From assembly GCA_045533625.1 (NCBI GenBank), contig JAZSID010000032.1, positions 17,311 through 49,310 on the forward strand: a stretch of DNA of 32,000 nucleotides. Direction: 5' to 3'. The translations under genes and the position numbers were made by a program. Origin of the DNA: Acutalibacteraceae bacterium. Its GTDB lineage: Bacteria; Bacillota; Clostridia; Oscillospirales; Acutalibacteraceae. The notes under the pieces were generated by a model. The model ran no database searches and was not told the origin of the DNA. It was given only the letters and a program-made list of their open reading frames with translations. Every line of letters begins with the position of its first letter. Positions within the stretch are counted from its first letter, which is position 1. Of the stretch, positions 1 through 32,000 are shown one piece after another.

Positions 1-1149
1 ATCATCCTTGAAGGTATTGAACGGAGCGATGAAATTCAGTTCGTTCACAACATAATCCTTCCCGGTTTCGCTTGAAAACAGCCATTCAAGAAAAGCAATT
101 GAAGCCTTTCTGTCCGCTTCGGTAGCATTTTTGTTGATCGCAAGGTAATTTTCCGTACCGATACAAAGACCCTGCTTCTCCTCGCCCTCTATACCCATAT
201 AAATAGGAAGATATCGGATATCATCAGCCTTGACTACATTGCCCTTTACGTTTGAAATCTGTTCCCACGCCCAGTTACCGTTCTGCACCATCGCAGCCTT
301 GCCGAGAGCAAACTCTGCCATCGCATTGTCAACTGTCTTGCCTGAAAGAAGCTCTTTCTTTGTAGTTGAGTTGTTGAGATACATATCGAAAACTTTTCTG
401 AAATTTTCAGAATAGCTGAAATCGATATCCTTTGCATCGAGGGTTGTCAGTGTCGGAGAACCGTCGCTCTTTTCTTTCATTTCGTAATATACGGGCACAT
501 TGGCAAGATGTGTCGTCCAGCGCCACTGCTCTCCGCTACCCATCGAGGTTGAAGCAAAAACGCCGTCGATACCAAGCTCTTTTTTGTGCTTTGTCATATC
601 CGTTACAACGGCATTGAGGGTTTCAAAGCTCCTGATATCATCAGCTTTTGAAATACTTACAGCCTTATCCTCGAGAGCAAAGTATTTTTCCATAATCGCG
701 TTGTTATAAATAATTCCGTAGCCCTCAACAACGTACGGTATGCCGAAAACACCGTCAGAATTTTTAACGGCAAGATCTTTGTCGGTAAGGTAGCTGTAAA
801 GCTTTGTATCGCTCAGGTCGAGGCAATAATTTGCCCACGATTTATAGCCGACGGGACCGTTAATCTGAAAAATCGTCGGTGCGTCCTTCTTTGCAATTTC
901 GGATTTGAGAGTTGTTTCGTAGGTATTGCTTGCGGCTGTTACAACCTTGACATCAACACCTGTTTCTTCCTTATATTTTGTTGCGATTTCCTTGTAGATA
1001 TCCGCAACCTCAGGCTTGAAATTAAGGAAATACACTTTACCCGCATTCGATGTCTGGTTATCAGGCTTGGTTTCATTTTTCATTCCGCATGCCGCAAGTG
1101 TAAAAATGAGTACGGCACAAAGCAAAATAGCAACTGTTTTCTTCATCAT
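1..1149 (-). CDS. ABC transporter extracellular solute-binding lipoprotein (family-1, sugar/maltodextrin-type). The C-terminus is cut by the window edge.
   Basis: Not in the supplied ORF track. My translation of the reverse strand from the ATG at 1149 gives MMKKTVAILLCAVLIFTLAACGMKNETKPDNQTSNAGKVYFLNFKPEVADIYKEIATKYKEETGVDVKVV..., with a lipobox (LAAC). The frame stays open to base 1 (383 codons). An AAGGAGG RBS at 1154-1160 overlaps the malQ stop. The gene lies directly downstream of malQ. Confidence 0.8.
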   Translation of the reverse strand, partial: MMKKTVAILLCAVLIFTLAACGMKNETKPDNQTSNAGKVYFLNFKPEVADIYKEIATKYKEETGVDVKVVTAASNTYETTLKSEIAKKDAPTIFQINGPVGYKSWANYCLDLSDTKLYSYLTDKDLAVKNSDGVFGIPYVVEGYGIIYNNAIMEKYFALEDKAVSISKADDIRSFETLNAVVTDMTKHKKELGIDGVFASTSMGSGEQWRWTTHLANVPVYYEMKEKSDGSPTLTTLDAKDIDFSYSENFRKVFDMYLNNSTTKKELLSGKTVDNAMAEFALGKAAMVQNGNWAWEQISNVKGNVVKADDIRYLPIYMGIEGEEKQGLCIGTENYLAINKNATEADRKASIAFLEWLFSSETGKDYVVNELNFIAPFNTFKDD

Positions 1150-1158
1150 TTTTCCTCC

Positions 1159-2619
1159 TTATAAGGCTCTTGAATAAAGCTTTGTCATATCAGCGATTTT
1201 CTTCGCGAGCTCGTCTGTGAGCATACCGTCACTCAGGCGCCACTCCCAGTTTCCGTAAGGAATTGAAGGTACATTCATCCTTGCTTCACTACCGAGCGTT
1301 AACCAGTCCTGAATGGGTATTATCACAGTTTCGCTGACACTCATAAATAACGCTCTAATACAATCATTGACTAAACTTTCTGCATTATTCACATTAAGAT
1401 ATTTTTTGGCAAAAGACAGCGCAGTATCATCCGAAATGAGTGACCACTGTTTCATCGTCGGATTATCGTGAGTACCTGTATAAGCAACGCTGTGGCGTGT
1501 ATAGCTGTGCGGAAGGAATTCCTCTGCTCCCTCGAAGCCGAACTGCAGCACCTTCATACCGGGAAAGTCGCTGTAACAAAGAAGGTCGCGAACTTTATCC
1601 GTGATATTCCCGAGGTCTTCGGCAATAATCCTGATTTCGGGAATATTTCTTTTAAGCGCATCGATGAATTCCCGTGACGGACCTTTGTACCACTCACCGC
1701 ACGTTGCATCCTGCGAGGTTGCATCCACGGCATAGTAATCCTCAAAACCTCTGAAATGATCAATCCGTACAACATCGTAAAGATTCGCCGTCTGCTTCAT
1801 TCTTTCTATCCACCAAGAAAATTTGTTTTTTCGGTGATGCATCCAATCATAGACAGGATTTCCCCACAACTGACCAAGCGGTGAATATTCATCGGGCGGA
1901 CAACCTGAAAAAAGTGCAGGATTGCCGTCATCATCCGTTATAAAAAGTTCATTATGAAGCCACATTTCGCACGAATCGGCTGAAACATAAATCGGCACAT
2001 CGCCGATGATTTCAATATTTCTCTCGTTTGCATATTTTTTAAGACTATTCCATTGAGAGAAGAAAAGAAACTGTACCGCTTTCCATTGTTTTATTCTTTT
2101 ACTGAAGTTTATTTTCAGACCTTCAAGCTTTTCTTCGTCAGGCAGACGGATTTTCTCATCCCAATTCTTCAAGGATTTCATTTCAAGGCTTTCCTTGACA
2201 GCCATAAAAAGTGCATAATCCTCAAGCCAGAAGCGGTTTTGTTTTTCAAACGAAATGAATTCATCTGAACTTATATCCACAGCATCGGCGGCTTTTAATA
2301 TAAGGTTTAATCTGTCTTTGTAAAGGTTACCGTAATCAATTCTGCCGTTATTCTTTTGAATCGGAAGCTCTTTTTCTTCAATATAACCCGAGTTTAACAG
2401 CAACATCGGGTCAATATAATAAGGGTTGCCTGCAAAAGCTGAAAAGCATTGGTAGGGACTGTTCCCGAAACCCGTATGTCCTAAAGGCAGAATCTGCCAA
2501 TAATGCTGACACGACGAAGAAAGAAAATCCACAAAATCATAAGCTTCTTCACCGAATGTACCTATACCGTAATCGGACGGCAAGGCACTTATCGGCAGAA
2601 GGATACCGCTTGCTCTCAA
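1159..2619 (-). CDS. malQ: 4-alpha-glucanotransferase (amylomaltase, GH77)
   Basis: 486 aa. The N-terminus MRASGILLPISALPSDYGIGTFGEEAYDFVDFL...WQILPLG...SPYQCFSAFAGNPYYID is typical of MalQ. The start is TTG, with a GGAGA RBS 9 nt upstream. Confidence 0.93.
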   Translation of the reverse strand: MRASGILLPISALPSDYGIGTFGEEAYDFVDFLSSSCQHYWQILPLGHTGFGNSPYQCFSAFAGNPYYIDPMLLLNSGYIEEKELPIQKNNGRIDYGNLYKDRLNLILKAADAVDISSDEFISFEKQNRFWLEDYALFMAVKESLEMKSLKNWDEKIRLPDEEKLEGLKINFSKRIKQWKAVQFLFFSQWNSLKKYANERNIEIIGDVPIYVSADSCEMWLHNELFITDDDGNPALFSGCPPDEYSPLGQLWGNPVYDWMHHRKNKFSWWIERMKQTANLYDVVRIDHFRGFEDYYAVDATSQDATCGEWYKGPSREFIDALKRNIPEIRIIAEDLGNITDKVRDLLCYSDFPGMKVLQFGFEGAEEFLPHSYTRHSVAYTGTHDNPTMKQWSLISDDTALSFAKKYLNVNNAESLVNDCIRALFMSVSETVIIPIQDWLTLGSEARMNVPSIPYGNWEWRLSDGMLTDELAKKIADMTKLYSRAL

Positions 2620-2634
2620 AATGAATCATCTCCA

Positions 2635-2662
2635 TTGACATATGTTTTTATTTTGCTATAAT
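2635..2662 (+). promoter_or_regulatory. sigma-A-type promoter TTGACA-16-TATAAT upstream of the Dabb gene
   Basis: TTGACA at 2635-2640 and TATAAT at 2657-2662, read by eye. It lies about 30 nt upstream of the ATG at 2694. Confidence 0.5.
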
Positions 2663-2693
2663 TATTTAAAAATATTCATATCGGAGGTCTAAT

Positions 2694-2981
2694 ATGGTTA
2701 AGCATATTGTATTCTGGAACGTAAGAAACGATGAGAAAAAAGAAGATAATATGACAGAAATGAAAAAACGCCTCACTTCCCTTGTCGGAAAGGTAGACGG
2801 TCTTATCAGCGCAGAGGTCGGTTTTAACTTTAATCCTAACGGATACGACCTTGCTTTATATTCAATTTTTAAGGATAAGGAAGCCCTTGACTCATATCAG
2901 GTGCATCCCGAGCATCTTAAGGTAAAGGAATTCGTTCATTCCGTTATTACAGACAGATGCGTTGTTGATTTTGAATTCTAA
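2694..2981 (+). CDS. Dabb-family protein (stress-responsive alpha/beta barrel domain)
   Basis: 95 aa. MVKHIVFWNV...LISAEVGFNF...YDLALYSIFKDKEALDSYQVHPEHLKVKEF matches the Dabb pattern (HIV.f......H..H......). GGAGG RBS. Confidence 0.8.
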   Translation: MVKHIVFWNVRNDEKKEDNMTEMKKRLTSLVGKVDGLISAEVGFNFNPNGYDLALYSIFKDKEALDSYQVHPEHLKVKEFVHSVITDRCVVDFEF

Positions 2982-2985
2982 AAGT

Positions 2986-3025
2986 TAAGACTCCTGACTG
3001 CAAATGTCAGGAGTCTTATTTTATA
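2986..3025. terminator. bidirectional rho-independent terminator between the Dabb gene and the MFS gene
   Basis: 13-bp perfect stem: TAAGACTCCTGAC (2986-2998) pairs with GTCAGGAGTCTTA (3006-3018). It is followed by TTTTAT and preceded by AAAAG. Confidence 0.75.
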
Positions 3026-4262
3026 CTGATTTTTTGAATTTCTTTTTGATTATCAAAAGCACAACCACACCAAGCAGCGGGAAGATTGCCGCCGTCAGCA
3101 TACCAACCTTCATTCCGAGCTGTTCAGTTGTTACGGATATCGTCGGGGCAAAATCTGCCGCCCACGCGCTTACCGAAACCTTATCGGCGATGGCACCAAG
3201 CATCTGTGGAGCAACGGAAGCTCCGAAATCTCCGCCTGCCGCCATAAGAGCGTATGCCGTAACTCCCGGGTTATCGAATTTTTCTTCCATAAGGATAAGT
3301 GTACCCGGCCAGAGCATTGAGGTGCAAAGTCCCGTCAGGATACACGCAAATGTTGCGATAATTGCATTTGGTACAAGGCCCGCAACAAGGTAACACCCGA
3401 GAGCACCGATCATACTGACAAAAAGGACGTTCGTAATGTTTTTACCGCGCTTCGCATAAGCCGTTCTTGCAAGACCGAGAAGAACCGCAAAAACCAGCAT
3501 TCCGAGCACGTCACCTGTTGCTTTCGGAATATTCAGGGCATTTTCCATATAACCTGAAATCCAGTTGGTCATAGTATTTTCTGCCGCACTGCCAAGGAAT
3601 ATGCAGAGAACACAGAGGTACATTCCCCTGTGACGTTTTTTCATTTTTTCGCTTTCTCCGTGTGAAAGATTCATTTCAGGCATCGGTGAAACGCTGAAAA
3701 GAACGAAAGAAATTATCGGAAGTGCCGCCCAGAAAAGAGTAAGATACATCCAGTTTTCTGTGCCGAAAAGCTTGAAAAATGCCGTGCTTATAAGGACAAC
3801 TGTTACTACTCCGTAAGCATAAAGGGAATGGAGCAGGCTCATATCCTTATCGGGCGTTTCAGACGGAATTGCGGCAATAAGCGGACTGAGAAGCACTTCG
3901 CAAAGTCCTGCAGCAACAGAAAATATCACTGTTCCCACGATAAGTCCGTAATAGGCATACTGCGGGAAGAAATTCGGAACAAGTGCATAAATCAGAAGCC
4001 CCAATGAAGTAAGAAGAGGCATAACCCTTACTGACAGCTTAGGATCGAAATACTTTGTAAAAAAAGTAAAAAGCAAGTCAACTATCAGCTGAGTACAGAA
4101 GTTAGTGAGCACAAGAGTTCCGAGAAGAGTATAGGAAATTCCGTACATTTCACGAAAAGTCACAAAAAGCAACGGCGGAAGGCTGAAAACTGACGCCATT
4201 GCGAGATATGTAAAATAGCAGGCACGTTTTGTCCTGGTGAAATTTTTGATTGAATCCGACAT
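3021..4262 (-). CDS. MFS transporter
   Basis: 413 aa with about 12 hydrophobic segments and a central charged loop (HGESEKMKKRHRG) separating two six-helix halves. GAGGGGGA RBS. Confidence 0.8.
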   Translation of the reverse strand: MSDSIKNFTRTKRACYFTYLAMASVFSLPPLLFVTFREMYGISYTLLGTLVLTNFCTQLIVDLLFTFFTKYFDPKLSVRVMPLLTSLGLLIYALVPNFFPQYAYYGLIVGTVIFSVAAGLCEVLLSPLIAAIPSETPDKDMSLLHSLYAYGVVTVVLISTAFFKLFGTENWMYLTLFWAALPIISFVLFSVSPMPEMNLSHGESEKMKKRHRGMYLCVLCIFLGSAAENTMTNWISGYMENALNIPKATGDVLGMLVFAVLLGLARTAYAKRGKNITNVLFVSMIGALGCYLVAGLVPNAIIATFACILTGLCTSMLWPGTLILMEEKFDNPGVTAYALMAAGGDFGASVAPQMLGAIADKVSVSAWAADFAPTISVTTEQLGMKVGMLTAAIFPLLGVVVLLIIKKKFKKSV

Positions 4263-4303
4263 TTTATCCCCCTCAAATTAATTAAGTCACTCAATTGAGT
4301 GCC

Positions 4304-4840
4304 TTATCTTTTTCTGAAAATCTTTCTTACTGTCCTTTGCCATTTTCTGTAGTATGCTATTTCGAGCATCATCAGTGCTTTGTCATAAAGCATAAATGCA
4401 AATATACCAAGCACGACAACAAACGGCAGAAGGTATTTTTCACTTTCTTCAAGCATTTCGGTTGAGATTCCGAAAACAAAAATCATAACACTGTATGCCG
4501 CAACAGCCACAACGGTGAAGAAAATGACTTTTAATATTGCCGATATAACCTTTTTAGGTTTATCAAAAAACGGCTTTACAAGCGGATAATAGCCAAGCAA
4601 AGCTATATAAATTCCGACTGCTTCCTTGCCCGGTACAACAAGAGCGCTGACAACGGCAGTACCGAAATAAACACTCAAGCCCCATTTCCATCCGCATTCA
4701 ACAGACATAAAAAGAACAAGCAACGCCGCCATTGCAGGTAAAGCATATGTGAAATACGGCAGGATTGAGGAAGCGAGCATAACAGCCGTTGAAAGAGCAA
4801 TACACATTCCGCCCAAGGCGGTTTTTAATGTTTTGTTCAT
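4304..4840 (-). CDS. polytopic membrane protein of unknown function (ECF S-component-like topology, low confidence)
   Basis: 178 aa with about 5 TM segments and a basic tail (RKWQRTVRKIFRKR). A GAGAGG RBS sits 7 nt before the ATG. There are only 13 nt after the stop of the upstream J-like gene. Confidence 0.65.
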   Translation of the reverse strand: MNKTLKTALGGMCIALSTAVMLASSILPYFTYALPAMAALLVLFMSVECGWKWGLSVYFGTAVVSALVVPGKEAVGIYIALLGYYPLVKPFFDKPKKVISAILKVIFFTVVAVAAYSVMIFVFGISTEMLEESEKYLLPFVVVLGIFAFMLYDKALMMLEIAYYRKWQRTVRKIFRKR

Positions 4841-4853
4841 TTGAAAGCCTCTC

Positions 4854-5471
4854 TTAACAGCAACGTATCAGGTCGCCGCCCATGCATTCACAGCAACAGT
4901 CCGCACAGCAGAGACCCGTACAGATATCGCAGCCGTCACAACCGCAGGGGTCACAGCAACCGTTGTTTGTGTTCGTGTTTCTTTCCTGACGGTAATGACC
5001 CTTCTTTTCTCTGTTGAGCTGTTTGAATGCCGCAGTATATTCAGGATTCTGCGGTTCCATATTGTGGGCACGCTCAAAGCTTTCTGCCGCACTTTCAAGC
5101 CATCCGCGACGGTGCTGGATTGTACCTTTGAGGTAAAACCATTCGGCATTACGGCGCTGGTGCGGAATTCCGTCAAGGAGCATTTCAGCGTCATCGATTC
5201 TTCCGCTGTTGAGTTTTGCCCTTATATCACCGAATTCGGATGTACCTTCGGTTGTGTTTGCCTCGTAAGTATACTGAGTGTTTGTATTTGCATATGTGTT
5301 GCTTCGGTTTTTATTCCCGAAGTTCATCACAATTGTATCATAAGCCGCATTGAGTTCATCCATTTTCTGATAATCGCTGTTATGGATACGTGCAAGTTCT
5401 CTGTATGCTTTTTTGACTTCATCAAGGCTTGCACCCTGTTCAAGACCGAGAACCTCATACGGATTTCTCAT
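4854..5471 (-). CDS. J-like domain / TPR protein with a C-terminal cysteine string
   Basis: 205 aa. NPYEVLGLEQGASLDEVKKAYRELARIHNSD...LNAAYDTI is J-domain helix I-III architecture, with HNSD in place of HPD. The central EWFYLKGTIQHRRGWLESAAESFERAHNMEPQNPEY is TPR-like. The last 34 residues contain 14 Cys. Confidence 0.85.
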   Translation of the reverse strand: MRNPYEVLGLEQGASLDEVKKAYRELARIHNSDYQKMDELNAAYDTIVMNFGNKNRSNTYANTNTQYTYEANTTEGTSEFGDIRAKLNSGRIDDAEMLLDGIPHQRRNAEWFYLKGTIQHRRGWLESAAESFERAHNMEPQNPEYTAAFKQLNREKKGHYRQERNTNTNNGCCDPCGCDGCDICTGLCCADCCCECMGGDLIRCC

Positions 5472-6321
5472 CTTCTGCGCCTCCTTTTTTCAACACTTTC
5501 TGTGTGACTGAATAAACTCCGTCATAAAGTACATTGGTTAATATATCATCAAATCGAAAAATTTTCAATCTTTTATAAAAAATAATCGCTTCGCCGATTG
5601 TAAGATTCATCATTTCTTCGCAATATTCCGTGAAATTTTCGTCACCTGCGCGTTTTTTCAACGGGTTGAAACTGCCGTCTTTGATATCGTCCCCACAATC
5701 ATTGACGGCATCCGTGATATAAACCCACCTGCCGACCATATAGCCGAACTTTTTTAGCGATTCTTTATCTTCACATTCAATATTATGTACAAGAAGTTCG
5801 GAAAGCATCACAGCACTCGGATCAGCGGCTTCGTCAAGATTTCCGTTACGCTTTTCAATTTCCTGCTGACGTGCCATCTGCTGTTCGAGCACCTTGCTGA
5901 CTTCGCCCGTCCTTCTGCAAGCTTTTTTGTAAAGGTGTTTTGCATACGGCATAACAAGTCTGCAAAGGAATCTTTTGAAAAATCCGCTGTCCTGAATATT
6001 ATCGCACAGCTTATGGTACATCATAAGAATTGTGACATCCGCCGTGTATGCGATGTCCTCGTTATCGCGGTTGCAGTCAAGACATTTTTTTGCAGGGTTA
6101 AAAGAACAGTGTGACTGTTTAAATCCGGGGCAACTGCTTCGCACAGCCATTCTTACCATTGCAAAAAACGTAAAATCATAGGAGAGAATGAAACGTGGAA
6201 TAAATCCGTAACGCTTGCCGAGTGCCTTGCAAAGAGTACAGTATACGCCCTTATAAAGCTCATAGTCTTTGAACTTCATTTCAGGTTTATGCGCTCTTAT
6301 ATAGCCTAACACTTCATTCAC
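5455..6321 (-). CDS. DUF5685-family protein
   Basis: 288 aa. The N-terminus LGYIRAHKPEMKFKDYELYKGVYCTLCKALGKRYGFIPRFILSYDFTFFAMV matches my recollection of the DUF5685 signature (..GY..P....L...E...Y...YC.LC..L....G...R..L.YD). It overlaps the downstream J-like gene by 17 nt. Confidence 0.75.
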   Translation of the reverse strand: MNEVLGYIRAHKPEMKFKDYELYKGVYCTLCKALGKRYGFIPRFILSYDFTFFAMVRMAVRSSCPGFKQSHCSFNPAKKCLDCNRDNEDIAYTADVTILMMYHKLCDNIQDSGFFKRFLCRLVMPYAKHLYKKACRRTGEVSKVLEQQMARQQEIEKRNGNLDEAADPSAVMLSELLVHNIECEDKESLKKFGYMVGRWVYITDAVNDCGDDIKDGSFNPLKKRAGDENFTEYCEEMMNLTIGEAIIFYKRLKIFRFDDILTNVLYDGVYSVTQKVLKKGGAEDEKSV

Positions 6322-6336
6322 TCCTTACAATAAGAT

Positions 6337-6789
6337 TTAAAATAAAACAAACGTTTTGATTTTCCTTCCGCATTCGGGACAGGTTATGTGCCTTACACCG
6401 CGCTTTTTACTCAGTCGCAGATGTCTGTCGCACTGAGGACAGGTACGGAAACGGTGCGTCCTTATCTGTGACAGTCTTACTCTGAGTCTTTTCAGTTTTT
6501 TGTTCATAACACGTACAAAATCCTGAAAACGGATACGCGCAAGAAAACTTTCAAACTGCTGTGCTTCGTATCTTCTTTTTTCGATATTCTTTGAAAGAAA
6601 TCTCAAAACGGACACAACAAGAAAGAAAAGCGCAACCGTCCACAAAGAAAAATAAACAAGCCTGTTGAAAGTAAAAAACATTTTTATTCCGTTGAAAAGA
6701 AGGTACAAAAACAGTGTAAACATACCAAGTTTGTCAACGCCGTTTCTTCCGTACATAAAAGCTCTGATTTTTTCGATAAAATTCTGCAT
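6337..6789 (-). CDS. membrane protein with a C-terminal zinc ribbon
   Basis: 150 aa with two TM segments (residues about 22-65), then a basic helix and CPQC-x17-CPEC (a zinc-ribbon spacing). Its stop lies 15 nt upstream of the DUF5685 gene start. Confidence 0.7.
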   Translation of the reverse strand: MQNFIEKIRAFMYGRNGVDKLGMFTLFLYLLFNGIKMFFTFNRLVYFSLWTVALFFLVVSVLRFLSKNIEKRRYEAQQFESFLARIRFQDFVRVMNKKLKRLRVRLSQIRTHRFRTCPQCDRHLRLSKKRGVRHITCPECGRKIKTFVLF

Positions 6790-6839
6790 ATAATTACATC
6801 CCGAGGAAAATTAATATTTATGTTCATATAATACTATAC

Positions 6840-6867
6840 TTGACAAATCGGGTCAAGGTGTTACAAT
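6840..6867 (+). promoter_or_regulatory. sigma-A-type promoter TTGACA-16-TACAAT upstream of cysK
   Basis: TTGACA at 6840-6845 and TACAAT at 6862-6867. The spacer contains the inverted repeat TTGAC...GTCAA. Confidence 0.45.
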
Positions 6868-6898
6868 TTTATTAAATTTTATTAAAAGAAGGATTTCC

Positions 6899-7825
6899 AT
6901 GAAGGTTTTTAACAACTTTTCGGAGCTGGTTGGCAACACTCCGCTTATGAAGCTTAATAATTTCTGTAAAAAGAATCAGCTTGATGCAGAGATTTATGCC
7001 AAGCTCGAATATTTCAACCCTGCGGGAAGCGTCAAGGACAGAGTCGCTCTTGAAATGATTGATGCGGCTGAGGCTGACGGCAGACTTAAAGAAGGATCTG
7101 TCATTATTGAACCAACAAGCGGAAATACGGGTATCGGACTTGCTGCAATTGCGGCAGCAAGAGGATACCGTGCGATAATTATTATGCCCGACACCGCGAG
7201 TGAAGAAAGAAGAAAGCTCATCTGTGCATACGGTGCTGAGCTTATACTCATTGAAGGTGCAAAAGGTATGGCAGGTTGCGTTGAAAAAGCAGAAGAACTC
7301 AAAGCATCTTTGCCGAACAGTATTATTGCAGGGCAATTCACAAACCCATCCAATCCCAAGGCACATTTCAAAACAACAGCCCCTGAAATTTGGAACGACC
7401 TTGACGGCAAGGTTGACGTTTTTGTTGCAGGAATAGGTACCGGCGGCACAATCTGCGGAAACGCAGAATTCCTTAAAGAAAAGAATCCTTCAATAAGTGT
7501 TATCGGCGTTGAACCTGCCTCCTCGCCTCTTATAACTCAAGGAAAAGCCGGAGCTCATAAAATTCAGGGAATCGGAGCTAACTTCATTCCCGAAATCCTC
7601 AGAACCGAGCTGATTGACGAAATTATTACCGTGAGCAACGATGACGCATATGATTTTGCACGTCGGGTTGCTGAATGTGAGGGTGTGTTCGTCGGAATTT
7701 CTTCAGGTGCGGCGCTTTTTGCCGCTACGAAAATTGCGAAGCGCGAAGAAATGAAAGGAAAGAAAATTGTCGTAATCTTCCCTGACGGAGGTTCAAGGTA
7801 TCTTTCTACTCCTGATTTTATATAA
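6899..7825 (+). CDS. cysK: cysteine synthase A (O-acetylserine sulfhydrylase, PLP-dependent)
   Basis: 308 aa. Motifs: LVGNTPLMKL, NPAGSVKDR (PLP lysine), EPTSGNTGIGLA, GIGTGGTI, ISSGAA. Confidence 0.95.
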   Translation: MKVFNNFSELVGNTPLMKLNNFCKKNQLDAEIYAKLEYFNPAGSVKDRVALEMIDAAEADGRLKEGSVIIEPTSGNTGIGLAAIAAARGYRAIIIMPDTASEERRKLICAYGAELILIEGAKGMAGCVEKAEELKASLPNSIIAGQFTNPSNPKAHFKTTAPEIWNDLDGKVDVFVAGIGTGGTICGNAEFLKEKNPSISVIGVEPASSPLITQGKAGAHKIQGIGANFIPEILRTELIDEIITVSNDDAYDFARRVAECEGVFVGISSGAALFAATKIAKREEMKGKKIVVIFPDGGSRYLSTPDFI

Positions 7826-7827
7826 AC

Positions 7828-7861
7828 AAAAAAAGTCCGGTTTCCCGGACTTTTTATTTTT
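7828..7861. terminator. bidirectional terminator shared by cysK and the convergent lipoprotein gene
   Basis: GTCCGG (7835-7840) pairs with CCGGAC (7845-7850), with loop TTTC. An A-run lies upstream and a T-run downstream. Confidence 0.75.
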
Positions 7862-8218
7862 TTAAAACATTTTAACAACCTTATACGCTGTAATTGTTTT
7901 TGGATTTTTCTTAGAAAGCTTTCCGTTATAATGGATTTCAAGAGTGTCGCCTACAACAAGGTCTTCACGCGAAATCTCGTTGCCGTCCTTATCGTAAATC
8001 TTCTCGCCGTCCTTGAACTTAATGTAAATTCCGTTCTTGTCATAAAGCTCGGAATACACACCGCCGAGGTCCTGAACCTCAACTATAAATTCACCTTCAA
8101 GACTTTTGATGCTGTATGTAGCCTGAACTGTTGCAACCTCTTCAGAATCCTCTGATCCGCAAGCAACACAAGCAAAAAGCATAAGAACCGCAAGTAACAA
8201 AGCTGCTGTTTTTTTCAT
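7862..8218 (-). CDS. small lipoprotein of unknown function
   Basis: Start re-called to the ATG at 8218 (MKKTAALLLAVLMLFACVACGSE, with a signal peptide and lipobox). An AAGAGG RBS sits upstream. The track ORF begins 8 codons earlier, inside the upstream gene. Confidence 0.7.
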   Translation of the reverse strand: MKKTAALLLAVLMLFACVACGSEDSEEVATVQATYSIKSLEGEFIVEVQDLGGVYSELYDKNGIYIKFKDGEKIYDKDGNEISREDLVVGDTLEIHYNGKLSKKNPKTITAYKVVKMF

Positions 8219-8229
8219 AAGCAAACCTC

Positions 8230-9495
8230 TTATCTCCAACATACTCTGACTGTTACGCCGTCTTCTTCAAGGAAGAATTTAGCCTTTGCAGCCTTTGATT
8301 CGTACTCTTCGACTGAAGACATTTCAACGAATGAGATCGGACGTGTTGAGCCGCCAGCTGTGTTATTGTGAATCTTGTCAACCTTCTTAAGACCTTCTAT
8401 AAATGCCTGTGCCATTTCAGGTGTCTTGAGGGTAAGCTTTGAGTCAACACGAAGACGGTTTGTATAATCCTTGTTTACATTGTATTTTGCGAATGCAAGT
8501 GTGCCGGGAACAAAGCCTGTGCACCACCATGTATTTGAGGGGTTTCTTGAAAGAATAAGCTTATATTCGTTTGAGTTTTCTGTTCCGCACTGGTAAACAT
8601 TCATACTCTGAAGAAGCTTTGTTTCATCGTCTGCGCAGTTATAGTGAGTGCTCGGAGATGATGTTTCAGGTCTGTTATAAATACCGATTTCAGCACCTAC
8701 AAGAACAAGGCCGTACTGACCCTTCCAATACTGAATCATCCACTGAAGTCCGTCATAATCGAAGTATACACGCATTGTGTCGTACGAAATTGCAAGAATA
8801 GGAGCAGAAGCGTCATAGATTTCGTTATAACCGTACTGTCTCTGCCATGCATCCTCAGCTGTGATAAAGCATTTCTCTGTTGTTGAATATTTGAAGCCGA
8901 AAAGACCTGTATCTTTACCTTCATCGTTTTTGATGGTAAGATTTCCCTTTTCGTCAATTATAACGTTGTCCTTCACTACAGACTGAACCGCTTCAATGAC
9001 ATCCTTCATTGAAGGTGCAGGTCTTGAGTTATCAATCTGCTCTTTGTCGGTGCTCGGTCTGTTATTATTTGAGCCGCCTGAGCTACCACCGTTTGAGCCG
9101 CCGTTCGGTCTGTTGTTAGAACCGCCTGAACTGTCGCCGTTTGAACCGCCTGAGCTGCCGCCGTTTGAACCGCCTGATGCACCGGGAACCTGAACAAGGT
9201 TTCCGTCCTTATCATAAACTTCGTAGTTGCCGCTGTCGTTGTTTGTTCCCCACTTTGTACCGCAGTCACCACAAGTGAAAAAGCCCTTATCATCGGGACC
9301 TGTGAAGTTAGTTGACTGACATACAGGACAGCCCTGTGTGCTCATTGTGTCGTCAAGAGCAAAGGGATCGTTTGTTGTTTCTTCGGGAATATCAGCTTTA
9401 CCAACAAAGCTGCATCCCGGTAATACGGTAAGAGCCATCAAAGTAATAATTCCGATTACAGCGATTGCTCTTAAGATTCCATTCTTAGTGAACAT
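8230..9495 (-). CDS. DUF4474 domain protein with an N-terminal anchor/lipobox, a zinc ribbon and a Gly/Ser/Asn repeat linker
   Basis: 421 aa. Elements in order: LPGCS lipobox-like site; CPVC-x15-CGDC; (GGSNGGSSGGSN..) repeats; then a C-terminal domain (WQRQYGYNEIYD...WMIQYWKGQYGLVLVGAEIGIYN) that I recognise as DUF4474-like. Confidence 0.75.
   Translation of the reverse strand: MFTKNGILRAIAVIGIITLMALTVLPGCSFVGKADIPEETTNDPFALDDTMSTQGCPVCQSTNFTGPDDKGFFTCGDCGTKWGTNNDSGNYEVYDKDGNLVQVPGASGGSNGGSSGGSNGDSSGGSNNRPNGGSNGGSSGGSNNNRPSTDKEQIDNSRPAPSMKDVIEAVQSVVKDNVIIDEKGNLTIKNDEGKDTGLFGFKYSTTEKCFITAEDAWQRQYGYNEIYDASAPILAISYDTMRVYFDYDGLQWMIQYWKGQYGLVLVGAEIGIYNRPETSSPSTHYNCADDETKLLQSMNVYQCGTENSNEYKLILSRNPSNTWWCTGFVPGTLAFAKYNVNKDYTNRLRVDSKLTLKTPEMAQAFIEGLKKVDKIHNNTAGGSTRPISFVEMSSVEEYESKAAKAKFFLEEDGVTVRVCWR
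9055..9183 (-). repeat. imperfect in-frame tandem repeats encoding GGSNGGSSGGSNGDSSGGSNNRPNGGSNGGSSGGSNNNRP
   Basis: Repeated ccgcctga(g/a)ct / ccgtttga(g/a)ccgcc units are visible on the + strand. The region is a low-complexity linker (residues about 105-147) of the DUF4474 protein. Confidence 0.8.
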
Positions 9496-9575
9496 CTCTA
9501 TTTACCTCCAAGTCATTTGGATAAATTATAACATAACCAAAATCAAATTTCAACACAAACTGACAAATAAATATA

Positions 9576-9604
9576 TTGACTAAAATTGGAAACAAATATA
9601 TAAT
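9576..9604 (+). promoter_or_regulatory. sigma-A-type promoter TTGACT-17-TATAAT upstream of the kinase gene
   Basis: TTGACT at 9576-9581 and TATAAT at 9599-9604. Confidence 0.5.
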
Positions 9605-9637
9605 ATTTTTGTATGTATTATATTATGAGGTGTTTAT

Positions 9638-10768
9638 ATGAACTACACAAATGACAAAAAGCTCCTGAAAATTGTCGATAATTTCCCGTTTGAGGGTGAA
9701 CTTGTTGAAATCAAGCCCACCGGTTCAGGCCACATCAACAGCACATTTCTTGTTACCTGTTCAGACTCAAATATGAACTATCAGTACATTCTTCAGCTTA
9801 TCAACCCCAATGTTTTCAAAAAACCTGATGAGCTTATGTCTAACGTTATGAACGTTACAAGCTTCTTAAGAAACAAGATTATCCTTGACGGCGGTAATCC
9901 CGAAAGAGAAACTCTCACTTTCCTTTATACTAAGGATAACACACCTTACTACAAAGACGAAAACGACGCTTGCTGGAGAGCATACAATTACATCGGCAAC
10001 TGCACAACATTTGACAAAGTTGACGAACCCATCAAGATGCTCCGTTCAGCAAAGGCTTTCGGCATTTTCCAGAAAAGACTTGCCGACTACCCTATCGATA
10101 ATCTTTTCGAAACAATTCCGAATTTCCACAACACACCTGCACGTTACGAGGCTTTCAAAGAATCCATTGAAAATAATCTTTCAGGCAGACTTGACGAAGC
10201 AAAGGAAGAAATCGAATTTGCTCTTTCAAGAGAAGCTGATGCTTCAAAGCTTACAGATATGATCAAAACAGGAGATCTCCCCGTCCGCGTTACTCACAAC
10301 GACACAAAGATCAACAACGTTCTTTTTGACAAAATCACAAACGAGGCTTTCTGCGTTATCGACCTTGATACGGTTATGCCAGGTCTCTCACTCTACGACT
10401 TCGGTGACAGCATCCGTTCAGGTGCTGTTACATCCGATGAGGATGAAAAAGACCTTGATAAATTCAACCTTGATATTGACCTTTACAATGCATATGCAGA
10501 AGGTTTCCTTGCAGAAGCTGCAGAGTCACTTACACAGAACGAAGTTGATAACCTTGTTTTCTCTGCAAAGCTTATGACGCTTGAGTGCGGTGTGCGTTTC
10601 CTTACGGACTTCCTTAACGGCGACGTTTACTTCAAGACTGATTACCCCGAACATAACCTTGTAAGATGCCGTACACAATTCAAGCTCGTAAGAGAAATTG
10701 AAGCACACTACGACGAAATGTACAAGGCAACAGCCGAGCTTTACAGGAGGGCTTTGCTTGAAAAATAA
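9638..10768 (+). CDS. APH/ChoK-fold phosphotransferase, N-acetylhexosamine 1-kinase-like
   Basis: 376 aa. Motifs: GSGHINSTFLV (nucleotide loop), catalytic loop HNDTKINNVLFD, metal-binding IDLDTVMPG. The overall pattern resembles NahK-type sugar-1-kinases. Confidence 0.75.
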   Translation: MNYTNDKKLLKIVDNFPFEGELVEIKPTGSGHINSTFLVTCSDSNMNYQYILQLINPNVFKKPDELMSNVMNVTSFLRNKIILDGGNPERETLTFLYTKDNTPYYKDENDACWRAYNYIGNCTTFDKVDEPIKMLRSAKAFGIFQKRLADYPIDNLFETIPNFHNTPARYEAFKESIENNLSGRLDEAKEEIEFALSREADASKLTDMIKTGDLPVRVTHNDTKINNVLFDKITNEAFCVIDLDTVMPGLSLYDFGDSIRSGAVTSDEDEKDLDKFNLDIDLYNAYAEGFLAEAAESLTQNEVDNLVFSAKLMTLECGVRFLTDFLNGDVYFKTDYPEHNLVRCRTQFKLVREIEAHYDEMYKATAELYRRALLEK

Positions 10769-11630
10769 GAAACTCAGTATTCTTATCGCCTGTGCGCTCG
10801 TTGTCGTTATCGCCGTCGCCGCTGTTGTTGTCGCACCGCTTATAAGGAACGCGTCAGAAAACAGCACCATCCGCAAATATACTTCGCAGAACCTTAAAAA
10901 CGTGGATAACGTTATTCTGCTCTCTCACTGTGCAGAAATTGACGGCATGACAAATTCCGTTGCAGGTGTTAAGGAAGCTGTACGGCTTGGTGCAGATGCT
11001 GTCGTTGTTGACCTTTGTTTCAGGAAAGACGGTACACCCGTTATCACTGATAACTACGAAAACAGCGAATCTGCCACTACGCTTGAAGAGCTTTTTGTTG
11101 CAATGAACGCTGACGGTTTCAAAGAAACAATCCTTTATCTTAACATCGTTCAGCTTTCTGAAATGAACAAGCTCAACACTGTTACAATCAACCATAATAT
11201 GGTCGGTCGCACATTTATCTCAGGTATTGACAAAACGCATTACGGAATGATTACCACAGACAGCACAATTATTCCGTTTCTGCTGAAATATGAATTGACT
11301 AAAGAAGATAAGGATGCTATTGCGGAAGGAAGCTTTTCGGCACCGGAATGTATTGCAGAATACGGCGCAAGCGGACTTGAAATCAGTGCAAAGGATGCAA
11401 CGCCCGAAGTAATCAGTGCCCTGAACGATTTCGGAATTCCGTTCATCGTTTCGGGAATTGATTCGGTTGAAAGCTTCTGTGAACCGCTTCTCAACGGAGC
11501 ATCCACCGTTTTTGTGAACGACATTGAAAAGTATTCAAAAATACTTGACGACTGGACAATCTCTATGCAGGAAAGACACAGCATTTCTGTTGAGCAATCT
11601 TTAGCTGAATTAAAAAAGAATAAGCAATAA
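10758..11630 (+). CDS. membrane-anchored glycerophosphodiester phosphodiesterase (GDPD)-like protein, possibly catalytically degenerate
   Basis: Start re-called to the TTG at 10758 (MKNKKLSILIACALVVVIAVAAVVVA, an N-terminal TM segment). An AGGAGG at 10745-10750 precedes it. The track's ATG at 10698 lies 71 nt inside the kinase gene and has no RBS. The GDPD-like core is VILLSHCAEIDGMTNSVAGVKEAVRLGADAVVVDLCFRKDGTPVITDN. Confidence 0.6.
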   Translation: MKNKKLSILIACALVVVIAVAAVVVAPLIRNASENSTIRKYTSQNLKNVDNVILLSHCAEIDGMTNSVAGVKEAVRLGADAVVVDLCFRKDGTPVITDNYENSESATTLEELFVAMNADGFKETILYLNIVQLSEMNKLNTVTINHNMVGRTFISGIDKTHYGMITTDSTIIPFLLKYELTKEDKDAIAEGSFSAPECIAEYGASGLEISAKDATPEVISALNDFGIPFIVSGIDSVESFCEPLLNGASTVFVNDIEKYSKILDDWTISMQERHSISVEQSLAELKKNKQ

Positions 11631-11635
11631 ACAAA

Positions 11636-11680
11636 AACAGCGTATTTATGAAAACTCATAGATACGCTGTTACTGTTTTT
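11636..11680. terminator. bidirectional terminator between the GDPD-like gene and the DUF1015 gene
   Basis: ACAGCGTAT (11637-11645) pairs with ATACGCTGT (11662-11670). T-runs flank the hairpin on both strands. Confidence 0.7.
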
Positions 11681-11688
11681 ACTGACTT

Positions 11689-12930
11689 TTATGACAATTT
11701 ATGAATAAACAAACCGCTCAGAAGCTTAGGTTCGAACCAGGTTGATTTAGGCGGCATAAGCTCCCCTGCATCCGCAATATCCATAAGATCGTCAAGCGTT
11801 GTCGGATACATTGAAAATGCAATCTTCATATCCGTGTTTACTCTTCTTTCAAGCTCGCCGAGTCCGCGGATACCGCCGATGAAGTCGATACGCTTGTCTG
11901 TCCTCGGATCTTCGATACCGAAAATCGGAGCAATAACATTCTTCTGAAGGATTGAAACATCAAGCTGATCAACGGGATCATTCGAATTGAACGTGCCTTC
12001 CTTAGCTGTAAGCTTATACCATGTGCCATCAAGAAGCATACCGAAAGTGTGCTTTGCTTCCGGCTTGTAAGCTTCTGTACCGACAGCTTCAACATCAAAC
12101 ACTTCCGCGATTTTTGCCATAAATTCTTCGTTCGTATAACCGTTGAGGTCTTTCATTACGCGGTTGTAGTCCATAATTTCAAGCTCGTTCCTCGGGAAAA
12201 GAACTGCAAGGAAGAAATTAAACTCCTCTTCACCCGTGTAATCGGGATTCTGCTCACGGCGCATCCTGCCGACCTTTACAGCAGAAGCAGCTCTGTGGTG
12301 ACCGTCCGCGATGTAGAGATAATCAATAGCTGCAAACTTTTCTGTAAGAACCGCCAAAGTTTCGGGGCAGTCAATCACCCACACGGTGTTGCTCACTCCG
12401 TCAGATACAAAGTCGTAAACAGGCTCGTGCTCTGCCTTCCATTTTTCAACAAGATTGTTAATAAAATCATCCTCACGGTAGGTAAGGAAAATCGGACCTG
12501 TGTTAGCATCACAATAATCGACGTGGTTGATTCTGTCAGCTTCTTTGTCGGCACGTGTAAGCTCATGCTTTTTTATAATATTATTGATATAATCATCAAT
12601 TGCCGTACATCCTACAAGACCAGTCTGGCTTCTGCCGTTCATAATCTGTCGGTAGATGTAAATACAAGGATTTGCATCCGCCTTGCAGATACCGTCAGTT
12701 ACGAGTTTATCAAGATTTTCTCTTGCCTTGAGATAAACAGATTTATCGTAAATATCAATATTCTTATCAAGGTCAACTTCAGCCTTATCAACATGAAGAA
12801 ATGAATAGGGCTTGCCTTTTACCATTTCTCTTGCTTCATCGCTGTTCATAACGTCATATGGTAAAGCGGCAACGGCCTCAGCTTTTTCGGGCACGGGACG
12901 TATTGCCCTGAACGGCTTAAATTTTGCCAT
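11689..12930 (-). CDS. DUF1015 family protein
   Basis: 413 aa. The N-terminus MAKFKPFRAIRPVPEKAEAVAALPYDV and the later ADGHHR motif are characteristic of DUF1015. AAGGAGAG RBS. Confidence 0.8.
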   Translation of the reverse strand: MAKFKPFRAIRPVPEKAEAVAALPYDVMNSDEAREMVKGKPYSFLHVDKAEVDLDKNIDIYDKSVYLKARENLDKLVTDGICKADANPCIYIYRQIMNGRSQTGLVGCTAIDDYINNIIKKHELTRADKEADRINHVDYCDANTGPIFLTYREDDFINNLVEKWKAEHEPVYDFVSDGVSNTVWVIDCPETLAVLTEKFAAIDYLYIADGHHRAASAVKVGRMRREQNPDYTGEEEFNFFLAVLFPRNELEIMDYNRVMKDLNGYTNEEFMAKIAEVFDVEAVGTEAYKPEAKHTFGMLLDGTWYKLTAKEGTFNSNDPVDQLDVSILQKNVIAPIFGIEDPRTDKRIDFIGGIRGLGELERRVNTDMKIAFSMYPTTLDDLMDIADAGELMPPKSTWFEPKLLSGLFIHKLS

Positions 12931-12961
12931 AAAGACTCTCCTTTAAGAAAGATTGGTAATA

Positions 12962-12990
12962 ATTTTACTATACCCAAAAAACTTTGTCAA
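12962..12990 (-). promoter_or_regulatory. sigma-A-type promoter TTGACA-17-TAAAAT for the DUF1015 gene
   Basis: Read on the reverse strand: -35 at 12985-12990 and -10 at 12962-12967. Confidence 0.45.
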
Positions 12991-12997
12991 TAATTTA

Positions 12998-13031
12998 TCA
13001 AAAAAAGAAAAGCTGCTTTTTCAAGCAGCTT
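12998..13031 (-). terminator. rho-independent terminator of the XRE regulator gene
   Basis: AAGCTGCTT (13010-13018) pairs with AAGCAGCTT (13023-13031). On the minus strand it is followed by TTTCTTTTTTT. Confidence 0.7.
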
Positions 13032-13036
13032 ATTGT

Positions 13037-13285
13037 TTATTCGTCAATGCCAAGCAACCAGTTTACACTTACATCAAGCGCAAGAGCAATCGCTTTGAGT
13101 TCATAATCCGTTACACCTCTGAGCTGACCTTCAAGCTTAGAAAGACCGGATGCATTAAGATCGATTCCGCTGACCTGAAGCTGAGCAAGAAGATCCTTCT
13201 GCTTCATGCCGATTGCTTTTCTCTGCTTCTCGACCTTAGCGCCGATAATATTCATATCGCCAAGCTCCTGTTTTCTTGTTCTCAT
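13037..13285 (-). CDS. XRE-family helix-turn-helix transcriptional regulator
   Basis: 82 aa. The HTH reads IGMKQKDLLAQLQVSGIDLNASGLSKLEGQLRGVTDYELKAIALAL. An alternative start at 13255 (MNIIGAKV) also has an AGGAG RBS. Confidence 0.8.
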   Translation of the reverse strand: MRTRKQELGDMNIIGAKVEKQRKAIGMKQKDLLAQLQVSGIDLNASGLSKLEGQLRGVTDYELKAIALALDVSVNWLLGIDE

Positions 13286-13489
13286 TCAAACTCACCTTCT
13301 GCCGTGAACATAATTTGCTTATACATTTTAACACTTTAGTTTAAATATCTCAATAGCAACTTTACTTTTTCGCAAAAATTTAGAGATTTGACCATATCAG
13401 TACCAATTCCAATAGACAAAATTAGACACTTTTATCACTTTGTATCACAAAAAGTAAAAATTCAAACATTTTTTATGTTTTGTCATATA

Positions 13490-13518
13490 TTGTAAATTAA
13501 TTTCCTATGTGTTATAAT
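13490..13518 (+). promoter_or_regulatory. sigma-A-type promoter TTGTAA-17-TATAAT with an extended -10 (TGT), upstream of pncB
   Basis: TTGTAA at 13490-13495 and TGTTATAAT at 13510-13518. Confidence 0.5.
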
Positions 13519-13551
13519 GTTGGAAAATTTCAATTGAAAGCGGTGCTTTGA

Positions 13552-15000
13552 ATGAATGATTTAAAGAATCGTAACCTTACAATGCTCACTGACTTTTATG
13601 AGCTTACCATGGCTAACGGTTACTTCATTAACGGAAAAGGCGACGAAATCACACAGTTTGATATGTTTTTCAGAACCGTTCCCGACAACGGCGGTTTTGC
13701 GATTATGGCAGGTGTTGAACAGCTTTCGCAATACCTTGAAAATCTTAAATTCACGGAAGACGATATTGAGTATCTTCGCAAAAGAGGTTTTGGCGAAGAA
13801 TTCCTTGAATATCTTCGTAATTTTGAATTCAAGTGTGATATTTACTGTGTGCCCGAGGGAACACCCATCTTCCCCCGTGAACCAATCGTTACAGTTAAAG
13901 GTCCTGCAATTCAGGCACAGTTTATTGAAACAATGCTCCTTCTTGCAATCAACCATCAGAGCCTTATTGCAACAAAAGCAAACAGGCTTGTACGCGCTTC
14001 CCAGGGCAGAGCAATAATGGAATTCGGCTCAAGACGTGCACAGGGCTTCGACGGTGCAGTTTACGGTGCACGGGCTTCATACATCGGCGGTTGCGCAGGT
14101 ACAGCCTGTACAATTTCCGACCGTGAGTTCGGTGTTCCTGCACTTGGCACAATGGCACACAGCTGGGTTCAGCTTTTCGAAACAGAGCTTGACGCTTTCT
14201 GTGCTTATGCCAAGGCTTATCCGGACAGCTGTACACTTCTTGTTGATACATATGACGTTCTTAAATCCGGTGTACCGAATGCAATTGAAGCTTTCAAAAA
14301 AGAAGTACTCCCCCGCGGATTCAGACCCAAGGGAATAAGAATCGACAGCGGTGACATCACATACCTTTCAACAAAAGCAAGAAAGATGCTTGACGATGCA
14401 GGTTTCGAGGACATTAAAATCATCGCTTCAAACTCACTTGACGAATACATTATAAGAGATATGCTCCGTCAGGGTGCACAGGTTGATTCTTTCGGCGTTG
14501 GTGAAAGACTTATCACAGCTTCCTCAACCCCTGTTTTCGGCGGTGTTTACAAGCTCGTTGCAGTTGAGAGTGACGGCGTTATGAAACCGAAAATCAAGCT
14601 CAGCGAAAACGTTGCAAAGGTTACAACCCCGGGTGCAAAAAACCTCTGGCGACTTTACGATAACGAAACTGGCAAAGCCATTGCCGACCTTATCACTCTG
14701 GCTGATGAGGTTATTGACGATACACAGCCTTATGAGCTTTTCGACCCTGACGTTACATGGAAAAGAAAGACTGTTGAAAATTACACGGCACGTCCCCTTC
14801 TTCAGCCGCTTTTCATCGGCGGTAAATGTGTTTATGATTATCCCGCTATTGAAACAATCCGTGCGTACTGTGCAGAGCAGGTTGATACTCTCTGGGACGA
14901 GGTAAAACGTTTTGAAAACCCGCATAACTACTACGTCGATATGTCTCAGGCACTCTGGGATATGAAGAATGAGATGATTAATAAATACAAGCCAAGATAA
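13552..15000 (+). CDS. pncB: nicotinate phosphoribosyltransferase
   Basis: 482 aa. Motifs: LTMLTDFYELTMANGYF, EFGSRRAQG, GTMAHSWVQ, RIDSGD. These are typical of type-II NAPRTase. Confidence 0.92.
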   Translation: MNDLKNRNLTMLTDFYELTMANGYFINGKGDEITQFDMFFRTVPDNGGFAIMAGVEQLSQYLENLKFTEDDIEYLRKRGFGEEFLEYLRNFEFKCDIYCVPEGTPIFPREPIVTVKGPAIQAQFIETMLLLAINHQSLIATKANRLVRASQGRAIMEFGSRRAQGFDGAVYGARASYIGGCAGTACTISDREFGVPALGTMAHSWVQLFETELDAFCAYAKAYPDSCTLLVDTYDVLKSGVPNAIEAFKKEVLPRGFRPKGIRIDSGDITYLSTKARKMLDDAGFEDIKIIASNSLDEYIIRDMLRQGAQVDSFGVGERLITASSTPVFGGVYKLVAVESDGVMKPKIKLSENVAKVTTPGAKNLWRLYDNETGKAIADLITLADEVIDDTQPYELFDPDVTWKRKTVENYTARPLLQPLFIGGKCVYDYPAIETIRAYCAEQVDTLWDEVKRFENPHNYYVDMSQALWDMKNEMINKYKPR

Positions 15001-15003
15001 AAA

Positions 15004-15040
15004 ATTCCTCAGCAGCTTAAAACTGCTGAGGATTATTTTT
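15004..15040. terminator. bidirectional terminator between pncB and fba
   Basis: TCCTCAGCAG (15006-15015) pairs with CTGCTGAGGA (15023-15032). It is flanked by A/T-runs. Confidence 0.8.
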
Positions 15041-15044
15041 GTCA

Positions 15045-15890
15045 TTATTCGGATTTTAAACCGTAGCAGATATTGATTTTTGCACGAAGTACTTCTTTAA
15101 TGCAGTCAACTGCACCGCGCATATAAATCTTCGGGTCAAAAACTTCGGGATCTTTTTCAAATTCAGCCTTTATACCGTTTGTGTATGCCTGACGAAGCTC
15201 GGTTGCAAAGTTTATCTTGCTTATACCTGCGGCGATACAGTCGCGAAGCACGTCATCCGAAAGACCTGAAGCGCCGTGAAGAACAAGCGGAGTGCTGATT
15301 GCCTCGTGAATTTCTTTAATTCTCTGCACGTTGATTTTCGGCTCACCCTTGTAAATACCGTGCGCTGTACCGACACCGATTGCAAGAGTGCTGACGTTTG
15401 TACGGCGGACAAATTCTTCAGCTTCAGTCACGCTTGTGTATGAAGCTTCCATATCCGTGTCGCCCTCTTCCTTGCCGCCGATTGTGCCGAGCTCACCCTC
15501 AACCGAAACGTCCATAGGAAGTGCATAGTCAGTTACTTCCTTTGTATATTTCACGTTATCCTCAAAGCTCATTGCACTTCCGTCGTACATAACGGAAGAA
15601 AATCCGCTTGCAATACATCTTTGAGCAAGTGCAAGGCTGTTGCCGTGGTCAAGGTGAAGAGCGTAGACAACGGGACAGTCTGCCATAAGCTCACGCATCA
15701 TTGCAGGATAAATCGCAACTCCTCCGTAATTGAGGGTACGCGGAATCATCTGCACAATGACAGGAAGGCGCATTTCGTGCATAATTTCCGAAACTGCCAT
15801 AGCTGATTCAAGATTATCAATATTGAATGCAGGGATTGCATAACCTTCCTTTGAGGCTCTTTTCATAAGTCTTGCTGATGAAATTACCAT
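15045..15890 (-). CDS. fba: class II fructose/ketose-bisphosphate aldolase
   Basis: 281 aa. Motifs: GYAIPAFNIDN, LHLDHG (zinc His), GTAHG, LVLHGASG. These are hallmarks of class II aldolases. Confidence 0.9.
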   Translation of the reverse strand: MVISSARLMKRASKEGYAIPAFNIDNLESAMAVSEIMHEMRLPVIVQMIPRTLNYGGVAIYPAMMRELMADCPVVYALHLDHGNSLALAQRCIASGFSSVMYDGSAMSFEDNVKYTKEVTDYALPMDVSVEGELGTIGGKEEGDTDMEASYTSVTEAEEFVRRTNVSTLAIGVGTAHGIYKGEPKINVQRIKEIHEAISTPLVLHGASGLSDDVLRDCIAAGISKINFATELRQAYTNGIKAEFEKDPEVFDPKIYMRGAVDCIKEVLRAKINICYGLKSE

Positions 15891-15899
15891 AAAACTTCA

Positions 15900-16457
15900 C
15901 TATCCTTTAAAGTCAATAACCTTTCGGCTGTCAAGAATATAAACAACGCCCGAAACAAGCGATATCAACGCTGTTATGCCGAGAAGTATATTTGAGATAA
16001 GCGGCATTGGCAAGCCGAGACCGAACACGGTGTCTGCTTCGCCTATTAACATAATGGAAACAAGCGAAACCATCTGGAACACTGTTTTTATTTTACCACC
16101 GATATTCGCAGGTATTACAACGCCCTGTGCAGCGGCAATAAGTCTTACCGACGTTACGGCAAACTCACGGGTCAGCATAATCATCACGATCCAGATATTG
16201 CAGAGTCCGTCCTGCATAAGTGCAAGGAAGCCCGCCGTTACAAGCATTTTATCGGCTATCGGGTCAAGGAGTTTGCCGAAATTTGTAACAATATTATTCT
16301 TTCTTGCCAGTTTTCCGTCAATGGCATCAGTAATTGCGCCGACAGCGAAAATAAAGGCAGAAATAAGCATTTTGTATTTTATATTCAGAAAGTATATTAC
16401 AAGAAACAAGGGTGCAATAAACATTCTGAACAAAGTAATTTTATTAGGTGTATTCAT
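15900..16457 (-). CDS. pgsA: CDP-diacylglycerol--glycerol-3-phosphate 3-phosphatidyltransferase
   Basis: 185 aa. It carries the CDP-alcohol phosphatidyltransferase motif DAIDGKLARKNNIVTNFGKLLDPIADK. The start overlaps the rimO stop (TAATG). Confidence 0.92.
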   Translation of the reverse strand: MNTPNKITLFRMFIAPLFLVIYFLNIKYKMLISAFIFAVGAITDAIDGKLARKNNIVTNFGKLLDPIADKMLVTAGFLALMQDGLCNIWIVMIMLTREFAVTSVRLIAAAQGVVIPANIGGKIKTVFQMVSLVSIMLIGEADTVFGLGLPMPLISNILLGITALISLVSGVVYILDSRKVIDFKG

Positions 16458-17785
16458 TATCTGGCCTCACCAAGCAAATCATATTCATCGAAATCGAAAA
16501 TTCTTACGTCAGCAAAATCGCCGATTTCAAGATTCTTTGCACTTGTAAATTTAACAACGGAATCAATTTCGGGAGCATCCATATAAGTTCTGCCTATGTA
16601 GCTGTCTGTATAAGAATCATACTCCTCAACAATTGTCTTATATGTATTTCCGATCTTTGCGTTGTTCTTTTCTTCCATAATCGCGAGCTGATCCTGCATA
16701 ATTATATCGCCGCGGTTCATTTTCACGTCGTCCTCAAGCTGGTCGTCCATATCGTAAGCAGGCGTACCCTCCTGAGCTGAGAAAGAGAAGCAGCCAAGGC
16801 GGTCAAATTCGATTTCATTGACGAATGTTGCAAGGTCTTCGAAAGCTTCGTCATCCTCGCCCGGGAAGCCGACGATGAAGGTTGTGCGGATAACAACATC
16901 GGGAATTTCGGTTCTCAGCTTTTCGATTGTATTTCTTATGTCATCGCTTGTACCTCTGCGGTTCATCGCTTTGAGGATTCTGTCATTAGCGTGCTGAAGA
17001 GGAAGATCGATATAATTAACAATCTTTTCCTGATTTTTGATTGTTGCAATAAGCTCGTCCGTAATTCTGTCGGGATAACAATAGAGAAGTCTTATCCATT
17101 CGATTCCGTCGATTCCGCAGAGTTCATTAAGAAGCTCGGGAAGCTTGAGCTCACCGTAAAGATCAAGACCATAGCTCGTTGTATCCTGTGCGATAACAAT
17201 AAGCTCCTTTACGCCGACTTCTGCAAGCTGCTTTGCCTCATCAATGATGATTTCCATCTTACGCCTTCGCATATCGCCTCTGATTGTCGGAATTGAACAG
17301 TAAGTACATCTGTTTGAACAACCGTCAGCTATCTTCAGATATGCCCAATGCTCAGGGGTTGTGAGGATACGCTGACCGTCAAGGGGTAACTCAGACTGCG
17401 GCGGGAAGCTTTCTACCAGCTCGGCTGTAGACATAACCTCATCAATCACATCAAGGATTTTTCCGTTTGCGCCGATACCGATTACTGCATCAACCTCGGG
17501 AATTTCCTTTGCAATTTCTTCCTTGTGGCGCTGAGCGAGGCAACCCGTAACGATAATCTTTCTTACGATGCCTTCATTTTTAAGCTCAACTGTATCGAGG
17601 ATATTTTCAATTGCTTCCTTTTTGGCATCGTCAATGAAACCGCAGGTATTAATAATCACAACATCGCAACCGTCAACATAGTCAACAATCGTATGACCTG
17701 CTTCATCAATAAGAGCCAGCATACGCTCGGCATCGACCTGATTTTTCGGACAGCCGAGAGATATCAAACCTATCTGATAACCCAT
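16457..17785 (-). CDS. rimO: ribosomal protein S12 methylthiotransferase (radical SAM MTTase)
   Basis: 442 aa. It has an N-terminal GCPKNQVDAE domain, a radical-SAM CSNRCTYCSIP motif and a C-terminal TRAM domain. Confidence 0.9.
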   Translation of the reverse strand: MGYQIGLISLGCPKNQVDAERMLALIDEAGHTIVDYVDGCDVVIINTCGFIDDAKKEAIENILDTVELKNEGIVRKIIVTGCLAQRHKEEIAKEIPEVDAVIGIGANGKILDVIDEVMSTAELVESFPPQSELPLDGQRILTTPEHWAYLKIADGCSNRCTYCSIPTIRGDMRRRKMEIIIDEAKQLAEVGVKELIVIAQDTTSYGLDLYGELKLPELLNELCGIDGIEWIRLLYCYPDRITDELIATIKNQEKIVNYIDLPLQHANDRILKAMNRRGTSDDIRNTIEKLRTEIPDVVIRTTFIVGFPGEDDEAFEDLATFVNEIEFDRLGCFSFSAQEGTPAYDMDDQLEDDVKMNRGDIIMQDQLAIMEEKNNAKIGNTYKTIVEEYDSYTDSYIGRTYMDAPEIDSVVKFTSAKNLEIGDFADVRIFDFDEYDLLGEAR

Positions 17786-17794
17786 AATATCACC

Positions 17795-18427
17795 TTAATA
17801 TTCTTCAAAATATTCGTCTGACGAAAATTCCCTCATAGCCTGACGGATATCCCCGAAAGAATAGCCCAGACGTACGAGCGCGGCAACAACCTTTTGCCGA
17901 GATTTGTCGTCAACTAATTTATTATAATATTTTTTTTGAATAATATCAACTATTGTTTGAATATTATCTGTATCATTTTCATTTTCGTACTCTTCGAGCA
18001 CTTCATTTATAGTTTCCGAGGCTATTCCTCGCCTGAAAAGTTCACTTTTTACACGGTTTTTTCCGTATTTTTTTCTTTCAAACAACTCACGGGTAAGATT
18101 TTCGGCATAACGACGGTCATTCACAAGTCCCAAATCAAGGAGTTTTTCAACTGCAGTATCAACCGAATTTTCGTCATACTTCCTTGAAAGCTTGTTACGA
18201 AGCTCCCTTTCGGAATGGTCGCGAAGATCAAGGCTGAACATTGCGCTGTTAAAAGCAAGGCGGGAGCCTGCCGCCTCTTTGAAGGCAGCAAGGTTCCCGT
18301 CGTCAATTTCGTCACCTGAAATATAGCCTGATGAAAACCAGAAATCTTCATCGACCGTCAGCAGGTATTCGCCGTCAATATGAATATGTATCTTTGTGCC
18401 TTTTCCTTGTTTAGCCGTAATTTTCAT
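17795..18427 (-). CDS. recX: RecX regulatory protein
   Basis: 210 aa. It lies directly after recA, and its ATG shares one nt with the recA TAA. RecX-type helical repeats are present (ELRNKLSRKY...VEKLLDLGLVNDRRYAENL...ELFRRGI). Confidence 0.85.
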   Translation of the reverse strand: MKITAKQGKGTKIHIHIDGEYLLTVDEDFWFSSGYISGDEIDDGNLAAFKEAAGSRLAFNSAMFSLDLRDHSERELRNKLSRKYDENSVDTAVEKLLDLGLVNDRRYAENLTRELFERKKYGKNRVKSELFRRGIASETINEVLEEYENENDTDNIQTIVDIIQKKYYNKLVDDKSRQKVVAALVRLGYSFGDIRQAMREFSSDEYFEEY

Positions 18428-19551
18428 TAATCATCAACCGCTATATCAAGCTTAGCCTTTGCAGATGCTTTTGTTACGGGGGCTGCTGGAGCCGCAGGAG
18501 CAACAGGTGCCGCAGGCATTACAGGCTTTACGCCTTTCTTTGAAGAAGCTTTTCCCATCTGTGCAAGCTTGTCCATATTTTCTCTGATCTTCTGCTCGAG
18601 TTCAGCCATAAGCTCAGGATCGTTTTTGATAAGTTCTTTAACGTTATCTCTGCCCTGACCGAGTCTTGTTTCACCGTAGGAGAACCAAGCACCACTCTTG
18701 TTGATTATGTCAAGAGAAACTGCAATATCAAGAATTTCGCCGACTTTCGAGATTCCTTCGCCGAACATAATATCAAATTCAGCCTCTTTGAACGGAGGAG
18801 CAACCTTGTTTTTAACAATCTTTACTCTTGTTCTTGCTCCGATGAATTCACTGCCTGAAGCTTTGAGAGCTTCAACCTTGCGGACATCCATTCGCATTGA
18901 AGCATAGAACTTGAGTGCACGTCCACCCGTTGTTGTTTCAGGGTTACCGTACATAACACCAATCTTCTCACGGAGCTGATTAATAAATATTATAATAGTA
19001 TTAGACTTGTTGATTGCACCTGCAAGCTTTCTTAAAGCCTGTGACATAAGTCTTGCGTGCTGACCGACGTGTGAATCGCCCATTTCGCCTTCGATTTCAG
19101 ATCTCGGTACAAGAGCTGCAACAGAGTCAACAATAACAATATCAATAGCACCCGAACGTACAAGCGCTTCTGTAATTTCGAGTGCCTGCTCACCGTTATC
19201 CGGCTGAGCAACAAGAAGAGAATCAACATCTACGCCAAGGTTAGCCGCATAAACGGGATCAAGAGCGTGTTCAGCATCGATGAAAGCTGCCTCGCCGCCT
19301 GCCTTCTGTGCCTCAGCGACAGCGTGAAGAGCAAGAGTTGTTTTACCTGAAGATTCAGGTCCGTATATTTCAATAATTCGTCCTTTTGGAAGACCGCCGA
19401 TACCTGTTGCAACGTCAAGTGAGAGTGAACCCGTTGAAATTGCTTCAACCGTCATACCTGCATTCTGACCAAGACGCATAACTGTTCCTTTACCGTACTG
19501 CTTTTCAAGCTGCGCAATTGCGGTTTCCAATGCCTTTTGTTTATCTGCCAT
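18427..19551 (-). CDS. recA: recombinase RecA
   Basis: 374 aa. It has Walker [10 protein letters not shown] plus [23 protein letters not shown] and [40 protein letters not shown] at 19559-19563. Confidence 0.98.
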
Positions 19552-19563
19552 AGTAATACCTCC

Positions 19564-19831
19564 GTAGGGTGGCGGTAATAATCCGAACCATGTTTTTTAT
19601 CGGATGATTTCCGCCATTTCTTTGTTAAAATACTCGCCAATCCGCAAGGATTGGCTGCGTTTTTGCCTTGAACTGCCAAAAATCCTCTCGATAAAAAATC
19701 TTCGACCTGAAAGCTGAGGATTTTAAGATGATTTTTGGATATTGAGAGTACCGATAGGCTGACGCCTTTCAAACCCAAAAAGCGCCGAAAACTCGCTCTC
19801 AGGCAGGTTTGGATTACTACCGTCACCCTAC
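19564..19831 (-). other. 268-bp element bounded by 21-bp inverted repeats within the recA 5' leader (candidate cis-regulatory RNA or MITE-like insertion)
   Basis: 19564-19584 (GTAGGGTGGCGGTAATAATCC) is complementary to 19811-19831 (GGATTACTACCGTCACCCTAC) at 19 of 21 positions. Internal hairpins are GCCAATCC-GCAA-GGATTGGC (19636-19655) and AAAATCCTC...GAGGATTTT (19679-19687 with 19716-19724). Confidence 0.55.
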
Positions 19832-19845
19832 CGTACAAATGTTCG
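19832..19845 (-). promoter_or_regulatory. candidate LexA/DinR operator (Cheo box)
   Basis: The minus strand reads CGAACATTTGTACG. The Gram-positive consensus is CGAAC-N4-GTTCG, so there is one mismatch. It lies 8 nt downstream of the recA -10 hexamer. Confidence 0.5.
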
Positions 19846-19853
19846 ATGAATGT

Positions 19854-19882
19854 ATTATACATTAAGCAAAAGAAAAAATCAA
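19854..19882 (-). promoter_or_regulatory. recA sigma-A-type promoter TTGATT-17-TATAAT
   Basis: Read on the reverse strand: -35 at 19877-19882 and -10 at 19854-19859. Confidence 0.55.
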
Positions 19883-19936
19883 TAGTATTTTTCTAAATAT
19901 TTTTTAAAATAAAATAAAAATTGTTTTGAAAAAAGG

Positions 19937-19965
19937 TTGATTTTTTCGAAAATATCTGTTATTAT
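19937..19965 (+). promoter_or_regulatory. sigma-A-type promoter TTGATT-17-TATTAT upstream of rpmB
   Basis: TTGATT at 19937-19942 and TATTAT at 19960-19965. Confidence 0.45.
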
Positions 19966-20010
19966 GTACGACGTTGTTTAGTATTCGTAAGTAAAAAGGA
20001 GGTGCCGACT

Positions 20011-20199
20011 ATGGCAAAATGCGAATTCTGCGGCAAAGGTGTTTCTTTCGGTATTCAGGTTTCTCACTCACACAGACGTTCAAACAGAACATGGAAGCCG
20101 AACATTAAGCGTGTTAAGGCAGTTGTTAACGGTTCTCCGCGCAAGGTATATGCTTGCACACGTTGTTTACGTTCAGGTAAGGTAACACGTGCCGTTTAA
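20011..20199 (+). CDS. rpmB: 50S ribosomal protein L28
   Basis: Start re-called to the ATG at 20011 (MAKCEFCGKGVSFGIQVSHSHRRSNRTWKPNIKRV), with AAGGAGG at 19996-20002. The track ORF starts at a GTG inside the RBS. Confidence 0.95.
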   Translation: MAKCEFCGKGVSFGIQVSHSHRRSNRTWKPNIKRVKAVVNGSPRKVYACTRCLRSGKVTRAV

Positions 20200-20214
20200 T
20201 GCACATGATGATAC

Positions 20215-20246
20215 AGAGGCTGTCTTTTGACAGCCTCTTTGTCTTT
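20215..20246 (+). terminator. rpmB rho-independent terminator
   Basis: AGAGGCTGTC (20215-20224) pairs with GACAGCCTCT (20229-20238), with loop TTTT. It is followed by TTGTCTTT. Confidence 0.75.
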
Positions 20247-20260
20247 CAACGGAGGTTTTT

Positions 20261-21427
20261 ATGGCAAGTTTCAAGTCATTTATCAATATATTAAGAAGGA
20301 AGTTGTTCTTTTTCATCGTGTGGCCTCTCGCCTTCAGGCTGTTCTCATTCAAGCCGATTGACGAAAAGCTCGTCCTTTTTGCATTCAGCAAAAATTATAC
20401 AAGTATGCCCGACAATCTTACGGGGCTTTACGAATACCTTAAGAATAAGGGTTACAACTGCAAAATTATGCAGGCTCCGCAGAATGCCGTCAAACGCATA
20501 CTTTTTGACATCACATTCCAGAAATATTACGCAAGATGTAAATGTGTTTTCATTACGGACAACTTTGATCCCCTTTATGCTCACAAGCCTAACAAGGGTA
20601 CAAAGGTAATCCAGCTCTGGCACGCTTGCGGTGCTTTCAAAAAATGGGGTTATTCCACTCTCGACCTCGCCTGGGGCGGCAGCCGTGAGGATATGCTACG
20701 TTTTCCGATGCATAACACCTATACAGACGTATTCGTTTCTGCTGAAAGTGTTATCCCCTGCTACGCCGAAGCTTTCGGCTGTGACGAAAAAATCATCAAG
20801 GCTTTGGGCACACCGAGAACGGACGTTTATTTCGATAAAGAATTCGTTAAATCCCGCCGTGAGGAATTACTGAAAGCTTTCCCTGCAATCGGCAACAGGA
20901 AAATCATCCTTTATGCTCCGACTTTCAGAGGCAACTCACCTGAGGAGTCATACAACGACCAGCCGCTTGATTACGCTTTCCTTAAGGAAACGCTCGGCAA
21001 GGACTACGCTCTCGTGCTCAAGCTTCATCCGTTTACGGCAAAGAAATACAAGCTTACCGAAGAACAGGAGAAGAAATTCGGCGATTTTGTTCTTGATGCT
21101 TCAAATTCTCTTTCGGTCGAAACTGCACTCTGTGCGGCTGACTATCTTATCGCAGACTATTCTTCATTGATTTTTGAATATGCTTTGCTCGATAAGCCGA
21201 TGATTTTCTTTGCATATGACCTTGAAAAGTACAAACGTGACAGAAGCTTCTATTTTGAATACGAAAGCTTTGTCCCGGGACGTATCGTTATGACAAACGA
21301 AGAAATTGCCGCATCGATTCTCAGCGACAGCTGTCAGCAGGAAAAGATTGCGGACTTCAGAAATAAATATATGAGTGCGTGCGACGGCAAATGTATAGAA
21401 AGAATTGCCGAATACGCTGTGAGGTAA
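20261..21427 (+). CDS. CDP-glycerol glycerophosphotransferase family protein (TagB/TagF-like)
   Basis: 388 aa. Motifs: VIQLWHACGAFKKWG, ILYAPTFRG, LKLHP, ADYSSLIFEYALLDKPMIFFAYDLEKY. This is the Glyphos_transf pattern. Confidence 0.82.
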   Translation: MASFKSFINILRRKLFFFIVWPLAFRLFSFKPIDEKLVLFAFSKNYTSMPDNLTGLYEYLKNKGYNCKIMQAPQNAVKRILFDITFQKYYARCKCVFITDNFDPLYAHKPNKGTKVIQLWHACGAFKKWGYSTLDLAWGGSREDMLRFPMHNTYTDVFVSAESVIPCYAEAFGCDEKIIKALGTPRTDVYFDKEFVKSRREELLKAFPAIGNRKIILYAPTFRGNSPEESYNDQPLDYAFLKETLGKDYALVLKLHPFTAKKYKLTEEQEKKFGDFVLDASNSLSVETALCAADYLIADYSSLIFEYALLDKPMIFFAYDLEKYKRDRSFYFEYESFVPGRIVMTNEEIAASILSDSCQQEKIADFRNKYMSACDGKCIERIAEYAVR

Positions 21428-21431
21428 CAAT

Positions 21432-21974
21432 ATGAAAATAATGATTGCATCCGATATACACGGTTCTGCTTTTTACTGCAGAAAAATGATTGAGGCATTT
21501 GAGAGAGAAAATGCCGAAAAGCTTCTTTTGCTTGGCGATATTCTTTACCACGGACCGAGGAACGACCTTCCGAAGGAATATGCACCAAAAGAAGTTATTT
21601 CAATGCTCAATCCCCTTGCTGATAAGCTTCTCTGTGTTCGCGGTAACTGCGACACCGAGGTTGACCAGATGGTGCTTGATTTTCCCGTACTTGCTGAATA
21701 TGCTATTCTTTACGTTGGCGAAAAAATGATTTTTGCAACTCACGGACACGTTTTCAATCCGTCAAATCCGCCCAAAATCAGGAAAAACGATATCCTTCTT
21801 AACGGACACACACACGTTCCTGCATTTGAGGTTACGGATAAATTCACATATGTAAACCCGGGCTCAGTTTCCATTCCTAAGGAAAACAGCGAACACGGAT
21901 ATATTATTCTTGAGGATAATAAGCTTTCCTGGAAGAATCTTGAGGGTGAGATTTACAAAGAAGAAACCATCTAA
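21432..21974 (+). CDS. YfcE-family metallophosphoesterase
   Basis: 180 aa. It carries the calcineurin-like motifs DIHGS, GDILYHGPRN, GNCD, HGH and GHTH. Confidence 0.85.
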   Translation: MKIMIASDIHGSAFYCRKMIEAFERENAEKLLLLGDILYHGPRNDLPKEYAPKEVISMLNPLADKLLCVRGNCDTEVDQMVLDFPVLAEYAILYVGEKMIFATHGHVFNPSNPPKIRKNDILLNGHTHVPAFEVTDKFTYVNPGSVSIPKENSEHGYIILEDNKLSWKNLEGEIYKEETI

Positions 21975-22840
21975 TTCCCCACAAGCATCAGGATTTCGTC
22001 AACCGTCAGGTGCGGTTGGAGGGCTTTATTGATTGAAACGGCTATTATTTTGGATGCGCGTTCAACGACGAGGTCAATTTCACGCGGTGTGATTATCATT
22101 TCCTTGTTTTCTTTTCGCGAAATTTCTGTTTCATTATCCGTAAGGTCATTGACAAGGGTCTGTGCATCAACAACCGTCGGGATTCCCATTGAAATTACAG
22201 GTACACCAAGAGTTTCTTTGTTGACAGCTGCTCTTGCGTTTCCGACGCCTGAACCGGGAATTATCCCTGTGTCTGACATCTGTATTGTATTACCGAGCCT
22301 TGCAAGTTTTCTTGCGGCGAGAGCATCGATTACAATCACGGCACACGGGTTTATGGATTTGACTATACCTTTTATTGATTCTGCCGTTTCGATCCCCGTT
22401 TTGCCGAGAACTCCCGGAATAAAACCTGCTACGGGGCGAAGTTCGCCCAGACCGATGCTTTTTGAAAGCTCGTCCGTGATGTGACGGGTAGCAAGCACCA
22501 TATTTACGCTTTCGGGTCCTATCGCATCGGGTGTTATGTCCGTATTTCCGAGCCCTACAACGAGTACCGTACCTTTTTGGGGAATAAGCATTTTAAGCTC
22601 GTCGCTTATTGCGATAACAGTTTCTTCATCTAGAACAGCAGTATTTATCAGTGAAGGTATTTCTGCGGTTACATAACTGCCTACGGGTTTACCCAGGCTC
22701 TTTGCCCCTGTCTCGTCAGTTATCCTTATTCTGGTGAAAACAACTGCGTTTTTTTCGTACGTTTCACTCTCTACACCGTCGGGAATTCTCTCTTTTAAAA
22801 GCTCGTGTCTTTCGAGCGCAAGGTCTGTTCGGAAGTCCAT
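21971..22840 (-). CDS. gpr: GPR endopeptidase (spore germination protease)
   Basis: MDFRTDLALERHE is the canonical Gpr N-terminus, and later motifs include VVGLGN...TPDAIGP and IDALAAR. Start re-called to the ATG at 22840. The preceding GGGTGATTGTATG closely resembles the spoVAE initiation region GGGTGATTTTATG. Confidence 0.88.
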   Translation of the reverse strand: MDFRTDLALERHELLKERIPDGVESETYEKNAVVFTRIRITDETGAKSLGKPVGSYVTAEIPSLINTAVLDEETVIAISDELKMLIPQKGTVLVVGLGNTDITPDAIGPESVNMVLATRHITDELSKSIGLGELRPVAGFIPGVLGKTGIETAESIKGIVKSINPCAVIVIDALAARKLARLGNTIQMSDTGIIPGSGVGNARAAVNKETLGVPVISMGIPTVVDAQTLVNDLTDNETEISRKENKEMIITPREIDLVVERASKIIAVSINKALQPHLTVDEILMLVGN

Positions 22841-22882
22841 ACAATCACCCACAAAAATTTTTAAAAAATTTCAAAAAAATAC

Positions 22883-22911
22883 TTGCAATTTTATGCTTTT
22901 AATGATATGAT
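22883..22911 (+). promoter_or_regulatory. sigma-A-type promoter TTGCAA-17-TATGAT upstream of rpsT
   Basis: TTGCAA at 22883-22888 and TATGAT at 22906-22911. Confidence 0.45.
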
Positions 22912-22946
22912 TACTAACTGTGTAATGCATTAAAGGAGGTGGAATG

Positions 22947-23201
22947 ATGCCTAACATCAAATCAGCAAAGAAAAGAGTACTTGTAAACAAGACAAAGGCT
23001 GCTCGTAACAAGTCAAGAAATTCAGCTCTCAAGACAGCTATCAAAAAGGCTAACGCTGCTGCTGCAGCTAACTCACCTGATAAAGAAGCTGCTGTTAAGT
23101 TTGCTATCAAGAAGGTAGATCAGGCTTGTGCTAAGAATCTTCTCCACAAGAACAACGCTGCCAGAAAGAAGTCAGCTCTCGCTAAGCTTCTTGCAGACTA
23201 A
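22947..23201 (+). CDS. rpsT: 30S ribosomal protein S20
   Basis: MPNIKSAKKRVLVNKTKAARNKS is the canonical S20 N-terminus. The second ATG (22947) is preferred because it lies 7 nt after the GGAGG at 22935-22939. Confidence 0.95.
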   Translation: MPNIKSAKKRVLVNKTKAARNKSRNSALKTAIKKANAAAAANSPDKEAAVKFAIKKVDQACAKNLLHKNNAARKKSALAKLLAD

Positions 23202-23215
23202 TTGAGATTAACAAT

Positions 23216-23249
23216 ACGGACGGATTGTATATCCGTCCTTTTGTTTTTT
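23216..23249 (+). terminator. rpsT rho-independent terminator
   Basis: GGACGGAT (23218-23225) pairs with ATCCGTCC (23231-23238). It is followed by TTTTGTTTTTT. Confidence 0.8.
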
Positions 23250-23263
23250 ATATCAAAATTTCC

Positions 23264-23292
23264 TTGACTTTATTTCCTTACTGTAATATAAT
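23264..23292 (+). promoter_or_regulatory. near-consensus sigma-A promoter TTGACT-17-TATAAT for the 63-aa gene
   Basis: TTGACT at 23264-23269 and TATAAT at 23287-23292. Confidence 0.55.
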
Positions 23293-23324
23293 TAGTGTAA
23301 ACAAAATTCAGGAGGTACTATCCC

Positions 23325-23516
23325 ATGTGTGATACACTTAAAAAGATTCTTAAAGTTGTAGGTATTATCGCTGCTATCGCTGCTGTTGCTGCAGGCGTTT
23401 ATTTGCTCATCACTAAGGTTCTTCCCTGCAAGAATAAGGTTGAAGAAGACGACCAGAGCGATTACGTTTCATGCTCATGCTGCGACATCGACGATCCCGT
23501 ACCTGTTGAAGCATAA
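23325..23516 (+). CDS. small single-pass membrane protein with an acidic, Cys-containing tail (unknown function)
   Basis: 63 aa with a TM segment VVGIIAAIAAVAAGVYLLI and a tail EEDDQSDYVSCSCCDIDDPVPVEA. An AGGAGG RBS lies 8 nt upstream. The gene has its own promoter and terminator. Confidence 0.65.
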   Translation: MCDTLKKILKVVGIIAAIAAVAAGVYLLITKVLPCKNKVEEDDQSDYVSCSCCDIDDPVPVEA

Positions 23517-23533
23517 ATGATATACAGTATTTT

Positions 23534-23565
23534 AAGGAGTAGGTTTTTCCTGCTCCTTTTTTATT
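23534..23565 (+). terminator. terminator of the 63-aa gene
   Basis: AAGGAGTAGG (23534-23543) pairs with CCTGCTCCTT (23549-23558) to give 10 bp including one G-U pair. It is followed by a T-run. Confidence 0.65.
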
Positions 23566-23914
23566 TTGTTCCTGAACGGGTTACAAACGAAACAAGGAGT
23601 CCACTGATTATTGCCGCGGTTATTCCTGCAGAGCCTGAGCTCAGTGGCCCCGTGACAATGCCGAGCCAGCCTGTTTCATTAATCATTTCTCTTGTCCCCT
23701 TTGCGAGTGCATATCCAAAGCCTGTAAGCGGTACTGTTGCACCGCAGCCTGCAAAATTAACAAGATGCTGATACAGCCCGAGTGCTTCAAGCAAAACTCC
23801 GAGCACGACAAAGCAGACAAGTATACGCGCAGGAGTGAGTTTTGTTAAATCTATTAAAAGCTGACCTGCAACGCAGATTGTACCTCCGACTAAAAAAGCC
23901 CATAAAAAATCCAT
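23561..23914 (-). CDS. spoVAE: stage V sporulation protein AE (SpoVAEB-type)
   Basis: 117 aa. FLVGGTICVAGQLLID...TPA.ILV...LG.LLEALGLY..L..FAG.GA.VPL.GFG..LAKG is the conserved SpoVAE pattern. Confidence 0.88.
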   Translation of the reverse strand: MDFLWAFLVGGTICVAGQLLIDLTKLTPARILVCFVVLGVLLEALGLYQHLVNFAGCGATVPLTGFGYALAKGTREMINETGWLGIVTGPLSSGSAGITAAIISGLLVSFVTRSGTK

Positions 23915-24028
23915 AAAATCACCCTGTTTATATTGTTTTTGGAAAAGAGGGTTATATTCAGTCTAAAAAATGTAAAATTATGAATATTTAATAAATTTAA
24001 ACAGTCAGTAAAAAAGCTTTAGAAGAGA

Positions 24029-24230
24029 ACCGTTTTCCGTCACCAAAAAATTCATATCTTCGGGAGACGAAACGTCTCCCCTACAGACACGCCTGAAGCT
24101 GTTTCGTAGGGCACGACGTTTACGACGTGCCGATATCCTTCAAAATTTACGGTGTGTCGCAAGCGTCACACCCTACAAGAACAGCTTTAGATATGTATAC
24201 ACACCGAATCGATATGGTGTAAGTTAATTA
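24029..24230. other. GC-rich cluster of 4-5 hairpins in an otherwise AT-rich intergenic region (candidate structured RNA or REP-like element; strand unknown)
   Basis: H1 is GGGAGACG-AAA-CGTCTCCC (24062-24080). A long-range stem pairs AAGCTGTT/GTAGGG (24096-24111) with CCCTAC/AACAGCTT (24171-24187), enclosing two hairpins (24112-24129 and 24151-24172). A further hairpin is ACACC...GGTGT (about 24202-24221). Confidence 0.45.
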
Positions 24231-24309
24231 ATTATCAGCAGCAAATTTTAAAAATACCGATTGGTACAAAAACTTATTTAAAATATAGTGATATTAGGAT
24301 TAATTTCTA

Positions 24310-24338
24310 TTGACTTTAGCGTGTTAACGTGTTAGTAT
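24310..24338 (+). promoter_or_regulatory. candidate promoter TTGACT-17-TAGTAT of the amino-acid ABC operon
   Basis: TTGACT at 24310-24315 and TAGTAT at 24333-24338. The spacer carries the tandem repeat CGTGTTA-A-CGTGTTA. Confidence 0.4.
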
Positions 24339-24368
24339 AGTAGCACATTATTAATCGGAGGGATTATT

Positions 24369-25187
24369 ATGAAAAAGTTTTTAGCAATTATTCTCGCAAT
24401 CGTAACAGTTCTTTCAGTTCTTGCATTTGCAGGCTGCTCAAAGAAAGAAGAAGAAAAGCCCAATAACGGCGACGTTGTTGAAGCAACAGGCGAATTGGCA
24501 GAAATCAAAGAAAAAGGCAAACTCATCGTTGGTATCACAGAGTATCCTCCCATGAACTTCAAAGATGAAAACGGCGAATGGACAGGTTTTGATACAGAGC
24601 TTACATACGCTTTTGCTGAGAAGATCGGCGTTGACGTTGAGTTCGTTGTTCTTGCTGACTGGGGCGCAAAGTTCACAGAGCTTAAGTCAGGTTCAATCGA
24701 CTGCGTATGGAACGGTATGACAATCACAGACGAAGCTCTTAAGAACGCTTCTGTTTCTGACGTTTACCTCAAGAACTCACAGGTTGTTGTTCTTCCTGCT
24801 GACAAGGCTGCTGCAGTCAAGACAGTTGACGATCTCAAGAATCTCACATTCGCAGTTGAAGAAGGTTCTGCAGGTCAGTCAATCGCTGAAGATAACAAGC
24901 TTAAGACTGTTGCATCAAAGGATATGGCTATGGCTCTCGTTGAAGCATCAAGCGGCGCTTGCGACGGTTGTATCATCGACAAGACAATGGCTGAAGCTAC
25001 AGTCGGCGAAGGCACAAGCTACGAAAAGCTTGCTGTTTCAATCACACTCAGCACAGAAGAATTCGGTGTTGCTTTCAGACAGGATTCAAACCTTACAGCT
25101 GAATTCAACACATTCCTTAAGGACTATCAGGCAAGCGGCGACTTCGCAAAGCTTGCAGCTAAATACGAAGTAAACATCGAAGAATAA
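24369..25187 (+). CDS. amino-acid ABC transporter substrate-binding lipoprotein (family 3 SBP)
   Basis: 272 aa with lipobox LAFAGCS. Motifs: GKLIVGITEYPPMNFKDENGEWTGFDTEL and DCVWNGMTIT. GGAGGG RBS. Confidence 0.9.
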   Translation: MKKFLAIILAIVTVLSVLAFAGCSKKEEEKPNNGDVVEATGELAEIKEKGKLIVGITEYPPMNFKDENGEWTGFDTELTYAFAEKIGVDVEFVVLADWGAKFTELKSGSIDCVWNGMTITDEALKNASVSDVYLKNSQVVVLPADKAAAVKTVDDLKNLTFAVEEGSAGQSIAEDNKLKTVASKDMAMALVEASSGACDGCIIDKTMAEATVGEGTSYEKLAVSITLSTEEFGVAFRQDSNLTAEFNTFLKDYQASGDFAKLAAKYEVNIEE

Positions 25188-25277
25188 TTTCAATCAAAAC
25201 TTAAAATCAAAAGGCAGGAAGTCATCGGCTCCCTGCCTTTCGGATGTCTTAAGTTTCATTAAGAAGGGTTTTTATTT

Positions 25278-25973
25278 ATGTTTTTAACGGTAACTCAGGC
25301 TTTATTGGAAGGTTTCGCCACGACGCTTGAACTTTTCATAATGACCTTGATTTTCGCTTTGCCGTTGGGTCTTATTATCAGCTTCGGCTCAATGAGCAAA
25401 ATCAAACCAATCAAATGGTTTGTACGTACTTTCGTCTGGATTATAAGAGGTACTCCCCTTATGCTCCAGCTTATCATTATTTTCTACGTCCCCGGTATGG
25501 TCGGTATGTGGGCAAGAGACCAGGAAACAACTAACGTCTTTATTGAATGGCTTGCAACATGGAAAGTTATGGAACGTTTCACAGCTGCTTTGGTTTCTTT
25601 TGTTATTAACTATGCCTGCTATTTTTCCGAGATTTACCGCGGCGGTATCGAATCGATTTCGAAGGGACAGTACGAAGCTTGCCACGTGCTCGGTATGAGC
25701 AAACCGCAGGCATTTTTCCACGTTGTTCTTCTTCAGGTTATCAAACGTATCATTCCGCCGATGAGTAACGAAATCATCACACTTGTAAAGGACACTTCCC
25801 TCGCCCGTATCATTTCGGTTTACGAAATCATTTGGAGCGGTGAAGCATTCATCAAGAGTGACGGTCTTCTCTGGCCCTTGTTCTACACAGGTGCATTCTT
25901 CCTTCTCGCCTGCGGTCTTCTTACAATTCTCTTTAACAAAATCGAGAAGAAGCTCAACTTCTTCTCTGTGTGA
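25278..25973 (+). CDS. amino-acid ABC transporter permease (His/Glu/Gln/Arg/opine family)
   Basis: 231 aa with the TM pattern and an EAA-like loop (YRGGIESISKGQYEACHVLGMSK). Confidence 0.9.
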   Translation: MFLTVTQALLEGFATTLELFIMTLIFALPLGLIISFGSMSKIKPIKWFVRTFVWIIRGTPLMLQLIIIFYVPGMVGMWARDQETTNVFIEWLATWKVMERFTAALVSFVINYACYFSEIYRGGIESISKGQYEACHVLGMSKPQAFFHVVLLQVIKRIIPPMSNEIITLVKDTSLARIISVYEIIWSGEAFIKSDGLLWPLFYTGAFFLLACGLLTILFNKIEKKLNFFSV

Positions 25974-25984
25974 GGTGAACGGAT

Positions 25985-26767
25985 ATGGCTATACTTGAAG
26001 TTAATGAGCTTACCAAAAATTTCGGCTCAACAAAGGTTTTAAAGGGCATTTCCTTCACTCTTGAAGAAGGCAAGGTGCTTTCTATCATCGGCTCATCAGG
26101 CAGCGGTAAGACTACCCTGTTGCGTTGCATAAACGGTCTTGAAACTGCTACTGCAGGCAAAATCAGCGTAAATGAAAAAGTTGTTTTTGACAGCACGGTC
26201 ACGGACAAAAAAGAGCTCAAAGCTCTCCGACACAATCAGCAGAACATCGGTCTTGTTTTCCAACAGTTCAATCTTTTCCCGCAGTACACAGCTCTCGGCA
26301 ACGTTACGCTTGCAATGAAGCTTGCGGCAAAAAAACGTCCTGATTACAAGAAAAACAAGAAAGCTATCCTTGAAGAAATCGATGCGACTGCAAAGAAATA
26401 TCTTGACAAGGTCGGACTTTCCGACAAACTCAGCAACTACCCTTGTGAGCTTTCGGGCGGTCAGCAGCAACGAGTTTCAATTGCGCGTGCGCTTGCAATG
26501 AATCCACAGATTCTGTTCTTTGACGAGCCGACATCAGCTCTTGACCCTGAGCTTACGGGAGAAATCCTTAAAACAATCCGTCAGCTTGCCGAAGACAATA
26601 TGACAATGGTTATCGTTACTCACGAAATGAACTTTGCAAAGGATGTTTCGGACGAAGTAATATTTATGGATGACGGTGTTATCGCCGAGCAAGGCTCACC
26701 GGAAGAAGTCCTTGTCAACCCGAAAAACCCGAGAACAAAAGCCTTTCTTAACACATATGAAAAATAA
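25985..26767 (+). CDS. amino-acid ABC transporter ATP-binding protein
   Basis: 260 aa with Walker [11 protein letters not shown]-loop, signature [15 protein letters not shown], Walker [13 protein letters not shown] and H-loop VTHEM. Confidence 0.95.
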
Positions 26768-26776
26768 ATAATTGAC

Positions 26777-26830
26777 AACACCGCCCATTATTTGCTATAG
26801 TAAAAACAGCAAAATAAAGGCGGTGTTTTT
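26777..26830 (+). terminator. terminator-like hairpin after the ABC operon, abutting the next start codon
   Basis: ACACCGCC (26778-26785) pairs with GGCGGTGT (26819-26826). An inner stem pairs TTTGCT with AGCAAA. It is followed by TTTTT and then the ATG at 26831. Confidence 0.55.
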
Positions 26831-27658
26831 ATGAGATTAGGCATTATCAACGGTTGGGACGAAGGTCACTTCAAAACCGTAAAAGAAAAAGGGCTCACAG
26901 CGGTTGAATTCTGCATCAACTACAACTACGATTCAGCCGAGGTTCTTGCAAAAGCTGAAGAAATCAAGGGTTATTCCGAGAAGTACGGTGTTGATGTTGC
27001 ATCAATCGGACGTTGGGGTATGACAAGAGTTGACGAAAACGGTGATATTATCCCCGAAGCTTTGCAGCACGACAAAAATCTTGTTGACCTTGCTTCAATT
27101 CTCGGCTGTCCTGTTTTCAATGTAGGCTGTAACGAAGTTGAGGGCAAAACTTTTGAAGAAAACTGTAAGTACGCAATCAAATACCTGCAGACACTTGTTG
27201 ATTATGCAAAGCCGAAAAACGTTAAAATCGGTCTTTACAACTGTGACTGGGAAAACTTCATCTGGGATGCAAAGTCATGGGGTGCTGTACTTACAGCTAT
27301 TCCTGAGCTCGGCATCAAATATGACCCGTCACACTGTATGAACCGTTTCGGCGATTACCTTAAGGAAATTGCTGACTGGGGACACAGATTCCATCACTTC
27401 CACGTCAAGGGTACTCTCCACGTCGGCGGCGACCATTACGACGATCCGCCCGCAGGTCTTGACCAGACTAACTGGGGTGCTGTTATGGCAATCCTTTACG
27501 ATGTAGGTTACGACGGAGTTCTTTCAATTGAACCGCATTCAAGAAATTGGTTCGGCGGCAAAGGACAGTGGGGCATCGACTTCACAATCAAGTATATGAG
27601 CCAGTTCCTCATTGACGAGAAGTACAATAATATGGATATCGATCCGTATATGCCGTAA
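26831..27658 (+). CDS. sugar phosphate isomerase/epimerase (xylose isomerase-like TIM barrel)
   Basis: 275 aa. HFHVKG...D...PG and LSIEPH are typical of the AP_endonuc_2/TIM-barrel family. Confidence 0.8.
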   Translation: MRLGIINGWDEGHFKTVKEKGLTAVEFCINYNYDSAEVLAKAEEIKGYSEKYGVDVASIGRWGMTRVDENGDIIPEALQHDKNLVDLASILGCPVFNVGCNEVEGKTFEENCKYAIKYLQTLVDYAKPKNVKIGLYNCDWENFIWDAKSWGAVLTAIPELGIKYDPSHCMNRFGDYLKEIADWGHRFHHFHVKGTLHVGGDHYDDPPAGLDQTNWGAVMAILYDVGYDGVLSIEPHSRNWFGGKGQWGIDFTIKYMSQFLIDEKYNNMDIDPYMP

Positions 27659-27750
27659 AGCGTGTTTCGTAAAACTAAGGGTAATTGACGCTACTTTAAT
27701 ATCACTTTCTTCAGGTCAGTTAAACTACAAAGAAACACAAGAATTACATT

Positions 27751-27795
27751 AAACAACCCGACAACAGTTTATTAACCGTTGTCGGGTCTTGCATT
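27751..27795. terminator. terminator hairpin between convergent genes
   Basis: ACCCGACAAC (27756-27765) pairs with GTTGTCGGGT (27778-27787). Confidence 0.6.
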
Positions 27796-28347
27796 TTACC
27801 ATTTATTCCAACCCGGATATATTTCTTTTACAAAATCAACCATATCATCGATATAATCAAGATCCTGATCGTAATAGGCAAAATAAAGTATTCTGTTTTC
27901 TTCTTCAGAAAAGGCAATCATACCGAAATCATGAGGATAATAACCGTCCGAAATTACTTTGAATGAATATCCGTCAATTTCAAAACTACCCGTGGGGATA
28001 ATCACACTTTCTTCCTCAAACGTACGATATATCGGTTCATTCAAAAAAGTATAAGTTTTATTTAACTCTTCCCTCTTTACTTCGAATTCTTCTTCCGACA
28101 GCTCCTGAGACACTACCGTACCGTATCCGACAAAAACCATTGAATACTTGTAATGCTTGAATTGAAAACTGTCGTTATTCAAAACCTCATCAATATCAGG
28201 TAAACACTTTTCGCCTCCATAAGTTGATTCCATATGGAATTTATAATATGTTTCGTAATCCTGCTTATCCTTTGAAACAAGCTTTGAGCAGCTACTGAGA
28301 ATAATAACCATCAGAATAATCAATGCAATTTTTAAAAACTTTCTCAC
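27796..28347 (-). CDS. lipoprotein of unknown function
   Basis: 183 aa. GTG start with GGAGGA 6 nt upstream. MRKFLKIALIILMVIILSSCSK gives a signal peptide plus lipobox. No recognisable domain. Confidence 0.7.
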   Translation of the reverse strand: MRKFLKIALIILMVIILSSCSKLVSKDKQDYETYYKFHMESTYGGEKCLPDIDEVLNNDSFQFKHYKYSMVFVGYGTVVSQELSEEEFEVKREELNKTYTFLNEPIYRTFEEESVIIPTGSFEIDGYSFKVISDGYYPHDFGMIAFSEEENRILYFAYYDQDLDYIDDMVDFVKEIYPGWNKW

Positions 28348-28450
28348 ATTCTTTCCTCCTTATCTTCTCTTAATCGAATTATAGCACAAGTCAAAATCAG
28401 TATCAACAAAGCGACGTCGCACAACTTATTGTAATATTTATTTAAAATAT

Positions 28451-28479
28451 TTGACAATCTTTAAAAACAACTGTATAAT
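28451..28479 (+). promoter_or_regulatory. consensus sigma-A promoter TTGACA-17-TATAAT upstream of the PHP-domain gene
   Basis: TTGACA at 28451-28456 and TATAAT at 28474-28479. Confidence 0.6.
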
Positions 28480-28507
28480 TTTAACATAAACCTTAAGGAG
28501 GAATTTT

Positions 28508-30034
28508 ATGAAACACAGGTATTTTACTTTGGCTAAAAAGTCTCTTGCAGTCTTTATGGCGGCTCTGTTTGTCGGAATGCTTGCACCTGCGGCAATCGCT
28601 GCAAACGCAGAAAAAAACTTTATAATTGAAAGTCCATATGAGGAAATCAACTGGGACGAATGGGGAATGTACAAAACCCAGCTTCATTGCCACACGACGG
28701 CAAGTGACGGTTTCCTTACAATCGATGAATTCTGCAAGATGCACTATGCAACTGATTACGACATTGTCGCTCTTACAGACCACGGTACACTCAACCGCGG
28801 TTGGAATGTCGCTCCCGAAGTAGTTCCTCTTATGAGAGCTATCAAAAAAGAGCGCACCAAGAACGCTCCGATTATTCCGATTTCTGACGAAGAGTACGAG
28901 GCATACCTCAACGGCACAAACGAAAACAGAACTTTTGTAACTTCTGACGGCGTTGAGCTTAACAGAACAAAGACCACGGGAATGATTGATATCCCTCTCG
29001 GTAACGAGCTTAATATGGCAACTCCGTTTGCTGACTGTCATCTTACAGGTTATTACGCAGAGTACGGTCAGGGACTTGCAGGTGTTTTCGGTGACTATGA
29101 GACACCTACAAAGGGTGTAAAAGAAGCAGGCGGTATTTCGATGCTTTCTCACGTCGGCGAATATGTTTACATCGATAAAGATTCTGAAAAATATGTAGGT
29201 CAGAAGGTTGACGAATACTACGTAAACAAGTTTGCAAGAATCTTCCTTGACAATCCCGGTTCATCACTCGGTATGGGTATCAACAGCGCAACAGACGCAC
29301 ATACACGTTGCGACCGTATCCTTTATGACCAGATTCTTCAGAAGACTATCCCCTACGGCGTTGTTCCTTGGGGCAATACATTCGCAGACTCACACAGCGA
29401 ATCTTCAATCAATGATGCTTATACAATGAGCTGGATGCCCGAGCAAACAACTGATGCTTTCCGCACCTGCCTTGAAAAAGGACAATTCTTCTCAATCTCG
29501 CACTTCTCAAACGGTGTTGAGCTTGACGGCATCCCTGAAATTCCGGGATTTGTTGAGCAGGATGTATACGACACAAAGAGCTACTGGCTCGACAACACTC
29601 CTAACGTAACAAGACTTACAATCGACCAGGAGAACGACACAATCACTGTTGAAGGCGTAAACTTTGACAGAGTTGTATGGGTTTCAAACGGTAACGTAAT
29701 CCAGCGTGACGAGAACATCACATCAGGCAAAGCAACGCTTGACCTTCACGCTGACAGCTTCCTTAACGGTAACGAGCCTGAGCTTTTCGTAAGATTCTAC
29801 CTCACGGGCGAAAACGGCATCTGCTACTCACAGCCGATGGTACTTCACGTTGAAGGCGAAGAATTCGAAAAGGTCGAAGTTCCCAAGACATATGACCTCC
29901 CCTGGTTCTTAAGAGGTCTTGTAACGGTTATCGACGCACTCTTCTTCAGATTCAATCCGATTATCTGGATATTCAAGTATTTCGGTCTCGGTTATAATCC
30001 GATTACATTAGACAGACTCTTCAATCCGTTCTGA
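28508..30034 (+). CDS. secreted PHP-domain metallophosphoesterase-like protein with a hydrophobic C-terminal segment
   Basis: 508 aa with a signal peptide (..APAAIAANAEK). The PHP N-terminal motif is QLHCHTTASDG...DIVALTDHG. The C-terminal hydrophobic stretch is FLRGLVTVIDALFFRFNPIIWIF. Confidence 0.75.
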   Translation: MKHRYFTLAKKSLAVFMAALFVGMLAPAAIAANAEKNFIIESPYEEINWDEWGMYKTQLHCHTTASDGFLTIDEFCKMHYATDYDIVALTDHGTLNRGWNVAPEVVPLMRAIKKERTKNAPIIPISDEEYEAYLNGTNENRTFVTSDGVELNRTKTTGMIDIPLGNELNMATPFADCHLTGYYAEYGQGLAGVFGDYETPTKGVKEAGGISMLSHVGEYVYIDKDSEKYVGQKVDEYYVNKFARIFLDNPGSSLGMGINSATDAHTRCDRILYDQILQKTIPYGVVPWGNTFADSHSESSINDAYTMSWMPEQTTDAFRTCLEKGQFFSISHFSNGVELDGIPEIPGFVEQDVYDTKSYWLDNTPNVTRLTIDQENDTITVEGVNFDRVVWVSNGNVIQRDENITSGKATLDLHADSFLNGNEPELFVRFYLTGENGICYSQPMVLHVEGEEFEKVEVPKTYDLPWFLRGLVTVIDALFFRFNPIIWIFKYFGLGYNPITLDRLFNPF

Positions 30035-30060
30035 TTTCAAAATGAAAGGAGATGTGAAAT

Positions 30061-30228
30061 ATGATCATCGGTTCAACTCTTATACCGGCTATCGGTTCAT
30101 TCCTTGTTGACCACATAATACCGGAAGAAATTACAGGAGCAATTATCGGTACAATCGGTGGTATTTTCTATTCTTTGATGGTTGCAATTTCTTACATTGC
30201 AGCGTTTTTCGTACCATTCATAACCTGA
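30061..30228 (+). CDS. 55-aa hydrophobic membrane peptide (below the ORF-track cutoff)
   Basis: My translation is MIIGSTLIPAIGSFLVDHIIPEEITGAIIGTIGGIFYSLMVAISYIAAFFVPFIT. AAAGGAGA lies 9 nt upstream of the ATG. The gene starts 26 nt after the PHP gene stop, and a terminator follows it. Confidence 0.5.
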   Translation: MIIGSTLIPAIGSFLVDHIIPEEITGAIIGTIGGIFYSLMVAISYIAAFFVPFIT

Positions 30229-30236
30229 ACAGCAAC

Positions 30237-30272
30237 GCCCACAGAACGTCAATTCTGTGGGCATTGTGATTT
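30237..30272 (+). terminator. terminator after the PHP gene and 55-aa peptide unit
   Basis: GCCCACAGAA (30237-30246) pairs with TTCTGTGGGC (30253-30262). The downstream T-tract is weak. Confidence 0.55.
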
Positions 30273-30282
30273 ATCTCAAAGC

Positions 30283-30315
30283 ATAAAAAGAGCCGTATCG
30301 TACGATACAGCTCTT
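30283..30315 (-). terminator. terminator of the 30325..30981 gene
   Basis: AGAGC-C-GTATCG pairs with CGATAC-A-GCTCT (30289-30314). On the minus strand it is followed by TTTTTATGC. Confidence 0.6.
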
Positions 30316-30324
30316 AAAATTTAC

Positions 30325-30981
30325 TTATGCATCGTCTTCTACGAAGCTCGGGTCAGTAACTACGAGGAATGCGTCGTCGCCCTTACCGATCTGCTTGTAG
30401 ATTCTGTCTGCCTTAGGTGTTGTCATCGGGAATCCTTCGCCGTGGCTCATATACAAGAGAATCTGAAGCTCATGGAGCGTCGGGAAGAAAAGGAAGATCA
30501 ACGGCTTGCCCGGAACTGAGTTCCATACGCCGAAAGCGAAGTAAGCACAGTTGAGGATGTGTGACCATGTACCGCCATTGATGATCTTGTTGCTGACAAC
30601 ATCGAGATCTGCCTGAGTAAGGTCCTTGCTGAGGTAAACGTACTCATATGCGTTGATGTTACGATAACGCCATGCTTCAACATTGTAGTAAAGACCAACA
30701 CCGTCAGCAAGTGAAGTACCGAAAGTACCGCAGGAAACGCCCTCACCCTTAGGCAATGTGTAAGCACCGACTGTGAGGCTGTGGTTAGTAAGATTTTCAA
30801 TATAAATCCACGTATGACCTGAAAGGCTTCTGTATCGCTCGTTATGGCCTACATACATGCGTGCAACGATAACATCAGCTTCGTCTGTTGCTTTCTCGGC
30901 AGCCGTTACTGACATCGCAAAAACACCGAAAAGAACAGCAACCACAAGCAACATTGATGTAAGTTTAGTTAAGATTTTCAA
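30325..30981 (-). CDS. secreted protein of unknown function, possible circularly permuted papain-fold (LRAT/YiiX-like) enzyme
   Basis: Start re-called to the TTG at 30981 (MKILTKLTSMLLVVAVLFGVFAMSVTAAEK), with GAAGGGA 5 nt upstream. The track's ATG at 31023 falls inside the predicted promoter. A His (SGHTWIYIEN) precedes an Asn-Cys (HILNCAYFAFGVWN). Confidence 0.65.
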   Translation of the reverse strand: MKILTKLTSMLLVVAVLFGVFAMSVTAAEKATDEADVIVARMYVGHNERYRSLSGHTWIYIENLTNHSLTVGAYTLPKGEGVSCGTFGTSLADGVGLYYNVEAWRYRNINAYEYVYLSKDLTQADLDVVSNKIINGGTWSHILNCAYFAFGVWNSVPGKPLIFLFFPTLHELQILLYMSHGEGFPMTTPKADRIYKQIGKGDDAFLVVTDPSFVEDDA

Positions 30982-31013
30982 GTGTATCCCTTCTTTAAAA
31001 ATATTGTGTAGTG

Positions 31014-31042
31014 AGTATAACATAATATATTGACAGTGTCAA
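31014..31042 (-). promoter_or_regulatory. sigma-A-type promoter TTGACA-17-TATACT for the 30325..30981 gene
   Basis: Read on the reverse strand: -35 at 31037-31042 and -10 at 31014-31019. Confidence 0.5.
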
Positions 31043-31052
31043 CATTACATTA

Positions 31053-31085
31053 ATGGAAAACTCCGCAGAAAGCGATTCTGCGGAG
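31053..31085 (-). terminator. terminator of the polysaccharide deacetylase gene
   Basis: CTCCGCAGAA (31061-31070) pairs with TTCTGCGGAG (31076-31085). On the minus strand it is followed by TTTTCC. Confidence 0.65.
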
Positions 31086-31097
31086 CTGTCAATCTGA

Positions 31098-32000
31098 TTA
31101 TTTGGGTCTTGCCCTTGAATAGGTTTTTCCGTTCTGGAGAGTATAGCCTCTGATTTCAAAAAGCTCGGACACAGTTACAAACTTATAACCCTTTGCCATA
31201 AGATCGGGAATAAGCTTTTCAACCGTTTCAGCCGTTGCAGGATAAAGATCGTGCATAAGGATAATTGCTCCGTCAGAAACGGTATTCATTATCGCATCGT
31301 AATTTTTCTTCGCATCCCTGTTTTTCCAGTCCTTTGAATCAACCGACCACATAATTAACGGATACTGAATGCTTTTTTTCACCGTATCATTATATCCGCC
31401 CTCAGGAGGACGCATAAGCTTTACCGGTACACCCGTAACTGCCGAAATTGCATCGGTAGATTTTTTCATCTCTTCTTGCATTTGAGCAACTGTGAGCTTG
31501 GTCAGATTTTTATGTGACCAAGTGTGTGAGCCAATCTCACAACCCATATTATGTGCTCTTTTTACAACACTTTTACAGCTGCCTACTCTATTTCCTACAA
31601 CAAAAAAAGTTGCTTTTGCGCCGTGCTTTTCAAGGGTATTAAGAATTCTTGCAGTAACGGCAGAATGCGGACCGTCATCAAAAGTGAGAGCAACCAGCTT
31701 CTGACCGTTGGAAGTATCAGGACCTCTTGTCGGCGTTTCAGTTTTAGTTACCTGAGTTTTTGCCTCAGTTGTCGTTTCAGTCGTAGTCGTCGTTGTTGTG
31801 GTGGTAGTTGTTGTAGTAGTAGTTGTTGTCGTTGTTGTAGTTTCAGCAGTTGATTGTGTCGTTGTCTGAGACGTTGAAGATGTTGTATCATCCTTTTCCG
31901 TCACAGTATCAACCGGCTTTGTTTGTACGCAACCCGAAAGTACCAGAAAACATATACAAAGCACTATACTTAACGCTCTTTTTGAAAGCGATCGGTTCAT
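31098..32000 (-). CDS. polysaccharide deacetylase (NodB homology domain) lipoprotein with a Ser/Thr-rich linker
   Basis: 300 aa. The ATG is exactly at the window edge. Lipobox LVLSGC, 21 consecutive Thr, and NodB motifs LVALTFDDGP, HTWSH and ILMHD. Confidence 0.88.
   Translation of the reverse strand: MNRSLSKRALSIVLCICFLVLSGCVQTKPVDTVTEKDDTTSSTSQTTTQSTAETTTTTTTTTTTTTTTTTTTTTETTTEAKTQVTKTETPTRGPDTSNGQKLVALTFDDGPHSAVTARILNTLEKHGAKATFFVVGNRVGSCKSVVKRAHNMGCEIGSHTWSHKNLTKLTVAQMQEEMKKSTDAISAVTGVPVKLMRPPEGGYNDTVKKSIQYPLIMWSVDSKDWKNRDAKKNYDAIMNTVSDGAIILMHDLYPATAETVEKLIPDLMAKGYKFVTVSELFEIRGYTLQNGKTYSRARPK

Follow-up and report, generated by a model that had tools for sequence, protein, structure and literature searches.

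The window analyzed here, a 32,000-nucleotide stretch of DNA from an Acutalibacteraceae bacterium, contains a real, conserved gene cluster whose flanking genes vary. Its central gene encodes a DUF5685 protein that is predicted from its modeled structure to adopt a class-I isoprenoid synthase α-fold, and comparison across clades suggests that DUF5685 and a Cys-rich tail form an ancient functional unit, the deep core of the system. We think it quite possible, though short of probable, that DUF5685 and this tail work as a unit, with DUF5685 as a non-canonical, membrane-associated enzyme of the class-I isoprenoid type.

Organization of the gene cluster

The cluster and its neighboring signals are laid out as follows, with gene 1 at the 5′ end of the run:

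6828..6856, minus strand: sigma-70-like promoter site TTGACC-17-TATTAT (consensus scan)
6337..6789, minus strand: gene 1, 150 aa (ORF list)
5455..6312, minus strand: gene 2, DUF5685, 285 aa from GTG 6312 (the ORF list had GTG 6321, giving 5455–6321 and 288 aa)
4854..5471, minus strand: gene 3, J-like/TPR-like/Cys-string protein, 205 aa (ORF list)
4304..4840, minus strand: gene 4, membrane protein, 178 aa (ORF list)
3021..4262, minus strand: MFS transporter gene (PF07690 match)
2986..3018, no strand assigned: bidirectional terminator-like hairpin with a 13 bp stem (consensus scan)

An earlier note on this DNA had described four tightly packed minus-strand genes; all four open reading frames were found where it placed them, and its spacings (a 15 nt gap, a 17 nt overlap at 5455–5471 between genes 2 and 3, and a 13 nt gap between genes 3 and 4) are correct on the ORF-list starts. 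GTG 6312 is the more likely start of gene 2 than GTG 6321, because AAGGAG lies 8 nt upstream of it and the resulting 285 aa is the length of nearly all homologues; with this start the gap to gene 1 is 24 nt. The MFS gene follows gene 4 at a distance of 41 nt as the fifth gene of the run, and a terminator scan revealed no convincing terminator between the two. The sole strong terminator-like hairpin lies just 3′ of the MFS gene and likely marks the end of the transcription unit, and the MFS gene is probably co-transcribed with the module in this genome. The promoter site sits 39 nt 5′ of the gene 1 start and overlaps a promoter-like site of the divergent cysK; it is a candidate only, as sigma-70-like sites are no commoner in this region than in shuffled sequence.

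DUF5685 and a Cys-rich tail are conserved together

Across 80 related loci, with DUF5685 identities between 96% and 40%, the order DUF5685, J-like/TPR/Cys-tail gene, transmembrane (TM) gene is identical in approximately 79. The junction between the DUF5685 and J-like genes is mostly an overlap of 17 nt or 4 nt in these loci, the gap between the J-like and TM genes is mostly 1–23 nt, and no further flanking gene is conserved throughout the set. Gene 1 lies 5′ of DUF5685 in approximately 28 of the 80 loci, all close relatives, and the MFS gene was found in only the 16 closest, suggesting that both are lineage-specific accessories outside the conserved module. The proposal of a four-gene co-conserved unit thus holds for tight packing and co-conservation, but what is conserved is the trio; likewise, the suggested neighborhood comparison upheld the order of the DUF5685, J-like, and TM genes and not the inclusion of the zinc-ribbon gene 1. 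A divergent cysK adjoins the cluster in approximately 22 loci. As a weak piece of genomic context, ispF lies directly 5′ of DUF5685 in 9 of the 80 loci, and Pusillibacter has ispD-ispF in the vicinity; the window itself holds no isoprenoid gene.

A second, more distant Oscillospiraceae clade (Pusillibacter-like) keeps the DUF5685 and J/TPR/Cys-tail pair alone. Its DUF5685 proteins share 45–69% identity with the one from Pusillibacter, and that one in turn shares 27% with the window protein. Among the 51 loci with enough downstream sequence, 50 encode a J/TPR protein with a 7–9-Cys tail directly 3′ of DUF5685, while gene 4 was present in none of 32. In Actinobacteria the Cys-rich tail is instead fused to the C-terminus of DUF5685 itself in 113 of the best 120 homologues (6 or more Cys, usually 13–20, among the final 45 residues), in a layout of enzyme, Pro/Gly-rich linker, hydrophobic Cys helix, and tail. 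These actinobacterial genes are solitary, with no conserved neighbors, and their products have the tail with neither a J domain nor an adjacent J protein. It is because one clade keeps the pair and another phylum fuses it that DUF5685 and the Cys-rich tail appear to be an ancient unit. The role in sporulation that had been suggested for the cluster finds no evidence: the promoter-like site is of the sigma-70 type, and Streptomyces and Nocardia, where the family is plentiful, are not endospore formers.

The two membrane proteins are less informative. Gene 1 encodes a basic membrane protein with two hydrophobic helices in the hydropathy profile and a C-terminal zinc ribbon, the two features expected of it, although the ribbon spacing is CPQC-x16-CPEC and not x17; its zinc-ribbon matches in Pfam are all sub-threshold. 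In the Pusillibacter-like clade, an RseC/MucC-family protein (PF04246) precedes DUF5685 in 47 of 47 loci. It resembles gene 1 in position, in small size, and in being a membrane protein that combines a Cys cluster with two TM helices, but its Cys cluster is N-terminal, and gene 1 has no sequence similarity to RseC, making their relation one of positional analogy only. Gene 4, the third member of the trio in the window clade, encodes a polytopic protein with 5–6 hydrophobic segments, in line with the approximately five TM segments assigned to it before, and a basic C-terminus. It matched no known family in Pfam and PDB searches and has no detectable relation to known prenyl-processing membrane enzymes; its single-sequence model is unreliable (pLDDT 61) and gave no Foldseek matches.

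DUF5685 is predicted to have a class-I isoprenoid synthase fold

A Pfam profile search identified gene 2 as DUF5685 (PF18937; E = 1.6e-74, 251 bits, residues 5–274), a match that confirms the family named in the earlier note and spans the whole protein rather than the N-terminus alone. The AlphaFold2 model (pLDDT 88, pTM 0.87) and sequence alignment place four motifs:

6229..6240, minus strand: C25-x2-C28 (YCTLC), part of the invariant Cys site (sequence alignment)
6073..6108, minus strand: β-hairpin Cys cluster C69...C77..C80 (HCSFNPAKKCLDC), with strands 65–68 and 76–79 in the model
5989..6003, minus strand: first Asp motif, D104-N-I-Q-D108, at the C-terminal end of helix 85–108
5686..5712, minus strand: second Asp motif, D201-x3-D205-x3-D209 (DAVNDCGDD), on helix 183–212, followed by G-x-F-N216-P

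In 47 of 47 sequences drawn from Clostridia and Actinobacteria, the five Asp residues (D104, D108, D201, D205, and D209) are invariant together with C25, C28, and C69, as are A202 and N216. C69 is universal, whereas C77 is invariant in the Clostridial set only.

All of the top 50 Foldseek matches to this model in the PDB are isoprenyl diphosphate synthases of the trans type (trans-IDS) or terpene synthases, among them MoeN5, hexaprenyl and octaprenyl diphosphate synthases, FPPS, and isoprene synthase; the TM-scores reach 0.64, and the E-values are modest (best 5e-3, none ≤1e-3). The best and only structural matches are thus of the trans-IDS and MoeN5 type, represented by E. coli octaprenyl-PP synthase (3wjk), S. 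solfataricus hexaprenyl-PP synthase (2azk), and MoeN5 (5b03), which share with the model an all-helical bundle of approximately nine helices and two Asp-rich motifs near C-terminal helix ends. The first Asp motif would occupy approximately the position of the helix bearing the first Asp-rich motif of class I enzymes, and the i, i+4, i+8 spacing of the second would place its three Asp on one helix face, by analogy with the NSE/DTE triad. DUF5685 lacks the canonical DDxxD and NSE/DTE motifs and has DxxxD and DxxxDxxxD in place of the two DDxxD motifs of the trans-IDS enzymes. It also differs from these enzymes in its extra β-hairpin, its invariant Cys3(+1) site, and its obligatory association with a Cys-rich tail; there is no detectable sequence similarity, and profile searches of PDB sequences with DUF5685 found no isoprenoid enzyme. 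The predicted fold and the conserved Asp motifs, the most informative lead, had escaped the earlier note.

Class-I enzymes that are invisible to sequence searches have precedent, as non-canonical class-I terpene synthases with unrecognizable sequences and altered Asp motifs are found in class IB and in classes ID–IF (PMC5939612, PMC11234867). The class IB motif is DYLDNLxD (PMC5939612), and DN(I/L)xD of DUF5685 resembles its end; this likeness to the class IB enzymes BalTS/YtpB (DYLDNLxD; DY(F,L,W)IDxxED) is one of motif resemblance, short of demonstrated homology. Unlike DUF5685, whose activity is only predicted, those enzymes have neither a Cys site nor a Cys tail, and DUF5685 is not mentioned in these studies, one supplement included (PMC5939612, PMC11234867).

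The J-like protein carries a highly conserved Cys tail

The gene 3 product comprises three regions:

5331..5471, minus strand: J-like domain, aa 1–47 (DnaJ profile match)
5016..5222, minus strand: TPR-like helical repeat region, aa ~84–152 (TPR profile matches below cutoff)
4857..4958, minus strand: C-terminal Cys-rich tail, aa 172–205, 14 Cys, ending CDICTGLCCADCCCECMGGDLIRCC-COOH (conservation)

Both the 14 Cys in the last 34 residues and the J-like domain are as the earlier note had them, the latter matching DnaJ above cutoff (31.6 bits against 27.8). The TPR-like repeat stays below cutoff in gene 3, but TPR_2 scores 30.7 bits, above cutoff, in the Pusillibacter orthologue, to which gene 3 is related over its full length (E = 2e-34). 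In the J-like domain, HPD is replaced by H30-N-S-D33 and 11 residues are deleted after that position; HPD is lost in 72 of 74 scored window-clade orthologues, gene 3 included, and kept in only two, whereas distant orthologues have a canonical KYHPD J domain (65.9 bits).

The tail is the most conserved segment of gene 3, with a mean pairwise identity of 0.80 across 78 orthologues compared to 0.25–0.60 elsewhere. A terminal CC is present in 78 of 78 window-clade orthologues, tails in other clades end in -CC or -C, and the tails of both Clostridial clades have the pattern C-x3-CC-x4-6-C-x-GG-x4-CC in common. In the window clade the tail is acidic rather than hydrophobic; in the Pusillibacter-like clade, where it is hydrophobic, the acidic residues and several Cys have been lost. 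No Pfam family matches the gene 3 tail; some actinobacterial DUF5685 tails bear a precomputed CYSTM (PF12734) label, which was not reproduced at E ≤ 0.01 on re-search. Rab GTPases carry C-terminal CC/CXC geranylgeranylation motifs, which the invariant terminal -CC of the window clade recalls, but Rab, REP, and RabGGTase have no homologue here and the resemblance ends at the terminal residues. Eukaryotic cytosolic Cys strings serve as lipid-attachment sites both in CYSTM/CYSPD tails, which are C-terminal, Cys-rich, and attach to membranes after S-lipidation (PMC10840359), and in CSP-α (DNAJC5), which, like gene 3, combines a J domain with a densely packed cysteine string (PMC10903463). These eukaryotic proteins are, however, palmitoylated by DHHC enzymes, which bacteria lack, and the string of CSP-α is internal and its HPD intact, in contrast to the C-terminal tail and lost HPD of gene 3.

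Possible functions of the DUF5685/Cys-tail unit

Our search found no paper on the DUF5685/J-like/TM module and no characterized family for it in Pfam or NCBIfam, bearing out the earlier view that its members have no assigned biochemical role. In the explanation we favor, DUF5685 would have diverged very far within the class-I isoprenoid synthase fold, common to trans-prenyltransferases and terpene synthases, with two helix-borne Asp motifs and a Cys3(+1) metal site. It would bind a prenyl or polyprenyl diphosphate via Mg2+ at the membrane surface and ionize the diphosphate, and the thiol-rich tail would be the preferred acceptor, S-prenylated on its cysteines, and not a membrane anchor or a metal-binding module. 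Gene 3's J-like/TPR protein, translationally coupled to DUF5685 and bearing the tail in this genome, would thereby become a lipid-anchored membrane adaptor beside the gene 4 protein with its 5–6 TM segments, and the membrane association suggested for the system before is plausible. S-prenylation, although the step we prefer, is itself a doubtful possibility. Trans-IDS-like enzymes such as ComQ and PalQ do prenylate adjacently encoded peptides, but all characterized members act on Trp, not Cys (PMC13290415). The ComQ/PalQ/ChrPC-P systems resemble the present one in placing an isoprenoid-fold enzyme next to, or fused with, the modified polypeptide, with the site at or near the C-terminus; they differ in that the enzymes are recognizable from sequence as members of the isoprenoid synthase superfamily and the substrates (ComX etc.) are short secreted peptides, unlike a J/TPR protein or a tail belonging to the enzyme itself, and a Cys acceptor for DUF5685 is hypothetical. 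Furthermore, an actinobacterial protein of enzyme and tail alone suits an anchor or cofactor tail no less well than a substrate tail, the near-invariant tail sequence also fits a folded metal-thiolate mini-domain, and the isoprenoid reading as a whole depends on a predicted model with modest Foldseek E-values.

A rather unlikely alternative, already raised in the earlier note, is a metal or redox module, in which Zn, Fe-S, or Cu(I) is bound by the Cys3(+1) site and by the tail, itself a folded metallothionein- or Zn2Cys6-like mini-domain, the Asp motifs bind a divalent metal and not a diphosphate, and gene 1 (an RseC-family protein elsewhere) and gene 4 couple the module to the membrane, where it buffers or delivers metal or senses thiol/redox state. 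The 14 Cys in 34 residues with their near-invariant Cys/Asp/Glu/Gly pattern, the three universally invariant Cys of DUF5685, the gene 1 zinc ribbon, the RseC/MucC-family gene before DUF5685 in all 47 second-clade loci, the cysK adjacency in approximately 22 loci, and the link of eukaryotic CYSTM proteins to metal tolerance (PMC10840359) all speak for it. It nonetheless leaves unexplained why isoprenoid-diphosphate enzymes are the sole structural relatives and why five Asp at equivalent motif helices are invariant across phyla; the loss of acidic residues and Cys from the hydrophobic Pusillibacter-like tail is unexpected for a fixed metal cluster, and none of the co-conserved genes encodes a metal transporter, a metal regulator, or an Fe-S assembly factor. 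The fold and Asp motifs, including the DNIxD likeness to class IB DYLDNLxD, would also suit a small-molecule terpene synthase or prenyltransferase that turns a membrane polyprenyl diphosphate into a lipid, like the class IB "large terpene" synthases, with the tail, the J-like/TPR protein, and gene 4 merely tethering or assembling the enzyme and the tail not a substrate. The actinobacterial architecture looks like a tail-anchored enzyme, and structure-mined non-canonical terpene synthases are often unclustered with other terpene genes (PMC11234867). Yet a mere anchor would need neither 80% identity nor an invariant C-terminal CC, the tail in the window clade is acidic rather than hydrophobic, and the three invariant enzyme Cys are left without explanation. 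We know of no terpene synthase or prenyltransferase that requires a Cys string, and overall we judge this reading unlikely.

A membrane-tethered Hsp70 co-chaperone, with the J/TPR protein recruiting DnaK and DUF5685 and gene 4 as clients, regulators, or assembly factors, draws on the genuine KYHPD J domain and TPR of distant orthologues and on the parallel of membrane-anchored CSP-α, but is improbable. Hsp70 recruitment, as proposed in the earlier note, is doubtful in this genome because the J domain has lost its catalytic HPD motif, here together with the 11-residue deletion; the J domain is not this system's core because actinobacterial DUF5685 has the tail without a J domain or adjacent J protein; and neither dnaK nor grpE is linked in the window or the related loci. 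Very improbable is that these are unlinked ordinary neighbors brought together by chance spacing or plain synteny. Much of the evidence does come from related Oscillospirales, where synteny alone preserves some neighbors, such as yicC downstream and RseC upstream in one clade. However, the flanks turn over while the DUF5685-J pair persists to 27% identity, overlaps of 4 or 17 nt are typical, and another phylum has DUF5685 and the tail in one fused protein, so that fusion and co-conservation largely refute this reading. The pairing of DUF5685 with a chaperone-like protein ending in a Cys string may represent a new membrane or lipid-modification system.

Organization of the gene cluster

The earlier note described a tightly coupled operon of four genes, and the four consecutive minus-strand ORFs are indeed present, joined by a 15 nt gap, a 17 nt overlap, and a 13 nt gap. 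These genes and the features around them are as follows:

6899-7825, plus strand, cysK (cysteine synthase, PF00291-type), divergent from gene 1
6856-6828, sigma-70-like site TTGACC-17-TATTAT, 5' of gene 1 and back to back with divergent cysK
6337-6789, minus strand, gene 1, two transmembrane (TM) helices and a putative zinc ribbon
5455-6321, minus strand, gene 2 (DUF5685) as in the ORF list
5540-5568, minus strand, sigma-70-like site with an extended -10 (TTGAAA-17-TATATT, TG before), within the 3' end of gene 2 and upstream of gene 3
4854-5471, minus strand, gene 3, J-like/TPR-like/Cys-tail protein
4304-4840, minus strand, gene 4, membrane protein
3021-4262, MFS transporter, the fifth gene, 41 nt after gene 4
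2986-3018, the only strong hairpin, no convincing terminator lying between gene 4 and the MFS gene

Although the ORF claimed for gene 2 is present, its translation most likely begins at a GTG at 6312, because AAGGAG lies 8 nt upstream of this codon and the resulting product of 285 residues has the length of nearly all homologues. Nearly all DUF5685 homologues of gene 2 begin M-[LF]-G-Y. The sigma-70-like site inside gene 2 is possibly an internal promoter or else a chance match. The sigma-70-like promoter sites of gene 1 and cysK overlap (6828-6867), and clustering of flanking ORFs places cysK next to the cluster in about 22 of 80 related loci; this adjacency could be relevant to an operon of Cys-rich products or could be plain synteny.

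Acutalibacteraceae MAGs are the closest relatives. The rest of the window carries the ordinary housekeeping genes of a Clostridia chromosome and none for isoprenoid, chaperone, or metal-homeostasis functions; it includes malQ, cysK, nicotinate phosphoribosyltransferase (NAPRTase), class II fructose-bisphosphate aldolase, pgsA, recA-recX, and gpr, and the window contains no Rfam families or tRNAs. Because the germination protease gene (Gpr, Peptidase_A25; 21971-22852, minus strand) is present, the organism is probably an endospore former, which gives the cluster no link to sporulation. We found no evidence for the suggestion that the cluster acts during sporulation and set it aside: its promoter-like site resembles those of sigma-70, and actinomycetes without endospores commonly carry the family.

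Several other ORFs of the window stand out. A 421-aa protein encoded at 8230-9495 (minus strand) combines a lipoprotein-like N-terminal signal, a TFIIB-type zinc ribbon, long Gly/Ser/Asn-rich repeats, and DUF4474, and its ORF runs into the start of another ORF (7862-8242), whose 126-aa product is lipoprotein-like. For two long plus-strand ORFs of 310 and 508 aa (10698-11630 and 28508-30034) Pfam gave nothing at E<=1e-5; the shorter overlaps the end of an APH-family gene by about 70 nt, and a later start is possible.

Three genes form the conserved module of the window clade

The comparison covered 80 loci with a relative of DUF5685 (40-96% identity), each from an Acutalibacteraceae, Oscillospiraceae, or Ruminococcaceae-type genome (the window clade). 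In 79-80 of them DUF5685 is followed by the J-like gene and then by a gene 4 homologue; DUF5685 and the J-like gene typically overlap by 17 nt or 4 nt, and a gap of typically 1-23 nt separates the J-like gene from the TM gene. Clustering of all flanking ORFs in these loci revealed nothing conserved beyond this trio. Gene 1 occurs in about 28/80 loci, only at DUF5685 identities of about 55% or more, and the MFS gene in 16/80. In some relatives (L012, L013, and L017) an extra unrelated ORF separates the gene 1 homologue from DUF5685, so gene 1 is only loosely attached. The conserved module in the window clade thus comprises three genes, and gene 1 and the MFS gene are lineage-specific additions.

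Neither gene 1 nor gene 4 matches a curated family in Pfam or NCBIfam. Gene 1 encodes a pair of hydrophobic helices and, at the C-terminus, a very basic putative zinc ribbon; both Cys knuckles expected of it are present, but their conserved spacing is CPQC-x16-CPEC rather than x17, and all 22 zinc-ribbon-type Pfam matches fall below their own cutoffs. Gene 4, with 5-6 hydrophobic helices, had no match in a profile search of the PDB or among precomputed Pfam annotations of its orthologues. DUF2232 matched weakly, at E=7e-4 at best, in four out of 16 orthologues, and these matches were not shown to exceed the cutoff. No HMM, sequence, or fold match thus places gene 4 in a known membrane-protein family such as the ECF S-components, DUF2232, or ICMT/Rce1-type prenyl-processing enzymes. 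A single-sequence model of gene 4 was discarded (pLDDT 61); Foldseek returned noise only.

DUF5685 is predicted to adopt a class I isoprenoid synthase fold

The assignment of gene 2 to DUF5685 holds over its full length: the Pfam HMM search gave 251.2 bits against PF18937 (cutoff 26.7), with residues 5-274 aligned to profile positions 2-271 of 272. Based on 15 homologues, AlphaFold2 gave a confident model (pLDDT 88, pTM 0.87) of nine helices and a beta-hairpin at residues 65-79. When this model was compared with the PDB by Foldseek, the best 50 matches all had the class-I isoprenoid fold, with TM-scores up to 0.64 but modest E-values (5e-3 and weaker); they include MoeN5, the hexaprenyl, octaprenyl, and solanesyl diphosphate synthases, FPPS, GGPPS, and isoprene synthase. 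DUF5685 is hence predicted to have the all-alpha class I isoprenoid synthase fold. Gene 2 has no polyprenyl_synt or terpene synthase Pfam match, and searches of PDB sequences with a narrow (A1) and a broad (A4) DUF5685 profile yielded chance-level matches only (collagenase, a TFIIH subunit, and designed proteins), so the isoprenoid link of DUF5685 is structural only.

Across 47 DUF5685 sequences from Clostridia and Actinobacteria, C25, C28, C69, D104, D108, E153, G194, D201, A202, D205, D209, and N216 are invariant, and Y45, D46, Q149, and G190 are conserved in 46. Neither a pair of canonical DDxxD motifs nor DDxxD with NSE/DTE is present in DUF5685, whose invariant Asp motifs are the non-canonical D104-N-I-Q-D108 and D201-A-V-N-D205-C-G-D-D209. 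In the AlphaFold2 model, D104xxxD108 lies at the C-terminal end of helix 85-108 and D201xxxD205xxxD209 within helix 183-212, which would be the positions expected of class-I metal-binding motifs; the i, i+4, i+8 spacing would place D201, D205, and D209 on one helix face, like an NSE/DTE triad. Altered motifs are known from class IB terpene synthases (DYLDNLxD and DY(F,L,W)IDxxED), and structure-based mining has uncovered classes ID-IF, class-I enzymes that are invisible at the sequence level (PMC5939612, PMC11234867). The Asp motifs of DUF5685 are comparable to those of classes IB-IF. The three invariant cysteines and a fourth, clade-dependent one may form a Zn or Fe-S site. Because neither canonical motifs nor sequence homology was found on testing, DUF5685 is left unassigned to any characterised enzyme family.

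Gene neighborhood offers weak contextual support for an isoprenoid link. The gene ispF, encoding the MEP-pathway cyclodiphosphate synthase, lies directly 5' of DUF5685 on the same strand in 9/80 loci, namely L053, L057, L066, L068, L074, and L077 (ORF end about 5995-6001) as well as L059, L063, and L067; six of the nine have a gap of -1 to 5 nt. In Pusillibacter (L081), ispD-ispF lies 4 kb upstream of DUF5685. No polyprenyl synthase was found in the retrieved loci or the window.

Gene 3 couples a degenerate J-like domain to a conserved Cys tail

The N-terminus of gene 3 matches the DnaJ profile PF00226 at 31.6 bits, just above the gathering cutoff of 27.8 (residues 3-42 to profile positions 1-48 of 63), and its orthologues score 52-66 bits. 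The J-type module proposed in the earlier note is therefore recognizable, but the domain is degenerate in this genome. The HPD tripeptide between helices II and III of J domains is needed to stimulate the Hsp70 ATPase; gene 3 lacks it, reading H30-N31-S32-D33 at this point, and carries an 11-residue deletion thereafter relative to its orthologues. Since HPD is kept in 2/74 scored window-clade orthologues and KYHPDNY occurs throughout the distant Pusillibacter-like clade, the ancestor of gene 3 was a real J-protein. We therefore call the domain J-like and consider it unlikely to stimulate DnaK here. All TPR models fall below cutoff in gene 3 (TPR_19 23.9 vs 25; TPR_2 17.7 vs 27), while the Pusillibacter orthologue passes TPR_2 (30.7 vs 27).

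The last 34 residues of gene 3 contain 14 Cys, as had been noted, and this tail is its most conserved part in the window clade: over 78 orthologues the tail has a mean pairwise identity of 0.80, whereas the TPR-like region reaches 0.60, the J-like domain 0.55, and the linker 0.25. The tail consensus of these orthologues is C-[DN]-I-C-x-x-L-x-C-A-D-C-C-C-E-C-M-G-G-D-L-I-x-C-C-COOH, with an invariant C-terminal CC. The pattern C-x3-CC-x4-6-C-x-GG-x4-CC is common to window-clade and Pusillibacter-type tails, the latter having hydrophobic residues in place of the acidic, Cys-rich centre. The Cys tail is thus a specific motif, not simple low-complexity sequence. The CYSTM HMM (PF12734) does not match the gene 3 tail; precomputed PF12734 matches on two actinobacterial DUF5685 proteins were not reproduced at E<=0.01.

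The Cys tail is split from DUF5685 in Clostridia and fused to it in Actinobacteria

A tblastn search of plasmids and chromids identified three distant DUF5685 genes. The Subdoligranulum gene (31% identity) belongs to the same trio of DUF5685, J-like gene, and gene 4. The Pusillibacter gene (27%) is preceded by an RseC/MucC-family membrane protein gene and followed by one for a J/TPR protein with canonical KYHPD and a hydrophobic Cys-rich tail, and its locus lacks gene 4. A metagenome scan seeded on the Pusillibacter DUF5685 protein retrieved 80 further loci, 51 with enough downstream sequence; a J/TPR protein with HPD and a 7-9-Cys tail is encoded in 50 of these 51, a gene-4-like next gene in none of 32, and an upstream RseC/MucC-family ORF in 47/47 (upstream ORFs of L088-L167). 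In Pusillibacter itself the RseC/MucC-family protein (L081:4586-4996; PF04246, 90 bits) contains a CGHDCEECAGCG cluster and two TM helices; it is a positional analogue of the window's gene 1 (two TM helices and a putative zinc ribbon) but has no sequence similarity to it.

The Nocardia DUF5685 gene (22% identity) has no J-protein neighbour, and its product ends in a Cys/Asp-rich tail of its own. With this protein as query, a C-terminal Cys-rich tail was found in 113 of the best 120 actinobacterial homologues (Streptomyces, Amycolatopsis, and others; 335-557 aa), typically with 13-20 Cys in the last 45 residues, e.g. CDCGDCCDCCDCCGNCCDGCDCGCDCGC. These genes stand alone, with no conserved neighbours; that of S. 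rochei is divergent from a SepF paralogue. A PGPWS-like motif is among the elements that precede the tail. In these actinobacterial proteins (P0389-P0508; e.g. residues about 300-396 of P0435), a Pro/Gly-rich linker leads to a hydrophobic Cys-containing helix (GLLAGCAVWVGLACTCQLCC), a conserved (D/G)PWS motif, and (CDC)n repeats.

Because the two parts are split in Clostridia and fused in Actinobacteria, a Rosetta-stone relationship, DUF5685 plus a C-terminal Cys-rich tail appears to be the ancient functional unit, with the J/TPR protein acting as tail carrier in Clostridia. The actinobacterial version of DUF5685 has no J domain, which means that this domain cannot be the core of the system. 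This split-versus-fused relationship is the strongest single result of our analysis. The cluster is therefore real, co-conserved, and uncharacterised, as claimed, but its conserved unit is DUF5685 with a Cys tail, plus gene 4 in the window clade. We reject the four-gene operon as an evolutionary unit, given the patchy occurrence of gene 1 (about 28/80 loci) and the absence of gene 4 from the Pusillibacter-like clade. At 50% identity the DUF5685 family falls into 5,657 clusters, of which 1,456 have E<=1e-30; its members come from gut Clostridia and from many records of Streptomyces and other actinomycetes.

A model for the DUF5685-Cys tail system

The analysis establishes the gene order, the split-versus-fused relationship, the invariant residues, and the predicted fold. 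Beyond these, we propose that DUF5685 may bind a prenyl or polyprenyl diphosphate through Mg2+ and that it and the Cys tail may act together as a single unit at the membrane, a tentative model that we regard as a good possibility, though short of probable. Gene 4 and gene 1, or the RseC/MucC-family protein in the other clade, would be membrane partners. As to the role of the tail, our preferred reading, held with real doubt, is that its thiols are prenyl acceptors. A Zn/Mg-dependent enzyme of isoprenoid fold would S-prenylate, and thereby lipidate, a dedicated C-terminal Cys string: that of the partner J/TPR protein in Clostridia, and its own tail in Actinobacteria, where the reaction would be autocatalytic in the manner of borosin precursors. 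DUF5685 would then be the first protein cysteine S-prenyltransferase endogenous to bacteria, which we consider doubtful.

The acceptor role is preferred because of its parallels in other systems. The invariant terminal CC recalls Rab prenylation motifs, and Zn-dependent thiol alkyltransferases use a Cys3 metal site whose fourth ligand is open or variable. Cytosolic Cys strings in eukaryotes are lipid-attachment sites, the CYSTM/CYSPD tails being palmitoylated rather than transmembrane (PMC10840359), and cysteine string protein is a J-protein anchored by a palmitoylated string (PMC10903463). ComQ and PalQ are isoprenoid-fold enzymes encoded beside their peptide substrates (PMC13290415). Among the closest known kinds, trans-IDS/MoeN5-type and non-canonical class-I enzymes resemble DUF5685 in fold only, ComQ and PalQ resemble the module in pairing an enzyme with an adjacent substrate, and cysteine string protein, CYSTM proteins, and Rab resemble the gene 3 tail in their Cys string or CC end.

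Other evidence weighs against the thiols as acceptors. So highly conserved a tail would also be consistent with a folded metal-thiolate mini-domain, and together with the putative Zn or Fe-S site of DUF5685 this keeps a metal/redox module, one form of the membrane machine envisaged in the earlier note, as a serious if doubtful alternative; the predicted fold, however, is that of isoprenoid enzymes. The characterised trans-IDS-like peptide prenyltransferases all act on Trp (PMC13290415), not Cys, and in Actinobacteria an architecture of enzyme plus tail only is just as consistent with the tail serving as a membrane anchor or cofactor. DUF5685 might also be a terpene synthase or prenyltransferase that acts on small molecules, its tail being no more than an anchor, which the fold would accommodate; we judge this unlikely. 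The Hsp70-recruiting form of the machine, a DnaK-recruiting membrane co-chaperone system, would draw on the HPD-bearing J domain of the Pusillibacter-like clade, but with HPD lost here and the J domain absent from the actinobacterial version of DUF5685 it is very improbable. Chance adjacency of the genes is scarcely credible given the gene order in about 79/80 loci and the fusion in Actinobacteria.

Our literature searches found no paper on the DUF5685/Cys-tail system, the name DUF5685 appearing only within a domain list, nothing on SCO1748, and nothing relevant on bacterial cysteine-string J proteins or Cys-rich-tail isoprenoid enzymes; one supplement of a structure-mining paper has no DUF5685 entry. 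With no Pfam or NCBIfam family of assigned role among its members either, the module is uncharacterised, as the earlier note had supposed.

DUF5685 is a large family with no assigned function, and if the fold prediction is true it would constitute a further sequence-invisible class of class-I isoprenoid enzymes. In the search for new terpenoid chemistry, structure-based mining is currently used to look for such enzymes. Should the tail prove to be the acceptor, protein S-prenylation would be established as a native bacterial modification, which is an open question (PMC8669142), and trans-IDS-like peptide prenylation would be extended beyond Trp. S-prenylation of the tail would also provide a bacterial counterpart of the lipid-anchored eukaryotic cysteine string protein, CYSTM proteins, and Rab. 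Either way, DUF5685 and the Cys tail, split in one lineage and fused in another, present a concrete two-component system that is easily expressed and tested.

Follow-up and report, generated by a model that had tools for sequence, protein, structure and literature searches.

A MITE-like mobile repeat probably separates the SOS operator from the Shine-Dalgarno sequence of recA in an Acutalibacteraceae bacterium

In the window, the stretch of 32,000 nucleotides from an Acutalibacteraceae genome (G000) that was analysed here, a long interval bounded by inverted repeats lies between the promoter and operator of recA and its Shine-Dalgarno (SD) sequence. The locus raises the question of whether this interval is a MITE-like insertion tolerated in the leader or a structured 5' UTR that modulates recA, the two readings offered by the original prediction. 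On the minus strand, the -10 hexamer is followed by 8 nt, CGAACATTTGTACG (19845-19832), a single G, a 266-nt element (19830-19565), a single C, GGAGG, 7 nt and the recA ATG (19551). The features of the locus outside the element are as follows.

18427..19551, minus strand: recA coding sequence, 374 aa, from the ORF list
19559..19563, minus strand: recA SD sequence GGAGG, native, with the same TACGGAGGTATTACTATG at the empty sites of relatives
19832..19845, minus strand: putative LexA (Cheo-type) operator CGAACATTTGTACG, conserved at recA in relatives
19854..19859, minus strand: predicted recA promoter -10 hexamer TATAAT, from a consensus scan, conserved in relatives
19877..19882, minus strand: predicted recA promoter -35 hexamer TTGATT, from a consensus scan, conserved in relatives

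With 10 of 12 consensus matches and a 17-nt spacer, the TTGATT/TATAAT promoter would start recA transcription at ~19847, and the LexA operator would overlap this start. RecA is 77-99% identical across 40 of 41 genus genomes; recA was taken from these 40 genomes, and all 30 relatives whose upstream region was read carry both the promoter and the LexA box. A lexA gene is present and a perfect CGAACAAATGTTCG precedes a dinB-like gene, which, together with the 30 conserved boxes, supports the LexA-type operator proposed for recA. The promoter, the Cheo-type box and the GGAGG had also been described with the right sequence and coordinates. The SD sequence is native to recA, with the element bringing no ribosome-binding site (RBS) of its own.

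A search of G000 for further copies, suggested with the original prediction as a check, returned multiple diverged copies with sharp common ends. In this assembly, a MAG that is 80% complete in 149 contigs, at least six copies share their ends and have unrelated flanks: besides the recA copy, one lies on contig C48 (87% identity), two lie on C145 and one each on C19 and C96 (76-77%). All six start with TAGGG and stop with CCCTA, with no similarity beyond, and the same family ends, TAGGG...CCCTA, were obtained in comparisons of 27, 37 and later 119 copies. The element is bounded by 25-nt terminal inverted repeats (TIRs), TAGGGTGACGG...CCGCCACCCTA. The 268-bp extent given originally thus has the right coordinates for the inverted repeat, but the family ends lie one base inside it on each side, giving 266 nt; G 19831 and C 19564 belong to the recA flank and pair by chance outside the family ends. 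Likewise, the inverted repeat described with 21-nt arms is real but longer, with arms of 26 nt (19564-19589 and 19806-19831) that are 88% complementary. Relative to the ~276-nt family, the recA copy has lost ~10 nt in arm A. Its anatomy is as follows.

19565..19830, minus strand: inserted repeat, 266 nt; ends from the alignments of family copies and from relatives' empty sites
19806..19830, minus strand: 5' TIR TAGGGTGACGGTAGTAATCCAAACC, 5' strand of the predicted closing helix P1
19705..19804, minus strand: arm A, an extended imperfect hairpin with GGCGUCAGCC at its tip, from minimum free energy (MFE) folds of 10 copies
19593..19698, minus strand: arm B, an extended hairpin with GCCAAUCC-UUGC-GGAUUGGC (19636-19655) at its tip, from MFE folds and pair changes
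19570..19616, minus strand: alternative 3' hairpin, the 3' TIR (19570-19586) pairing with a TIR-like copy (19600-19616); 17-nt arms, 88% complementary
19565..19589, minus strand: 3' TIR GGTTCGGATTATTACCGCCACCCTA, 3' strand of P1, ending 1 nt before the SD sequence

The TA that forms the first two bases of the 5' TIR may be a target duplication. The 3' strand of arm B is a degenerate third copy of the TIR, and the alternative 3' hairpin competes with both P1 and arm B. A consensus scan found no promoter-like site inside the element on the recA strand.

Overall, the family comprises 119 copies at 94 unique sites, with copy lengths of 262-281 nt. It falls into two subfamilies whose TIRs differ by compensating changes (GGGTGACGGTA/TACCGTCACCC versus GGGAAACAGTA/TACTGTTTCCC). 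No conserved ORF was found in the family; subfamily 2 lacks the sole short frame, GTG/ATG-GCGGAAATCATCCGATAA, and a small conserved ORF serving translational coupling was rejected because it is not conserved between the subfamilies. Copies within a genome are 76-88% identical, which argues nothing for recent activity. In a first genus sample, 1-9 matches were present in 11 of 24 relatives; a TIR-pattern scan of 57 genus genomes, allowing up to 3 mismatches, gave matches in 24, mostly as pairs ~252 nt apart. Full-length diverged copies also occur in another family of the order Oscillospirales, and a pattern scan of one genome per species added at least 80 further loci. Among the loci listed, all are in Acutalibacteraceae, 'Clostridia bacterium', Ca. 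Fimenecus or Oscillospiraceae MAGs, and their sources, where named, are mostly ruminant and other animal hindguts. Judged from these scans, the family appears confined to Acutalibacteraceae and related Oscillospirales gut bacteria. A blastn search gave no match between the element and known plasmid or phage DNA, and our literature search found no earlier description of this repeat family. The family has the hallmarks of a MITE, being non-coding and shorter than 300-500 bp, with TIRs within 15-30 bp and dispersed copies of polymorphic presence. Taken together, the recA interval is best read as a copy of a ~276-bp non-coding, non-autonomous, MITE-like mobile repeat, a reading to which we assign a probability of roughly 0.85. 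The family is a new one of a known element type, with an unusual preference for sense-oriented, RBS-proximal sites. Of the two initial readings, the tolerated MITE-like insertion is the one borne out by the multiple copies, their shared ends and the empty recA sites.

The history of the recA site can be followed across the genus. In close relatives (RecA 97-98% identical) the empty site runs from the LexA box through GGTTAC to GGAGG; CGAACATTTGTACGGTTACGGAGG and variants of it occur in relatives with 93-98% RecA identity, and the site of G001 (98%) reads CGAACATTTGTACGGTTACGGAGGTATTACTATG. The native leader at empty sites is ~30 nt long, and the gap from LexA box to SD sequence is only 4-6 nt in most of the 30 genomes. 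The normal short recA leader that had been expected on removal of the element is thereby seen directly. G048 carries the same insertion at recA, with an available 3' part that differs from that of G000 at 2 positions. G052 retains a ~110-nt remnant in which the 5' third is joined to the last 9 nt; because this remnant has the CGCCACCC variant of the recA copy, the copies of G000, G048 and G052 represent one insertion. G006 has 8 extra bases (TTAAGACGG) at the site, which may be the last remnant of the element. Of the 30 genus relatives with a recA upstream region read, 26 lack the element there. Were the empty sites secondary deletions of an ancestral leader, the element would be expected at recA genus-wide, a distribution that is not seen in these 30. 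The comparison with related genomes, proposed at the outset, thus returned empty, filled and remnant sites, and the presence/absence polymorphism at recA is clear.

The insertion would date to a common ancestor of the window's species and the two sister species sampled, and its target would have been a TA within the native recA leader, itself just ~30 nt long, after the LexA operator and 1 nt before the SD sequence. The insertion would have left the promoter, operator, SD and coding sequence of recA untouched; recA should therefore still be transcribed from its SOS promoter, with the element co-transcribed and the leader now extended to an inferred ~296 nt. A very stable 266-nt hairpin module thus persists through speciation between the SOS operator and the RBS of a central repair gene, which is relevant to annotating and modelling SOS regulation in uncultured gut Clostridia.

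At the 94 unique sites, TAGGG is preceded by T in 54% of cases and by G in 10%, and CCCTA is followed by A in 60%, a consensus of T/TA...TA/A (slashes mark the junctions). One copy in G043 hosts a nested insertion, a 281-nt element of a sister family that shares the TAGGGT...ACCCTA ends. Its junctions read ATCT-TA[GGG...CCC]TA-ACTTT, where intact copies have ATCTTAACTTT. The target therefore looks TTAA-like, with TA on both sides, and the terminal TA could either have arisen by duplication of 2 bp or belong to the element itself. At recA, the site reads ACGG/TA versus the ACGGT/TA predicted by a plain TA duplication of the sampled empty sites, one T fewer; the length of the recA spacer at the insertion point varies between species.

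The placement of the family as a whole is strongly biased. At 42 of the 94 unique sites, an SD sequence and a start codon lie at most 25 nt downstream on the same strand, versus 2 sites in the mirror arrangement, where the downstream gene was counted as an ORF of at least 60 codons with an SD sequence and a start codon. Random intergenic TA sites of G000, taken in random orientation, give 5.1% (enrichment p ~5e-29; orientation split p ~1e-10). The distance from element to start codon is mostly 10-16 nt, most commonly 13. The 42 sense sites precede 41 distinct, unrelated housekeeping genes, including recA, tsaD, argR, clpX, clpP, ffh, rpmE, pth and genes for a MinD-type ATPase, a mutL-like product and an aspartyl-type tRNA synthetase, among which no common pathway or regulon was found. 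At gene ends, by a crude ORF-end test, the two orientations are roughly balanced (22 vs 21). This sense, SD-adjacent preference is missing from the original prediction. We regard siting at the family level, with nearly half of the sites just upstream of an SD sequence and almost solely gene-oriented, as the useful result of the analysis; it offers a natural test case for the insulation of an RBS by a closed RNA structure and for insertion possibly aimed at transcription starts.

Several explanations of the bias were considered. Many upstream flanks have a -10-like box 1-8 nt before the element, a spacing that implies very short leaders in these genomes, with the element accounting for almost their full length. 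Such short leaders would explain part of the SD proximity but not the orientation. Occlusion of the SD sequence was rejected as the cause of the orientation bias, since predicted accessibility is equal in sense, antisense and empty constructs: by partition-function folding of 36 sites, the mean unpaired probability of the SD sequence is 0.49 in sense, 0.475 when inverted and 0.479 at the empty site with a single TA. At recA, the predicted value is 0.41 with the element and 0.44 without it. Terminator asymmetry is not supported as the cause either, as the tip hairpin of arm B is terminator-like on both strands. The orientation bias could stem from selection, acting on RNA processing or transcription, or from strand-specific insertion.

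The recA leader is predicted to fold with -112.5 kcal/mol (z = -8.3), and 0 of 100 dinucleotide shuffles are as stable; the element alone adopts a three-armed fold of -105 kcal/mol. This plan, in which the TIRs pair into a 25-bp closing helix that encloses arm A (element positions 27-126) and arm B (133-238), recurs in the MFE folds of most of the 10 diverged copies folded. In an alignment of 37 copies with pairwise identities below 93%, both partners have changed in 55 of 108 pairs, versus 23-29 when partners are slid by 1-3 columns and with 0 of 500 shuffles reaching this count; the number of both-side-change cells is 289 versus 53-66 in the slid controls. All three helices contribute compensatory changes, with 20 of 25 pairs of P1 and 21 of 43 pairs of arm A changed on both sides, counts that are read on the MFE structure of the most complete copy mapped onto the alignment, a procedure that inflates the paired percentage and, to a lesser extent, the compensatory counts. 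RNAalifold run on the plain MAFFT alignment recovered poor internal structure. Several unpaired blocks are nearly invariant across the family. The covariation check proposed with the original prediction therefore came out positive, in 37 copies of a dispersed repeat whose fold is kept by compensatory changes. The Rfam scan that accompanied it returned no match in the window at gathering thresholds, nor at E values up to 10; the best sub-threshold match lies on the opposite strand and reaches 22.7 bits, for a family whose gathering score is 60.

These data do not single out one strand as the target of selection: in 30 of the 37 copies the fold of the antisense RNA is equally good or better, and G-U pairs equal A-C in the closing helix, with no G-U excess. 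Moreover, the covariation indicates that the hairpins matter and stops short of showing an RNA function, because long palindromes can co-evolve through repair of extruded hairpins. Once transcribed, the inserted RNA would fold alone into a closed three-armed structure whose terminal helix rejoins the flanks. A self-contained fold of this kind, together with the unchanged predicted accessibility of the SD sequence, would explain how the insertion is tolerated before an important gene.

What the element does at recA can be weighed against these observations. A cis-regulatory RNA dedicated to recA, whether riboswitch, thermosensor or protein-binding leader, could account for the very stable, conserved fold and for a closing helix that abuts the SD sequence. 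Against it, the element is absent from recA in 26 of 30 genus relatives and stands before at least 41 unrelated genes, Rfam yields no match even at E up to 10, nearly all bases lie in long regular helices with no obvious pocket, and predicted SD accessibility is unchanged; we judge this explanation highly improbable and close to refuted. The structured-5'-UTR reading of the original prediction hence holds for the structure and its covariation and fails as a recA-specific device, given the at least 41 unrelated genes and the same SD accessibility with and without the element.

It is possible, although we consider it unlikely, that the element is instead an orientation-dependent RNA module retained in leaders for a benefit to expression of the downstream gene, be it as a 5' stabiliser, as an insulator of the RBS against upstream RNA or as a defined RNase III or RNase Y processing site. 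Retention at recA would then be explained, as would the location of 45% of sites directly 5' of an SD sequence, where chance gives 5%, and their 42:2 split between sense and antisense. Covariation strength and site bias do exceed what a merely tolerated insertion needs: compensatory changes keep all three arms, unpaired blocks are nearly invariant, the genes behind the element are essential and highly expressed, and the two subfamilies occupy the same position before minD in different species. Furthermore, the -10-like box found 1-8 nt upstream at many sites would put the closing helix right at the 5' end of the mRNA, an arrangement known from 5' stabilisers in Bacillus. These points are offset by the equal predicted SD accessibility in sense, antisense and empty constructs, by the antisense strand folding as well or better in 30 of 37 copies with G-U no higher than A-C, and by the capacity of long palindrome arms to co-evolve by intrastrand repair without selection. 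In addition, about half of the sites lie elsewhere, and the recA copy is a remnant in G052 and nearly gone in G006, suggesting that it is dispensable there. For the MITE-like insertion favoured here, the effect on recA is most likely small.

Among known systems, the Correia elements (NEMIS, CREE) of Neisseria are the closest in the way they work. They are small non-coding repeats with ~26-nt TIRs and TA ends that are co-transcribed with genes, their TIRs forming a long RNA hairpin, and their known effects are RNase III cleavage or protection and promoter creation (PMC2649163). The present element is likewise non-coding and gene-adjacent, with TIRs that have TA at the ends; it differs in its lack of sequence similarity, its length (276 nt versus 100-155 nt), its three arms versus a single hairpin, the absence of a predicted outward promoter and its different phylum. 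To our knowledge, a sense-oriented, SD-proximal bias is undescribed for Correia elements. By analogy, a Correia-like effect on recA mRNA is the most likely one.

Within the phylum, the closest counterpart is RUP, which together with BOX and SPRITE represents the interspersed repeats of Streptococcus pneumoniae. For RUP, mobilisation in trans by a TA-duplicating transposase of the IS630 family has been proposed, and the repeats of the pneumococcus are enriched where genes converge (PMC3049150, Table 1), the opposite of a location directly upstream of start codons. The T/TA...TA/A flanks and the nested insertion would be compatible with the TA duplication of an IS630-derived MITE of the RUP, Correia or Nezha type. 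No IS630-type (DDE_3) gene, the transposase expected of such a MITE, was found in the five genomes searched. The enterobacterial ERIC and YPAL elements are imperfect palindromes in transcribed regions, like the element, with orientation-dependent effects on mRNA (cited in PMC3049150), but they are ~127 nt long, differ in sequence and have no reported restriction to a single orientation upstream of SD sequences. In placement, the closest relative is the Neisseria REP2 repeat, which lies immediately upstream of genes and is gene-oriented (PMC3184786). Unlike the element, REP2 has its own promoter, RBS and ATG and no TIRs. Mycobacterial MIRU repeats also lie upstream of or between operon genes in gene orientation; they are built of 40-100-nt direct-repeat units with small ORFs, unlike the element.

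The mobilising enzyme was sought in the same genomes. No TIR pairs 1-3 kb apart, as an autonomous parent would show, were found in the 57 genus genomes, which as MAGs often lose IS copies; beyond the ~252-nt pairs, the scan yielded a 554-nt composite, explained by a second MITE nested in the first, and deletion derivatives 56 and 83 nt long. DDE_3 and DDE_Tnp_1_2 domains were found in 0 of five genomes, including the copy-rich G046, G043, G048 and G052. A single IS4-like gene was rejected as mobiliser for want of TAGGG ends, and a classical IS200 in G052 was set aside as unrelated to the element.

Alternatively, RAYT-like Y1 (HUH) transposases, rather than a DDE enzyme, could mobilise the element in single-stranded form as a REPIN-like hairpin. 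The terminal TA would then be part of the cleavage sites and not a duplication, and strand-specific insertion into transient single-stranded DNA at the starts of transcription units would yield the sense, SD-proximal pattern. G000 has five RAYT-like Y1 genes, one of which scores 78.6 bits against the NCBIfam model for REP-associated tyrosine transposase (cut-off 80). All five, and nearly all of their genus homologs, contain GTAGGG followed by a hairpin at ~nt 125-140 of the coding sequence and the inverse, a hairpin followed by CCCTAC, at ~nt 290-340, so that the motif pair brackets the HUH motif. The same REPs build at least 25 dispersed REPIN-like repeats of 65-70 nt with GTAGGG...CCCTAC ends, and the 276-nt family shares their TAGGG/CCCTA ends. 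As in REP/REPIN-RAYT systems and TIRtrons, the terminal TAG(GG) abuts a hairpin (the bottom strand of the element begins with TAG and then an imperfect hairpin), there are several RAYT-like paralogs, and the stems co-vary, as expected for ends recognised by structure in single-stranded DNA. No fitting DDE transposase emerged from the searches, and a RAYT-like gene is present in 21 of 24 element-positive versus 17 of 33 element-negative genomes, which are not independent of each other. TIR-flanked RAYT-type genes that form repeat families have been described, the TAG of REP ends can supply stop codons to upstream genes, and GTAG REPs have been described outside Firmicutes (PMC3733652).

Other features speak against this route. 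The defining GTAG, kept by the genome's own GTAGGG-ended REPIN-like repeats, is not kept by the element, where the preceding base is mostly T (54%) and rarely G (10%), and the shared motif is merely 5 nt. At 276 nt, the element is 3-4 times the length of a REPIN and has three arms, whereas REPINs (~70-110 nt) consist of two inverted short REP hairpins; its local hairpin beside the terminal motif is found at the 3' end only, unlike in REPINs. No RAYT gene is flanked by, or contains, an element TIR, a cut staggered by 2 bp would suit both the symmetric T/TA...TA/A flanks and the nested insertion, and the even orientation of copies in 3' regions runs against a global strand rule. Because only TAGGG/CCCTA is common to the two and the G of GTAG is absent, we hold RAYT mobilisation to be doubtful. 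A broader proposal is more speculative still and appears rather improbable: that the TAGGG...CCCTA-ended repeats of these Clostridia, the recA copy included, belong to a single superfamily which RAYT-like Y1 transposases, carrying REP pairs within their own genes, mobilise in the form of folded single strands, the 276-nt members landing strand-specifically in transient single-stranded DNA at transcription-unit starts and thereby acting as a natural mobile leader cassette between the start and the RBS of housekeeping genes. If true, the possible link to RAYT-like transposases with such REP pairs would bring Firmicutes into REP/RAYT biology. As a separate observation, one of the REPIN-like repeats lies inside the window, at ~24107-24175.

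Five genes for RAYT-like Y1 (HUH) transposases, resembling REP-associated tyrosine transposases, are encoded in the window's own genome, and their homologs were collected as loci L223-L252:

C31:24965-25468 (L219 1429-1935), RAYT-like Y1 transposase paralog
C53:11556-12035, RAYT-like Y1 transposase paralog
C20:14901-15362, RAYT-like Y1 transposase paralog
C95:15918-16358, RAYT-like Y1 transposase paralog
C95:2261-2728, RAYT-like Y1 transposase paralog

All five carry an inverted pair of REP hairpins within the coding sequence, where GTAGGG with its hairpin supplies codons for ...VG... and the hairpin with CCCTAC supplies codons for ...PT..., the two hairpins bracketing the HUH motif of the protein. 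The hairpin sequence differs from paralog to paralog, and these REPs also occur in dispersed REPIN-like repeats, in which REP hairpins are paired. One such repeat lies in the window, and both of its hairpins match those within the C31 gene:

24107-24175, plus strand, REPIN-like repeat of 69 nt, TAGGGCACGACG-TTTA-CGACGTGCC...GGTGTGTCGC-AA-GCGTCACACCCTA

REPs are known at the flanks of RAYT genes or overlapping their ends; to our knowledge, no arrangement with a REP pair internal to the coding sequence has been described.

Remnants and derivatives of the mobile element found in the recA leader (the first family) are present in other genomes. Upstream of recA in G006 (L041) the element is absent, and the insertion point carries 8 additional bases, ACGGTTAAGACGGTTACGGAGG, which are either a remnant of the element's 5' end or a small tandem duplication. 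In G001 a solo 3' end, GGTTCGGATTATTACCGTCACCCTA, lies directly 5' of the Shine-Dalgarno sequence of a small membrane-protein gene (L228, contig C137, ~925-955 in reverse-complement coordinates) and is an element remnant at the family's usual position. Derivatives shortened to 56 and 83 nt, both retaining the two ends, were found in L209 (G060:C16) and L210 (G043:C66); the 56-nt form originated by joining of the 5' terminal inverted repeat to the internal, degenerate copy of that repeat. In two species, G022 (L011) and G006 (L078), the minD-type gene has a copy at an identical point, 13 nt upstream of its ATG, and the two copies come from different subfamilies. This suggests that the site was hit twice independently or that one copy took the place of the other.

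A second repeat family of ~281 nt, TAGGGTATAGGAAG...CTTCCTATACCCTA, is likewise predicted to fold very stably (~ -106 kcal/mol). One copy is nested in a first-family copy, and the window's genome holds several, full or partial:

L208 (G043:C68:7300-8550), positions ~471-751, second-family copy inserted at TTAA of a first-family copy
G000 C81:3693-3973, second-family copy
G000 C24:2211-2469, second-family copy

Around recA, roughly half of the relatives keep the divergent arrangement with rpmB, and the others have it rearranged:

window 20011-20199, plus strand, rpmB (ribosomal protein L28), divergent from recA

SOS boxes also occur elsewhere in the window's genome, and the genus box tolerates the half-sites GTAC and GTTT:

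C13, region upstream of lexA (~5420-5560, minus strand), with a diverged box, GCAAACAAATGTTTGC
C17:2417-2431, perfect box CGAACAAATGTTCG, immediately 3' of the -10 region in front of a dinB-like gene
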